From NCBI GenBank assembly GCA_009914755.4, contig CP068257.2:36512001-36576000 (forward strand): a stretch of DNA of 64,000 nt. Direction: 5' to 3'. This DNA is from the human T2T-CHM13v2.0 reference genome, Homo sapiens. The notes below the pieces were generated by a model. That model saw nothing but the letters and a program-made list of their open reading frames with translations. It had not been told where the DNA came from and made no database searches. This document shows, one piece after another, positions 1 through 64,000 of the stretch; position 1 is the stretch's first letter; every line of letters starts with the position of its first letter. The translations under genes and the position numbers were made by a program.

Positions 1-792
1 AGCAGCACAAACAGACAGGACAGAAATACATGTAGGAGGAGACTGGCTTATTTGATTACAGAGAGCAAGGAGTCCCACCATCTGCTATCTGCAAGCTGGA
101 GAACCAGGAAAGCTGAGGGTTCAATTTAGTCTGAGTCTGAAGGCTTGGCAACCAAGGGAGCTGCTGATCTAAGTCCCGGAGTCCAAAGGCCCAGAACCAG
201 TAGCTCTGATGTCTGGGGGCCGAGGAAGATGAATGGACCAGTTCAAAAAGAGAGAGACAGAGAAGTCCTCCTCCCTCCACTTTTTTGGTCTATTCAGACC
301 CTCAATCAATTAGATGATGCCTGTCCACACTGGTGATGGTGGATCTTCTGATTCAAATGTGAATCTCTCTAACCATCATAGCTTCTAAGTTCCCACCTTT
401 CTTCCATCCTTGCCCCATCCCTTCTTCTCTAACCTCACCTTGTCTTCCCTTACCTCTATCCTTTCCTCTCTCTCCTGCATACATTTTGTGGAAAGCCTAT
501 GTATTAAGGGTAGACACAAGGCAAAATTGTTTCTCTGTTCATGGAACTTAGATACTACTGCACCAGCTACTGGAGAAAGTATTATGCACTTGCCAAGTAA
601 TACACAGGATTTTTGTCACTTATAAACACAACAAAGCTCAAAATCTACCATCATCATATTCTCCTTCTTGTCACTCAAAGTCACATCAAGAGGATGAATT
701 GATTTTGTCCTCAGGACACCTTGTCATGTCTCCCAACTTTCCTATATAACTGATGGTTGTTACTCCAGACTTTTATTAGATTATCTTCAGTG

Positions 793-1219
793 TTGTGGGT
801 TGAAATGCATCTTCCAAAAGATATGTTCAAGTCCTAACCCTGGGAATGGGACCTTATTTGGAAATAGGGTCTTTGTAGATATCATCAAGTAATGAGGTCT
901 TACTGGAGTAGGGTGAGCCCTAATGCAATGACTGGTATATTTATAAGAAGAGGAAGATTTAGACACAGACACACAGGGGGAGAAGGCCATGTGATGATTG
1001 AAGCAGAGTTGGAGTGTCTACAAGTCAAGCAATGCCAGCAATCACCAGAAGCTAGGCGGGAGGCACCCAACAGACTCTCCCTCACACCCCCCAGAAGGAA
1101 CCAACCCTGCAAATGCTTTCATATAGAAGGCCTCTCCAGAACTGTGAAGGACTTTCTCCTGTTTCAAGCCACCCAGTTAGTGGTGATTTGTTAAGGCAGC
1201 CCTAGGAAACTGGTACACC
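793..1219 (+). mobile_element. ERVL-MaLR-type solo LTR (MLT1/MST-like)
   Basis: MaLR LTR body motifs, ending ...ccagaactgtgaagg...gtttcaagccacccagttagtggtgatttgttaaggcagccctaggaaactggtacac. Family named from memory of the consensus. Confidence 0.5.
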
Positions 1220-2720
1220 CAGTCAGTGCAATAACTTTCAAATAGTTCTGCTTGCCTCCAACACTCACACTCCATCTGTTCCCATCCTTGATTACTGTGG
1301 CATTCTGCACATGGCACTCAAAGCTGGGTCAATGTGAGCCAAGAGAACTCAGGAAAGGAGAGACATAAGAGAGAAGAAGACCCTGGAGAGAGAGGTTTTG
1401 AGACTGGAAAGTAATCATATAAGCCATTGGATACTTGCAGAAATCTTGGGGTGGTCGCTGAACTTCCCCCAGAGCATGGGATGGGGGAATTCAAAGGACA
1501 GAGAGGCTTCTGTTGCCTTCTGCATGATGTATAAGAAATCTCATTGAATCCTCTCTGCCACTGCATGGGCTGGAACTACTACCTGCACATACAGTTAGGA
1601 AGCTGAGGCTCTGTGGGGTTATCTCTTGCTTAAGAATGACCGACTGGACTGACAAAGTTCAGCCATAGAATTAGAGCCCAAGATATCCTGCTCTATAATG
1701 AGTATTCTTCCTTACCACCCTTATATCTCTAAATCAACAAACTGGGTTATTTGTTTCTCTTGGCCCTGACTTGCTATTTACCTATCTGGATTTCCTTCTC
1801 TTTCCCTCTGCACCTGGTCAAAAGCTGCTCATCCTTCAAAGTCCAGTTTAAATTTAATTGTCTCTATATAAATGTTCCTGAGCACCTTAGCCTGAAGAGA
1901 CATGAATCAGTCCCACTGAACAAGACTAACTGACATGCATATAATTTAATTTGCACAATTGAACACCTGCTGTGTTGTTTCTTCAATTATGGGCTTGGTC
2001 TCTTTGCATCTTTTGTTCTGAGTTATTTTTTTCACACTGTTGTAAGCTCCTTGGGCAGAGTCCATAATTTATACATCTTTGTATACCTAGTGGGTCTCAG
2101 AACAGTTCCTTGCACACACAAAAAATGAGGCAAAATGAAGTCAGATGTCTTGGTTCTCAATACAGTCATCTGTTCTGGAGTTGTTAAGTGTAGGATATCG
2201 AATGCTTTTCTTAAACTTCCTGGTCTCTGTCTCCTCTTCTTTGACAGTAGGGGTTTGAACCAGCGAATGTCAGTTTCCTTCAGCTCTGTTGGACTGGGGC
2301 ACTGCTCCTTTAGCTTAGGGACACATGCCGGGAAGAGGGAATGTGGGACTCCTCTGGCCCAATTTCCAGGCACCTGGGGCCCCAGCAAGCTTACCTTGTC
2401 AGATTCATCAGATGGTTGGACTGTAGGCATGACCTTGGTGTTCCTTGCAGGAAACAAAGGCCAGGTGTGATGCTGGCAGTGTGTCTGTGTGTCTCAGGAG
2501 TCTCTCTGATGTTCCGTCTGAACTACATGTCGGGAGATGCCAGATCTCATCCGACAGATCAAGCCACATGTGCCCAGAAAGGCTTTTGGCGACATCACAT
2601 TCACTTAGGAGCTGTGGTCCATAGGGGGCTGGGGTATGATATTCTGAATGGTGACGGAAATAAGTGTTCTTATTCTTGTTTACAGTGCCTTTTTGGGAAA
2701 ATGGGTGAAATAAGGTTCTG

Positions 2721-2752
2721 TGTGAGTGTGCATGTGCGTGTGTGTGTGTTGA
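2721..2752. repeat. GT/GC-rich low-complexity tract
   Basis: gtgtgagtgtgcatgtgcgtgtgtgtgtgttg. Confidence 0.6.
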
Positions 2753-3644
2753 AGTAGGGCTGGAATGGAAACATGGGGGGAAGGATATTTGAAGCTCTGT
2801 AGTACCGTTCCTTATTGAAGTAACACCCCTCGCCTAAGTATAAACTTGTGGATGGCTTCCCCAGTGCAAGTTTATAAGTTTGTAAACCCCAGGCTCTGCA
2901 GATTAGATGTATGGGCAACTGAATTTTTTTACACAAGCAGAGAAATTTTAAGAAATTTAAAGCATAATCATGTACACCCAAATGCTGGTGGTTTGTGCTG
3001 GCTTAAGAAGCAAGAATATTCCTTTGGTTGGTGTAGCATTTCTCTTTACTGAACAGCATTAAAATAGCAACAACCGACTATACACTTCAGAGAGAACCAT
3101 CTAGACATGGAGAGAAAAGAATCAATCTTGTTTGTAGGTAGCAATGTCTGGTAGTATCCATAAAATATAACAGCCAAGGAAATTTCAAGGGAGTGGAGCA
3201 ATGGAGATTTTGTGCTTAAAGAGGGATCAATTAATTGGCAATCATGTACAACTCTAGGTATAATTATATAGAAAACAGGCAACATGAGATCATTTATTTA
3301 TTTTTATGAGGGAATAATTTTATTTTATGCTCATTTTACTGAGGCTAATTTCTTCTTATTCTAAGAAGTAAATGTGAACATGCCTATTGTGCATTTGCAA
3401 AGGAAATTCAAACATTGTCTTTGTTTCAGAAGCAAATGCTGTAAATGTTGCTATTTCAGAATGACTTTTATCATAGTTATAGATGTTCTCATTTATTTGC
3501 AAATACATTTAAAGTGACAAAAAAGGAATACTTGGGGATTTAAATAGCATGTTTTCAACTTTAACTGCATACTGTATTTAGAATTTAAAGGGGATCTCTG
3601 ATCTTTGTTTTCTCATACGTTCCACTTGAGGCCACATTATTCTA

Positions 3645-3876
3645 GGGCAGTGGTCCTAATCCACAGATTTTAGTCTCTTTTCCCCACCCCTCCAGGGCAC
3701 ATCTGGCAGTGTCTGGGGGCATTTTGATTATCACAATAGGGAGGGTCCCCTAGTACAGGATTCTAGTAGGTAAAGGCCAGAGCTGCTGCTAGACAGCCTA
3801 AAACACACAGGACGGTTCCCATCTACAAAGAATAATCCAGTCCAAAATGTCAGGAGTACTGAAATGGAGAAACCCT
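3645..3876 (+). mobile_element. hAT-like MITE, family A, copy 1
   Basis: Starts cagtggtcctaatcc and ends ggagaaaccctg (TIR-like). The internal ...ggccagagctgctgctagacagcctaaaacacacaggac... is shared with the copies at 39234 and 44095. Confidence 0.4.
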
Positions 3877-5544
3877 GCTCAAAAAAAAAAAAAGAAAGAA
3901 ATTTTATTTCCTTCTTACAATAATCCATAGTTAATCTCTGAGCCCCATTTTGTCCACAACAGCATGGTGTCGTGACCTAAAGGTATATCTCAAAAGAATC
4001 TCTCATTCTTATCAGTGCAGAATAGAGAAATTGTGTGCAGCCTACGTGTGATTTGTCACTTTAGTACTCTGTGGTAGGTTATTTGACATTTCATGCTTCA
4101 TAGTCTGAAATGCCCTCTCTTAGTATACCCATCTGACATTTTCGAGAGACTAATGTTTGCCTAAGAGTGCTTAAACGATGGCCAGATTTTACTCTGAGTG
4201 ATACTACCCCCTGGAAGTGGGGGGAAAAAAAGAAGGAGGGAAAAAAGTTAAGTTTTCATTCTAAACATCTTCAAAGCTTGATTGGCTTTAATAAGGTATC
4301 ATTAATTAATTCAACAGCTAAGAAGGGACTGCAAGTGTTAAAAATCACGGCTGTCAAATGTTATGGCATCTGGGAGCCCTAGTGGTTGGTTACTTAACAT
4401 GATATTTTAGGACAATTCTACTCTGCTTAAGCATAATAAACCGGAAAGACATGAACAAATGTCCCAACTGCTTCCCTTTCTACTCCCACCCCCTGCTCTG
4501 GAAAGAAGCCCTAACACCTCTAATACCACACCACTCTAAAATAAACCCAAATGTTGCACTTATTTTACTGCTATGCATTGAGCATTATTATTTGGAGATG
4601 CTCTATGCTGCTTCATTAAAGATCTTTCATACGGGGTGGGGAAACTGAGCCACAGGGGATGATTAAAAGAAGGAAGAAGTCAGATGACTTCGGATTCTGT
4701 TGGCTCCTGACTAGAGAACACCTTAGGAAAAGCAATCCTTCATCTGCAGCACACAGAAGAAACCACATTCCGAACTTCTCGGTGATGAGCCCCGTTTCCT
4801 AACAGTGTGAGGTTAATGAACCTCCTTATTTTTGGCAGGGTGAGGAAGTGGCAAGCAGAAAAACCTATCAAAGGGAGCCCAGTTCCAAGGCTTTAATTGC
4901 TTAGGTGACTATTAAGAAAAGAGCCCCCTTCTTTCACAGCAGAAGGATACAGTTCTCTGTTCCCAAATCTGGCAGCTATTCCTCAATTATAGAAAGAAGA
5001 AGGAAATTAAAATGTGATGGATTAAATAAGAGGGTGAACCGGTACTTATTTCCTAACTAGAAATTACCATTTTTGTGCTTTTAAATTGATAATTATCAGC
5101 ACCATACTTTATTCACTTTTGTCATAAGGTCCTTCCTTTTAATTAAAATTGAGATGCTTCACATTTCTTGCGTTCCCTTAAGAAAATCTTTCAAGTGTTT
5201 AAGTCCCTGATATTGGAAAGCTTTAATTACAGCATAGAAAAAGAAGAGTGGAAAGAGCTGGGGCGGGGGGATGTGTCCCTTCATTTCCCGTGAACATGAT
5301 CACACTGGGAACTCAGGGAGGTCCAGTGCATTTGTCAACTTGCCAAACATTATGTTCATTAAAGGCCAGAAAGTATCCCTGGGGGGTGGATACACTTGAG
5401 CTCATTTCCAATCATTTTACCTGCTCTGCCTCATTTCAGAGCCCAGTCAGATCATTACCAGACTTCTCACATTGTCCTAAAAAAATGCATTAAAATTAAG
5501 TCACAACAGACATCCAGGTTTGCACCTGTATCTCACACCTGTGA

Positions 5545-5960
5545 GGATCGCTTTTATATTGAAATAAGACAAGGTTCTCCAGAGAAACAGAATATATATA
5601 TATATATATGTATGTATTACCACACACGCATATATATATGTATGTATACATATATGTATATATACACGTTTTAAATTTTATTAAAAATTTTAAATATATT
5701 TATTTTAAGAAATTGTCTTGTGTGATTGTAGGGGCCGGCAAGTTCAAAATCTGTAAGTCAGGTCAGCAGGCTGAAAACTTAGGCAGAAGTTAATGCTACT
5801 GTCTTGAGGCAGAATTTGTTTTTTTTGTTTGTTTGTTTTGTTTTTTTTTTCAGGAAACCTCAGTTTTTGCTCTGAAGGCCTTCAGCTGACTGAATGAGGG
5901 CCATGCACATGATCCAGTTATCAAGGAGAATCTCTTTACTTAAAGTCAGCTGAGTAAATT
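5545..5960 (-). mobile_element. ERVL-MaLR-type LTR (MLT1-like) with internal microsatellite, antisense
   Basis: ctccagagaaacagaa + (TA/TG)n, then ...ggccggcaagttcaaaatctgtaagtcaggtcagcaggctg...tgaaggccttcagctgactgaatgagggcc. Same family as 20620-21118 and 54375-54790. Confidence 0.5.
5588..5672. repeat. (TA)n/(TATG)n/(CA)n compound microsatellite
   Basis: atatatatatatatgtatgtattaccacacacgcatatatatatgtatgtatacatatatgtatatatac. Confidence 0.9.
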
Positions 5961-6540
5961 GTCTAAAAAATACCTCCACAGCACCTAGATGAGTTTGATG
6001 ACATAACTGTGTATTATATAGCCTAGCCAAGTTAATACATAAAACTCATCATCACAGGCATCAAGCTCAAATGTTAGGGTTTGCAGTGGACTAATGCATA
6101 CTTAAGTACCTAGATGACACCCAGAAGGGACAAAAGCCCTGAGCTTCCCCACTCAGCATGCTGCCACCTCCATACCCATGTTGACTCTCTTTCTGTTTTC
6201 AGGTTGTAACCCACGTATTCTGGTTCTGACCTGCTCTATTTTCTCTTTATCCTCCTGGAGCAGGAGTGAAGTAGCAAGTATGTTGAGTCATAGGACAGAT
6301 TTCACTATTCCTTGAATGCTGACAGAACTCAGAGTCTTATGTCTCATGATTTTCCACTTGATTTCCATTTCTATGCTTTGGGTAATGAGGTTTAACTTGC
6401 CTCTCCATTGGGAATACAGATTCCTGGAAGGTAGAGAATCTTATTTTCTGTGTATAGAGTTCATAGTTAGGTTTCAGGTGATATTCAGAAAATACATTCA
6501 GAATTTTAGAGATGTATGGAGTTGTGAAACTAGCAAAATA

Positions 6541-6835
6541 TTAATCATTCTTTTGACACAGAGCCTCACTTTGTCACCCAGGCTGGAGTGCAGTAGCATG
6601 ATCTCCACTCACTGCACCCTCCGCCTCCCAGGTTCAAGTGATTCTCCTGCCTCAGCCTCCTGAGTAGCTGGGATTATGGGTGCCTGCCACCACGCTTGAC
6701 CAATTTTTGTATTTGTAGTAGAGATGGGGTTTGCCATGTTGGCCAGGCTGGTCTTGAACTCCTGACCTCAAGTGATCCACTCACCTTGGCCTCCAAAAGT
6801 GCCGGGATTACAGGCCTGAGCCACAACACTCTGCC
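6541..6835 (-). mobile_element. Alu (AluS-like), antisense
   Basis: ...gagcctcactttgtcacccaggctggagtgcagt...ggcctccaaaagtgccgggattacaggcctgagccac; the reverse-complemented A-tail is at the left end. Confidence 0.95.
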
Positions 6836-6895
6836 TAATCATTCATTTTAAGTGATTAAATCATCCATTCATCTACTTTTAGTACATCCTACATC

Positions 6896-6951
6896 CTTTT
6901 TCCTTCCTTCCTTCCTTCCTTCCTTCTTTTCATCCATCCGTCCATCCATCG
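6896..6951. repeat. (TCCT)n followed by (CATC)n
   Basis: tccttccttccttccttccttccttc...catccatccgtccatccatc. Confidence 0.9.
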
Positions 6952-7484
6952 ATTATTAATTCAATAAATATTTACTGTTTTCCTTCTTTTAAGAGGTGTA
7001 TGACCTAAACTAAGAGGTATGGAGTTTAAATGACTTGTGGAAAATTAGAATGTTTTATTCTCTCGTTTCCCACAAGTCATTTATATAGTTGCTAAAATTT
7101 AGTAACTGCAATAAAAATACATGATTCCGGACAACATATTCTCATTTTACTTACTTCTAATATTGATATCAGATTGGTTCTCCTGCCTCTGAGTCTCAGT
7201 TGAGATCAGAAAGCGGTGATAACAGCTCATTGGGAATTGGCCATTTGCAACCAAAGTTTGTGATATAGTTGGGACAACTAACTGAATAACTGGGTCACAA
7301 TAGGAGACATCTTAAATTACTAAAGCTACATGATTTTGGAAAGTCTGGTTTCATTTATTTAACTAAACTACCAGTAATACCTTATGTTTCCAACTTTGGT
7401 TTTTGTCAGTTGAGATCTGGCTTAATATCCCTCATGGAAAAGATGGACAATTTAGGCAAAAAGTATTTATAAAGATAAAGTTTA

Positions 7485-7800
7485 GGCAGGGCACAGTGGC
7501 TCACGCCTGTAATCCCAGCACTTTGGGAGGCTGAGTCAGGCAGTTCACGAGGTCAGGAGTTCAAGACCAATCTGGCCAACATAGTGAAACCCCACCTCTA
7601 CTAAAAATACAAAAAATTAGCTGGGTGTGGTGGTGTGCACCTGTAATCCCAGCTACTCGGGAGGCTGAAGCAGGAGAATCACGTGAACCCAAGAGGCGGA
7701 GTTACAGTGAGCTGAGATAGCACCATTGTACTCCAGCCCGGGCAACAGTGTGAGACTCTGTCTCAAAAAATAAATAAATAAACAAACAAACAAACAAAGT
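7485..7800 (+). mobile_element. Alu (sense) with (AAAT)n/(CAAA)n tail
   Basis: ggcagggcacagtggctcacgcctgtaatcccagcactttgggaggctgag...ctctgtctcaaaaaataaataaataaacaaacaaacaaacaaag. Confidence 0.95.
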
Positions 7801-8756
7801 TTAAAGAAGAAGTGTATATTTATGTATTATTTAATTAACACATGCACCAACCGTACAACTGCCTTCAGAAAGTACCTTTCTGACAAAATTAGAATAAAGG
7901 AGACATAGTGGGTAGGGAGGAGAGGGGTTAGGTGGGTAAATTTAGGCTATGCCAAATAAAAATGGGGCCCCTAGGAGTGGGGTGCCTAGGACTAGCATTG
8001 GCAGAAACCACTGGAGCCTCGAGCCAGCATCCTTTTGCTGAGGCCTCTGCATAGTTGATAGAGCAGTCCCAAAGATGTAAATGGAGCAATTAGATATCAT
8101 TCAATTTATAGTGCTCTTGGCAAGAAAAAGATCTTTCAGAATTCTTCATCTGCCCTAGGCAAACCTTTAGAGGCTCTCCTCTTGCTTATTCACACTTGTG
8201 GCAATTTTCCAAGAAGAAATTCCACTAAAAAGAGTCTATTTTTTAATCCAAATTGAGCAAATGGGGAAGTAGTCTAGGATGATGGTAGGAGTTGAAATTC
8301 TGGTGTCAGACTGCCAGAGTGCAAAAACCTGGCCCAGGCCTCCCTCCTGTCTACTAAGCAGGAAGGGGGAGGATGTGAAGAGGTGGTGGTTGGGGGTTGG
8401 TTTACCTTGGCTAAGCTGCTCCTCTAAGCTTCCACATTCCCACTTGTAAAATAGAGTAATAACAGTCCTTACTTGGCAAAGTGGTTAGAAGGACTAGATG
8501 AGCCACTTCTGAAGAAGTGCTCAGTGCATAGTAAGCAAGAGAAATGATAACTGTTGTTCACATGTGTACAGTGAATGGGACTATTACATGACCATCACAT
8601 CAATGATAATTACATTTCCATTATTTTTCCTTTTAACTCATAATACCTTTGGGTATTTAGCTGGAATGCAGCATATTTTACTAAATGGATACAGTAGAAT
8701 GCTCCATTTAATAATGATATCTACTTTGTTTTCTTGTCCTCAAATCAAAGGGACCC

Positions 8757-8868
8757 GAGTGCAGTGGTCCAGCTATTCAGGAGGCTGAGGTAGGAGGATA
8801 GTTTGAGCCCAGGAATTTGAGGTTAGCCTGGGCAATATAGCAAGACCCTATCTCTAAAAAAAATCAAA
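8757..8868 (+). mobile_element. Partial Alu (right-arm fragment)
   Basis: gggacccgagtgcagtggtccagctattcaggaggctgaggtaggaggatagtttgagcccaggaatttgaggttagcctgggcaatatagcaagaccctatctctaaaaaaaa. Confidence 0.75.
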
Positions 8869-9049
8869 TGGAGAAAACTATTGGTCCATATTCTATGTTA
8901 TAGACAAGATACAAAAGACAAACTCAGATTAATGCAAGTTAACCAACTCTATAAAAATTCATAGAATTTTATTATTATTTAAACTGCCTTTTCTACCACT
9001 GCTATATTTGTTGACTCTGCCTAGGCATGCTTTAAAAATTCCATAAACA

Positions 9050-9342
<293 letters not shown>

Positions 9343-9884
9343 TCATTACTAGATATCCATCAACATTGGGAGAGAATCTAAAGCAACTTATCCCCCATTC
9401 TTTTACCCAGCTGTATTTTCTGCTAAGCCACCTATCTCAATCTGAGATTATATTACACATTTAAAATTTTCTGGTTTATCATCCCTTCCTAAAATGCATA
9501 CCTGAGGAGGGTGGGGACTCATTTGGTCTTGCTTACCAGTGAGCCTCTGGTGGACTGATAACACTCCATAAATACATGTAGAATGAATGTCAAGTAAATA
9601 AATTCAGAAAATGGGCATTTATGTTTCTAAGTTGAATATGTATTCACAATTTCAGTTAATACCCACTTGCTTTTATTATTTATCTTGTGAGATATGACAT
9701 TTCCAATGCAAGCCTTGCCCTACTGAAACCATCATTTGCTGAATGTGTAATTTTCATCAAACTGTACTTTAATATTAATCAAAATGAAAAGAATCCTCTT
9801 CTAAATATTTGTTGACCTTGAGCTTATATCATGTTTGCATAATGAGATTTAAGTAGAACATACTTTAAGGTGCAAAGAGATATT

Positions 9885-10700
9885 TTTTCATATTCTGTGT
9901 TACAAACAAGACACAATAGATAAACTCAGATTAATCCAAGAAACAAAAATAAAAAAATGAAAGATCAAGAAAAAGCTGTTTTTTTAAAAGATTAACAAAA
10001 TGCACAAGCCCTTGGTGTGATTATCCCAGAAAAAAAATAGGACATAAAGAAATAATATTAAGAATGAAAAAAGTTATCTAATACAGGATTAGTAAAGATT
10101 TTTAATATCACAAGAGAACATAATTTTGATAAATTTAAATCTTAGTTTAGACAATTTTCTAGCAATTATAATTTTACAAAACTAACTCAAGAAGAAATAA
10201 AAATGTGAATAAACTACTAATTGTCAAAATATTATATACAAACTCGTTCTAAGCCTAGAAAAAAAACTGGGAGAAGTCCTCAACTTATTCTATATGGTTA
10301 ATATAACCTAGATACCAAAGTTTAAATCTCTTTTTTTGAATTATATGAATTTTATGAAAAATTCTAAATAAAGCATTCATAAATTGAATATTTTAAAACC
10401 CCAGATACATCATGACTCAGGGATGAGGCTTGACTTGACACAGAAGAATCTACTAATGCAATTCACTACATTAATAGAGAAATGTAGAGACACCATATGA
10501 TCACCTCAAAAAGTGCCAAAAAGGCAATAAAATTCAATAGTTATGGCTTGTAAAAACCGGAAGTAAACTAAAAACAGATGGAGACTTTTTCATCTGATAA
10601 AGGATATCCACCAAAAACAAAAATAAAAACAAACATAAAACAAGTAAACACCTACAAATCTACTGTGAATTTCTCCCTCTGTGGCTACAGATGAGTAAGT
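9885..10700 (+). mobile_element. Old L1 (L1M-type) ORF2 fragment
   Basis: A-rich sequence colinear with L1 ORF2, e.g. ...acaaaactaactcaagaagaaataaaaat... and ...atgcaattcactacattaatagagaaatgtagagacaccatatgatcacctcaaaaagtgccaaaaaggcaataaaattcaatag. Confidence 0.5.
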
Positions 10701-12494
10701 GCAGGGTCTTTGGCAGCTAATAGATCTGGAGGAGCCCTTGTCCTTTTATAGGACTTAGAACTTTAAGTACAAAAGTTCCAAATAAGTTTGACGGAACAAA
10801 TAGGCACCAGCTTGGGCAAAAAAAAAAAAAAAACAAAACTGAGCCTTCATCACAACCATCTTGGATTACTGAGCAGGAATCCTATACAAGATAATTTTTT
10901 TAAAAAGATAAAACAACAACTCATATAATGTTTAAATAAACACATATTAAAGATTTAGCCCATTCGTTAATGAGGGAACCAAGATCTTACAGTCAATTCA
11001 AAGAAGAATTCAAAACACATAGGCACACACATACGAAATAAGAAATGCTGAAATAAATTTATAAATAAATGCAAAATTAGTCAATATTTCCAGGGCAATT
11101 GTGAACTACATCTCCACTGGGTACAATTTGTTTGAGTTTTTATCGGCAGGAACCAGTTGGATGACAGTTTTTGTGGAGGTGTGAAGTAGCTCAAAGACAA
11201 CAAAAGGCAGAGCCCATGCAGAAGGTACCACCCCACCATCCGCTTGCCCATTTTAACATCTTTCACAATTTCTGTTAACAGTTTAAATTATATTTTGATG
11301 TTGATCTCTTTTAAATACTTGATTAGGGAATAATTTTCTTTATTCTCTGATGTTGCTGACGCTTGGCTTAATAAAGAGTTTTTATTTTCTTATTTCTCTT
11401 TAAAACGTGAAATCAGTGGAGCCATATGCCAGTGTCAGTTAGATATGTCTATGGAAAGTCAGACCACACTCCTGTTGGGCCCCAGCTGGCTTACCTCAAT
11501 TGCTAGCAAAATGCTTGCAAGGAAAATGTGGAGACAGCCTAAGCTACAGAAACCATCTTGCTTTTTTTCTGATAACATAAGTTTTCAAAGCAATATTTAA
11601 ACAAAAGACAACATGTTTTTTCCCCAAGTAAATATCTACAGCCTTCCTCCCAGCCTGTCTTACTCCCAAATCATGTCCTTGTTATTTGCAGGTATCCAAA
11701 TGTCTGCATGTGGGAGCATTCCTTGTGGATTAGGGTGTTAGTGTCTAGGAGTCTCCTCTTTTATGAAATGCAAACATTCTTTGAGCACAATTGCAACATC
11801 AGCTGTGATATTTACCTAAATGTTTCCCAAGGATAAGTGGCTTACGTCAGAGCCCTGAGGCTACAGGATGTAGGGTTTGACCAGCAAGAGATTTGAGGGC
11901 AGGTAGGTATCCCATGAGAAAAAAAGTATCAGAGACACAACAGCATTATCCCAGGACATGAGGTCCTGGAGGTTAGAGGCAGCCCACAAGAAAGCAGTGA
12001 TCCCAAAAAGAGACAGGAAGGTGCTAACGACAAAACTCATCTTTGTGTCTACTCCCAGGCTGATCCGTGATTACCAAAATGATCCAGTCCACAATTTCCA
12101 ATGCTGAAGACAGAGGAAAGATTTGGGGCTGAGAGTGATCTATGTTGTTTGTTTATATACAAGACATTAGGTACCCTGGGCCATTGACCTCATAGAGAAC
12201 AGGCAGCATTTGTTGTCTGCCAACTCTGGATTCTGCAGGCATCAAAGGATTAGACTCTCATAATGAAATCAGCCCTTTAAGCTACTCGGAAGACTTACGA
12301 TAGGGATCACTACCCAGATTAATTTGCTACCAAATAGAGAATGAGAGGCCAAGATAAACAAAAGAGAGCAGCCAGCTGGTAGGGTTTGAAAAAAAAAATG
12401 CAAGCCATTCATTTTCCTTTTGTTCTTGTATTTCCAATTGAATTATGATGGCTCATCTTTTCTAACCTGATATGAGCTGAATTTTTTATGATTT

Positions 12495-12800
12495 AAATTT
12501 GCTCATTATATTTCTATTGCAGAGTGGTTCTCTGAAGAACGAGCCTGTTGCTGGCTGTCAGGGTGTCATGATGGTATTGCGCAAATCCTCGAGGCAGCTT
12601 TCCAGGGCTGCTGTCAGCCTGCTCATGCCCTTTAGCCACTGGGCAGTAAACGAGGATCTCTAGGACTGAATACATAATTTGAGGGGGTTCTGTGCAAAAT
12701 GAAAATGCAAGGTACCTTGTAAAAAATAAGACTTTCATCAGAGCAACAGGGAGCTTCTGGGTCCAGGCCTCAGGCCACACACCCATGAAGTTGACCCTGG
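12495..12800 (+). mobile_element. LTR-like fragment (possibly ERVL LTR33/MLT2-like)
   Basis: Motif gggggttctgtgcaaaatgaaaatgcaaggtacc. The same motif occurs reverse-complemented at 33740-33775. CpG-retaining. Confidence 0.3.
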
Positions 12801-12969
12801 GGGTCTCAGTGATGGGATAAGCAAATCCTTTCCCACAGCAATTACATAAACTGTCTTGCCAGGGACTGAAGGCTTACAACTTGGGAGTCAGATACACTTT
12901 GTAGCTCAGAAAGCTGACTTTAATAAAAGTAGTGTACCTAGAAGACAGCTGTTTATTTGTAGAGGTGGC

Positions 12970-13349
12970 TTGATATGTTTTGAATTTGTGTCCCTACCCA
13001 AATATCATGTCAAATTGTCATCCCTAATGTTGGAGGAGGGGCCTGGTGAGAGGTGATTGGATCACAGGGAGGGACTTCCCCTTGCTTTTCTCTCAATAAT
13101 GAGTTCTCACAAGATCTGGTTCTTCAAAAGTGTGTGGCACCTCCCCTACTCTCTCTTTCTCCTTCTCCGGCCATGCAAGACATATCTGCTTCTCCTTCAC
13201 CTTCCACTATGATTGTAAGTTCCCTGAGGCCTCCCCAGCCATGCTTCTTATACAGCCTGTGGAACTGTGAATCAACTAAACCTCTTTTCTTTATAAATTA
13301 CCTAGTCCCTGTTAGTTCTTTATAGCAATGCGAGAATGGACTAATACAT
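12970..13349 (+). mobile_element. THE1/MST-type MaLR solo LTR
   Basis: tgatatgttttgaatttgtgtccctacccaaatatcatgtcaaattgtcatccc...gtggaactgtgaatcaactaaacctcttttctttataaattacctagtccc...gcgagaatggactaatacat. Confidence 0.8.
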
Positions 13350-14224
13350 GGCTTTACCTTAGATTTCTTGGAATCTGTAAGTTGATCCAAATTGCTTGAT
13401 GAATGTATTCTCTAGGGATCCATGTGAATCTCTCTTTGAGAAGATTTTTCTCTTGTGGCTTCACTTAGAGTCTATCTACCTTTACATAGGTGCATTTATA
13501 TTGAGGTGATTGATTATTTGGGTAACAGCTCCATGTATACTATGATATTTATAGGGGCCCCATTTGTATTAGGGTTTGTAATTCTGTCAGCATGAAGCAA
13601 TCATTTCAACGGACAATATTTAATTTTTAATGTAGGATTTATCTAACCAGGTTCTGCAGAGGTGTTCTTGGGGTGCTCCAGTGCTCAAGTTAGGAAAACG
13701 CTGCTTTAGGTCTAAGTCAGGTTCGAATCAAAGGTTTTGAGGTCTTAGTGATTAATAAGTTCTGTGCCCCTTCTAATGACGGTATGTAAGTCCAAATGCC
13801 ATATGCAAATCAAATCTTTGAAGGAATTGATAGAAAATGGCAATCTTCATTCAGATAAGATTTAGCCTAGTGGTTAAAAAAAAATTCCAAATAACCAAAT
13901 ATTGAGGAATAATAATGTAGCAACAACAACAGTTTTGAGTACTCACAGCATGACAGATACTTTTGGTGTATTTTTCCAGTCCTGTGAGATAGGTCCTTGT
14001 TGATCCTCCATTTTGCAGATGAGAAAAATGAAGCAAGAAGGATTCAGTAACTCACCCACGTCTCCAGGCAGCAGGAGGCAGAAGTCAAATTTAATTCCCC
14101 AGAATCTGACTCTAAAGCAAGTGCTTTACCCTCTCAATTTCATTTCTCTACACACTTGTGCTGGAAAATGCATGAAAGTTTGCATGATTTCACACTTTCA
14201 CATGAGCATGAAGATCAGAATTTA

Positions 14225-14700
14225 TGGGGATATGATTGTTTTAAATTGTAGGTTTTATTATTATTCAGGCATAGTGAGTTCAGCAGATCAGGAGATGACT
14301 GCCATTGAAAGGATGGTTTATTACTCACAGTTCCCAAGAGCAGGAGGCAGCCACACCATACAGGGCCTTTTGGGGAAGTGCCAGGATTGGTCAGGAAGCA
14401 GAGGGGCTGGGAGGAAAACATGGACAAGAGCATTTATTACAGTTTCTGTGAGAAGGAACAGGTGAGGCAGGATAGACAGACTTAGGATTGTCTGGTTTAA
14501 TAATTCCAAAGGGCTCTGGGCTGCAGGGGCTGTCTCTCATTGCCTGGTACCTGGCCATGGGATGATTTGGGCAGGTGAATGGTGGGGGAGGCTTGTGAGA
14601 ATCTGATAAAGAAGGTCTTTGGGGCATGGGCTCTGGGTTAGTTGGTTTGCATCTGGAAGACACCCTTGTAGGCAAATAATTTACTATCTTTAGAAATTGG
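14225..14700 (-). mobile_element. MaLR-like LTR fragment, antisense
   Basis: ggtttattactcacagttcccaagagcaggaggcagccacaccatacagggcc..., the antisense of the MaLR ...ctcacagttctggaggctgg... block. Confidence 0.35.
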
Positions 14701-16384
14701 CTATCCCTGGGAGGGGCAGTCTCTCCAGGGTCAGCAAGGCCCCAGATGTCAAAGCTTCAGAATTAGAAGATATGCTTAATGCATTGACCTGGAAGACCTG
14801 GGCTGACAAGAGGGACAGGGACTGCTGCCTGGTCTAAAGAGTCACCTCTTAGGACCAGTGTCCTCCCCTTTGTTAAAAGAAGACAAAGAGTCCTTGAAGA
14901 ATGATCATAAAAAGATGATGCCAAAGTGTCTTGGGGAGACAGCCACATTTTTCAGAGCTGTAGCCACATGTCTCAAAGATGTAGACTTGTGGGTAAATGG
15001 TACTTGAAGCAGAAAGCAAATGTGACACTTAGTGATTGTAAGTAATCAAGATGACACTTCTTGGTAATTAGGCAGAGACGATAAGTAATTTTTTAAAAGT
15101 TTCAGATGCCTATTGCTTTTGATTTTCTCTCCTCTCTTTGTTAGTCTCCTAATGTCAATAAGTAGAATTCATGCCAATGACACCTAACATCAGTCCTTTC
15201 TCCCTGGCCCAGCAAATAAACAAAAACACAGAGGAGGCTGCCTGGAGAACTGAGTGTTGCCTCTCACCTGCAGCACACAGGACAAGCTGGGTTCTTCGGG
15301 CTCCACATTAGAGGTCTCTTTCAACCAGTACCCAGATCCCAGCCCACCTTCTCTTGGCTGAGTTCTGGAGCAGACTTCCAAGTGCTCTTTTATTTCTGTT
15401 TGGAATCTGGGAGTCTTGGTGGTTGAAGACATAAGGCACCAAGATATCTGGGCTTGGAGGGGAGGATTCTAGAGTTCTAAGCAGGGGCACTAAGCTCTAG
15501 CATTGAGAAGTAGAAATGGAAGAGAGGAGAGGGACGAGTATTGTGAACAAAAAGTTGGGGTGGCTGGGTTTTGTACACCCAGAGGTTCTCAATGAATGAG
15601 TCTCCATCAGCCCCTGAGGCTTCCTCTCTCTCAAGGGGCAGGAGAATACCTGGAGGAAGTGGGGTAAAGAGGTCATGGAGATTAGCAGTTTTTCACCCTT
15701 TGAAAGTGTTAGGCCATGTGATGGAGCCTCCAGACCCAGAATCTCATTTAGTCCTTATACAACCTGAAAAAGTCTTCCAAAACCTTAGGGGCAAACACAT
15801 CCCATCTCTTTCATTTTTCCCCCCAATGAAAATGGGTTTATCCTTTAAGGGCACTCTTATTTGGAGGTCCAGTACTCCCCCCTTTGATGTTCTCTCCTCC
15901 TCAAATTGTCCACAAACCTAGAGGGCTGATGTGGTCCAAATGGACCCAGGTTTAATCAAACTGTCTCCCCAATGAAAGCTAAGCTTCAGTTGGTGCTCGC
16001 TGCCACATGGCTTGAGCTGAGTGCTGGTCCTTTCCACCTGAAAGATACTGCCGGGCAGCTGCTGACCCAAGCTCTTTCCCAAGACATTGTGTTTTTTTAA
16101 GAGTGGCCAATGATACTCACTTGGAGCTAAACTCAGCTAATAGGATGCCATGATCTGAGGGCCTCTGCCTTTAGAGCTCAACCACTAGAACAAAAGGTCT
16201 CTCCCTACCCCCTCCTTCTAAGGGTGGACTCCTTGCTACTAGCAGGGAGCCAGACAGTCTTCTTAGACGTTCCCCTGAAAGTAAAGCTGCTACCTGCTCA
16301 CCCTTAGGCAGCTACACCTGATTCCAAGCTCTTTCAGTATCTTGAAATTGCTCGATTCTCTTTCTTTTTCGTTTCTCAATATAT

Positions 16385-18640
16385 TTTATTTTTAGAGCAG
16401 TTTATGTTCACAGCAAAATTGAGAAGAAAGTACAGAAAGTTTCCACACACCCCCAGTCTCCATACATGATGGCATCACCCTAGTCAGCAGTCCACACCAG
16501 AGTGGTACATTTGTTACAAATGATGAATCCGCACTGACAACTTATAATCACCCAAAGCCCATAGTCTAAGTTAGGGTCACTCTCAGTGCCATATATTTTA
16601 TGTGATTTGACTATATGTAATGACAGGTATCCACAGAGATACCTGTATGACAGAGTGCCATACAGAACAGTTTCACTGCACTGAAAATCCTCTGGGATCC
16701 TCCCATTAATCACTCCCTCCCACCAACCTCTTTTCATTGTTTCCATAGTTGTGCCCTTTTACAGAATGCCAGACCATTATAACAACACAGTATGGAGCCT
16801 TTTTAGATTGGCATCTTTCTGAGTTTTGGAAATTATGTAAAAACCTGCTCTACATGTCCCTGAGAAGGTTTTGATTGGATATAAGTTTTCAACTCGCTTG
16901 TGAAAATACCAAGAAGTATCCTTGATGAATTGTATGGTAGGAATCTGTTTAGTTTTGTAAGTAACAGCCAAATTGTCTTCTGAAGTGCTAGTAATATTTT
17001 TCATAATCACCAGCAATGAATGAGAGTTCCTGCTGCCCCACATCCTCACCAGCATTTGGTGTTGTCAGGGTTTTATATCTTGTCTGTTCTAATAAAAGTG
17101 TAGTGCCATCTCATTGTTGCTTTGACTTGCAGTTTCCTGATGACATATGATGTTGAGAGTTTTTTCATATGCTCATTTGCCATATTTATATCTTTTTTGA
17201 CAGAGTGTCTGTTCAGGCCTTTTGCCCATTCTTTAATAGGTTGTTCATTTTTTTGTTGTTGTTGAGTTGCAAGTATTCTTTGAATATCTTGAATAATATT
17301 TCTTTCCAGATATGTACTATGAAAATATTTTTCTTCCAGTCCATGGCTTGTCTTCTCATTCTCTTGACAATGTCTCTCACAGAATTTTGGGTCTTTTTTG
17401 TTTGTTTTTAAATTTCAATGAAGGTCAGCATATTACCACTGTATTCATGGTGAATTAGATTTTCTCCTGTCTTCTTCTAGGGGTTTTATAGTTTTGTGTT
17501 TACATTTAGGTCTGTGACCCATTATGAGTTAATTTTTGAAAGGGGTGTAAGGGCTAGGCCTATAGTCATTTTTTTTTTCCTGCATGTGGATGTTTAGTTG
17601 TTACAGCACCATTTCTTGAACAGATTATCTTTTCTCCATTGTACTGCCTTTGATTCTTTGTAAAAAATCATCAGTTAACTATATTTGTGTAGATCTATAT
17701 CTGAGGTCTGTATTTTGTTCCTTTGATCTATTTGCCTATTGTTTTGCCAATACAACACTCTCCTGATGATTATGGCATTGTAATAAGTATGGAAGGTGAA
17801 TAATATCAGTCCTTTCACTCTATTATTCTTTAATATTGTATTGATTATTTTGAGTCTTTTTATCCTCATATAAACTTTAGAAGCAGTTTATCAAAATCCA
17901 CAAAATAATTTCCTGGGGTTTAGATTGGGATTGTGTTGAGTCTATAGGTCAACTTGGACAAAAGTAGCATCTTGACAATATTGAGTCTTTATAGAAATAA
18001 AAATAAAATATTTCTCCATTTATTTAGCTGTTTGATTTCTTTCATCAGAATTTTGTTGTTTTCGTCTTGTACTTATTTTGTTAGATTTATAAGTATCTCA
18101 TTTCAGAAAGTGCTAATTTTAATGGAAAACAATTTATTTTTAATTAAAATTCATTTTTAATTATAATTTAATTTATAGGAAAACAGTTTAATTTTGTTAA
18201 CCTTATATCCTGTACCTTATTATAATCACTAGTTTCAGAAATTATTTTTGGTTATTTTGGATTTTCTACATAGACAACACTGTCATTTGTGAAAAAGAGC
18301 AGCCTATTTCATTCTTCACAAGCAATATATCCCCTTTTCTCATATTACTGCATTAAGACTCCCAGTAAAATGTTGAGAAGGGGTGCTGATAGAGAACATC
18401 CTTGCCTTGGTCTCGACGTTAGCAGGGTAATTTCTAGTTTCTCACCATGTTGGTTATGATGGTAGCTCTACATTTTTTAATAATATTCATTATCAAGTTA
18501 AGGAAATTCTCCTGTATTATTGAGCTGGTTTTTACCATGAAAGGGTATTCGATTTTCTCAAGTGCTTTCCTTTCTATTGATAGGGTCATGCTATTTTTCT
18601 TCTTCATATATAGGATGGATTGCATTACTTTCTTTTTATT
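16385..18640 (-). mobile_element. L1MA-type LINE-1, 3' 2.3 kb (ORF2 C-terminal half plus 3'UTR), antisense
   Basis: Left end is the reverse complement of the L1MA 3' terminus (tttatttttagagcagtttatgttcacagcaaaattgag...). Antisense ORF2 blocks follow (ttttgacagagtgtctgttcaggccttttgcccattctttaataggttg...). Confidence 0.8.
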
Positions 18641-19062
18641 TGTTCATTTATTTATTTTCTTTTCAACTTATTTTAGGTTGAAAGGGCACATGTAACAGGT
18701 TTGTTACATGGGTAAATTGTGTGTCATGGGGGCTTTGTGTACAGATAATTTTGTCACCCAGGTGATCGGCCTAATACCTGATAGATAGTTTTTCAATCCT
18801 CACCATCCTCCCACTCTCAACGGTGGACTGGATAAAGAAAATGTGGTACATATACACCATGGAATACTATACAGTTGTTACAAAATGAGATCATGTCCTT
18901 TGCAGCAACGTAGATCGAGTTGGAGGTCATAATGCTAAGTGAATTAATGCAGGAATAGAAACTAAATAAATACTTCATGCTCTCACTTTTAAGTGGGAGC
19001 TAAACAGTAAGTACACAGGGACACAAAGAAGGGAACGATAGACACTGGGGTCTACTCTCTTA
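18640..19062 (-). mobile_element. L1P-type 3' end with internal inversion (twin-priming-like), inserted beside the L1MA
   Basis: 18690-18835 is the antisense of the last ~150 bp of an L1PB/L1PA 3'UTR and is preceded by a degenerate T-rich tail. 18836-19062 is sense L1 (aatgtggtacatatacaccatggaatactatacag...gacactggggtctact), and it ends exactly where the inverted piece begins. Confidence 0.5.
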
Positions 19063-19466
19063 AGAAAAGGCAAGATGACATTCCAGTGTCCACCTGGCTA
19101 GAACAGAAAAAGGAAAAAAAAAAAAAAAGAACATTGACTCATTCCCAGGGCATCTTCCTACACTTAGATTCTGAAAGATAGTATTCTTTCCATCACTCCT
19201 TTCCTTTCTACTCTTAGCACAAATATCCTTAAACAGAATTTTAGAGCCGAAGTCAAAGTCACTTTGTTCCACATACATACCCCAACATCTGCTACTTGTT
19301 CTCTTGATACTTAAATTCACTTAACAGGAGATCTGGCCTTTTTTCCCCAAGCTTTAATTAATGGTTAAATCTTCTGAAAGGCTAGCAGAAGTAATCTGTT
19401 AGTGCAATTGGGTTTCACTCCTAATTCTTAGTGTCATTCTACAGTTCTTTCTCAAGCCGTGACCTG

Positions 19467-19700
19467 TGATCACCATGATCAGGGATTGGCAAACTACAGC
19501 TCATGGGTCAAACTCAGTGAGCTGCTTGTTTTGTACGAGCTGTGAGTGTCCACAAAAGTTTTATTGAAATATAGCCATGCTTCTTCCTTGTCCCTATTTT
19601 CAAAGACCAGTTTTGTTCTATGACAGCAGAGTTGAGTAGTTGCGACAGAGACTGTATTTCCTGCAAAATCTAAAATATTTACTCTCTGACTCTTTACCAA
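19467..19700 (+). mobile_element. Palindromic hAT-like MITE, family B, copy 1 (internally deleted)
   Basis: cagggattggcaaact...gttttattgaaatatagccatgc...gcagagttgagtagttgcgacagagactgtatttcctgcaaaatctaaaatatttactctctgactctttacc. Confidence 0.5.
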
Positions 19701-20027
19701 AAAAACCCCCAAAAAACAAAAAAAAAATTGCTAACTCCTGGTCTAGGTAGTGTGAGGTTCAGTTTCTGGCTCCAGCACTCACTATTGGGGAGGCATTAAG
19801 CCAGTGCCATTCTCCTAGGAAGTGCTCCACATAGCAGCTATTGGCACACAAGTCATGTGGAGATGGGGAATCCTAAGGAAAAGAACGATCGACTTTGGAT
19901 AAACTTATTGAACTTTTAAATTCTGACAGTATCCTGCTTATATAATTTCTGCACATATGGAATCTGCATCCTGAGTTTTTTTCTATCCAGTTCATGTTTG
20001 TACAAGTATCTTATATGTGCAGATGAT

Positions 20028-20085
20028 GAAACAGTGCCTTTAAGCAAATGCCTTTAAGCAATGCCTTTAAACAATGCCTTGAGCA
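20028..20085 (+). repeat. Tandem 13-14 bp repeat x4
   Basis: tgcctttaagcaaatgcctttaagcaatgcctttaaacaatgccttgagcaaaatg. Confidence 0.6.
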
Positions 20086-20619
20086 AAATGATGTATTTGA
20101 GTGAGTTTATTGTCAGTATTACCAAGCACAATGTTTGACTCCTGCTTTGGTAATGTCAGGAAGTGTGGCAGATGGTGGGGAGACAAGAGGAGTCATTCAG
20201 GAAGAAGCCAGGAGCTCCCAGGATAAAAGAAGCAATTAAAATGCAACCCTTGGATGGGCTCAAATGCAGTCTGCCTCCTCTTCCTTATCACGGGCCAGAT
20301 CCAGTCTTTCTTAATTGAAGGGGTCAAGCTAAAGTTCTTATCAACAAAAGTGATGTTGCTTAGGAAAGTCATATTCCTTAGCTAATTTTAGGTGCTGTTT
20401 TGTGCTTCCTGTGTTACCAACCTTCTAAACAGTAAATAAGAGAACATTGCTGTCTATAAAAAAATCTTTTAGTTGTAGTGTCAACTTACAAAAGAATTGA
20501 CAAAAAGGAGTGGAAGTTCTTTTAAGTCCTTGCCAGGCTGCAGAGCAGAGCTAGAAGAACATAAAGTCTTAATCCTTTCCCTGCTCTTTACCTTGGGGGT
20601 GGTGGATGTTTTTCAGGGC

Positions 20620-21118
20620 TCTGTGGGGGACTGGCGTGGTGTTTGGTCATGCTGACTGGGGAGCCAGATGATCTATCTGAGCTCTGGTGTTGGCTTTGCC
20701 ATGTATTCTGAACCGTCGAATCAACCCCTATTCCAGGATGGTTGATTTTATGTGTCAACTTGGAGACATTTTGGGATGAAATTAACGTTTAAATTGATAC
20801 ACTAAGTAAAGTGCATTGCTCTTCATAATGTGGATGGGCTTCATCTAATCAGTTGAAGGCCTGAGTACAACAAAAAGACCAGCTTCCCCGAGCAAGAGGA
20901 AATTCTTCAGCAATTGCCGTCAAGAGTTCATCTGCACCATTGGCTCTCCTGGGTCTCCAGCCTGCTGGTCCACACTGGGACTTGGACTTGCCAGCCTCAA
21001 TAATCATATGAGCCAATTCTTTATAATAAATTTATTTAAATACACACACACACGCACACACACACACACACACACACATATGCGCATTTGATTTCTCTGG
21101 AGAATCCTGACAAATTTA
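20620..21118 (+). mobile_element. ERVL-MaLR-type LTR (MLT1-like) with internal (CA)n
   Basis: ...gtgtcaacttggagacattttgggatgaaattaacgtttaaattgatacactaagtaaagtgcattgctcttcataatgtggatgggcttcatctaatcagttgaaggcctgag...gccaattctttataataaatttatt + (CA)n + tttctctggagaatcctgacaaat. Confidence 0.6.
21046..21078. repeat. (CA)n microsatellite, internal to the MaLR LTR
   Basis: acacacacacacgcacacacacacacacacacacaca. Confidence 0.9.
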
Positions 21119-21299
21119 ATTCTATGAATAGAGTAAAAGTCTCTGTTAACTTATAATAAAGTTCCTGTTCATTTTAAAATAAAAAAAGGTACTATTGGCT
21201 CCTGGTTGAGTCCTTGACCATCATATGCACACATGCTTTAACCCCAGACAGACAGCTTCATTCTTCTTTCTTGCACAGGCAAAACGGCTTCTCATCTTT

Positions 21300-21545
21300 G
21301 GAGTAGTCGAGAGTCTAGGTGCTGGATCCAGACTCCCTAGGTTCAAATCCGAGCTCTATCACTTGGTAGCTTTGTGACCTTGGGTAAACCACTTACTTAC
21401 TCTAGGCCTCAATTCCCTCATCTGTAAAATGGCAAAATAAGAATACTCACCACATAGGATTATTGTGAAAAGTAATGACTTAATGCAAGTAAAGCGCTTA
21501 ACAAATTATCTGGCACTCAGTAAATGCTTGTCCCACTTAGAATAG
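21300..21545 (+). mobile_element. MIR SINE
   Basis: ...ttgtgaccttgggtaaaccacttacttactctaggcctcaattccctcatctgtaaaatggcaaaataagaatactcaccacataggattattgtgaaaagtaatgacttaatgcaagtaaagcgcttaacaaattatctggcactcagtaaatgcttg. Confidence 0.8.
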
Positions 21546-23044
21546 ACCTGGTTTGTCTGCAGTGATGAAACATCAGTCTGCTGAGAACTTGGCTAGAAAT
21601 GCTTAAGTAGTTGAGTGGAGCCTTAAAAGAAGCAAGTAAAAAAAAAAAATTCTGCTATGTGCCTGAAGGAGGGAGAAATGAAATCCTTGGCAAATAGAAT
21701 GAATAATTTCCCCAGTTACTATTATTAATATGTATTATGTGGCTAGCTTCACCTTGTTTTCTTGCTCAGGGAAAATAATTTCTTTGAATATTAGATTGAT
21801 GCTTCTATCAAAAAGCATCTTCTCTGTCCTGTTTAACAGAGAAAACATGGTTCCCCTCCTCCAGTAGTTAAAGCCCTGAGCTGTGTCCTCCAGTGCCCAA
21901 GCAGATAGCATTTAGTATCTTGGGCTGTTATCAAGGAGCTTCTTTATAGAAGGAATTACACCTTCGGTGGTTGGGGGTGGGGGAAATAGTTAAAATGCAA
22001 ATGTATCAGTATTTACTAGCTTTTGGAGCTCACGTCTCGCGCATTTCATTCTGAACTTTTTGCTCAATGCCTCTGAAATCACCCTTGCTAATTTAGGCCC
22101 CTCGGAAATAATTCCACCAAGGCAGAAAATTGGCAACCAAAGAAGTTTCACTGGCCTTTAGATCATTTTCTTTCTTAACTTGTAATTTTCCGTTGCTTTC
22201 TGTTCTCCATTAACTTTTCATTTGTCCATTATATTACATGTGTAGTGGCAACCTTGATTTTGATACATGATGTATATTCACTGAGCAAGGGGGTTGATCC
22301 ATTATGTGGACCCCTTCTGGGAATATGTGGACTGTGTCTATCAATTTAAGAATGTTATATATGGAAACATAATGAGTATTATAAATAAGTTTTAAAAACC
22401 TATGCACACAGATAATGAACTTCAGGGACATTTTAAATGAATTTTCCTTGTTTTTAGCTGAATACCCAATAAGAGTCTAGGTATATTATAGGTGAGTGAT
22501 CTGTGCCCTTGATAACCTTGAAATTTGGAATTTTTGTACTGAATAAGATTCATGCTAAGCATTTAAGGGCAGTCTGTTGGATTCATGGCAAGTGTTATCT
22601 ATTGGATTCATAAGATGGATCTTGGAGAACTTTTTATAAATAGATAATCCCATGTGCTATACCTGTGAGATTCCTAGAGCATAGAGATAATCGCTCTTTC
22701 ACCATTGCCATTTATAAATGTGAAAAAAGTCTGAAAACTCAGTGAGGAGCCTTAAAGAATGTCTAGGCACCCAACTCTTGATGCATACAAGCTACCCAGT
22801 GTAAGAATGTGCATCTTATGAATACTGAATATTCAGCATTGGTTGAAAGGTGTGTGGGATAATCGTGTGATAGTGGGAGGAGGATGGCCTTTATTATTTG
22901 TAAATATGATATTTAATGCAACCCAAGTTTTAATTTTAAGCCATTTCTCATTAGTGCATCTTCATATGAAATTTGAATAGTATGAAATCAATTATGCAGA
23001 GGAAAAGTACTTGACTATTGATAGGAAGAAGGAATGCTGTATTA

Positions 23045-23465
23045 GGAGTCAGGAGACATAGCTCAGTACTTACTCAATCTGTGACTTTCAACAAACAATT
23101 GTTCCCCTCTAAGCCTCAGTCTCCTGAGTTGTAAAATGAAAGAATGACACTGGATCCTGTTTCTAGGTTCCTTTGCACTTTCAAAATCTTTAAGAATCTT
23201 TTGTTGTTGTTGACAAAAGGATTTAAAGAGTAGGGACAAGTGACCATCCATAAGTGATGAAAAGAAAAGTTAACCTAAGAGATACATAAAGTGGGGAAGC
23301 AGCAGAGTTACAGTTGGAGAAACCAGGGAGTGAAGTCGAGGTGTGCCACATTCCCTCTAGATGACTCTTGAAGGGTTGGGTTTCTCTTCTGTAAAACAGA
23401 GACCATAGCTCAGAGGTTTGTTATAAGGATTAAATGAGATAATGCATAAAACATGCTTCCAGGAA
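23045..23465 (+). mobile_element. MIR SINE fragments
   Basis: ctgtgactttcaacaaacaattgttcccctctaagcctcagtctcctgagttgtaaaatg... and ...ttctcttctgtaaaacagagaccatagctcagaggtttgttataaggattaaatgagataatgcataaaacatg. Confidence 0.6.
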
Positions 23466-24299
23466 TAAAGAATCATGGAAGTGAATAAGGAAGAAAGGAG
23501 ATGGAGGAAGAGGAGGAAGAGAAAATGACTTAGAAAATGTGTGATTAACTAAGTAATTAATCCTTCTAAAACTTTCACATTCAGCCAAAGCACATTTGTG
23601 CATACAACTCTCATTTGTCTACCTTGGAATAATCAATTTTGTGAGTTATTCACAGAAGATGAGTGAACTCAGCCAGGTTTTCTAATACTCTGCTACCTTC
23701 TTGTTCACCTATTTTCTGACTAGGAGGCATGTAACTCAAGTTTTCATCAGCCTAAGCCCAACCACATTTTGGAGACATGTCTGCATCACAAATTATCTTG
23801 GGCTTTCAAAAATCAAAAATAAACCACTTTACCAAAAATCAATCCCACTCCATCACTTTGGTTTCTCTGTGCCTTGTGCGCCATTATTGGCATGAGGAGT
23901 TGTGAGCTAACCGTGCCACATTTTCAGGAGCCTTTGTGCCATCCTGTTTCAGCCCTTGACAGGTGCTCCTGCGGGGTTCTCAAGCTTTCCTTTTGATTTC
24001 CCCAGGATATTATCATTGTGGCTGGTCAAGGGAGGGGACATCCTGAGAAAATCAGCCAACAGTTCCTCCTGGAAAATCCAAGCTCTCTGATTAGAGGGGC
24101 AAGAAATCCAACTGATATGTATTTAAGCACTTTTATAGAATTCCCGCTATGTGCCAGCTGCACATAGTTCCTAGGTAATAGGATGCAGCAGCCAACTAGC
24201 TGACCAAGTCCTCTTGAAGCTAACATTTTAGTGGAGAATGTAGATAACCCCTCAAAAAATTAATAAAGAAGAAATAAAATTTTTGATAATGGGATGTAT

Positions 24300-24970
24300 T
24301 ATGAAGAAAAATAAAAGCAGGGGAAGGGGCAGTGAAAGTGATGGGGTGGTCTGGAAAGGTCGATCTGAGGAGGTGATTTTTGAGATCTGAATGCAGTGGG
24401 AGAACAAGCCATGGGGAGGAATAGAGAAAAAGCAATGGAGGCACAGAAAATATTAAATACACAGTGGGTGGAAACAAACAATTAACTTGGCCAGTGCAGC
24501 TGGAACAGGGTAATGGTTGAAGGACGGAGCCCATTCAGGTAGGCAAAGGTTGGAGTTTCAAGACCTTGTCAGCTAAAGTAAGGGGTTTGGATCTTATCAG
24601 AATTGAGATGGTAATCTATTGAATGGTTTTGAGTTGGAGAATGATGCAACTTATTTGCATATTAAAAAGATTACTCTGACTAACATATTGATAACAGACT
24701 GTCATGAGACCAGAGTGGAAGCTGGTTAGTAGATGACTGAAACTGTTTAGGAGAGAGAAGACCGTGCATTTCACTAGAGTAGTTATAGCAGGGGTAGTGT
24801 AGAATAATGGGATTCAGTACATATTTTGGAGAAAAATCCAGCCTGACTTTTCGCTGTGTTTATGTGGGACGTAAAGGGAAAGAAGGAGTCAAGGATAACT
24901 GCTAGGTTTCTGTTTTTAGCGACTGGGTAAATGGTGGTGGTGTTAACTGAGGAGATGAGGTGCTGTATCA
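24300..24970 (+). mobile_element. Ancient L2/CR1-like LINE relic
   Basis: Diverged similarity to the L2 3' region (ggaggtgatttttgagatctgaatgcagtggg...gtaatggttgaaggacggagcccattcaggtaggcaaaggttggagtttcaagacc...). The family is uncertain. Confidence 0.35.
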
Positions 24971-25710
24971 GTGAGGACTCATGCAGGAAAAAAGGAACCA
25001 CTCCAGGTGTATTAAGTATGAAGTGGTTTAATAAAGGGAATCGAGTGCTTTCAAAAGCATTGGATTAGCTGAGGAAACACAAGTTAGAGAAGGTGCCCGG
25101 TAGTATTTAGTTCTGCTGTCACTGCTTGGGCCAGTGAATTCAGAAGTTGTTGCTACCACTCAGATGAGGAAAGTAAAGGAAAACTAGTGCTGCCCTACAG
25201 CACTGAGAAGAGTAACTGGAATGGATCACCCAGAAGCCACCGCAAAAACTCTTGTCTGCCAAAGCTTTCGTGTCCTACATTGATGCATGGGGAAGAAGAG
25301 TATGTTCTGTGCTCTTTCATCTTTGAAATCTCTCACTAGTGCACCTCATTAGCAGAATATCGCTGCAACCAGAAACTGAAAGGCAGAAGAATCTGACAGA
25401 TAAAGTTTCCAGCCTTTCAGCTGGCATTGCAAAAGAAAGCATATAACACAGGACAGAGGAGAGCAATAGAATCTTGTAGGCTAAGGGACAGATAATAAAA
25501 TATTTGTATTGTTATGTCATAAATCTGTGTGTCTATCGGACATCCAAGCAGAAGTGTCAAGTAGGAAGTAGAATACACAAGTCCAGGAATCATGGGAAAG
25601 GTCAAGGATGGAAATATAAATTGGGGAGCCATTAGAACATAAATGGTAATTAAAGGCATGCAAGTGGAGAGTATTACCTAAGGAGTAAGTGTAGATAGAG
25701 AAAGGTCTTA

Positions 25711-26144
<434 letters not shown>

Positions 26145-26275
26145 TCAAGACTACAAGAGGGCTTAGAGGTCAGGAAGAAGAGGAGATGCCAGTCAATGCG
26201 ACTGACAAGGTGGGAGAGCAATCTACAGAGTATGGTCCTCTGAAAGTCAAATGTCAAATACTGATGAGAGTTATG

Positions 26276-26458
26276 TTTTGTTTTGCTTTTGTTTTTGCTT
26301 TTGTTTTTGTTTTGAGACAGTCTCTTTCTGTCACCTAGGCTGGAGTGCAGTGGTTCAATCACGGATCACTGCAGCCTCCACCTCCCAGTTCAAGAAATTC
26401 TCATGTCTCAGCCTCCTGAGCAGCTAGGATTACAGGTATGTTCCACCGTGCCTGGCCT
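26276..26458 (-). mobile_element. Alu (antisense, internally deleted, ~150 bp) with (GTTTT)n-type tail, inserted at the poly-A end of the L1PA
   Basis: gagacagtctctttctgtcacctaggctggagtgcagtggttcaatcac...cagcctcctgagcagctaggattacaggtatgttccaccgtgcctggcc. Flanked by ctgatgagagtt at 26260-26271 and 26467-26478. Confidence 0.8.
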
Positions 26459-26471
26459 GATGAGAGTTTTT

Positions 26472-27247
26472 GTTTTTTAAATTAAATTAAATTAAATTTT
26501 ACGTTCTGGGATACATGTGCAGGAAGTGCGGGTTTGTTACATAGGTAAACGTGTGCCATGGTGGTTTGCTACACCTATCAACCCATCACCTAGGGATTAA
26601 GCCCAGCATGCATTAGCTATTTATCCTGATGCTCTCCCTCGTTTCAGCCCCTCGCTGACAGACCCCAGTGTGTGTTGTTCCCCTCCCTGCATCCATGTAT
26701 TCTCATTGTTTAGCTGCCACTTGTAAGTGAGAACATATGGTGTTTGGTTTCCTGTTCCTGTATTAGTTTGCTGAGGATGATGGTGTCCAGCTCCATCCAT
26801 GTCCCTGCAAGGGACATGATCTCGTTCCTTTATATGGCTTCATAATATTCCATGGTGTATATGTACCACACTTTCTTTATCCAGTCTATCACTGATGGGC
26901 ATTTGGGTTGATTCCATGTCTTTGCTATTGTGAATAGTGCTGCAGTGAACATACGCATGCATGTATCTTTATAATAGAATAATTTCTATTCCTTTGGGTA
27001 TATACTCAGTAATGGGATTGCTGGGTCAAATGGTATCTCTGGTTCTAGTTCTTGGAGGAATTGCCACACTGTCTTCCACAATGGTTGAACTGATTTACAT
27101 TCCCACCAACAGTGTAAAAGCATTCCTGTTTCTCCACAGCCTTGCCAGCATCTGTTGTTTCTTGACTTTTTAATAATCGCCATTCTGACTGGCGTGAGAT
27201 GGTATCTCATTGTGGTTTTGATTTGCATGTCTCTAATGCTCAGTGAT
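26472..27247 (-). mobile_element. L1PA 3' end (about 780 bp, 5'-truncated), antisense
   Basis: (ttaaa)n tail complement, then ttttacgttctgggatacatgtgcaggaagtgcgggtttgttacataggtaaacgtgtgccatggtggtttgc...ctcattgtggttttgatttgcatgtctctaatgctcagtgatga. TSD tgatgagagtttt at 26468-26480 and 27243-27255. Confidence 0.9.
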
Positions 27248-28209
27248 GAGAGTTTTAAGAAGATGGAGTATGAGAGTTCAACACTGTATTTGGCCAGATG
27301 GAAGCCGTAGGAAACCTTAAGCAGAGTAGTCTTCAAAATCTTGAATGAAGTGGATGGAGGTGGGGATAGAGAATGTGCAGTGAGCAAATAAAGAGAGAAT
27401 TTACACAATTCTTTGGACTCATTGTGATGTAATATAAAGAGAGCAGAAAAAAAGAGCAGCAGTTGGAAATGATGTAGAATCTGGGGAGAGACCTTTTAAA
27501 GAAAGGTGATATCAAGGCTTGTTTGTGGACTGAGAATGATGTGTGATCTTGGAAGTCAGCTTGAGAATGGAGCAGTCAAGACACAAATTGGTTGGCAGGT
27601 CATGATCAGCATGAGAGGAATCTCTATCCTGCTTCCAGGCTATCCTTGGCACTGTGATTTTTAATAAAATAATGCACTGACTTTGCATTCAAAGAAATTA
27701 CTGGACAGTCAAAATATACACACATATGCAAAAATTGAGGAGCAATTTCCCATAAGATGTAAGCAAGAGTAATAGTTATTTTGTGTTATTTCTGTAAGTG
27801 TTAGTGGCAGTAAGTAAAGAATGAATTGTAAAATTGTGACAGGGAAGGTAGAGGAGTGCTTTTTGAAACCTATTTTCCATTAGATCTTAAAGAAAGTTGA
27901 GAACATAAATTTGTGGAGAAGTGAGGGTGAAGATTCTTAAGGGAGGCAGAAGCAAGATTTAATAACAATGCAGAACAAGGAATCAGCAAAACCTGTTGAA
28001 AACGTCAGAAAACTTAGGGGAAGCTGGAGCAGAGGGTTAGAGTTGGGAGACCTGAGTGAGGGTCTTGGCTTTCACTCAGTGTGCAGTCAGGATCCACCTA
28101 ATGTGGAATAACCATGGGGTTCTGGAATGGGCTGAGACAGTGACATATTTGCCCATATTAGTGGATCCATGAATCATTTTCTACAAAGTCTTCTTGTTTT
28201 GTTTTTCAG

Positions 28210-28308
28210 ACAAACCTTGGAAATCAAGAAAGTTCTGGAATGATGAAGCTGTTCATGCCAAGACCGAAAGTGCTGGCCCAGTATGAGTCCATTCAGTTCA
28301 TGCCGTGA
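28210..28308 (+). CDS. Candidate 3'-terminal coding exon (hypothetical; gene unidentified)
   Basis: Polypyrimidine tract plus AG (cttcttgttttgtttttcag at 28190-28209). An ORF runs from the acceptor to TGA at 28306 (...NQESSGMMKLFMPRPKVLAQYESIQFMP*). The +2 frame is also open to TGA at 28284. AATAAA at 28394. Confidence 0.2.
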   Translation, partial: TNLGNQESSGMMKLFMPRPKVLAQYESIQFMP

Positions 28309-28393
28309 CAATTTTCTTGGAACTCCTTTTTATTGTTAGTTCTCACTTGTTTCCATATTTAGTGAATGTACATTTAATTGCAAAGCTGTCATT

Positions 28394-28399
28394 AATAAA
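28394..28399 (+). promoter_or_regulatory. AATAAA polyadenylation signal, candidate, downstream of the putative terminal exon
   Basis: cattaataaaaattc, 86 bp after the stop codon, in AT-rich context (weak on its own). Confidence 0.2.
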
Positions 28400-31079
28400 A
28401 ATTCTTATAGTACCTCACTGCACAAACATCTTTCCTGTGTGCTAGGCATTTCCAAAAGCAGAATCATTCTGTATCTGATTTGCATCATCTTATTTAAACC
28501 AAGACAGTATTGGCCATACTGTCTACCAAAACAGGCTGTAAGAAATTACAATAATTTTTGCAGCTATAGGGTAACAATCTATCTCTTATGGGTTTCCAGA
28601 AAGTGTTCTGCTCTATATGATTTTAAGAAAACTGGGACATTGGTGGGAGGATAGTAGTTGGGAAATGCTTCTAGGATTAAGAGGATTGAAGTTGAGACTG
28701 GAGGTAAGCTTAAAGGAATGGCTGAAGTATCCCATCAAGACATCATAGTGTCATTATAATGACCATGTTCTCTTGTGAATCCTCACCAATGGTATAGAAT
28801 CCTTTGATTTCAATTTCTACCACTCTGGGAAACCCCTAGGCTTGTGCTCCTGGTACATCAGCCCATTTCATGGTACGTTGAAGCATGCCTCCCTGTGGGA
28901 TTGCTGGATTCCCAGCCCAGTGAGGTAATGACCAAGCAGCGTCTTCAGAGGAAGGATAGCTGTACAGCGTGGTGAAGGACTCAATGAGAAGGTAATTGAT
29001 GCTTCACCTTTTCTTATTTTCTGTAAAGTAGGGGAATATGAGTCCTCCACTGTGTGCTTTTTTGTTTGTTTGTTTGCAAGCAATCAAAATTCTTTAAGCT
29101 TCTTGGAGGATGGGATTTTCTAGAAACTGAAATTTTTAGGGGTGGTTGGGGTCTAAGCAATCCAGAGAAATATGAATGCAACCTCAGGGGAAAAGATGAA
29201 AGGTGCTAAGGAGGAGGCAGAATAGTCCTATAAAGAAAAGGCACACACATACATGCACACACACACTGAGACTCACACGTATCTTGTTAAAAACATTACA
29301 GCAAACTGGAGTTCTTAAATCCCCAGTGCATAGAGCTTTGGGAGGGTAATTCTGTTAACTTAAAGGGTAGTCCTCTGTAATGAATGCAGTTCTTGTGCAT
29401 ACTCAGCTACTGTGCTCTAATAATGTCTTACTGAGCTTGAGGATCTGTCAGGCAAAATATGCTGATCTTCTGTACCCTGGGAACTTTCTCCAAGTGAGGT
29501 CACACTGCTGCCCAGCTCAGTTCTAGGACCGCTCTGGTGATGCGATTTTATTCCATGTCCGGCGATTTAGAAAACACAGAGTTTTGAGTTTGGGTTCCTT
29601 CTAATGAATCCATTAGTGGTTGTGGTGGGTTTCATTGATTTCTTCCTGATGATTTGTCTTCTCTTTAAAACTGGTGCTATTTGTGGTTTAGTGATATGTA
29701 CTTGTAAGGATTTGGGTCTGATGTTTGGTCCATCAGCCAGATCATCTGTAGTTTGGGATTCTTGGTAATCTAAGACCCAATGTCTGACCCCTTCTGACCT
29801 CATTCTGTACATGCTGTTTAGTTACAGTATGAGCTTGTTCCTTAAACGTTCCAACAGCCACTGGGCTTTCAACAAATGTAACTGAATGAAAGACAAATCT
29901 TTCCTGTGCAGATTTGCCTGTCTAAAACACAGAGTTAAAAACACCTCTCATTACCTCCTTATAATTATATGCTTGGCCTCCTTTGAAGCCAAGGTATGGC
30001 TTTTCAAGCCAGTTGCCCTGTGACGTGAGAGGGCAGCACCTTTCTGAAGACGGTTCTCACTACTGCTACACCTTGTGCTGCTGAAAGCAGCAGGAGCTCT
30101 GCAGGTGAATGTGATTTCTCTGTAGCTGCCCAAGGCAGGGCCCTGTATCCTATGGTTGCTCAGGGGGACTCTTGGGCAGAAGATGCCTGCAGATCAGCTT
30201 TGTAGTGACCTCCACCATCCTGGTCTCAGCCATTTTTCCTTGGCACCATCCAGGCCGAGCTTATTGCAGCGAGGACCAAGATGTCCTCATCCTCAAGCAT
30301 GCCTCATGCAAATAGAGTGAAGCCGGCTCATTTCCAGCATTTTCTTTCTGACATTAAATGTTTTTCTGGCAGTAGGTTTAATATTACTCTAGGCAAAACC
30401 CTAGGGTTTTACACAAATCATTTATCATTTGGACGTAATTCTCACTATTTAAGCACCTCCAGTTTCTACGTTATTGAATGAGACACTGTGGCCCTCACCC
30501 TTCCATCAGGATGGATTGGGTGAAGGGTCTTATCTAAAATTCCCAGTGTGCTCTAATTGTCAATCAACAATTCAAATTAAACAAGTGACCTCCACTACCT
30601 ACAGGATAGACTTGGTGCAAGTCTAGTTTTAGTGTGAAAAGCAATTTCCATATAGACATAGACCATAAAGGGGGGCTCCTGTAAGGGTCTGAACAATAGG
30701 TCATTGTATGTGACTAGAAAAGTGGGGAGAAAAAAACAGAGAAATCTCCCTACGGGTGCAGCGTTTTTGGTTTTATAGAAAGAGAGAAAAACAACTCTTT
30801 TTGAATCAAATCATCAGGCACAAAAAACAAATGCTGCCAGAGTAATTATCCCTGGAAAAACTCAGTCCTGAGGGCTCTCCACGCCATAGGCTTCCTGATG
30901 CCACCTGCAGCTCATCCCAAGAAAGGGTTGGAGATGCATCAGCAGCCTTCGGCAAAGGGGAAACACCGTGCAGCAGGGCTGACTTGGCAAAGAGGCACCC
31001 CCAGAGGAATGCGAGGTGCAGCTTCTCTCCCTTTCCTTCTTGCCATGTGCTGAGAGCCCATGACCCCAGGATCTTTCTG

Positions 31080-31265
31080 CAGTCCTTCCCCTCAGGTTGC
31101 TTAGACAAGGAACTTAACTGCACTTCAACTACTGAACAGTAGAATGGGGTCCTAATTGTAACCCTGTCATGGATTTTGAAGGATTTAATGAGACAATCAA
31201 TGGGAAATGCTTGGCACACAGTATGCCCCCAAGTCAGTGAAGTTGCTTCCATTCCCAACCTCGGT
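31080..31265 (+). mobile_element. MIR-like SINE relic
   Basis: ...aggttgcttagacaaggaacttaactgcacttcaactactgaacagtagaatggggtcctaattgtaaccc...ggatttaatgagacaatcaatgggaaatgcttggcacacagtatgcc. Confidence 0.45.
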
Positions 31266-33099
31266 CTTCAGTCCCTGGTCATCTCACAAGCAACTAAGGA
31301 CTCAACATTAATTCAAGGGACAGATCTGATTGGAGGGGCCTCCAAAATGAGGGAAGGTCCTCTCGGCCACTAGGGGGCACTAACTACATGGAAAACAAGC
31401 ACTGAATTTCAGGGACTTGCTCCACTGCCCTGCAATGTAAATCCTGTAACTCATTTAATTTTCTTGGAGCAAAGTTTGGGAATGGTTGATACAGATGGTG
31501 CTATTTCTGCTTGGGAAGGTGGTTACACTTACATGTCAAATGAAGAAACTTTTCTTAGCTCCTCCCTGTGACTCACCAGCTCCAGCTATTATGAACTCAT
31601 ACTTTAAAATATTTTTTTCTATTCAGCCCCATTTACTTTCAGTCCTCTTTCTTCTGTATTCTCCAATTCCTGGAAAAATAGACAATATCCTTAGTTGTGT
31701 GGAAGAGGAAGAAGAGTTATGTAGAAGAAAGAAGCATCCTTACTGTAAAATGTTTCTGACTTTTTGAGCCAACCACGTCTGGATCAGATGTTTCCATCTA
31801 GAGTCATACCTTTTCATAGCCTTTTAAACCTGGCTCATGAGAGGAAAGAGAGAGTGCAATGTCCCTGAGATATCTAGGAAACCATGGAGAATTTCTTATC
31901 AGAATTAACCCCTATTGTTTTGAAAGTAACTAGATCCTAGGAAGCATGAGATGCCACGGGCTTCCCAGAACCCATAGCAGGTGAGAAAGAACTGGAATAC
32001 AGGGTGAGGTGTGATGAATCGAACTGCTTTTCCCAGAACACAGAATACAGCCAAGGTATGAAAGCTGTTCCCCAGAGGGGAAAAATGTACACTGGCCAAT
32101 GAGGGTGCATCCAAGAGCCTGTAGGCTTTCTTGGGCATTGATTAAACCAATATGCCAGGCATCACCTGCTTGAGAATTACTAGAGATGTTTGTCAAACCC
32201 CCAGTCCCTGGAATTAGACTACCTTGATGTACATCTCAGAAATATGCAACTACTTTGAGGTGGTTTTACATTTCCTAAAATTTAAGAACAATTGCTCTAG
32301 AAGATAATAATTCTACCTCCACTGACACTGGAAATACATGTAAGGATGGCTCTGCATGTCCTTCATCACAGCAAGTTGACATTTTCTAGAATCACTGAAA
32401 GGAATTATTGCTATAAAAAAATCCAATCCAACAATAAAGCCCCAGATGATCAGAATTGTTCATCCCGAAACTCTTCATGTCCCAGAATTGCACATGGTGT
32501 CTGGGACACTTGCTGGAGTGGATTCCTGTGATCGGTGACCTCCCAGTTTGTGTGCCGACAGGGCTTAGAGCTGCAGGCAATGCAGTTGCTACACGGTATC
32601 TCAGTGTCAAGAATCAACAGTTCCATGGAGCCAAGAGGGTGCAGGTTGGCAGTGGTGGGGTGGGGGGATCTGTTTGCAAGACGGTGTCATGGAGCCTTTC
32701 TGTGGCATTGAAGGAACAAAGATACAGGGGCACAAAGGACATGGCACTTTGTGCTGCTGGCACTGTTTCTACATTGAGTGACCTCCCCAGGAAATCCCCA
32801 CTGAAACACAAGGTGAGTTTTGCCAGATTTAAACAAGATAATTCCAGTGAGTTTATCAGGAAGTGGAAATGGAGAGCTACATTGGAAATCTGTTTTCAGA
32901 CATCCCGTGTCCATTTCTGTTTCTGGAAACCACTTCTAGATGAACCTTGGACTCAGTTCATCTTCCCTTTGCTCTACATTCTCTGATTTCCAAGCAATAA
33001 AACCAACAGGGCTGTATTTCTCTGGACAAGACCCTCACCTATCAGCAGAAACAGAAAAGCAAATCCTCCCCGAAACAGCAGCTTGGGGAAGTGGCCCAT

Positions 33100-33790
<691 letters not shown>

Positions 33791-33834
33791 GGTAGGACTG
33801 CATGGTGGGATTTGGAGAGCTCTGGATTTAAAAT

Positions 33835-34050
33835 TAGGCAGTCTTGGATCAGATCCCGCTCTTCTACTTAGTAACTGTCATCTTAGACAAGTGATAGCAT
33901 CCTCCCTCCCAGCCTGAGTTCTCTCATCTACAAAACAGAATTACAAACAGAATCCCACCTTTCTGGTGGGATTGTTGTTAATACTGAGTGAGTTCACCTG
34001 GCATATACAGCTAGCCTTGACCCTGGCATGAAGTCAGTAAATGCAGATAA
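33835..34050 (+). mobile_element. MIR SINE
   Basis: ...ttagtaactgtcatcttagacaagtgatagcatcctccctcccagcctgagttctctcatctacaaaacagaattacaaacagaatcccacctttctggtgggattgttgttaatactgagtgagttcacctggcatatacagctagc. Confidence 0.6.
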
Positions 34051-34527
34051 TTTGTACTCAATTTAAGTAAATTGTATGTCGTTCTTGAAATATATGTGAG
34101 TGACCTGCAATTTAATATAATAAAATATGTATTTCTTGAGTTGCTCTTACATGTACTATGCAAAAGTTCATATTTACAATGCATTATCATGGCTAAATCA
34201 TAAATATGGGAAAGTCAGTTAAATAAGACTTTAAAAGAAGAACCCAAGTCTAGTCACTTAACACTTACGAGGCATTTCTCATTGAGAAACCGGATTATCT
34301 TTTATAGCCTCTGGAGACTCAGAGCCTATCCCAGGTTCCTACACATCCAAGAACAAATGTGTCCTGAGCAGATGAATGAAAGAGTAAGTGGACCCCTCAG
34401 GAAAAGAGCGTTTTTAACACCCTGAATTAACCTCTCAATATTCCTCTAACAAGAAAAAGTGTTAGGACACTGGGGCCTTAACATTAGCTTTCCTACTCAC
34501 TGAGTGATCTTGACAAGTTACCTAAAC

Positions 34528-34858
34528 TTTTATTTATGTATTTATTTTTGAGACAGGATCTCACTCAGGTTGTCAACAATCGAGGGTCATAGGTTCTTCA
34601 CCCAGGCTGGAGTGCAGTGGCAGGATCATAGATCACTGCAGCCTCGACCTCCCTGAGCTCAGGTGATCCTCCCACATCAGCCGCCCAAGTAGCTGGGACT
34701 ACAGGGACACCCCACCATGCCGAGCTAATTTTCTTTTTTTTGGAGATGGGTCTTTGCCATATTGCCCACACTGGTCTCAAACTCCTGGGCTTAAGTGATC
34801 CATTCACCTTGGCCTCCCAAAGTGATGGGATTATAGGCATGAGCTACTGTGCCTGGCC
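34528..34858 (-). mobile_element. Alu (antisense) carrying a 34-bp non-Alu insertion near its 3' end
   Basis: gagacaggatctcactc[aggttgtcaacaatcgagggtcataggttctt]cacccaggctggagtgcagtggcaggatcat...cccaaagtgatgggattataggcatgagctactgtgcctggcc. Confidence 0.9.
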
Positions 34859-35555
34859 ATCCTAAACATTTGGACTTCAGATTCGTTATTTGTGAAATGG
34901 AAAGTGAAGTCATCATAAAATCTCTTTCAACGTATTGGAAGGAAGATTAAATAAACTTATAATAGGTGAACACTTTTTGTAAACTCTACAGTGGTGTACA
35001 AATGGGATGTGTTAACTTTATATACTGTTGTTGTCAGTCCAGTGATTCCCAAAAGGTGACCAGGGAACCCTAGCTCCTCAGGGATAACAAGCAAAGCCAG
35101 TATCCTTTTCAGCCTCAGAACTTACCAGAGCCTTTGATGTGCTAATGAGCACTGGAACACTCTGTAAAAGAGGAGCATGGTTTGTGGCATTTCCCAAATA
35201 CATTTGTCCAGAATCTTCTGTCAGAGAACTCCTTAAAGGATTCACGTTTTAGTGGGGCACCCACTGGAAAACACTGGGCTATCATGTGGACTGGGCCTAC
35301 ATGGGTTTATTTGGTAGACATGGTGCCCTGCTCACCCATCCTCTTCAGCCTCTCTCCCTCGTCATGCAGGCAGTGCTTTCCTGAAGAGTAGCAATGAGGA
35401 GATGGGAGAAAGTAGATTATCTGTTTCTTAACTGGCTCTTTACCTCTCAAATAACCTTCCTCTTTGGGGCATTTTTGCACAGTTCTCTCTAGATTTAATG
35501 CATTGAGGGCAAAATAATTAACCCAAGACTGATTGCCATAGTTATTATTATTGTT

Positions 35556-35698
35556 CTCCTCCTCCTCGTCCTCCTCCTTTTCCTCCTCCTTCCTCTTTCT
35601 CTTCTCCTCCTCCAACTTCTCCTTCTACTCCTGCTCCTGCTCCTTCTCCTTCTTCATCTCTGTCTTTTTCTTCTCTTCTTCCTCCCACTTCTTTTTTT
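35556..35698. repeat. Polypyrimidine (CT/TCC)n-rich tract
   Basis: ctcctcctcctcgtcctcctccttttcctcctccttcctctttctcttctcctcctcc...; on the minus strand it reads as an E/K-rich pseudo-ORF. Confidence 0.85.
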
Positions 35699-36574
35699 AA
35701 ACTCAACTATGTGATGATTTCTTCTTTTACAACAATTTTATTGTCATAGTTTGGCATAGTTTACAAATTTTCAATGAAATATAAACCCTAAAATTTAAAA
35801 TATTGCTCTAAGAATTTTTAAAAATAGAGTCATCTTTAAGTGCAAAGGGGCATATTATTCAAATTCAATTTTGAAGTTTATGTTTGTACCTTTCCTGGGG
35901 TTAGGGGCCATTTTAGAACATGGTAATCATGGACAGTATCTGATGGTACTGGTGGCCATTTCAATAGCTGTTAGCTGCAAATTCAACAAGTATAGGATAC
36001 CTGTCTCCTTCTTGGGACTTTCATGGCATACCCCTTTTCCCAATAATGCTGTGTGGTAAAAAATAATAGTAATAATAATGCTGTGAGGTTCAGAGAGACT
36101 GAATAACTCTCAAAAGTCATGTAAAAAAGATATATGACAGAGTTACTATTTGAACAAAGGTTTTCAGACTCCCAGGTATTCCCTGCAAAGAGAAGGTATG
36201 AGGAACAACCCCTTTGTCTCTGTGACCCCACAGAAGCCTCTGGGACCCCACTTTCTGATTCTTCCTCCTATTCCTTTTTGTCTTTGATCTGCTTCTATTT
36301 CTCCTCTCCCTTTTCCTCTTGTCTTTTATCTGATCCATGCCAATCGTGCTCTCCAAAATGAAGAACCTATGATCCCTCGATTGTTGACAACCTGAGAACA
36401 TTTCTTGCCCTACCCAGGACAGAAGGAAATGACATAAAAACATTTTATTCATTGGGTGAAATGGGATTATTTTTGAGCTGCTCTGTTCAACATCAGTGAG
36501 GCTGCTCAATAAAGAGAAGAGGAAACCTGGCATAAAAGAAGAAACTGGGCTTCAGCTTTGCATGCATATACATG

Positions 36575-37035
36575 TTTATTGCAGCACTATTCACAATAGC
36601 TGCAAAGACATAGAATAAACCCAGATGCCCATCAATGGTGGATTGGATAAAGAAAATGTGGTACAATACACCACGGAATACTGTGCAGCCATAAAAAAAG
36701 AAAATTATGTCCTTTGCACCAACATGGGTGCAGCTGGAAGCCATTCTCCTAAGTGAATTAGTGCAGAAACAGAAAACCAAATACCACATGTTCTTACTTA
36801 TAAATGAGAGCTAAACATTGGGTACCCATTGATATAATGACAGGAAGAGCAGACACTGGGGACTCCAAACATGGGGAGGGAGGGAGGAGAGTAAGGACTG
36901 ATAAACTACCAATTGACTACTATGTTTACTCCTTGGGTGACGGGTTCAATTGAAGCCAAAACCTTAGCATCATATCCATATAACAAATGTACACATGTAC
37001 CCCCAGAACTAATATTTTAAAAAAAATAAGAAACA
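36575..37035 (+). mobile_element. L1P 3' end (about 460 bp), sense
   Basis: catgtttattgcagcactattcacaatagctgcaaagacatagaataaacccagatgcccatcaatggtggattggataaagaaaatgtggtacaatacaccacggaatactgtgcagcc...gtacccccagaactaatattttaaaaaaaataag. Confidence 0.85.
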
Positions 37036-39074
37036 TTTCCTCCCAGAGACAGTGTCCTAATGTGGTTTTATCAGAGTCGGTTCTTCCTGGTGGGAGATAA
37101 TAAATAATGGCATCTTATCCAGAAGACTTCATCAAGTACCTGAAGTTTACTGTGGGAACATCTGGGCTGTAGCCCCTCCTTCCAAGGAGCTCTGGGATCA
37201 ACTTCTGATACTGAGAAGCGTGAAGTTCGAATTCAACTTTAGCCTTGTTATGCTTGTGTGTGCACTTTCACACTTATTGTTAAGGGATTCGTGAGTGGCT
37301 GAGGAGAGGAGACACAGAAGACTCCCTTTCTTTGTAATGTGCAAAAAACCATAGAGAATCAGTAAATGCAGATGAATGGGAATATAAAGCACTTACTGTT
37401 CTTATGGTTCAAAGGTTTTAGAACAGGCACATCCACCTTTACTCAGCCACAACCAAGAAGACTGGAATTCAGAAGCACACTCGACCTCTAAGCCTGCCTT
37501 TCTCATCATGCTGTCTCACACTTCTCCCTGGATAAATAAAGGCGACCTGTGCCCTAGCATTGATAATGATGCTGGGGACAAAGTCAAGCTCCGACAGTGT
37601 TGGGACAGTCTCTGGAGTCTGCCTGGGCCCTGGCGCCTGAAATGGCCTGGCTGGTCCTTAGGCCGGGCCACCTTGCCTGCCTGTTTTCTGGTTTCTTTCC
37701 CTCCTGGGCCATCTGTTTTTCACCTGCCTGATGGCTGCAGTCTGCTTTCCATCTGGTCATCGTTCCAAAAACATGGGAAGCAGAATATGACAAATGGTGA
37801 TAAATGGAAAGAAAGGAGTCACAGAGGTTTCAGCGTTGATCATCCACAGATTTACCAGCCATTATAAAATTTGGCTCCTGCTTATTCATTTTCATCTGCA
37901 TGCCAAAAGCAATCGATTGTAGAAAAGACCCGCATTCTTTGTCTATTTTACTTGCCAAGTCAGTTGGAGTCCAGATGGTGACACTGACCTTTGCAGAGTT
38001 CCTCATTCTTCCCAGGAAATGTACATTCGAGGAAAAGTCAAGCCTCTTACCACTTTAGTGGTACCATTAAGAGGGTGGTTGGGGAACCTGGATTATTTTA
38101 AATGCATACACGCACACACACCAAGCCTGGAACATGCTGCTTGCTCTTATCATCAAGAGTGTTATAATTTTGGGCTGGCTGGAAAGCAAAAGCTCCAAGT
38201 TAGAAAGCAATCTGTTCCACCCCTGCCCCCTCACCCTCCCTGAAGCCAGACGGCTGTAGTGCAGCTTTCTCCTCTTCAGACACACACCGGGTTGGAGCCT
38301 GTTAAATTGCATCGGCACTGACTGGACCTCACAGAGGCCCATGTTCTATGCCCCTCTGGGAACCCTCATTGGCTTTTGGATACTTTCCTTGCTACTCCGA
38401 GTTCGCCAAATGCTGTGATAGACCCTTGTAAGGTCACAAGAGTGCAACAATGAGAGAAAAAAAAAGCTGTGATTCTAAAACTGAACCACACTCCTACATT
38501 ATCAGGATTTTTCCATTTTCCAGTGAGAGTGGAATAGAGAAGACTTTCTGCCCTGGAGCCTGGTTCCTTTCCATGGATCTTAACAACAGGGGGAAATAGT
38601 AGACCCTGCACCTGCAGGAGGAGGAGGGTCTGGGGAAAGACAAAGCTGGGATTAACCTCATGCTACTAGTTATAAAGAATGATTTGGAAGGATCAGTATC
38701 ACCCAAATTAGCTATTTGCCAAACACTGAATATCTATCAACTGATAACCACCCTCTTATTATTGAAATAATTTTGTTTTCATAAATCCAGTTCTAATTCA
38801 AGAAGATGCCGTTTCATGTGAACTCCATCAGATTACAGCTCTCCAGGCACAAGGGGTCGCTGGCTTAGAATCAAAGCACATGTCCAGATTTCCTCCTTCT
38901 CACTTTTCTTCTTGGTTGCTTATAGATGCGAAATTCTCTTTCCTTGCTTCTCCATTCTGTGGCTTTAGGGATTTAGAAGAACAAGAGCTAAATCCTTACT
39001 TTGTGTCAGGGTCCGTAACAAAGGCTTCACACGTCTTAACATGTTGAGTCCTCAGAGCAAAGGCATGGAGAGGG

Positions 39075-39235
39075 ATATACTATTATCATCCCCATTTTAC
39101 ATATGAGGACATCAGGGCACAGATAGGTTAACTTGCCCAAGGTCACAGGCTAGTATGTGTGGGTTTGAACCAAGGCCATGGAGCTCCAGGATTTGTGCTC
39201 CTAAACATGTTGCTGTGGTCCCCCTTAGAATGTAG
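39075..39235 (-). mobile_element. MIR SINE, antisense
   Basis: ccccattttacatatgaggacatcagggcacagataggttaacttgcccaaggtcacaggctagtatgtgtgggtttgaaccaaggccatggagctccaggatttgtgctcc. Confidence 0.75.
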
Positions 39236-39466
39236 AGCAAGAGTTCTCAGCTGGGGGTGATTTTGCATTTGGCAGGGGCCCTCTACTTTAGCACTGTCTG
39301 GAGACATTGTTGATTGTCACAGGTGGAGAAGCACTCCTGGAATCTCGTGAGTGGAGGCCAGGCTGGAGATGCTGCTAAACATCCTCTAATGTACAGGGCA
39401 GCTCCCCTCAGCATAGAACTCTCCTCCCTCAAGTATCAATAATGCTGACATTGAAAAAAACCCCGA
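39234..39466 (+). mobile_element. hAT-like MITE, family A, copy 2
   Basis: agcaagagttctcagctgggggtgattttgcatttggcaggggcc...tgtcacaggtggagaagcactcctgg...ggccaggctggagatgctgctaaacatcctctaatgtacagggcagc...gacattgaaaaaaacccc. Confidence 0.45.
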
Positions 39467-39910
39467 TGAAAAGAAATCACCGGACACATACACAGAAATG
39501 TACACAGATGTATAAATAGTAAATCAATCAATCAATCTATCTCTGTTGATCCACCTATCTAGCTAGCTACCTATGTCTTCCTTCTGCTCCCAGAAGACAG
39601 CTAAAAGGTTTACTCTTTTGAAAGGGCCTTTAAAGTATTCACTATTTTGAAAGCTTTTAGTAGTAATTTTCATATAAGAGTTATAGAGTAAAGTGATTTA
39701 CAAGTTATTGTTCCTTGAAAATATAGTGGTGTGTGTGTGTAGTAGGGATGGCTCCCACTTTAGTTCCTGTGGACTTTCCCTTTGGCTGTGGAAAGTCCAG
39801 GTCATTCCCTAAGACCTTGTACCTGTGATTTTTGTCTCCACTTGGCCTTTGAGAAAAAAGCTGGGCCAGGACAGGTCATCTGGCCAAGGCCAAGTTCTCA
39901 GTCATTTTAA

Positions 39911-40367
39911 TTCTAATTACATCCAGCTTACATTACACATTATGTTAATATCACACTCCATCATGTTACAGCAATATACATTATGTAATATATTAATAGA
40001 CATTACCTATTCTGTTATTAGCACATGACATTAATACACCTTATATTAACACACATTAAATATTACATCAATACACATTACATGCTACATTGACAGCACA
40101 TTACAAATTACATTAATAACACATTGCAAATTACACTAATGCATACTACATATCACAGTGATGCACACTACCTATCACATTAGTAACACCTTCCATATTA
40201 CATGATTAACACATTACATCTTATATTTATACACATTATATATTACATTCATAATGCACTCGATATTACATAACACATTACATATAATGTAATTATATGG
40301 AATATATGATTAACACATTACATATTGCATTAATGCACATTACACATTATATTAATATGTACATCCT
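39911..40367. repeat. AT-rich minisatellite (degenerate ~20-25 bp units rich in acattaca/attaacac), block 1
   Basis: Reiterated ...cattacatattacattaataacacattgcaaattacactaatgcatactacatatcac... Confidence 0.8.
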
Positions 40368-41302
40368 GATGCCTGGTTGAAGGAAGCTCATTCTTTCTGG
40401 AGTCCCCAACTCTAATATTCCTGGTCACCTCCAGTCCTAGTTGTCACCTGCAGCTGATCTAGACAACGCTGGTTTCTCAAAGAGCTGACAGTTCCCCCAA
40501 GGGCAGCTCCCTCCCAGGCAAGCACAGGCCCCTTGGCTGCCTGGGAAGTTCTCCATGTTCTTCACCCTAGCTTGCTTCACGGCCCACAGACATCCCCTTT
40601 GTGCTGTGCTTACCCAGTGGGGTCCTGGTCCTTTGGGGTCACCCCCACAGCTGCTCTACTACAGCCTACATGGCTGACCAGGGAGACAGGTGAAGCGATG
40701 TCAGTGCTTGACAACTCACACGGCCCAGCGAGCCATTCCTCAATGCTGATCAGTTCCCACAAGTAACAGGCTCTGGCTGAGTGAAGGAGATGGTGCAGGT
40801 GCAGGTCAAGACAGGGTCACTGCCCTTCTGGAGCTTGGGTCTAGCAGGAGAGCGGAGTAGAGGTAAGACTTTAATTAAAAGACCCATTGATAACTTGGAA
40901 TTAAGGGTGATGTGCTGTTATATCTAGCTGTGAGGAAAAAGATCATTTGGTTTCAGTTCTTAGACCTGGGTGCTGGGCTTGGGGAAGCTTGTCCAACTCT
41001 TCTTTCCCTCCAGGTGAGTTCTGTCTTGAGGCCTCTCTTTCATTTGTTCCCCCTGCTCTGTGGTTTCTAGGTGCATTGCCCATCCTTCAGAGAGCTCTGT
41101 GTGAATCCATAAAAGGTGCTTAAAGCTTTTCACTCCATGAGGCCTCATCTGTCTCATGAAAGCAATAAATGTAAGTGGACATTTGGGAGGAAATGTTTGC
41201 TTTGCATGCTCATAACTGGATGGCTCATTTGGATGGAGATTGCCCCAGACATCCGTGTAAGTCCTCCATCCTAGTAGACAGCAAACTACTGCAGCACGAA
41301 CC

Positions 41303-41432
41303 ATATTACATTACTAACACACTACAAATTATACTGATACACACTACATATCACAATAATTCACATTACATATTACATTAGTAACATCCTCCATATTACA
41401 TGATTAACTCATTACACCTTATATGAGCTGGT
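41303..41432. repeat. Same AT-rich minisatellite, block 2
   Basis: ccatattacattactaacacactacaaattatactgatacacactacatatcacaataattcacattacatattacattagtaacatcc... Confidence 0.7.
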
Positions 41433-43204
41433 TTGTGCTGCTCCCTATGTAAGCACCCTCTGTAATTCCATCAGGATCTCAAAGGTCTGGAGCTCAGGTT
41501 CAGCCACAGTACCTGCAATGCAATGAAATTAATGGTATTATGATAGTAATGATATGATAATATTAATGCAGGCTGTTGTGCAGTACACCTACTAAGGTTC
41601 TGGGAAATAGAATCCACAAGACATGATATACACCTTATCCTTCCTTTTCCTCCAAAACACTGCCACGATCTATCAACACCATCATTTAACAGATGTTGAA
41701 AGAAAGACTCTAAAAAATAACTTGCCCAAGGCCAGTCAGTGAGTTGGCTGCAAACTCTCTGTCTTTCCCCATTTCTTCCTTTTCTCTATTCCACGTAGTA
41801 TTTAAGTCATCACCTCCTGTTCACCCCACAGTGCTCAGCTCTGCCACCCCTCACTCACTGGAGCACCAGTGCTCAGGTCACCCACTATGCCTACCTTGCA
41901 CATCCCACCTCTGGCTGCACCCACAGGCTCACGCTAGGCAGGGAAGGGCAGGTAAGGGCATCAGGCATTGTGCCCTTCCATAGCCAGGCTCATGGAGGGC
42001 TTTCTGAGCAGAGATTCTAATTCTGCCAGCTGACCTGGTAGAAGCCCCCAGGCTGCAGCCCTGTTCTGCCCACTTCCACTCCCATGCATAGGGACATCCA
42101 CAACATCCACACTCCAGGTAACTGAATCCACCTCCCCACTGCAGCATTTCAGAAGATGCTAAGTGCAGGATGAACCACACACTTCCTTCTCCAAACTGGG
42201 CCACTTTTGAGAGTAAAAGAGGCATTATTAATAACTGAGACAACAGGTGGATGCTGGACATATGTCATTCACCCTGTTTGACAAACTCCTGTCGCCTCTC
42301 ACCAGCAGAGGAGGCTGTGAGACCAGAAGACTTGGAAGGAAGTGGCAGGCACTGATTGTTTCTAAGGGAGCTGGGTTGGATCCTCGTTTTGTGTGGTTGG
42401 GAGGCTGGCAGCTGGCAGTCCCCTCAAGCCAAGCATGATGTAGTGGGGGTAGGTTATCTTTCTTCTCACTGCCTTAGTGTCCTCAGGATTGCCTTGGGGC
42501 CACTTTTCTTGTCATCAGGAAGTGAGCAGGACCACAGCTGATGACCCTCAGCCTGTCATTTTGGTGCAATCCAGGGTTTAACTGGCCGGGGAGTAAAGGG
42601 GACTGTTGCACCATTCCAGGCTGGCTGAGCCTTGTATCTCACCTCCCCACATCTCTGTATCCCTGGGGCTAAATGGGGCTGTTTCCATGCTCCTTCTAGA
42701 AGCTTCTCCAGCACCAGCCTTCCCCCAAACCAGAACAAGAGCATTGATCTACACCCAAGAGGAGCAGGAATCAGCAGAAACGCAATGGAAGAAACTGATA
42801 TGCCATCTAGTGGAAACACAGAAAGCCTCAAATGAAAATCTCAGCCAAAATGAGGCCACTCAACCAGTGTCCAGTGAATCAAGTTTCTGACAAAAGTCAG
42901 CTAAATCAAACACCTCTGTGTTTCACCCTTTTTGATGGCAACGCCTTAAATGTGACTGCTGCTCAGAAAGCCAAGTAAAGAAAATATAATGGGGCTGCTA
43001 TTGGCTCATTCCGAATCAGGCATTTTCTCTCAGGTCAGCATTTGGGATCAGAATTTTGATTACATAATATTGTCGAAGGCAACAGAAAAGGACCATTGAC
43101 TCACAGGGTGTTACAGCTGATAAAGGACTTCAGAATTAATCAACAAACATTGAGGCAACATTAACTAAAGGTCAAGAACTATTCTAACCACCTTATAAAT
43201 ATTT

Positions 43205-43440
43205 ATTCACTTAATTCTCACAGCAGCCCTATATATAAGCACTAGCATTATCTCCACTTGACAGATAAGGAAACTGAGGCATGAAAAAGTTAAGAAAGGT
43301 GCTCAGGGACACACAGCTGATAAGGCTTCGCACCCGTTTGGTTAGGCTCGGAAGCCACTGCACCATGCCCAAGGTCACAGAGCAAGGAGTCCAAGCAGTA
43401 TTTCCCTTACTCAGAGATATGAATAGCCAGAAACACTTAG
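43205..43440 (-). mobile_element. MIR SINE, antisense
   Basis: ccacttgacagataaggaaactgaggcatgaaaaagttaagaaaggtgctcagggacacacagctgataaggc...ccactgcaccatgcccaaggtcacagagcaaggagtccaagc. Confidence 0.65.
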
Positions 43441-44094
43441 GATGTTTGGTTTTACAACCCACAACCTCCTCCCCCACCTTCGCCAAAAGATAAACTATTT
43501 TCTTTTTTTCTGGAACTTACCTAACATAACATAATCTACATAAATCTACAAAATAATGTTGTTCATGAGAAAGGCATATTCGATTCAAGCTTATCCACCT
43601 TAAACTGCTTCTGCATAACCAACCTAGACGTATACAGAGTCCCTTCTGTTAGTTCCTTTGATGGATTTTTGCTTTTTTTCTCCTGAAAGTAAAAAGCAGG
43701 AACATATACTGTGATTTATTAGGTTTTGCATCTGTGACAAGGAATGCAGTCCTAGAGAGGGCGGTAATTAGCTAATGCTTCTGGAATGCTGCTTCCTTCC
43801 CACCAGCCCCTGGAGGTCAGCAGGCCAGGGGCGAAGGCAGCTTTGTCCTGCCCCTATGGGAGGTTGTGTTTCTCGACCCAGTGTCTTGAGTTTGCTTCGG
43901 GGCCGGCATCTATGGAGAGCAGGGAGCATTTGCACTCCTTGGGGAAGAGGCATGAGGAGGGGCAGCAGTGTCCTAAGCTCCTAGTGACTCAGTCTATTCT
44001 TGACCTGCCATCACAGGGATGAGTTTGGCCTGAATGAAAGTCACACACCCTGAGCAGGCTCTGAGGTTTGGTTTAGTCCACAGTTTTTCAACCT

Positions 44095-44230
44095 CAGGAC
44101 TATTGACGTTTTGTCGTGGGGCTACTGGATGCACTGTGAAATGTTAACAGCATCCCTGACCCTCCACCACTAGATGCCAGTAATGGCTGTAACCGTAATA
44201 GGTTCGCTGCCTGATGGGCAGCCAGCAAGT
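44095..44230 (-). mobile_element. hAT-like MITE, family A, copy 3 (partial, antisense)
   Basis: gtttttcaacctcaggactattgacgttttgtcgtggggctactggatgcactgtgaaatgttaacagcatccctgaccctccaccactagatgccagtaatggc, the reverse complement of the family A 3' half. Confidence 0.4.
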
Positions 44231-44482
44231 CAGTACACCGAGACAGCCAGTTGCAGCAGAGAAAGAGGGTTCATTGCAGAGCCGCTGAATAAGACGGGAG
44301 GAAACCTCAAATTTGTCTCCCCGAGGAGTTTTAGGGTTAGGGTTTTTAAGGGTTTTAGAGTTGACCAAAGTGTGGAGATCAGTGGTTGATCGAAGAGTGC
44401 AGGGTGAAGGCATTGGACAAGAAGATGAAGACGCTGTATTCTCATACTGATTCAGTTCCTCTGTGAGGTGAGGGTCTTCTAA

Positions 44483-44838
<356 letters not shown>

Positions 44839-46978
44839 ACATCTTAAGCAATTTTTAAGCAAAAGCCTTGTGATTCTAACCTCAGAGATGCTATCTATAA
44901 GAACAACAGGGATACAGATGGTCAGTGTCTAGGCCTACCTGACTTTCTGTTACAAGGAAGTGGGCCGAAGTGCAGCCTGATTAATGCTTAATTATAACTA
45001 TATTTCTGTACAGAATTCTTGTTAAGAATTATTGGGTCCAGGATTGACCTAATTTTCCCAAATTATTTAAGATTAATTATAACATGGCCTCTCAGATTGG
45101 TTCAAGGGTAGAGTGAGGGGGACCATGCCATTTGGGAAGAGCCATTCAGACATGTCTAATAAGTAAGCATTGCTTTTCTCTACCTTACTCAATATTCTTT
45201 ACAGATTTCAGAAACAGCCTAAAACAACATTCCACACATTGAATGCATATACTAGTTCACAGTGAGGCCCTAGAGTACTGGAAGCAAAGCTGGGAAAAAT
45301 TAAAATTCTAAATCTTCTACACAGTAAATGCAAACATGAACTGGACATTCCTCATTTCTTCCATATTTCCTTTTCTACCATCTTTAGCCTATTCTCAGCC
45401 TCAGATGGACTGACGCATTAAAGCTCCAGAGTGTGGGTAATTTATGGAACTTGAAAAATGCATGTCTGGGAGCCATGGAGAGAGGGGGAAAGGGCAGTCC
45501 CAATCAGACCCTCAGTCTCCTCTTTGTCTTTCATGTACTCTCTAATGTCTACTCCATTGAGTGTACTCTTGGTACCCAACTCCTTTAATGGGAGAAGCTT
45601 TCAGCTGTTGCTCAGGGTATTGCTGCTCATATGCACTAAAGCCATTGAGCACACTATTCAGGGGACCCTCACCAGCCCTCTTGGATATTTGCACTATTGG
45701 TGGTCCTGAGGTGACCTCAAGGATGAGTCATAGGAGTTAGTCAATCTTTCAAAGGGAGTGTCTGTTCCCTCTGCTGGGAGATCGTGTGTTATTTGATGAA
45801 AATTTTCAATACAAACCCACTTTAAATACAGAAGACATCCCAGATGGAAAGGAAAAACCTTTTCAGACAGCTATTCTTCAATTTGGTTTCTGGAGGCATA
45901 ATTTTCTTCGATGGTAGGCAGAATTCTAAGATGACTTGTGCCTTGAATAATCCCTTCCTCTTGAGTAGGGGCAAGAGCTGTGGATATGATGGGATCTCAC
46001 TTTGTGTTATAATGTATGGCAAAAGGGACTTCTGCAGATGCAATTAAGGTCTCTTAACAGATGAGTTAAGGTAAAGGGAGACTGCCCCGGTTGGGCCTTA
46101 TCTAATCAGGTGAATTCTTATGGTCTTAAAGTCTGAGACAGAAGTCAGAGAGAGGCATGTTCCTGCTGGCCTGGAAGAAGAAAGCAGCCACAGTAGCTAG
46201 AACCAAAGAGTGGTCTGAGAGCTGAAAGCAGCCTCAGCCCAGGAGCCAGCAAGAAAATGGGGACCTCAGTGCTACAATCAGAAGGAACTGAATTCTGCCA
46301 GCAACCAGAGAGCTGGAAGAGGGCCCTAAGCCTCAGATGACCTTCCAGCCCTGGCTCAATAACTTATGTTGTTTTAAGTCACTAGGTCTATACGTAATTT
46401 GTTATCTGGCAATAGAAAATCAATGCACCTTCATTTTATTTTGTTGCTAAATTGGATATTCACTGTATTTTCTTATTTGCTTTGTTCTTGATGCTCTGGC
46501 ATCTAGGGCCTTGTTGACAGGAGGAAACCACCCTTCCCAAGGCTTTACTATCCCAAAGATTGTAAAGGACTTGCCCTGGAGCATGCTTTTCATATGAAAA
46601 CTAACCAATCCAGAGGCCTTACTTTGAACCACCTTCTCTCTCTGGCTCTTACACTCCAGGAGGTAATGTTCCTCTGCTCTGATCATCTCAGGACCAGGTA
46701 CCAGACAGCTAGAGACAGCCCCTATACCCTGGAGCCTATCAAAATTACTTAATCTAGCAGATCATACACCTACCTAGTCTGTTTACCCTGCCTCACCTGT
46801 TCCTTCCCATGAAAACCACAATAAAGATGTCTGCCTCTGCTTTCCCCATTTCCCCACTCTGCTTCCTTATAAACTTTGGTCCTTCCATTTGTAGCCCCTC
46901 CTCTTGGGAACTGTGAATAACAAACTATCTTGTCAGTAACAGTCATCGTCTGATTTGTTGGCCTCACCATACTGGAAT

Positions 46979-47167
46979 AATAATAAAACCTATTTAAAAC
47001 AAACTGTTAGGATCGTTTTGCTTATACATTTCTTCTCTATGTGTTCTACTCAGATCCTCCCAAACTTCAGAAGTGTCAAAAAATACTAAATGCAGATTAT
47101 TAAATCTTGACCTTAATTAGGTTCCATTGTGAATTTTTTAAATAAAAAGATTGTTTTAGTATTAAAA
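46979..47167 (+). repeat. Inverted-duplication arm 1 (about 188 bp)
   Basis: aataataaaacctatttaaaacaaactgttaggatcgttttgcttatacatttcttctctatgtgttctactcagatcc...aaaaagattgttttagtattaaaaa. Confidence 0.85.
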
Positions 47168-48055
47168 AAATTCTTCACAAGGGATAACAAGCACATCTTG
47201 GCTTTTGTCCCTTCTTACAGATTTTTAGCATAAGCTGAAAGAAAAATAAAACTATGGGAAAGATTTTGCCAGACAAAACAGAACAATAGGCAGAGTTCCA
47301 TGTAAAATGCCTGATTGGTGCAGGCAGCCAGTATCCTCTAATGGAAAAATTCACAAATGTAACAAAAATAAATGGTGCATCATACATTATGTTTGTCAAT
47401 ACTTTTGTGATGATTTATGCTAGAATGGCAAGCCAGAGATTGCCTAATTTTATGTCCTATGCTTTAAGACCAGCCTCCCATACTTTCCTGAACGTCTGAA
47501 GAGCTTACAAAAGGGCTTTTGCTTTGTTTTACTCAAAGAAAAGTGAACTCCTTCTCTTACTAATGATTTGAGCATTTTCCTCTCAGGAAACAAATAATAT
47601 TTAAGCAAGTGATTTAGCATGACACTATTTTTTGCTTCTAATGTAAAAGGCCTATTACTTACAAAGAAAAACTAGATATTTATAAATAAATTATTTTGTT
47701 AATAATGTGCTGTTCCTTTACACATCTTATTATCTTGTATTAATAGCTCTAGCCATACTGACATTTTTAGTTTTATCTATACATGATATTTTCTCTAAGA
47801 GGCAGATTTTAGAGGCCAGTCAAGCATTTGGATATAATTTTGTGCAAGGATTTTTTTTAATTTACAAATAATGGTATCACATACCTGAGCATCTGCAAAT
47901 AAATTGGTAACTGCTATAGTTACAAATAAACACACACTCATGTATGCACACACAACCATGATCATAAACATATCCCTGTGCCTCTCCCTTTTCTATGCAC
48001 ACCTCATACATATAGGGGGTATGTATGTGTATACCTGTGTGTGTGTGCGTGCATG

Positions 48056-48246
48056 TTTTTAATACTAAAACAATCTTTTTATTTAAAAAATTTGCAATGG
48101 AACCTAATTAAGGCCAAGATTTAATAATCTGCATTTAGTATTTTTTGACACTTCTGAAGTTTGGGAGGATCTGAGTAGAACACATAGAGAAGAAATGTAT
48201 AAGCAAAATGACCCTAACAGTTTGTTTTAAATAGGTTTTATTATGT
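48056..48246 (-). repeat. Inverted-duplication arm 2 (reverse complement of arm 1, about 96% identical)
   Basis: tttttaatactaaaacaatctttttatttaaaaaatttgcaatggaacctaattaaggccaagatttaataatctgcatttagtatttttt...ccctaacagtttgttttaaataggttttattatg. Confidence 0.85.
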
Positions 48247-48782
48247 TTGTGTGTGATACTCTTATCAACTAATTGGGCAGTAGATTTTGTATTATGGCAA
48301 ACATATCACTTTAGAATTTGACATGCCTGTGACTGACACCCACACTACAGCATACTTACTTCATCATTGTAACTTTGGATATTTTAACATATTTGGATGT
48401 TCATTTATTTTTACAACAGGAAGAATAATTCCTATCTCACCAAGTTACTAAGACGGTTAAATATGGCTCCACCTGCCTGAAATCCTTTTTCTCCTGACCA
48501 TCCACACTGATGTCTTCTTGTCCTTTGAATGTCGCTCACTGTTGTAGAAAGGGTAACCCTGACTAATTAGCTAACATAGCCATCTAATGACTGTTATATC
48601 TCTTGATTCATAGCACTTGTTTATGTCTGCTTTGATCATATTCATTTCATTAAATATATATCTTACTCCCTCTGTAAGAGAACAAATGCTGTGAGAACAG
48701 GACCTTGTTTGACATGTTCATTATTCTAGCATCCAGTGCCTGAAAACATGCCTGACACATAGTAGTCACTTGATCAATATTT

Positions 48783-48905
48783 GTATGAAGGAAAGAAGGA
48801 AGGAAGAAAGGAATAAAAGGAAGAAGAGGGGTTTGGTGGGAGGGAGAAAGGGAGGGAAGGACAAAGGAGTGTGAAAAAGAGGGATGAAGGGAGGCAGGAA
48901 GAAGT
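48783..48905. repeat. Purine-rich (GGAA/GA)n-like low-complexity tract
   Basis: gaaggaaagaaggaaggaagaaaggaataaaaggaagaagaggggtttggtgggagggagaaagggagggaaggacaaagg... Confidence 0.8.
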
Positions 48906-49291
48906 TTAAATGTCCAACACAATGACTAACACATTACATAGGCACTCAATATACTTCAATTTTCTATTTTGTAATCTGTGAATTTTGGTAAGTTTCTTAA
49001 ACTCTTTAGGCCTCGCTTATCTTATCTGTAATAATGGTACATGCAGTACCATCCATTAGGATTGTTATAAGGAATAAATGGAAAACAAAGAAATAAATGC
49101 AGAGTATATTGCACTGTGCAGAACTATATACTCATTAAATATTACATATTAATATTTTTGTTACTTCCCCCAAATGATATCATCGGACACAAACTTCTGA
49201 GTTCAATTAGAATTTATAACTTACGGATATGAATTTGTTCAAATAGTGTTATATTTCCTTTTATAAAAATAACCATTTGAGATATATGAAA

Positions 49292-49378
49292 CTTGAACTC
49301 TTGGCCTCAAGTGGTTCTCCTGCCTCAGCCTCCCAAAATGCTGAAATTACAGGCATGAGCCACTATGCCTGGCCATTT
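49292..49378 (-). mobile_element. Alu 5' fragment (about 85 bp), antisense
   Basis: cttgaactcttggcctcaagtggttctcctgcctcagcctcccaaaatgctgaaattacaggcatgagccactatgcctggcc. Confidence 0.8.
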
Positions 49379-50392
49379 GTGATGTAATTAATAAGCAATC
49401 AAGGAAATACTTAACTGTACTTATAATTATTAAGTTAATGTGACCAAAGTTAAACTTTAATACAAGGAATGTGTGAGCCCTTAACTAAAAATTATAATCC
49501 CTCTGCTTGTTTGATGGCTGAATCAAATAAACCATAAGAAAACCACTAGAAAATTATACTTGTTTTCAATACATTCTTATACTTCTGAATAGATAAAGAA
49601 GCCACCTTAAGTTTTTATTAAGAACAGTTTTTCTAACCGCAAACAAGAATAAAACAATAAGGTAAAATGCCACCAGAAAATGAAAACGTGAGTAATGACT
49701 TTCTTTTCATTGCCTGATGGGTATAGAGGGTTATTTTTTCCCGTACAGCATAGTTTAATTTTTTTTCATTTCTTATAATGAAATTACTGAGGTACTTTAA
49801 TGAAGATTTCCTGCAAAATAGATTAAAACTTACAAAGTGATACAAGATTTGTGCTTTCAGCCAGAAATTGTCTTTTAATTGGCCAGTACAAAGACAAGAG
49901 AAGCTAAGGGAAATGGAATACCATTTGTGTCATTTCCATCACACCATTTCTTATTCTCAGCACTTACTGAGTGTGTAACTGCTGAGAGATTTGCCAGGTG
50001 TTCACTCACAGATTGATAGCTCCATGTATAATTCCAAATGATAGAGATGGAGTGTTGTGTCCTCTGATAGCAGAAGCAGCAGCCACTGCCTTCCCCACAA
50101 ACCTGTCACAAAGAAATCAGTGGGGATTGGATTTTGCCCTGACCTGGATAAAAGGACACTTCATCACAGCAACAGCCTGCTGGGAGAGGAGGGAATAGAC
50201 CCTGCTCTTGCTGCTGCAGATGCCTGCAAAGGATCTTTACTTGGAGGGGTCTTGGAGCTCCTTTCTCCGCAGCTACACCAAGTGGCCAGGTATATGTGCA
50301 CATATACAGTAGCCACCTGCTTTCACTGTTGCATGTTACGCAATGAATCTCACCATGGGAGTGAAGATGCTTCTGGTTCTTCAAAGTGAGAC

Positions 50393-50412
50393 AGGAAGAG
50401 GAAGAAGAAGAA

Positions 50413-50444
<32 letters not shown>

Positions 50445-50656
50445 AGGAGGAGGAGGAGGGAAGAGAAGAAGAAGGAGGACGAGGAGGAGGAGGAGGCGGT
50501 GGCGGTGGCAGTGGCGGTGGAGGAGGAGGAGGGGGAGGAGGAGGGGGTGGAGGAGGAAGAAGAAGGAAGAAGAGGAAGGAAGAAGAAGAAAGAAGAAGAA
50601 AGAAGAAGGAAGAAGAAGAAGAAAGAAGAAGGAAGAAGAAGAAAGAAGAAGAAGAA
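50393..50656. repeat. Long GA-rich microsatellite: (GAA)n/(GAGGAA)n/(GGA)n with an internal (GGCGGT)n core
   Basis: aggaagaggaagaagaagaagaggaggaagaggagg...ggaggcggtggcggtggcagtggcggtggaggagg...gaagaagaaagaagaaggaagaagaagaac. It generates artefactual ORFs on both strands. Confidence 0.95.
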
Positions 50657-51789
50657 CACTGTTTGGTGGGAGCTATATTCCAGGCTCCATAGCTGGTTAC
50701 TCCAAGTGAAGAAAATGCGGCTTCAAGAGGTTGTGAGGCTTACGTGGCAGGATGAGGGAAGTGAGGGTATGGGCATTTATGTGATGTAGCAGCAGCAGCT
50801 TGTCCCAGTGGGAAAACCTCACCCTGAGAGGTCATGGGAAATCCCGAGAACCACATAGCACTTCCCATCCTCCATCTTTCCTTTCAGTACAGTTCCCCAC
50901 AATCTCTACTACCACCCCCACCCTCTGCACCAGGCTCTTATCTACGTTTTTTGGAAAGAAGACCATCAGTTCAACAAATGAGCATAAAACAAGACTCTCA
51001 CAGCTGGAGCCTCTCCCACAGTTTGCGCTTTCTCCTGAGAGACTCTTTGATCTCTCCTGCCATTGTCTTGGGGCCATCCCAGTGGTTCTTCAGACATGCC
51101 TGAATATGTCTACATTCCACCAGCAAATGCCCAGACTGAGGGTCACACACCTACCCACACAGACACAAAAATAATCTCACTCATCAACAGTGGTGCACTA
51201 AGTCTAAGGTTACAAGGAACAGTGACACACAGGAAGTGTGCTGTCAGATAAGAGAGTTATACACTTCAAGGGACAACCAAAGTGGACTCTGATGAGGACC
51301 TGCATGGAAGGGTCCTGGTGTCTGTGCGTGAACACTGGAGGGACACTTAGGTCTGTGAGGCCTCAGGAAAGGCTTCTGAAAGCAAGAGGCCCTGAACTGA
51401 AACAGCTAGGTGTCTAAGTGTTCTGTGGCTGAAGGCAAGAAGCAAGGACAATCTAGGTACAGGGAAGCTGACAAGGGAAGGCTCAGAGGCAGAAAATACT
51501 TGGGTGAATCCAGAGCCCCCATCTCGCTTAATATGAGAAAAACCTAGAATCCCATGCAGGGAGTGGCAAGAAACCAAGCTGCAGTATCAGCAGAGACTGA
51601 GTCATAAAGGGCACTGAGGGACATAGCAGGAAGCTCAGATTTTGAACTGACAGAAAAAAAGAGTCCCTGATAGACTCAAGTTTCTCTCTCAGATTGATAG
51701 CTTCATTTATAAACCCAATGATAGAAATGGAGTATTGTCTTTGAATAATAGGAGCTATCACGATTATACTGTAGAGCTTTTGGAAGGCT

Positions 51790-51960
51790 ACCCTGGAGGC
51801 AGTGTAACAGAAGGTCAGAAATTAAGAGGGTCACCTGATGAGGCTACTGCAATAGTCCAAGGGGATGATGGTTTGGGCCTGGACTAAACTATGGCAAGTA
51901 GGGATGGGGAGTAGATACCAAGAGGAGAGTAGCAGGTAGCAGGGCCAGATGACGGCCTAA
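51790..51960 (+). mobile_element. Ancient L2-like relic
   Basis: ...gaggctactgcaatagtccaaggggatgatggtttgggcctggactaaactatggcaagtagggatggggagtagataccaagaggag... resembles the L2 3' region. Low confidence. Confidence 0.3.
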
Positions 51961-52669
51961 ATCGAGGGGTACAAGAGAGCTTGCATGAAATAAACAATCA
52001 GCCCTGGCAGGACTGACTGGGACTGCCCTTGCAGGACGAAGAGAGGAAGGGTTAAAACTACATGTCTTGAGGCTATTTGCCAATGTCCTTAGGAAGCAGG
52101 GAGTATGGCTAATGGAGCTTTTAGTCCTAATTAGCCAAAACTGGGATCCTGCCAATTTTAGAGGCTTTCAAGGGGCATGCTTCAAGGAAGAGTCCCCCTG
52201 AGCTTAAGTAATGAGTGATGGCCTGCCATCCAGCCCAGGGGCAATGTCTCTAACCCTGGGTCATGCCAGAATTATACTCCCTTGACTAAACACATCAGTT
52301 TATCCAGGACCCAACATATTTCATTTTATTTAATATTCCCCCAAACCCCAAGTAGATGTACTTACTACTCATTTCACAGATAAGGAAACAAGCTTCAGGA
52401 GAAGCAAGGCCATTTTTCACATAGTTGGTAAGCATTCAAAACAGTATTCGAATGCTGGCCTGTCTGATTCCTGGGTTTTATTCTATCCACTATGTACAAT
52501 ATCAGAGGGGTCCATGTGTTTCTCTTCTGGACAGAGAAAAGAGTGAGGAGACCTCAACAGTGGACACTAGCCTCCACAATTCAGAATGAAGTAACCTGGG
52601 ACTTGCAGAAGAGGGAATCCACATTGTTTCAGTTAGGTAGCATTTGGTGACAGTGATAACAATGATAAT

Positions 52670-52940
52670 GAAAACAGCAGCAACTAATATTTACTGAGTG
52701 CTTCATATGCACTAGACATTGCTCTAACTCATGTAATCCACCCAAAAACCTACAGAAATAGGTATTGTCATGATGTCCAGATTGTTGAGTGAAATAATTT
52801 TACAGATGAGGAAATGGGCCCAGGAGAATTAAATAACTCTTCCAATTGACAAGGTAGAGGTGGAAACAGCATGGAAATTCAGGCATCCAGCTTCAGAGCT
52901 CACTCTCCTAACCACTATATTATGTTCTCTATGGTCAGGT
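52670..52940 (-). mobile_element. MIR SINE, antisense
   Basis: ctaatatttactgagtgcttcatatgcactagacattgctctaactcatgtaatcc...ttttacagatgaggaaatgggcccaggagaattaaataactcttccaattgacaaggtagaggtggaaac...gctcactctcctaaccactatattatg. Confidence 0.75.
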
Positions 52941-54374
52941 TGAACACAGTAGTTTGCCTCATGTTCCTTTATGGTTTGTGAATGCGGCTGAAAAGTCCCA
53001 CAATCACTAAAAGACAAAACACAGTCAAGCTTTTTATTCTTCCTTCAAAAAAAAAAAGTTGATGGGAAAGGGTGATAGTACACACATAGGGTCCGGCAAT
53101 AAATCATTTTTTCCCTCCCGTTTCACAGTGAAGGGCATAGGAATGAAATGAGCTTTTAGAATTCCTGAGAATCATAGGCACTCCACCCTAACCACAGATG
53201 CTGGAAGCTGCATTATGATATGTATTACATTCAAATGTGGGAACCCAGGGCTAATTTTAAGCAACAGTTCAAGCTGGATGTAATTAAAACCTGCAGCATT
53301 CTACTTCTGGAAATGACTAAGAAGCTTGTATCGTACTAATCCTCTCACAGGTGACAATTGTAAACTATAGCCAAGTTTAAAACATTATTTGAAGGCACTG
53401 AAGAAGGAAGAAATGCAGGCTGAATGTGGAATAGAGTCAGCCTTCAACAAAGAAAACTGCACTGTATGTAAATGGATTTTGCAGGGTGTTTCACCTGAGA
53501 ACACAGCCCTGTCTGCACAAGATGAAGTGGCTGAGCTCCTGCAGAAATATGCAGTCTTCCTTGTTTGAGAAGTCAGAGTATGGAGTTCATAACTGGAAAA
53601 ACTTCTGGGGTGTGAGGTGGGTAGGAATGCCAAAAAGGAGGATGTCAAGGAGGGGGGATCCCCCAAATCTGTGTGCAGACTTTGCCCCAGTTCCTGGCTG
53701 ACTACACACGCATAAACTGCGCATGCATGTGGAAAATGTCAAGGGTCCTAGAAGGAGGCAGCAGATGGAGGACAGAGGGAATTGAGAGGAGATATCAACT
53801 GCAGTCCCCCACAGACAGGCAGCCAACTTCACCACCCTCTAAGGCAGAACTCAACACTCTGACCAAGTCTCTAAAACAAAACATTTACAAAGCCCATAGT
53901 AAAATAAAATATTGGTAGACATGTGAAGAAATAGAAAAATGGGACTCAAAAAAAGAAAAGCAGTCATTAGCAACCACTTCTAAAGAGACCAAAAGTTTGG
54001 AGTTATGAGAGAAGGAGTGCACAGCACCTATGAAGAGTATATGCAAAGATATAAAGGAACACGGGGTCATGGTGAGGGTCAACTGGGAATCCTGGCAGGA
54101 GAAAATAAATATATATACATAAAGAAATAATTATAGAACTAAAAATCAAAATGTCTGAGATGAAAAATTCAATTATTTTCCTTAAGAGCAGATTGGAGAA
54201 AGCAGAATAATAGACAGAGACAAATAGAAAGCAAGTAAGAACTTGATAGACATGAACCTAATGATATAATTCATTACATAAATGTAGATGGAGTAAACAT
54301 TTAAACTAAAAGGTATAAATGATCAGACTGTACAAAAATATAAGACTAAACTATATGCTGTTTTTCTTAGTGAT

Positions 54375-54790
54375 GGTTCTCTAGAAAAACAGAGCCAATA
54401 GGATGTGTGGGTGTGGATGTTGAGGAGAGAGAGAGAGAGAGAAAAAGAGAGAGAGAAAAAAAAGAGAGAGAGAGAGACTTATTTAAAGAAATTGGCTCAT
54501 GTTACCTTGGAACCTGGCAAGTCTAAAATCCGCATAGTAGGCCAGCAGGCTGGAGACCCAGGAAGAATTAATGTTGCAGCTCTGGTTCAAAAGCAGATGG
54601 CAGGTAGAATTCCTTCTTCCTTGGGTGGGGAACTTCCATCTTTTTCTCTTAAGGCCTTCAACTGATAAGAGGATGCCCACCCACATTATAGAAGATAAAC
54701 TGCTTTACTTAACGTCCCCTGATTTCAATGTTAATCTCACCCAAAAACTGTCTTCACAGCAACATCCAGTCTAGTGTTTGACCAAATATC
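54375..54790 (-). mobile_element. ERVL-MaLR-type LTR (MLT1-like) with internal (GA)n, antisense
   Basis: ctctagaaaaacagagccaataggatgtgtgg + (GA)n + cttatttaaagaaattggctcatgttaccttggaacctggcaagtctaaaatccgcatagtaggccagcaggctggagacccagg...aaggccttcaactgataagaggatgcccacccacattatagaagataaactgc...cttcacagcaacatccagtctagtgtttgaccaaatatctgggtgccatg. Confidence 0.6.
54423..54477. repeat. (GA)n microsatellite, internal to the LTR
   Basis: gagagagagagagagaaaaagagagagagaaaaaaaagagagagagagag. Confidence 0.9.
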
Positions 54791-56294
54791 TGGGTGCCAT
54801 GACCTTGCAAAGTTTATGTTAAAGCATAAAATTACAGAACCTTTTTATCCCCTTATAGTCTTGGCTCATCTTTATGTTTTTGAATCTCATAACTGCTTCT
54901 GTTTGATCACAGCTTGATTCACTGATCTTATTGCATGGAGGCATTGCCTTCTTTTATTCTATTGAGAATGGAAAATTGTTTCCAAAATAATTTATTTCTG
55001 GCTTTTCTATAAATCATTTTGAAAAGTCTCTGTGCTTCTCTGAGTCTTCAGGGATACTGATTCTTTCAACTTTTTGAATCTTTTGTTCAAATCAGGACTG
55101 TATTGATCTTTTTCTTTTAGATTCATTCTTCACAAAAGAAACATTTATCTAGACTTGACAAAAGCCTAGAGAAAAATGTGTTAATTGCCCTTTCATAGTT
55201 GATTAGATTACTGGTTATATTGGTCAAGGCTCATAGTGGAAGAAAGTAGAATGCACTCTATTTGATCTGAAAAGAAAGTGATGTATCAGATGGAATGATG
55301 AACCTTACAGAATCTCAGTGAGGCCCAGGGCATAAGGTTTAATTATCACATAATCAAAAATACAGCAATCAAAGGAAATGCCCAACCACCTATGGAACTG
55401 TTTCTGTTGCTGCTGCCTACTGCTCAGTACCTAAGTTTCTAGGAATCAGACTTCAGAAACTGCCAGACCTGCAACGGGAGAATGAACGTTTCTGTCACGA
55501 ACCATGGCCACTGGCTCCCATTGTTCACACCCTCCTGGTCTCATGTGGACATCTGCTTGGCAGAATCTAAGCCACATGCAAAATCTTCTCTGCTAAGTAC
55601 GGTTTTTAGTCTCCTGGCATCTGTTATACTAGAAGGTTCAGTAGAAGGAAGTGGGAATGGCAGCGGAGTGAGCCAGTGAAAAATCTGCTGCACTAAACAA
55701 TCTCAGTGCTGGATGGAATACCCACATCTCAAATCCAAGGTCTAGAAGACCTTTATCCATGGTGGCTTCACTGTAAATGAGTGGACCTCTCATCATGTCA
55801 CTGATTTTCTGGGACTCTATACTAAAGAAAGATTTTTTAAAAATTGCAATTCCTTCTTATATCAACTCCAGGGCTCCTCCTTCCTGCATCTTCCTCCACA
55901 AAGCTTTATTTTCTTAAATGAAATGTGTCACCAGCAATCTCTCCCCAAACCTTCCACACCACAACTCACCATACTCACTAGATTTTTGAGAATCTTAGTC
56001 TTGAGTGAAAATACAAGTGTGTGGGGAAAAAAAGGAGAAGTAGATTCTGACCACCAACACAGTAGAAGACGAGCCACATGGTTTCCAGGCTGGCACAGAT
56101 CCTGGGTACATGAGCTGGGAACAGACTTGATGCAGGGATAATTTTGGGTAAATTAATTGACCTGTTTAAGGATATTTGGAATAAGTTACCTATAAGCAGA
56201 ATTCTAGAGGTAATGTCCTATGATTTTATAAAATCTGGAAGTCACTCATTTACATATTGGAAATTCTTTTTCTTGACAAAAATGATTCATGACT

Positions 56295-57880
56295 TCAACA
56301 AATGGTGCTAGAACAACTGGATGTCTATGTTCAAAAGAATGGTGGAGTACCCCTTCTTCACTCCACACATCAAAACCATCTCATTGTTCAATTCCCACCT
56401 ATGAGTGAGAACATGCAGTGTTTGGTTTTTTGTCCTTGTGATAGTTTGCTGAGAATGATGGTTTCCAGCTTCATCCATGTCCCTACAAAGGACATGAACT
56501 CATCATTTTTTATGGCTGCATAGTATTCCGTGGTGTATATGTGCCACATTTTCTTAATCCAGTCTACACCTGGGACTGTTGTGGGGTGGGGGGAGGGGGG
56601 AGGGATAGCATTAGGAGATATACCTAATGCTAAATGATGAGTTAATGGGTGCAGCACACCAACATGGCACATGTATACATATGTAATAAACCTGCACGTT
56701 GTGCACATGTACCCTAAAACTTAAAGTATAATAATAAAAAAATCTCTGAAAATATACCCAAGACCTAGATGTAAAAATTAAAACTATAAAACTTTTAGAA
56801 GAAAACATAAGAGTAAATATTTGTGATTTTGAGTTAGGCAATAGCTTTTTAAGATACAACACCAAAAACACAAGGGAAAAACAAAACAAAACAAAACAAA
56901 ACAAAATCAGTGAATTGAACTTCACCAAAACTAAATGGGACAACATATTTAAAAATCACATATCTGATAAGGGACTTGTATCCAGAATGTATAAATGATA
57001 CCACTTGCAACTCAGCAATAAAAAGACAACCCAATTAAAAGCAGACAAATAATTTGAACAGACATTACTACAAAAAAGAAATACTAATGATCAATAAGCA
57101 CATGAAAGATGTTCAACATCATTAGTCTTTCAGGAAATGGAAACCACAAGACATCACTTTACACCCACTAGAATAGCTCAAAAAGAAAAGGCAGACAATA
57201 ATAAATGTTGTCAAGGATATGGTGAAATTGGAACTCTCATTCATTGCTAATGGGAGTAAAAGAGTGCAGTCAATTTGGAAAACAGTTTGGGAGTTCTTCC
57301 AAAAGTTAAACATAGAGTTACCATATAATTCAGCAATTCTCCTCCAAGAATACTAAAAACATGTGTCCACACAAAAATTCACACATTAATGTTCATAGTA
57401 GCATTATTCATAATAGCAAATAAGTGGAAACAGCCCAAATATCCATCAACTGATAAATGGATAAATAAAATGTGGTATATTTATTAACTGAAATATTATT
57501 TAGCAATAAAAAGAAATGAAGTACTGATTCATGTTGAGCATCAGTGAATCTTGAAAACATGATGCTAAGTGAAAAGAGCCAGTCACAAAAGACCACATAT
57601 CACATGATTCAATTTATATTAAGTGTCCAAAATAGGTAAATCTATAGAGATAGAAATCAGATTTATGCTTGACAAGGGATTGTGGAGGAGGGGGCAATGG
57701 GAAGTGGCTACCAATAGGTGTGGTGTTTCTTTTTGGGGTAATGAAAATGTTATAAAATTAGATAATGTTGGTAATTGTACAACTTTGTGAATATACTCAA
57801 AATCACTGACTCATACACTTTAAAAAGGTGAATTTCATGGTGTGTTAGTTATATCTCAAAAAGGCTATTAGAGATTTACT
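56295..57880 (+). mobile_element. Old L1 (L1MB/L1MC-like) ORF2 C-terminus plus 3'UTR, sense; interrupted by the young L1 at 56381-56745
   Basis: ttcaacaaatggtgctagaacaactggatgtctatgttcaaaagaatgg... then, after the insertion, ...ctagatgtaaaaattaaaactataaaacttttagaagaaaacataagag...gtgtggtgtttctttttggggtaatgaaaatgttataaaattagataatgttggtaattgtacaactttgtgaatatactcaaaatcactgactcatacactttaaaaaggtgaatttcatggtgtgttag. Confidence 0.8.
56381..56745 (+). mobile_element. Very young L1PA/L1HS-like 3' end with 5' inversion (twin priming), nested in the L1M
   Basis: 56381-56567 is the antisense of about L1 nt 5730-5920 (tcattgttcaattcccacctatgagtgagaacatgcagtg...ttaatccagtctac). 56568-56745 is sense about 5955 to the end (acctgggactgttgtggggtggggggaggggggagggatagcattaggagatatacctaatgctaaatgatgag...cttaaagtataataataaaaaaa). 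About 35 bp is deleted at the junction. Confidence 0.85.
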
Positions 57881-57999
57881 GGAATTTCACAAAAATAATT
57901 GCTTATTTAATGCAAGTTTATTCATGATATTCACATTATTTGAAGTATGAAAGTTCATTGTTTGAATTAATTAAAAATTAAAACAACATATCAAAATGT

Positions 58000-58640
58000 G
58001 TGGGATACAGATTTAAAGAATCTAAATTTTCATTTTAAGATATAGAAAATACAAGCAAAAGAAAATTAAACCCCCAATAGAAAGAAGACACAATAAACAT
58101 AAAAGTAAAAATAAATGAAATAAAAACTAAAATATAATGATAATGATGATGATAATAATAATAATGGTAATAATAGTAACATGAATGAATCCTGCAGCTG
58201 TTTTTTTTTAAATGAATAAAATTGATAAAACTCTCACTAGACTTATGCAGAAAAAAAGAAAGAAGACACAAATTACCACATTAGGAGTAAAAGAGGAGCA
58301 TCACTACAGATCCTATAGACTTTAAAAGGATCATAGGAAATATTATGAGCTGCTTTATTCCAATAACTTCAACAACCTAAATGAAATGGATAAATCCTCT
58401 GTCATAATGTTACCTTGCTTGTATTGGAATGTGTTTATTCTCAGGAGACCCATGCAGAAATATTAGATAAAGTGCAACTCACTTTCAAATGGCTCAGCAA
58501 AATGTCAACAGTTGTTGAAACTAAGTAGTGAATATAAAAATGTTTATTATGTTATTCTTTTATTTTACCTTTTCTGTATTTTTGAAAATTTTTGTAATGC
58601 AAAATTGGGAGAAATAAATCAGGTATGAATGCATGTTAGT
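58000..58640 (+). mobile_element. Old L1M ORF2 N-terminal fragment
   Basis: ...aatgaataaaattgataaaactctcactagacttatgcagaaaaaaagaaagaagacacaaattaccacattaggagtaaaagaggagcatcactacagatcctatagactttaaaaggatcataggaaatattatgagc... is colinear with L1 ORF2. Confidence 0.5.
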
Positions 58641-60669
58641 AGAGAGGCTTTCACTCCGGGTTAGTCATTTCAAGTAGGGCTGATTATGGAAAGGACAATG
58701 TCATGACCTTTTCACCCAAAAAGCAGTGTTGTAACCTTCCTTTTGTGTCTGGATGAAGCTTCTTGGTGACACTGGTAGGCTATGGAAACTCCCACAGAAC
58801 AAGCACAGAAAAACTCACACAGACATGAAACCTTGGCCTAAGGGGACACTTATTGGACACTAATTACCCTTAAGAGCTCTGTTAACCCAAACTTCCCATA
58901 AACCAAGCTTGGTATGAAATAAGAAAATGCATAAGGAAGCAAAATGCTGACATGACCAAATTTATCAGTCCTGAAAGTCCTTTCTTCAGAAGTGATGTTG
59001 CAATTGTACAATAATAAACAATAGAAGGTTGACAATCTCATGTTTGCAGGCAGAGAACAGCTTCCCTACATTTCTAAGAAGCTGTATATTTGGAAATGGA
59101 TTAAATTGAAGGTAGGGATAATTGGCATTCTAAAGCCAAGTAGGATGAAACAAGCAGAATTTTCCATATTTTAATATGTCTCTTTTTAATTAGAGTATCT
59201 ATAAAGGAAACAAATTATTGTATAGTTACCGATTCTTTTTAATGAACAAGGAAAAATGGTCTAATAATATGAGCTTCCTTTTGGACTTGGGTCCTGGCTG
59301 ATGTTGGGTATCCAAGGACCCTCGCTGTCTTTTTTTCCATGTTGGACGGGTAATGTGCCCACATTGTAACAAGGTTTGAGGAAGGCACATCTCACACATG
59401 CACATGTGAACACCCAAGCATCACGCTTATGAACTACAAAAGGATCTACCCTCTCCATCTTAAGTAGAGACTTGAGAGGGAGTGATAGGCAGGAAGAGCA
59501 TCAAAACTTCTTCACAGGACATAATTGAATGACTTGTTACTTATTTTCTTATGGTTCATTTATTCAACAAATGAAACATCTCAATTGTTCATTGCTATTA
59601 TAGATAGACACTAGGTATACTGGTAAAAAAAAAAGACTAAAAAATGTTGTTTTTATTTAACTTGCATGATGGCTGATATAGTAAAGTCAAAATTATTTAA
59701 ATAAAGAAAAGGGGTAATGAAGACTTTGGATGTAGAAATCTAGGTTCTCATCCAAGCTTTGCTGCTAGCTTGCTGAGGGAACCCTGAGTAATGAGTCCTT
59801 AAACTCCCTCTAGGCCTGGAGGTTCATCCATCAAGTGAGGGGCCTTAACCATGTTTCCAACAACAGCCTTTCCGGCCCCATCTTCCTATGAAGGAGAAAC
59901 CTCAGTATGGCCTCGTGGGGAACATCGTGGACTTTGGACTAAAGCACTTTTGGTTTGTTCAATTATTTCATCTCTGATCTTCATCATCTTATTTAACTAC
60001 TCTGAGCCTCAATTTCCTTGCTGCAAAATGAGGTGATGTTTGCTTAAATGAGCAAGCAAAGCAATCACCACAGCTCCTGGCATGCCATAGCACATGGCTT
60101 TTGCTCCCTTGGGGTGCTTACATATGAAGAAAGGTTTTGCAATCTAAAGACAGTAATCATTTTGGTAGTGAGCCAGCTAATTGAGGAGGCAATTTCTCCT
60201 CCATCAGACTATCAGCTGATGTGCAACCTAAAAAGCATTTGTTGAATAATGTAAAAGGAGTTTTTACCAGCTCCTTCAATTTTGACCATCTTTGGACTGG
60301 AAGATTTCATTCAATTCAAAAAATTCCCAATGACATATACATTGTGAACACTAAGATTATATTCTTTCTGGAAGCTGTGTCCATTCCAACAAGTCAGGAC
60401 CATTTTTACCCAACCTGTCCTAGGCAGCAAGACTCCTCAAGAGATACATGCAGAGGCAGAGTTTTCTAAGCTGGGCTGCCACATGGTCACCCTGGGGAGA
60501 AAATGGCAGAAGACAGCTTTCTTGGGCCCACCTATCAGAAGGAAGCTCCTGTGGCAACAGTGATCTCATCTCTTAGGGGCCCATGGTAGAAATATTGAAA
60601 GCAAAAGCTATAGGAATGGTCCAATATAACAATCACAGTTTCCTTCAATTTTCAGAAAATTATAAATGA

Positions 60670-61698
<1,029 letters not shown>

Positions 61699-61789
61699 AG
61701 AATACAAAATGGATTCAAAACTTACAGATAACTTGTAAAAATCAATTTTAAAAGATAACCTAATTTTAAAATGTTCAGAAGTCTTGATC

Positions 61790-62045
61790 TTGATCAGGCA
61801 TATTACAATATAGCATGGGCCACTGATCAAGTCTCCAGCAGCCAAATCCACCCCCTGCCCCAGCCTGTTTCTTATAAATAAATTTCGGTGGAACACAGCC
61901 TAGCCTATTCATTCACACATTGTCCATGGCTGCTTTTGCTCAGCAACAGCAAAACTGAATAGTTAGGACAGAGGCCATATGGCCCGCAAAGCCAAAGATA
62001 TTTACTATCAGGCCCCTTAGAAAATGATTTGCTTGTCCCTGAAAT
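61790..62045 (+). mobile_element. Palindromic hAT-like MITE, family B, copy 2
   Basis: ...cagccaaatccaccccctgccccagcctgtttcttataaataaatttcggtggaacacagcctagcctattcattcacacattgtccatggctgcttttgctcagcaacagcaaaactgaatagttaggacagaggccatatggcccgcaaagccaaagatatttactatcaggcccc...tgtccctg. Confidence 0.45.
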
Positions 62046-62089
62046 AGAAGCTATCCAAGTGACTGATAGGCATATGAAAAAACACTCCA

Positions 62090-62990
62090 GCATTAATTGC
62101 CAACAGAAAAATGCAAATTAAACCCACAGTAAGATACCATTATCCACTCATTAGAATGGCAAAAATTAAAAACACTGACAACATCAAGTGTTGGCAATGG
62201 TGGAGAACAGTGGGAGCTCTCATACACTGATGGTTGAAGTGGAAATTGGTTCAATTTTGGAAAACAGTTTGGCAGTATCTACTACAGCTAAACATTTATG
62301 TCTCCATGGCTCAGCAATTCCTGGTCATATTCTCAAGAGATATGAGGACTGTGGCCACCAAGAGACATGTATGAGAAAGGTCCTAGCACCTTTATTTATA
62401 ATAGCCCTGAACATAAAACAATAAATGTCTGTCAACAGTATGATGAACTAAATAAATTGTGGTGTATGCGCACAATGGAATAGTATATGGCAATGAAAAA
62501 ATATAAGCTGTTGCCCCATGCAAGGATGTTTCACAGACATAATGTTAATCAGAAGAAAGCAGATCTCAAGGAGTCCATGTTGTATGATTCCATCTATTTG
62601 AAGCTCAGTAACACATGGTACTAGAAGTCAGAATAGCAATTACCTCTAGGACTGGGGATTCATATTGAAAGAGAATGAAGGTTGGGAAGCCTGTTGGGGC
62701 CTGGGAATGTCTTAGATGTTGTTCTGGCAGGTGGTTGCAAGCCTGTAGACATATGTAAGAGGTTATTGGATGGTACGCTGAAGATTGCAGCACCTAACCG
62801 TAGAAGGTACAGTGTTACATCTCAATATAGAAGAGAAAATATTAAAGAAAAAAAGACCGTGGGTCCTTTTGGACTTGAACCTTATGCCACAGTGGTACTA
62901 CAGAGTCATGTCTTAACTGGAACTCAAATTGTAATACCTTTAAAGCTTTGTGTTGAAAAGAATGAACATTTCAGAATGTAATTCTGCATT
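62090..62990 (+). mobile_element. Old L1M (L1MC/MD-like) ORF2 C-terminus plus 3' end, sense
   Basis: ...aaatgcaaattaaacccacagtaagataccattatccactcattagaatggcaaaaattaaaaacactgacaacatcaagtgttggcaatggtggagaacagtgggagctctcatacactgatggttgaagtggaaattggttcaattttggaaaacagtttggcagtatctactac... Confidence 0.7.
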
Positions 62991-64000
62991 TGTGATGAAG
63001 TCCTCCTCAATAACTGATTCAAAGCTGAGGAGACTGCAGTTTCCCCTAATGCCCTGGCCCTGTCTCTGATGGGTACATGTTTGTTGAGACATCTACCAAG
63101 GGGATCAATGCCCCAGGCTGATGTCACTCCCTGTGCTTGACTCCTGTGTCTGGGTGGCAATCGAGAGCCTTCCTGCTCCCCCAGCGAGGGACGGACAGGA
63201 GGAAGCACCCTCCAAAGGCTGGCCTGTGTCACAGATTGTCCAGGAGGTGGGCAACATAAGGGATGAGGTCATCTCTTGGTGAGCCCATGCCTGGCCTTAC
63301 AGAGCAGTGACAGATCACCTGTCACCCCCGCAACAGGCAAGTGGCCCCATGTCCATGAGCCACAGGGTGCCAGGGATGTGGGATTGCAGCTCCCCTGTGG
63401 GTCCCCTCAATGAAGGGAATTATTCCTCCAAGGAGATTTGGGTCCTCTGCTGCTCTCAGACAGTCAGTTGCTTTCTGACTCGTCCACACAATGGATACTG
63501 CGTCCAATTGTATCACACCATCGTGGACGGCTGGAGTCACATCTAAAATGTCCTTGTACCTCCAGCCTCCATCACTGCACACCTGTAACTCTGCTCACCC
63601 TAAGTGCTTAATGAACATGGTGGATGGGCTGGTATACAAATGCCTTTTTGGGGTGGTTTGACTTACAGCCATCTCTGCTCTCACTACAGAAAGAGGAGAG
63701 GAGCCTCACAGAGGTAATGTCAGTGGAAGAACCTCCAACCCTCCTTTGAACACATTCCTAACAAAGAAACCTGCATGCTTTCCCCACCTTTTCTCCTACC
63801 TGTCTTGTGTCAGAGCAGTGCCTCCCTGCTGCTGATTTAGAACCAACCAACAGCTGGACCTGTTTATATCTAGCACCTTGCAGTGTTCTACCTAGATTCC
63901 AAAAATGAACTCAACAATGATTCAGTGTCATTGATCAGGTTCATAATGCTTGGATTTGTTCATACAAGGGCTTTCCCTAGAAGGTTACTTATAAAATGAA

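What the first reader, a model, noticed from the sequence alone, without database searches (positions are those of the whole stretch)
56376..56760. A second twin-primed, very young L1 3' fragment nested inside an old L1M
56381-56567 is antisense L1 (about nt 5730-5920) and 56568-56745 is sense (about 5955 to poly-A). The junction joins the 5'-most ends of both cDNAs, with about 35 bp of L1 deleted, exactly as in the twin-priming model. The sense part is nearly identical to the L1HS 3'UTR. The host L1M ORF2 sequence continues on both sides (accatc | insertion | tctctgaaaat). Two twin-priming events within 5 kb is notable.
Basis: seen in the sequence. Interest (0 to 1): 0.5.

Follow-up and report, generated by a model that had tools for sequence, protein, structure and literature searches.

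The report
Ordinary inverted L1 insertion, not young
This is a routine 360-base fragment of a primate L1 jumping gene whose front half was flipped during insertion (the well-known twin-priming outcome), sitting inside a much older L1 relic; it belongs to an extinct, middle-aged L1 subfamily, not to the young human-specific one.

Summary
The observed structure is real. Window 56379-56566 is antisense L1 (ORF2 codons 1217-1275, the stop codon and 9 nt). Window 56570-56742 is sense L1 3'UTR with a 10-nt A-rich tail. About 29-35 nt of L1 is missing between the two pieces, and the inner junction joins the lowest L1 coordinate of each. This is the geometry of a 5'-inverted (twin-primed) insertion. 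The host is an old L1M ORF2 (36% amino-acid identity to L1PA ORF2p) that runs colinearly on both sides.

The "very young, nearly L1HS" reading is not supported. The element is only about 93% identical to L1HS-Ta-like copies (sense part 90.7%). About 20 of its roughly 25 differences are states shared with older L1PA copies. Its best matches (97.5-99%) look L1PA5-like. Three of its four CpGs have decayed. It is most likely an L1PA4-6-grade insertion, roughly 15-25 Myr old; this date is inferred, not measured.

The target-site duplication is weak. It is either an exact 5-bp ATCTC or a degenerate 11-bp repeat.

The neighbouring inverted L1 at 60687-61697 is the truly young one (L1PA2-like). It is an independent event. 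Two inverted L1s within 5 kb is expected by chance. Known phenomenon, low interest.

The parts
56288..56377 (+). Host old L1M ORF2 relic, part upstream of the insertion (ORF2p-equivalent aa about 932-958)
   Evidence: tblastn of an L1PA ORF2p (from contig L006) against the window and against the reconstructed empty site. Nucleotide alignment with another L1M copy at 17440-17640.
56378..56382 (+). ATCTC: left copy of the only exact flanking direct repeat (candidate 5-bp TSD). TCTC is also microhomology with the L1 RNA (...AAUGAGA), the expected annealing site of the second primer. An alternative 11-bp degenerate TSD copy is AAAACCATCTC at 56372-56382.
   Evidence: Direct reading and script check that both copies read ATCTC. 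L1 homology extends to 56379 in the alignments.
56379..56566 (-). Inverted L1PA segment: ORF2 codons 1217-1275, stop codon and 9 nt of 3'UTR
   Evidence: Translation. PDB ORF2p hit with E = 3e-31 at aa 1217-1275. Blastn 98.9% to L008/L020/L022/L113 and 95.2% to the L1HS-like L012. Maps to L006 coordinates 5760-5947.
56566..56569 (.). Inversion junction ACAC. It cannot be assigned cleanly: there is 1 nt of possible microhomology, and CAC probably belongs to the sense segment.
   Evidence: Alignment to the panel consensus.
56570..56732 (+). Sense L1PA 3'UTR segment, starting about 29-35 nt downstream of where the inverted segment stops in L1 coordinates
   Evidence: Blastn 98.2% to L006, 97% to L004/L016 and 90.7% to the L1HS-like L012. 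Maps to L006 coordinates 5983-6152.
56733..56742 (+). Short A-rich tail (AATAAAAAAA)
   Evidence: Direct reading.
56742..56746 (+). ATCTC: right copy of the flanking repeat. The alternative degenerate 11-bp copy is AAAAAAATCTC at 56736-56746, 9/11 identical to the left copy.
56747..57535 (+). Host old L1M ORF2 relic, part downstream of the insertion (ORF2p-equivalent aa 962-1244, 36% identity, many stops and frameshifts). The relic continues further 3'.
   Evidence: tblastn.

Best explanation
A single retrotransposition event of an extinct, middle-aged primate L1 (L1PA4-6 grade, most like L1PA5) inserted about 360 nt of the L1 3' end into the ORF2 relic of a much older L1M.

Proposed mechanism (inferred from the twin-priming model, not shown):
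- First-strand cDNA was primed from the poly-A tail on the bottom strand and reached about L1 nt 5856-5864.
- The cleaved top strand, ending in ...ATCTC-3', annealed by 4 nt (TCTC with GAGA) to the same RNA just after the ORF2 stop codon.
- It primed a second cDNA that ran about 188 nt further upstream.
- The two cDNA 3' ends were then joined.

The result is an inverted 5' piece, a sense 3' piece, loss of the roughly 30 nt between the two priming and termination points, and a short A-tail. The element has since decayed as neutral DNA and has no indicated function.

What is shown: the anatomy, the shared subfamily and age of the two pieces, and host colinearity. What is inferred: the priming steps and the date.
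For: Structure:
- Opposite orientations and near-contiguous L1 coordinates. On contig L006 the pieces map to 5760-5947 antisense and 5983-6152 sense.
- The antisense piece is ORF2p aa 1217-1275 plus the stop codon.
- The inverted piece lacks a 3'UTR and poly-A of its own, so it is not an independent TPRT product.

Both pieces share one origin:
- Both carry the same older-subfamily states: GAAGCTGGAAACC, CAGCAAAC, GGACAAAAAAC and GCATGTTC in ORF2; TAAATGAyGAGTTAATGGG, GCACACCAAC, AACAAAC and CACGTTG in the 3'UTR.
- Private changes are similar: 3/188 and 2/170.

Target site:
- There is 4-nt microhomology at the 5' junction. This is reported for 95% of 5'-inverted L1s, about 70% of which have 2-5 bp (PMC2912911).
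- With one ATCTC copy removed, the host L1M reads colinearly with ORF2p (TPHIKTISENI against [11 protein letters not shown]) and with other L1 copies.

Age:
- 93% identity to the L1HS-Ta-like contig L012, against 97.5% to L008, which matches both L1PA5-designed primers exactly.
- 3 of 4 CpGs have decayed, against 0 of 4 in the neighbouring L1PA2-like copy.
- L1PA4 peaked about 18 Ma and L1PA5 about 25 Ma (PMC3525338 and PMC7449397).
Against: - The target-site duplication is poor. Only 5 bp (ATCTC) are exactly repeated. 5'-inverted L1s rarely have TSDs that short: 4 with a 5-bp TSD among 639 (PMC2912911).
- The bottom-strand nick implied by a 5-bp TSD (5'-GAGAT/GG) does not resemble TTTT/A.
- The alternative 11-bp TSD (AAAACCATCTC against AAAAAAATCTC) gives a canonical TTTT/G nick, but needs a 2-nt change and an almost absent poly-A tail.
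- Private divergence (5/355, or 1.4%) is at the low end for a 20-25 Myr-old copy.
- The subfamily name rests on contaminant-contig references, weak primer typing and my recollection of Repbase consensus sequences. No curated consensus was available.
- No orthologous primate locus could be examined.
Confidence: 0.85

Rival explanations
1. A plain 5'-truncated sense L1PA insertion (about L1 nt 5640 to poly-A) whose 5' 190 nt were later inverted in place by a DNA-level rearrangement that also deleted about 30 nt.
For: It would give the same final arrangement. Both pieces have the same subfamily states and the same private divergence.
Against: - It needs three coincident breakpoints, one of them exactly at the element's 5' end.
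- There are no inverted repeats at the breakpoints that could mediate an inversion.
- 5' inversion arising during insertion is very common (18-31% of recent L1 insertions), so this route is not needed.
- The 4-nt microhomology between the target and L1 at the outer junction is what internal priming predicts.
Confidence: 0.04
2. Two independent L1 events: an antisense ORF2-end fragment and a separate sense 3'UTR fragment that happen to abut.
For: Nested and adjacent L1 fragments are common. This 64-kb window holds at least eight L1 pieces.
Against: - The antisense piece has no 3'UTR or poly-A of its own. It stops 9 nt after the ORF2 stop codon.
- The two pieces are only about 30 nt apart in L1 coordinates.
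- They share the same subfamily states and the same decay level.
- The host sequence is colinear once the whole block is removed.
Confidence: 0.02
3. An atypical insertion that is endonuclease-independent or associated with double-strand-break repair, and which produced an inverted structure. This would explain the non-canonical nick site and the near-absent TSD.
For: - The only exact repeat is 5 bp.
- The implied nick site is 5'-GAGAT/GG.
- Short TSDs are rare among 5'-inverted L1s.
Against: - The element ends in the normal L1 3' end with an A-rich tail, without 3' truncation.
- An 11-bp degenerate TSD with a canonical TTTT/G nick is an equally good reading.
- There is no target-site deletion.
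- In a copy this old, TSD decay is expected.
Confidence: 0.08
4. One reading: a very young L1HS or L1PA2-age twin-primed insertion.
For: The overall similarity to L1HS is high enough to be recognised by eye (about 93%).
Against: - 25-27 differences in 361 nt from the L1HS-Ta-like contig L012.
- About 20 of these are shared with older L1PA copies.
- It lacks the ACA and ACG states that distinguish the L1HS-like contigs of the panel, and also the GCGCACCAGC, AACTAAC and CACAATG states.
- 3 of 4 CpGs have decayed.
- The genuinely young neighbour at 61315-61680 is 98.9% identical to L012.
Confidence: 0.01

Closest known systems
5'-inverted L1 insertions explained by twin priming (Ostertag & Kazazian 2001; surveyed in PMC2912911 and PMC12016303)
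   Same: - An inverted 5' segment directly followed by a sense 3' segment ending in poly-A.
- The segments are neighbours in L1 coordinates with a small gap.
- The inner junction joins the lowest coordinates of both segments.
- 4-nt microhomology at the 5' junction.
- Segment lengths of 188 and 173 nt, within the reported range.
   Different: - The TSD is either unusually short (5 bp) or degenerate (9/11).
- The nick site is non-canonical under the 5-bp reading.
- The A-tail is only 10 nt. Both the weak TSD and the short tail may simply reflect age.
L1PA5 / L1PA4-L1PA6 subfamilies of primate L1 (Khan et al. 2006 nomenclature)
   Same: - Shares the ORF2 C-terminal and 3'UTR states of older L1PA copies in the reference panel.
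- The nearest full-length reference, L008, matches both primers designed on the L1PA5 consensus without mismatch.
   Different: - It carries GGGACTG (the state of younger families) together with AACAAAC and CACGTTG (the state of older families), so it sits at a subfamily boundary.
- The formal subfamily label could not be tested without Repbase or Dfam consensus sequences.
L1HS (L1PA1), Ta and pre-Ta
   Same: Same L1PA lineage and same 3'-end architecture.
   Different: About 7% sequence difference. The states that distinguish the L1HS-like contigs of the panel are all absent.
The neighbouring inverted L1PA2-like insertion in the same window (60687-61697)
   Same: The same kind of structure: inverted ORF2 piece, sense 3' end and poly-A.
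   Different: The neighbour differs in these ways:
- It is 98.9% identical to the L1HS-like reference.
- It has a perfect 15-bp TSD (AAGAATACAAAATGG) and a TCTT/AA nick site.
- It has a 346-nt internal gap.
- All its CpGs are intact.
It is a much later, independent event.

Membership tests
5'-inverted (twin-primed) L1 insertion | Two segments of one L1 in opposite orientation, with the inverted one on the 5' side of the sense one | tested here: met
   Blastn and tblastn: 56379-56566 on the minus strand and 56570-56742 on the plus strand.
5'-inverted (twin-primed) L1 insertion | The inverted segment derives from L1 sequence immediately upstream of the sense segment (small gap or overlap), and the inner junction joins the lowest coordinates of both | tested here: met
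   L006 coordinates 5760-5947 and 5983-6152, giving a gap of 29-35 nt. Orientation read directly.
5'-inverted (twin-primed) L1 insertion | The sense segment ends in the L1 3' end plus a poly-A tail | tested here: met
   ...AAAGTATAAT followed by AATAAAAAAA at 56733-56742. The tail is short.
5'-inverted (twin-primed) L1 insertion | A target-site duplication of typical length (about 10-17 bp) flanking the whole unit | tested here: inconclusive
   The only exact repeat is ATCTC (5 bp). An 11-bp repeat is 9/11 identical. 5-bp TSDs are rare in this class (4 of 639; PMC2912911).
5'-inverted (twin-primed) L1 insertion | Microhomology between the target top strand and L1 at the 5' junction | tested here: met
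   TCTC at 56379-56382 is shared by the host and by the reverse complement of L1 ...AATGAGA.
5'-inverted (twin-primed) L1 insertion | L1 endonuclease-type first-strand nick (TTTT/A-like) | tested here: inconclusive
   The nick is GAGAT/GG under the 5-bp TSD and the canonical TTTT/G under the 11-bp degenerate TSD. Motifs as listed in PMC12016303.
5'-inverted (twin-primed) L1 insertion | Both segments arose in one event: same subfamily and same age, and present or absent together in orthologues | tested here: met
   Same subfamily states, and 3/188 against 2/170 private changes. The orthologue part of this feature is not testable with these tools.
L1HS (human-specific, very young L1) | Near-identity to L1HS and the L1HS-diagnostic 3'UTR states (ACA or ACG trinucleotide, GCGCACCAGC, AACTAACCTGCACAATG) | tested here: not met
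   90.7% (sense piece) and 95.2% (inverted piece) identity to the Ta-like contig L012. The element reads GATGAG, GCACACCAAC and AATAAACCTGCACGTTG.
L1HS (human-specific, very young L1) | Absent from the orthologous loci of other apes | not testable with these tools
   No primate genomes are available. The protein and contig collections hold only scattered human contaminant contigs.
L1PA4-L1PA6 (about L1PA5) subfamily | Best match to that subfamily's consensus over the ORF2 3' end and the 3'UTR | tested here: inconclusive
   No curated consensus was available. The nearest references are L008 (97.5%, exact for the L1PA5-designed primers), L004 and L016. The name rests partly on my recollection of the consensus sequences.
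Old L1M host element | Highly diverged L1 ORF2 relic, colinear across the insertion site | tested here: met
   36% amino-acid identity to L1PA ORF2p over aa 962-1244, with stops and frameshifts. Residues 932-958 lie immediately upstream. The L1M subfamily was not determined.

The most novel reading that the evidence does not exclude
The insertion may really have only a 4-5-bp target-site duplication and a non-TTTT nick. It would then be a rare 5'-inverted L1 that entered at a pre-existing or non-canonical break, that is, an endonuclease-independent or repair-associated twin priming. Kojima (2010) reports that short TSDs are essentially absent from 5'-inverted L1s.
Probability: 0.08. Interest if true: 0.25.

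Novelty: already known. Interest (0 to 1): 0.08.

Why it matters
It matters very little beyond correct annotation. 5'-inverted L1 fragments number in the tens of thousands in ape genomes, and nesting inside older L1s is the rule in AT-rich DNA.

The useful outcome is the correction. The element is a middle-aged L1PA copy, not a recent and possibly polymorphic L1HS insertion. It should therefore not be treated as a candidate human-specific or polymorphic insertion.

The only mildly interesting detail is the weak target-site duplication. A comparison with orthologous primate loci would settle it.

Tried and rejected
1. Exact look-ups of three ORFs that span the three junctions (111, 106 and 73 aa) found nothing. 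The aim was to fetch the same or orthologous loci from public assemblies. A control look-up with a generic L1 ORF showed that the collection holds only scattered human contaminant contigs from metagenomes. I therefore did not spend a large homology search on finding primate orthologues.

2. A viral-contig scan for an L1 3'UTR core gave no hits.

3. I searched all 144 fetched loci for the three locus-specific junction 40-mers and found none, so no second copy of this locus was obtained.

4. Curated L1PA consensus sequences could not be obtained. Khan et al. 2006 (PMC1356131) and Ostertag & Kazazian 2001 (PMC311219) are not held, and Wagstaff et al. has no held supplement. I used contaminant L1 contigs as an empirical reference panel instead.

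5. Primer-based typing of the reference contigs is only weakly discriminating, because the primers amplify L1PA2-6 in practice.

6. I rejected the idea that the inverted piece belongs to the host L1M. It is 95-99% identical to L1PA copies, whereas the host is about 36% identical at the amino-acid level.

7. I rejected a target-site deletion. Compared with two other L1 copies, the reconstructed host site has no missing bases.

Full report
**What is in the sequence**

The window is primate DNA with 40.7% G+C. Between 56379 and 56742 lie two adjacent pieces of an L1PA-type LINE-1 3' end.

The first piece, 56379-56566, is antisense. Its reverse complement translates without interruption to [59 protein letters not shown] followed by a stop codon. 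This aligns end to end with residues 1217-1275 of the solved human LINE-1 ORF2 protein (8uw3, 8sxt, 9k6g; E = 3e-31, 53/59 identical). The antisense piece is therefore the last 59 codons of ORF2, the stop codon and 9 nt of 3'UTR.

The second piece, 56570-56732, is sense 3'UTR. It is followed by a 10-nt A-rich tail, AATAAAAAAA, at 56733-56742.

On a full-length L1 reference (contig L006, see below) the two pieces map to 5760-5947 and 5983-6152. Between 29 and 35 nt of L1 are therefore missing. The exact number depends on how the four junction bases ACAC (56566-56569) are assigned.

Its absolute L1 coordinates are about 90 nt too high. If ORF2 ends at nt 5818 as in L1.3 (my recollection), the pieces are about 5640-5827 and about 5856-5864 onward. 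The chance level is not an issue, since the blastn E-values are 1e-70 or better.

**Geometry**

Reading the plus strand, the order is:
- host sequence;
- the reverse complement of L1 about 5827 running down to about 5640;
- L1 about 5860 running up to the poly-A;
- host sequence.

The outer left end of the inverted piece and the start of the sense piece are neighbours in L1. The inner junction joins the lowest L1 coordinate of each piece.

This is the arrangement described for 5'-inverted L1 insertions and explained by twin priming (model as summarised in PMC2912911, and PMC12016303). The inverted piece has no 3'UTR or poly-A of its own, so it cannot be a separate target-primed insertion.

At the left junction the host top strand ends in ...ATCTC. 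TCTC is also the reverse complement of the L1 sequence GAGA in ...AATGAGA. This gives 4 nt of microhomology at the point where the second primer would have annealed. Kojima reports microhomology at this junction in 95% of 5'-inverted L1s, with about 70% having 2-5 bp.

**The host**

I took an L1PA ORF2p from contig L006 and ran tblastn against the window. It places residues 932-958 at 56294-56374 and residues 962-1244 at 56750-57535. Identity is 36%, with several stops and frameshifts.

After removing 56383-56746, which keeps one copy of ATCTC, the host reads TPHIKTISENI against ORF2p [11 protein letters not shown] without a gap. At the nucleotide level it is colinear with both an L1PA copy and another old L1 relic in the window at 17440-17640. 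No bases are missing at the site.

**Target-site duplication**

The only exact flanking repeat is ATCTC, at 56378-56382 and 56742-46. Read as the TSD, it implies a bottom-strand nick at 5'-GAGAT/GG, which is not L1-endonuclease-like. A 5-bp TSD is also rare for 5'-inverted L1s: 4 of 639 in PMC2912911.

An alternative is an 11-bp TSD, AAAACCATCTC (56372-56382) against AAAAAAATCTC (56736-56746), which is 9/11 identical. It gives a canonical TTTT/G nick, one of the motifs counted in PMC12016303, and a typical TSD length. It requires a 2-nt change and leaves almost no poly-A tail.

I cannot decide between these two readings without orthologous sequences. Both give the same pre-insertion site.

**Age and subfamily**

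No curated L1 consensus was available. I built an empirical reference panel by scanning for a conserved 24-mer of the L1PA 3'UTR. The scans returned 24 human-contaminant contigs in bacterial genome assemblies and 120 in metagenomes.

Two of the contigs (L012 and L018) carry the GATGACACATTAG motif. From memory, I recognise this as the L1HS-Ta state.

Identity of the finding to the references:

| Reference | Identity |
|---|---|
| L012 (L1HS-Ta-like), inverted piece | 95.2% (9/186 mismatches) |
| L012 (L1HS-Ta-like), sense piece | 90.7% (16/172 mismatches) |
| L012, whole element | about 93% |
| In-window young copy at 61317-61689 | 93-94.5% |
| Best panel matches, inverted piece (L008, L020, L022, L113) | 98.9% |
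| Best panel match, sense piece (L006) | 98.2% |
| L008 over all 361 nt | 97.5% |

L008 matches both primers designed on the L1PA5 consensus (PMC12432230) without mismatch, although this typing is weak.

Of about 25 differences from L1HS within the L1 body, about 20 are states shared by a third to a half of the panel. They are therefore subfamily-diagnostic rather than private. Examples are GAAGCTGGAAACC, CAGCAAAC, GGACAAAAAAC, GCATGTTC, ATTAGGAG, TAAATGA, TTAATGGG, GCACACCAAC, AACAAAC and CACGTTG.

Against the consensus of the 12 nearest copies the finding has 5 private substitutions in about 355 nt (1.4%). Three of them are CpG transitions. They are split 3/188 and 2/170 between the two pieces. 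Three of the four consensus CpGs have decayed. All four are intact in the neighbouring young copy.

The two pieces therefore share one subfamily and one age, and that subfamily is an older one. From memory of the Repbase consensus sequences, the state combination fits the L1PA4-L1PA6 range best, and L1PA5 most closely. L1PA4 peaked about 18 Ma and L1PA5 about 25 Ma (PMC3525338 and PMC7449397). The private divergence is on the low side for that age, but with only five events the interval is wide.

"Very young" and "nearly identical to the L1HS 3'UTR" are not supported.

**The other event, and whether the pair is notable**

At 60687-61314 (antisense, ORF2p aa 899-1110, 97% identical) plus 61317-61697 (sense, 98.9% identical to L012) there is a second 5'-inverted L1. 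It has a perfect 15-bp TSD, AAGAATACAAAATGG, at 60672-60686 and 61698-61712. Its nick site is TCTT/AA, and 346 nt of L1 are missing between its two segments. This copy is L1PA2-like and is the genuinely young one.

The two events belong to different subfamilies and ages, so they are independent.

About 10% of all human L1 copies are 5'-inverted, as are 18-31% of recent insertions. There are about 500,000 L1 copies in the genome. That gives roughly one inverted L1 per 60 kb on average. By my own estimate, a second one within 5 kb of a given one is then expected about 15% of the time. The pair is not notable.

**Rival explanations**

- A later in-place inversion would need three breakpoints, one exactly at the element's end. 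No flanking inverted repeats are present to mediate it.
- Two independent insertions are contradicted by the missing 3' end of the antisense piece, the near-contiguous L1 coordinates and the equal age of the pieces.
- An endonuclease-independent variant cannot be excluded, given the weak TSD. It is not required, however, because the 11-bp reading gives a canonical site.

**Verdict**

The structural interpretation (twin-priming product nested in an L1M) is supported. The age claim and the "notable" claim are not. This is a known, very common kind of feature, and I see no indication of function.

The decisive missing test is a comparison with orthologous primate loci, which these tools cannot provide.

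Noticed in passing
window 60672-61712: A textbook 5'-inverted L1PA2-like insertion. The antisense part is 60687-61314 (ORF2p aa 899-1110) and the sense part is 61317-61697 (98.9% identical to an L1HS-Ta-like reference). It has a perfect 15-bp TSD, AAGAATACAAAATGG, a TCTT/AA nick site, 3-nt microhomology (TGG) at the 5' junction, and a 346-nt gap between the two segments. This is the really young element of the pair.
   Followed up: partly
loci L001-L024 (genome contigs) and L025-L144 (metagenome contigs): Human L1 sequences, up to full length (for example L006 at 6299 bp with intact ORF1 and ORF2, L008, L014 and L016), sit as contigs in deposited bacterial genome assemblies. These include several JCM Streptomyces and Actinomadura assemblies, Mycobacteriaceae assemblies and MAGs, as well as many metagenome assemblies. 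This is host or laboratory contamination in public records.
   Followed up: partly
window 56878-56905: An (AAAAC)n microsatellite, about 5-6 units, inside the host L1M relic just downstream of the insertion.
   Followed up: no
window 16884-19053, 26491-27249, 36551-36864, 58178-58399, 62071-62498: Further L1 relics of various ages detected with an L1PA probe. The copy at 26491-27249 is 81% identical in nucleotides and 77% in amino acids to the probe, so it is intermediate in age. The others are 67-75% identical in nucleotides (40-52% in amino acids) and are old L1M-type. Subfamilies were not determined.
   Followed up: no
window 56493-56508 and 56632-56647: A 16-nt inverted repeat, 94% complementary. 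It exists only because L1 contains a short internal direct repeat (AATGATGAGTT in ORF2 and AATGAyGAGTT in the 3'UTR), and the 5' inversion turns it into a potential stem. It is probably of no consequence.
   Followed up: no
window 56388-56708 (minus strand): A 106-aa chimeric ORF runs across the inversion junction. It joins antisense 3'UTR sequence to the last 59 codons of ORF2. It is not on record in the protein collection, and there is no evidence that it is expressed.
   Followed up: partly
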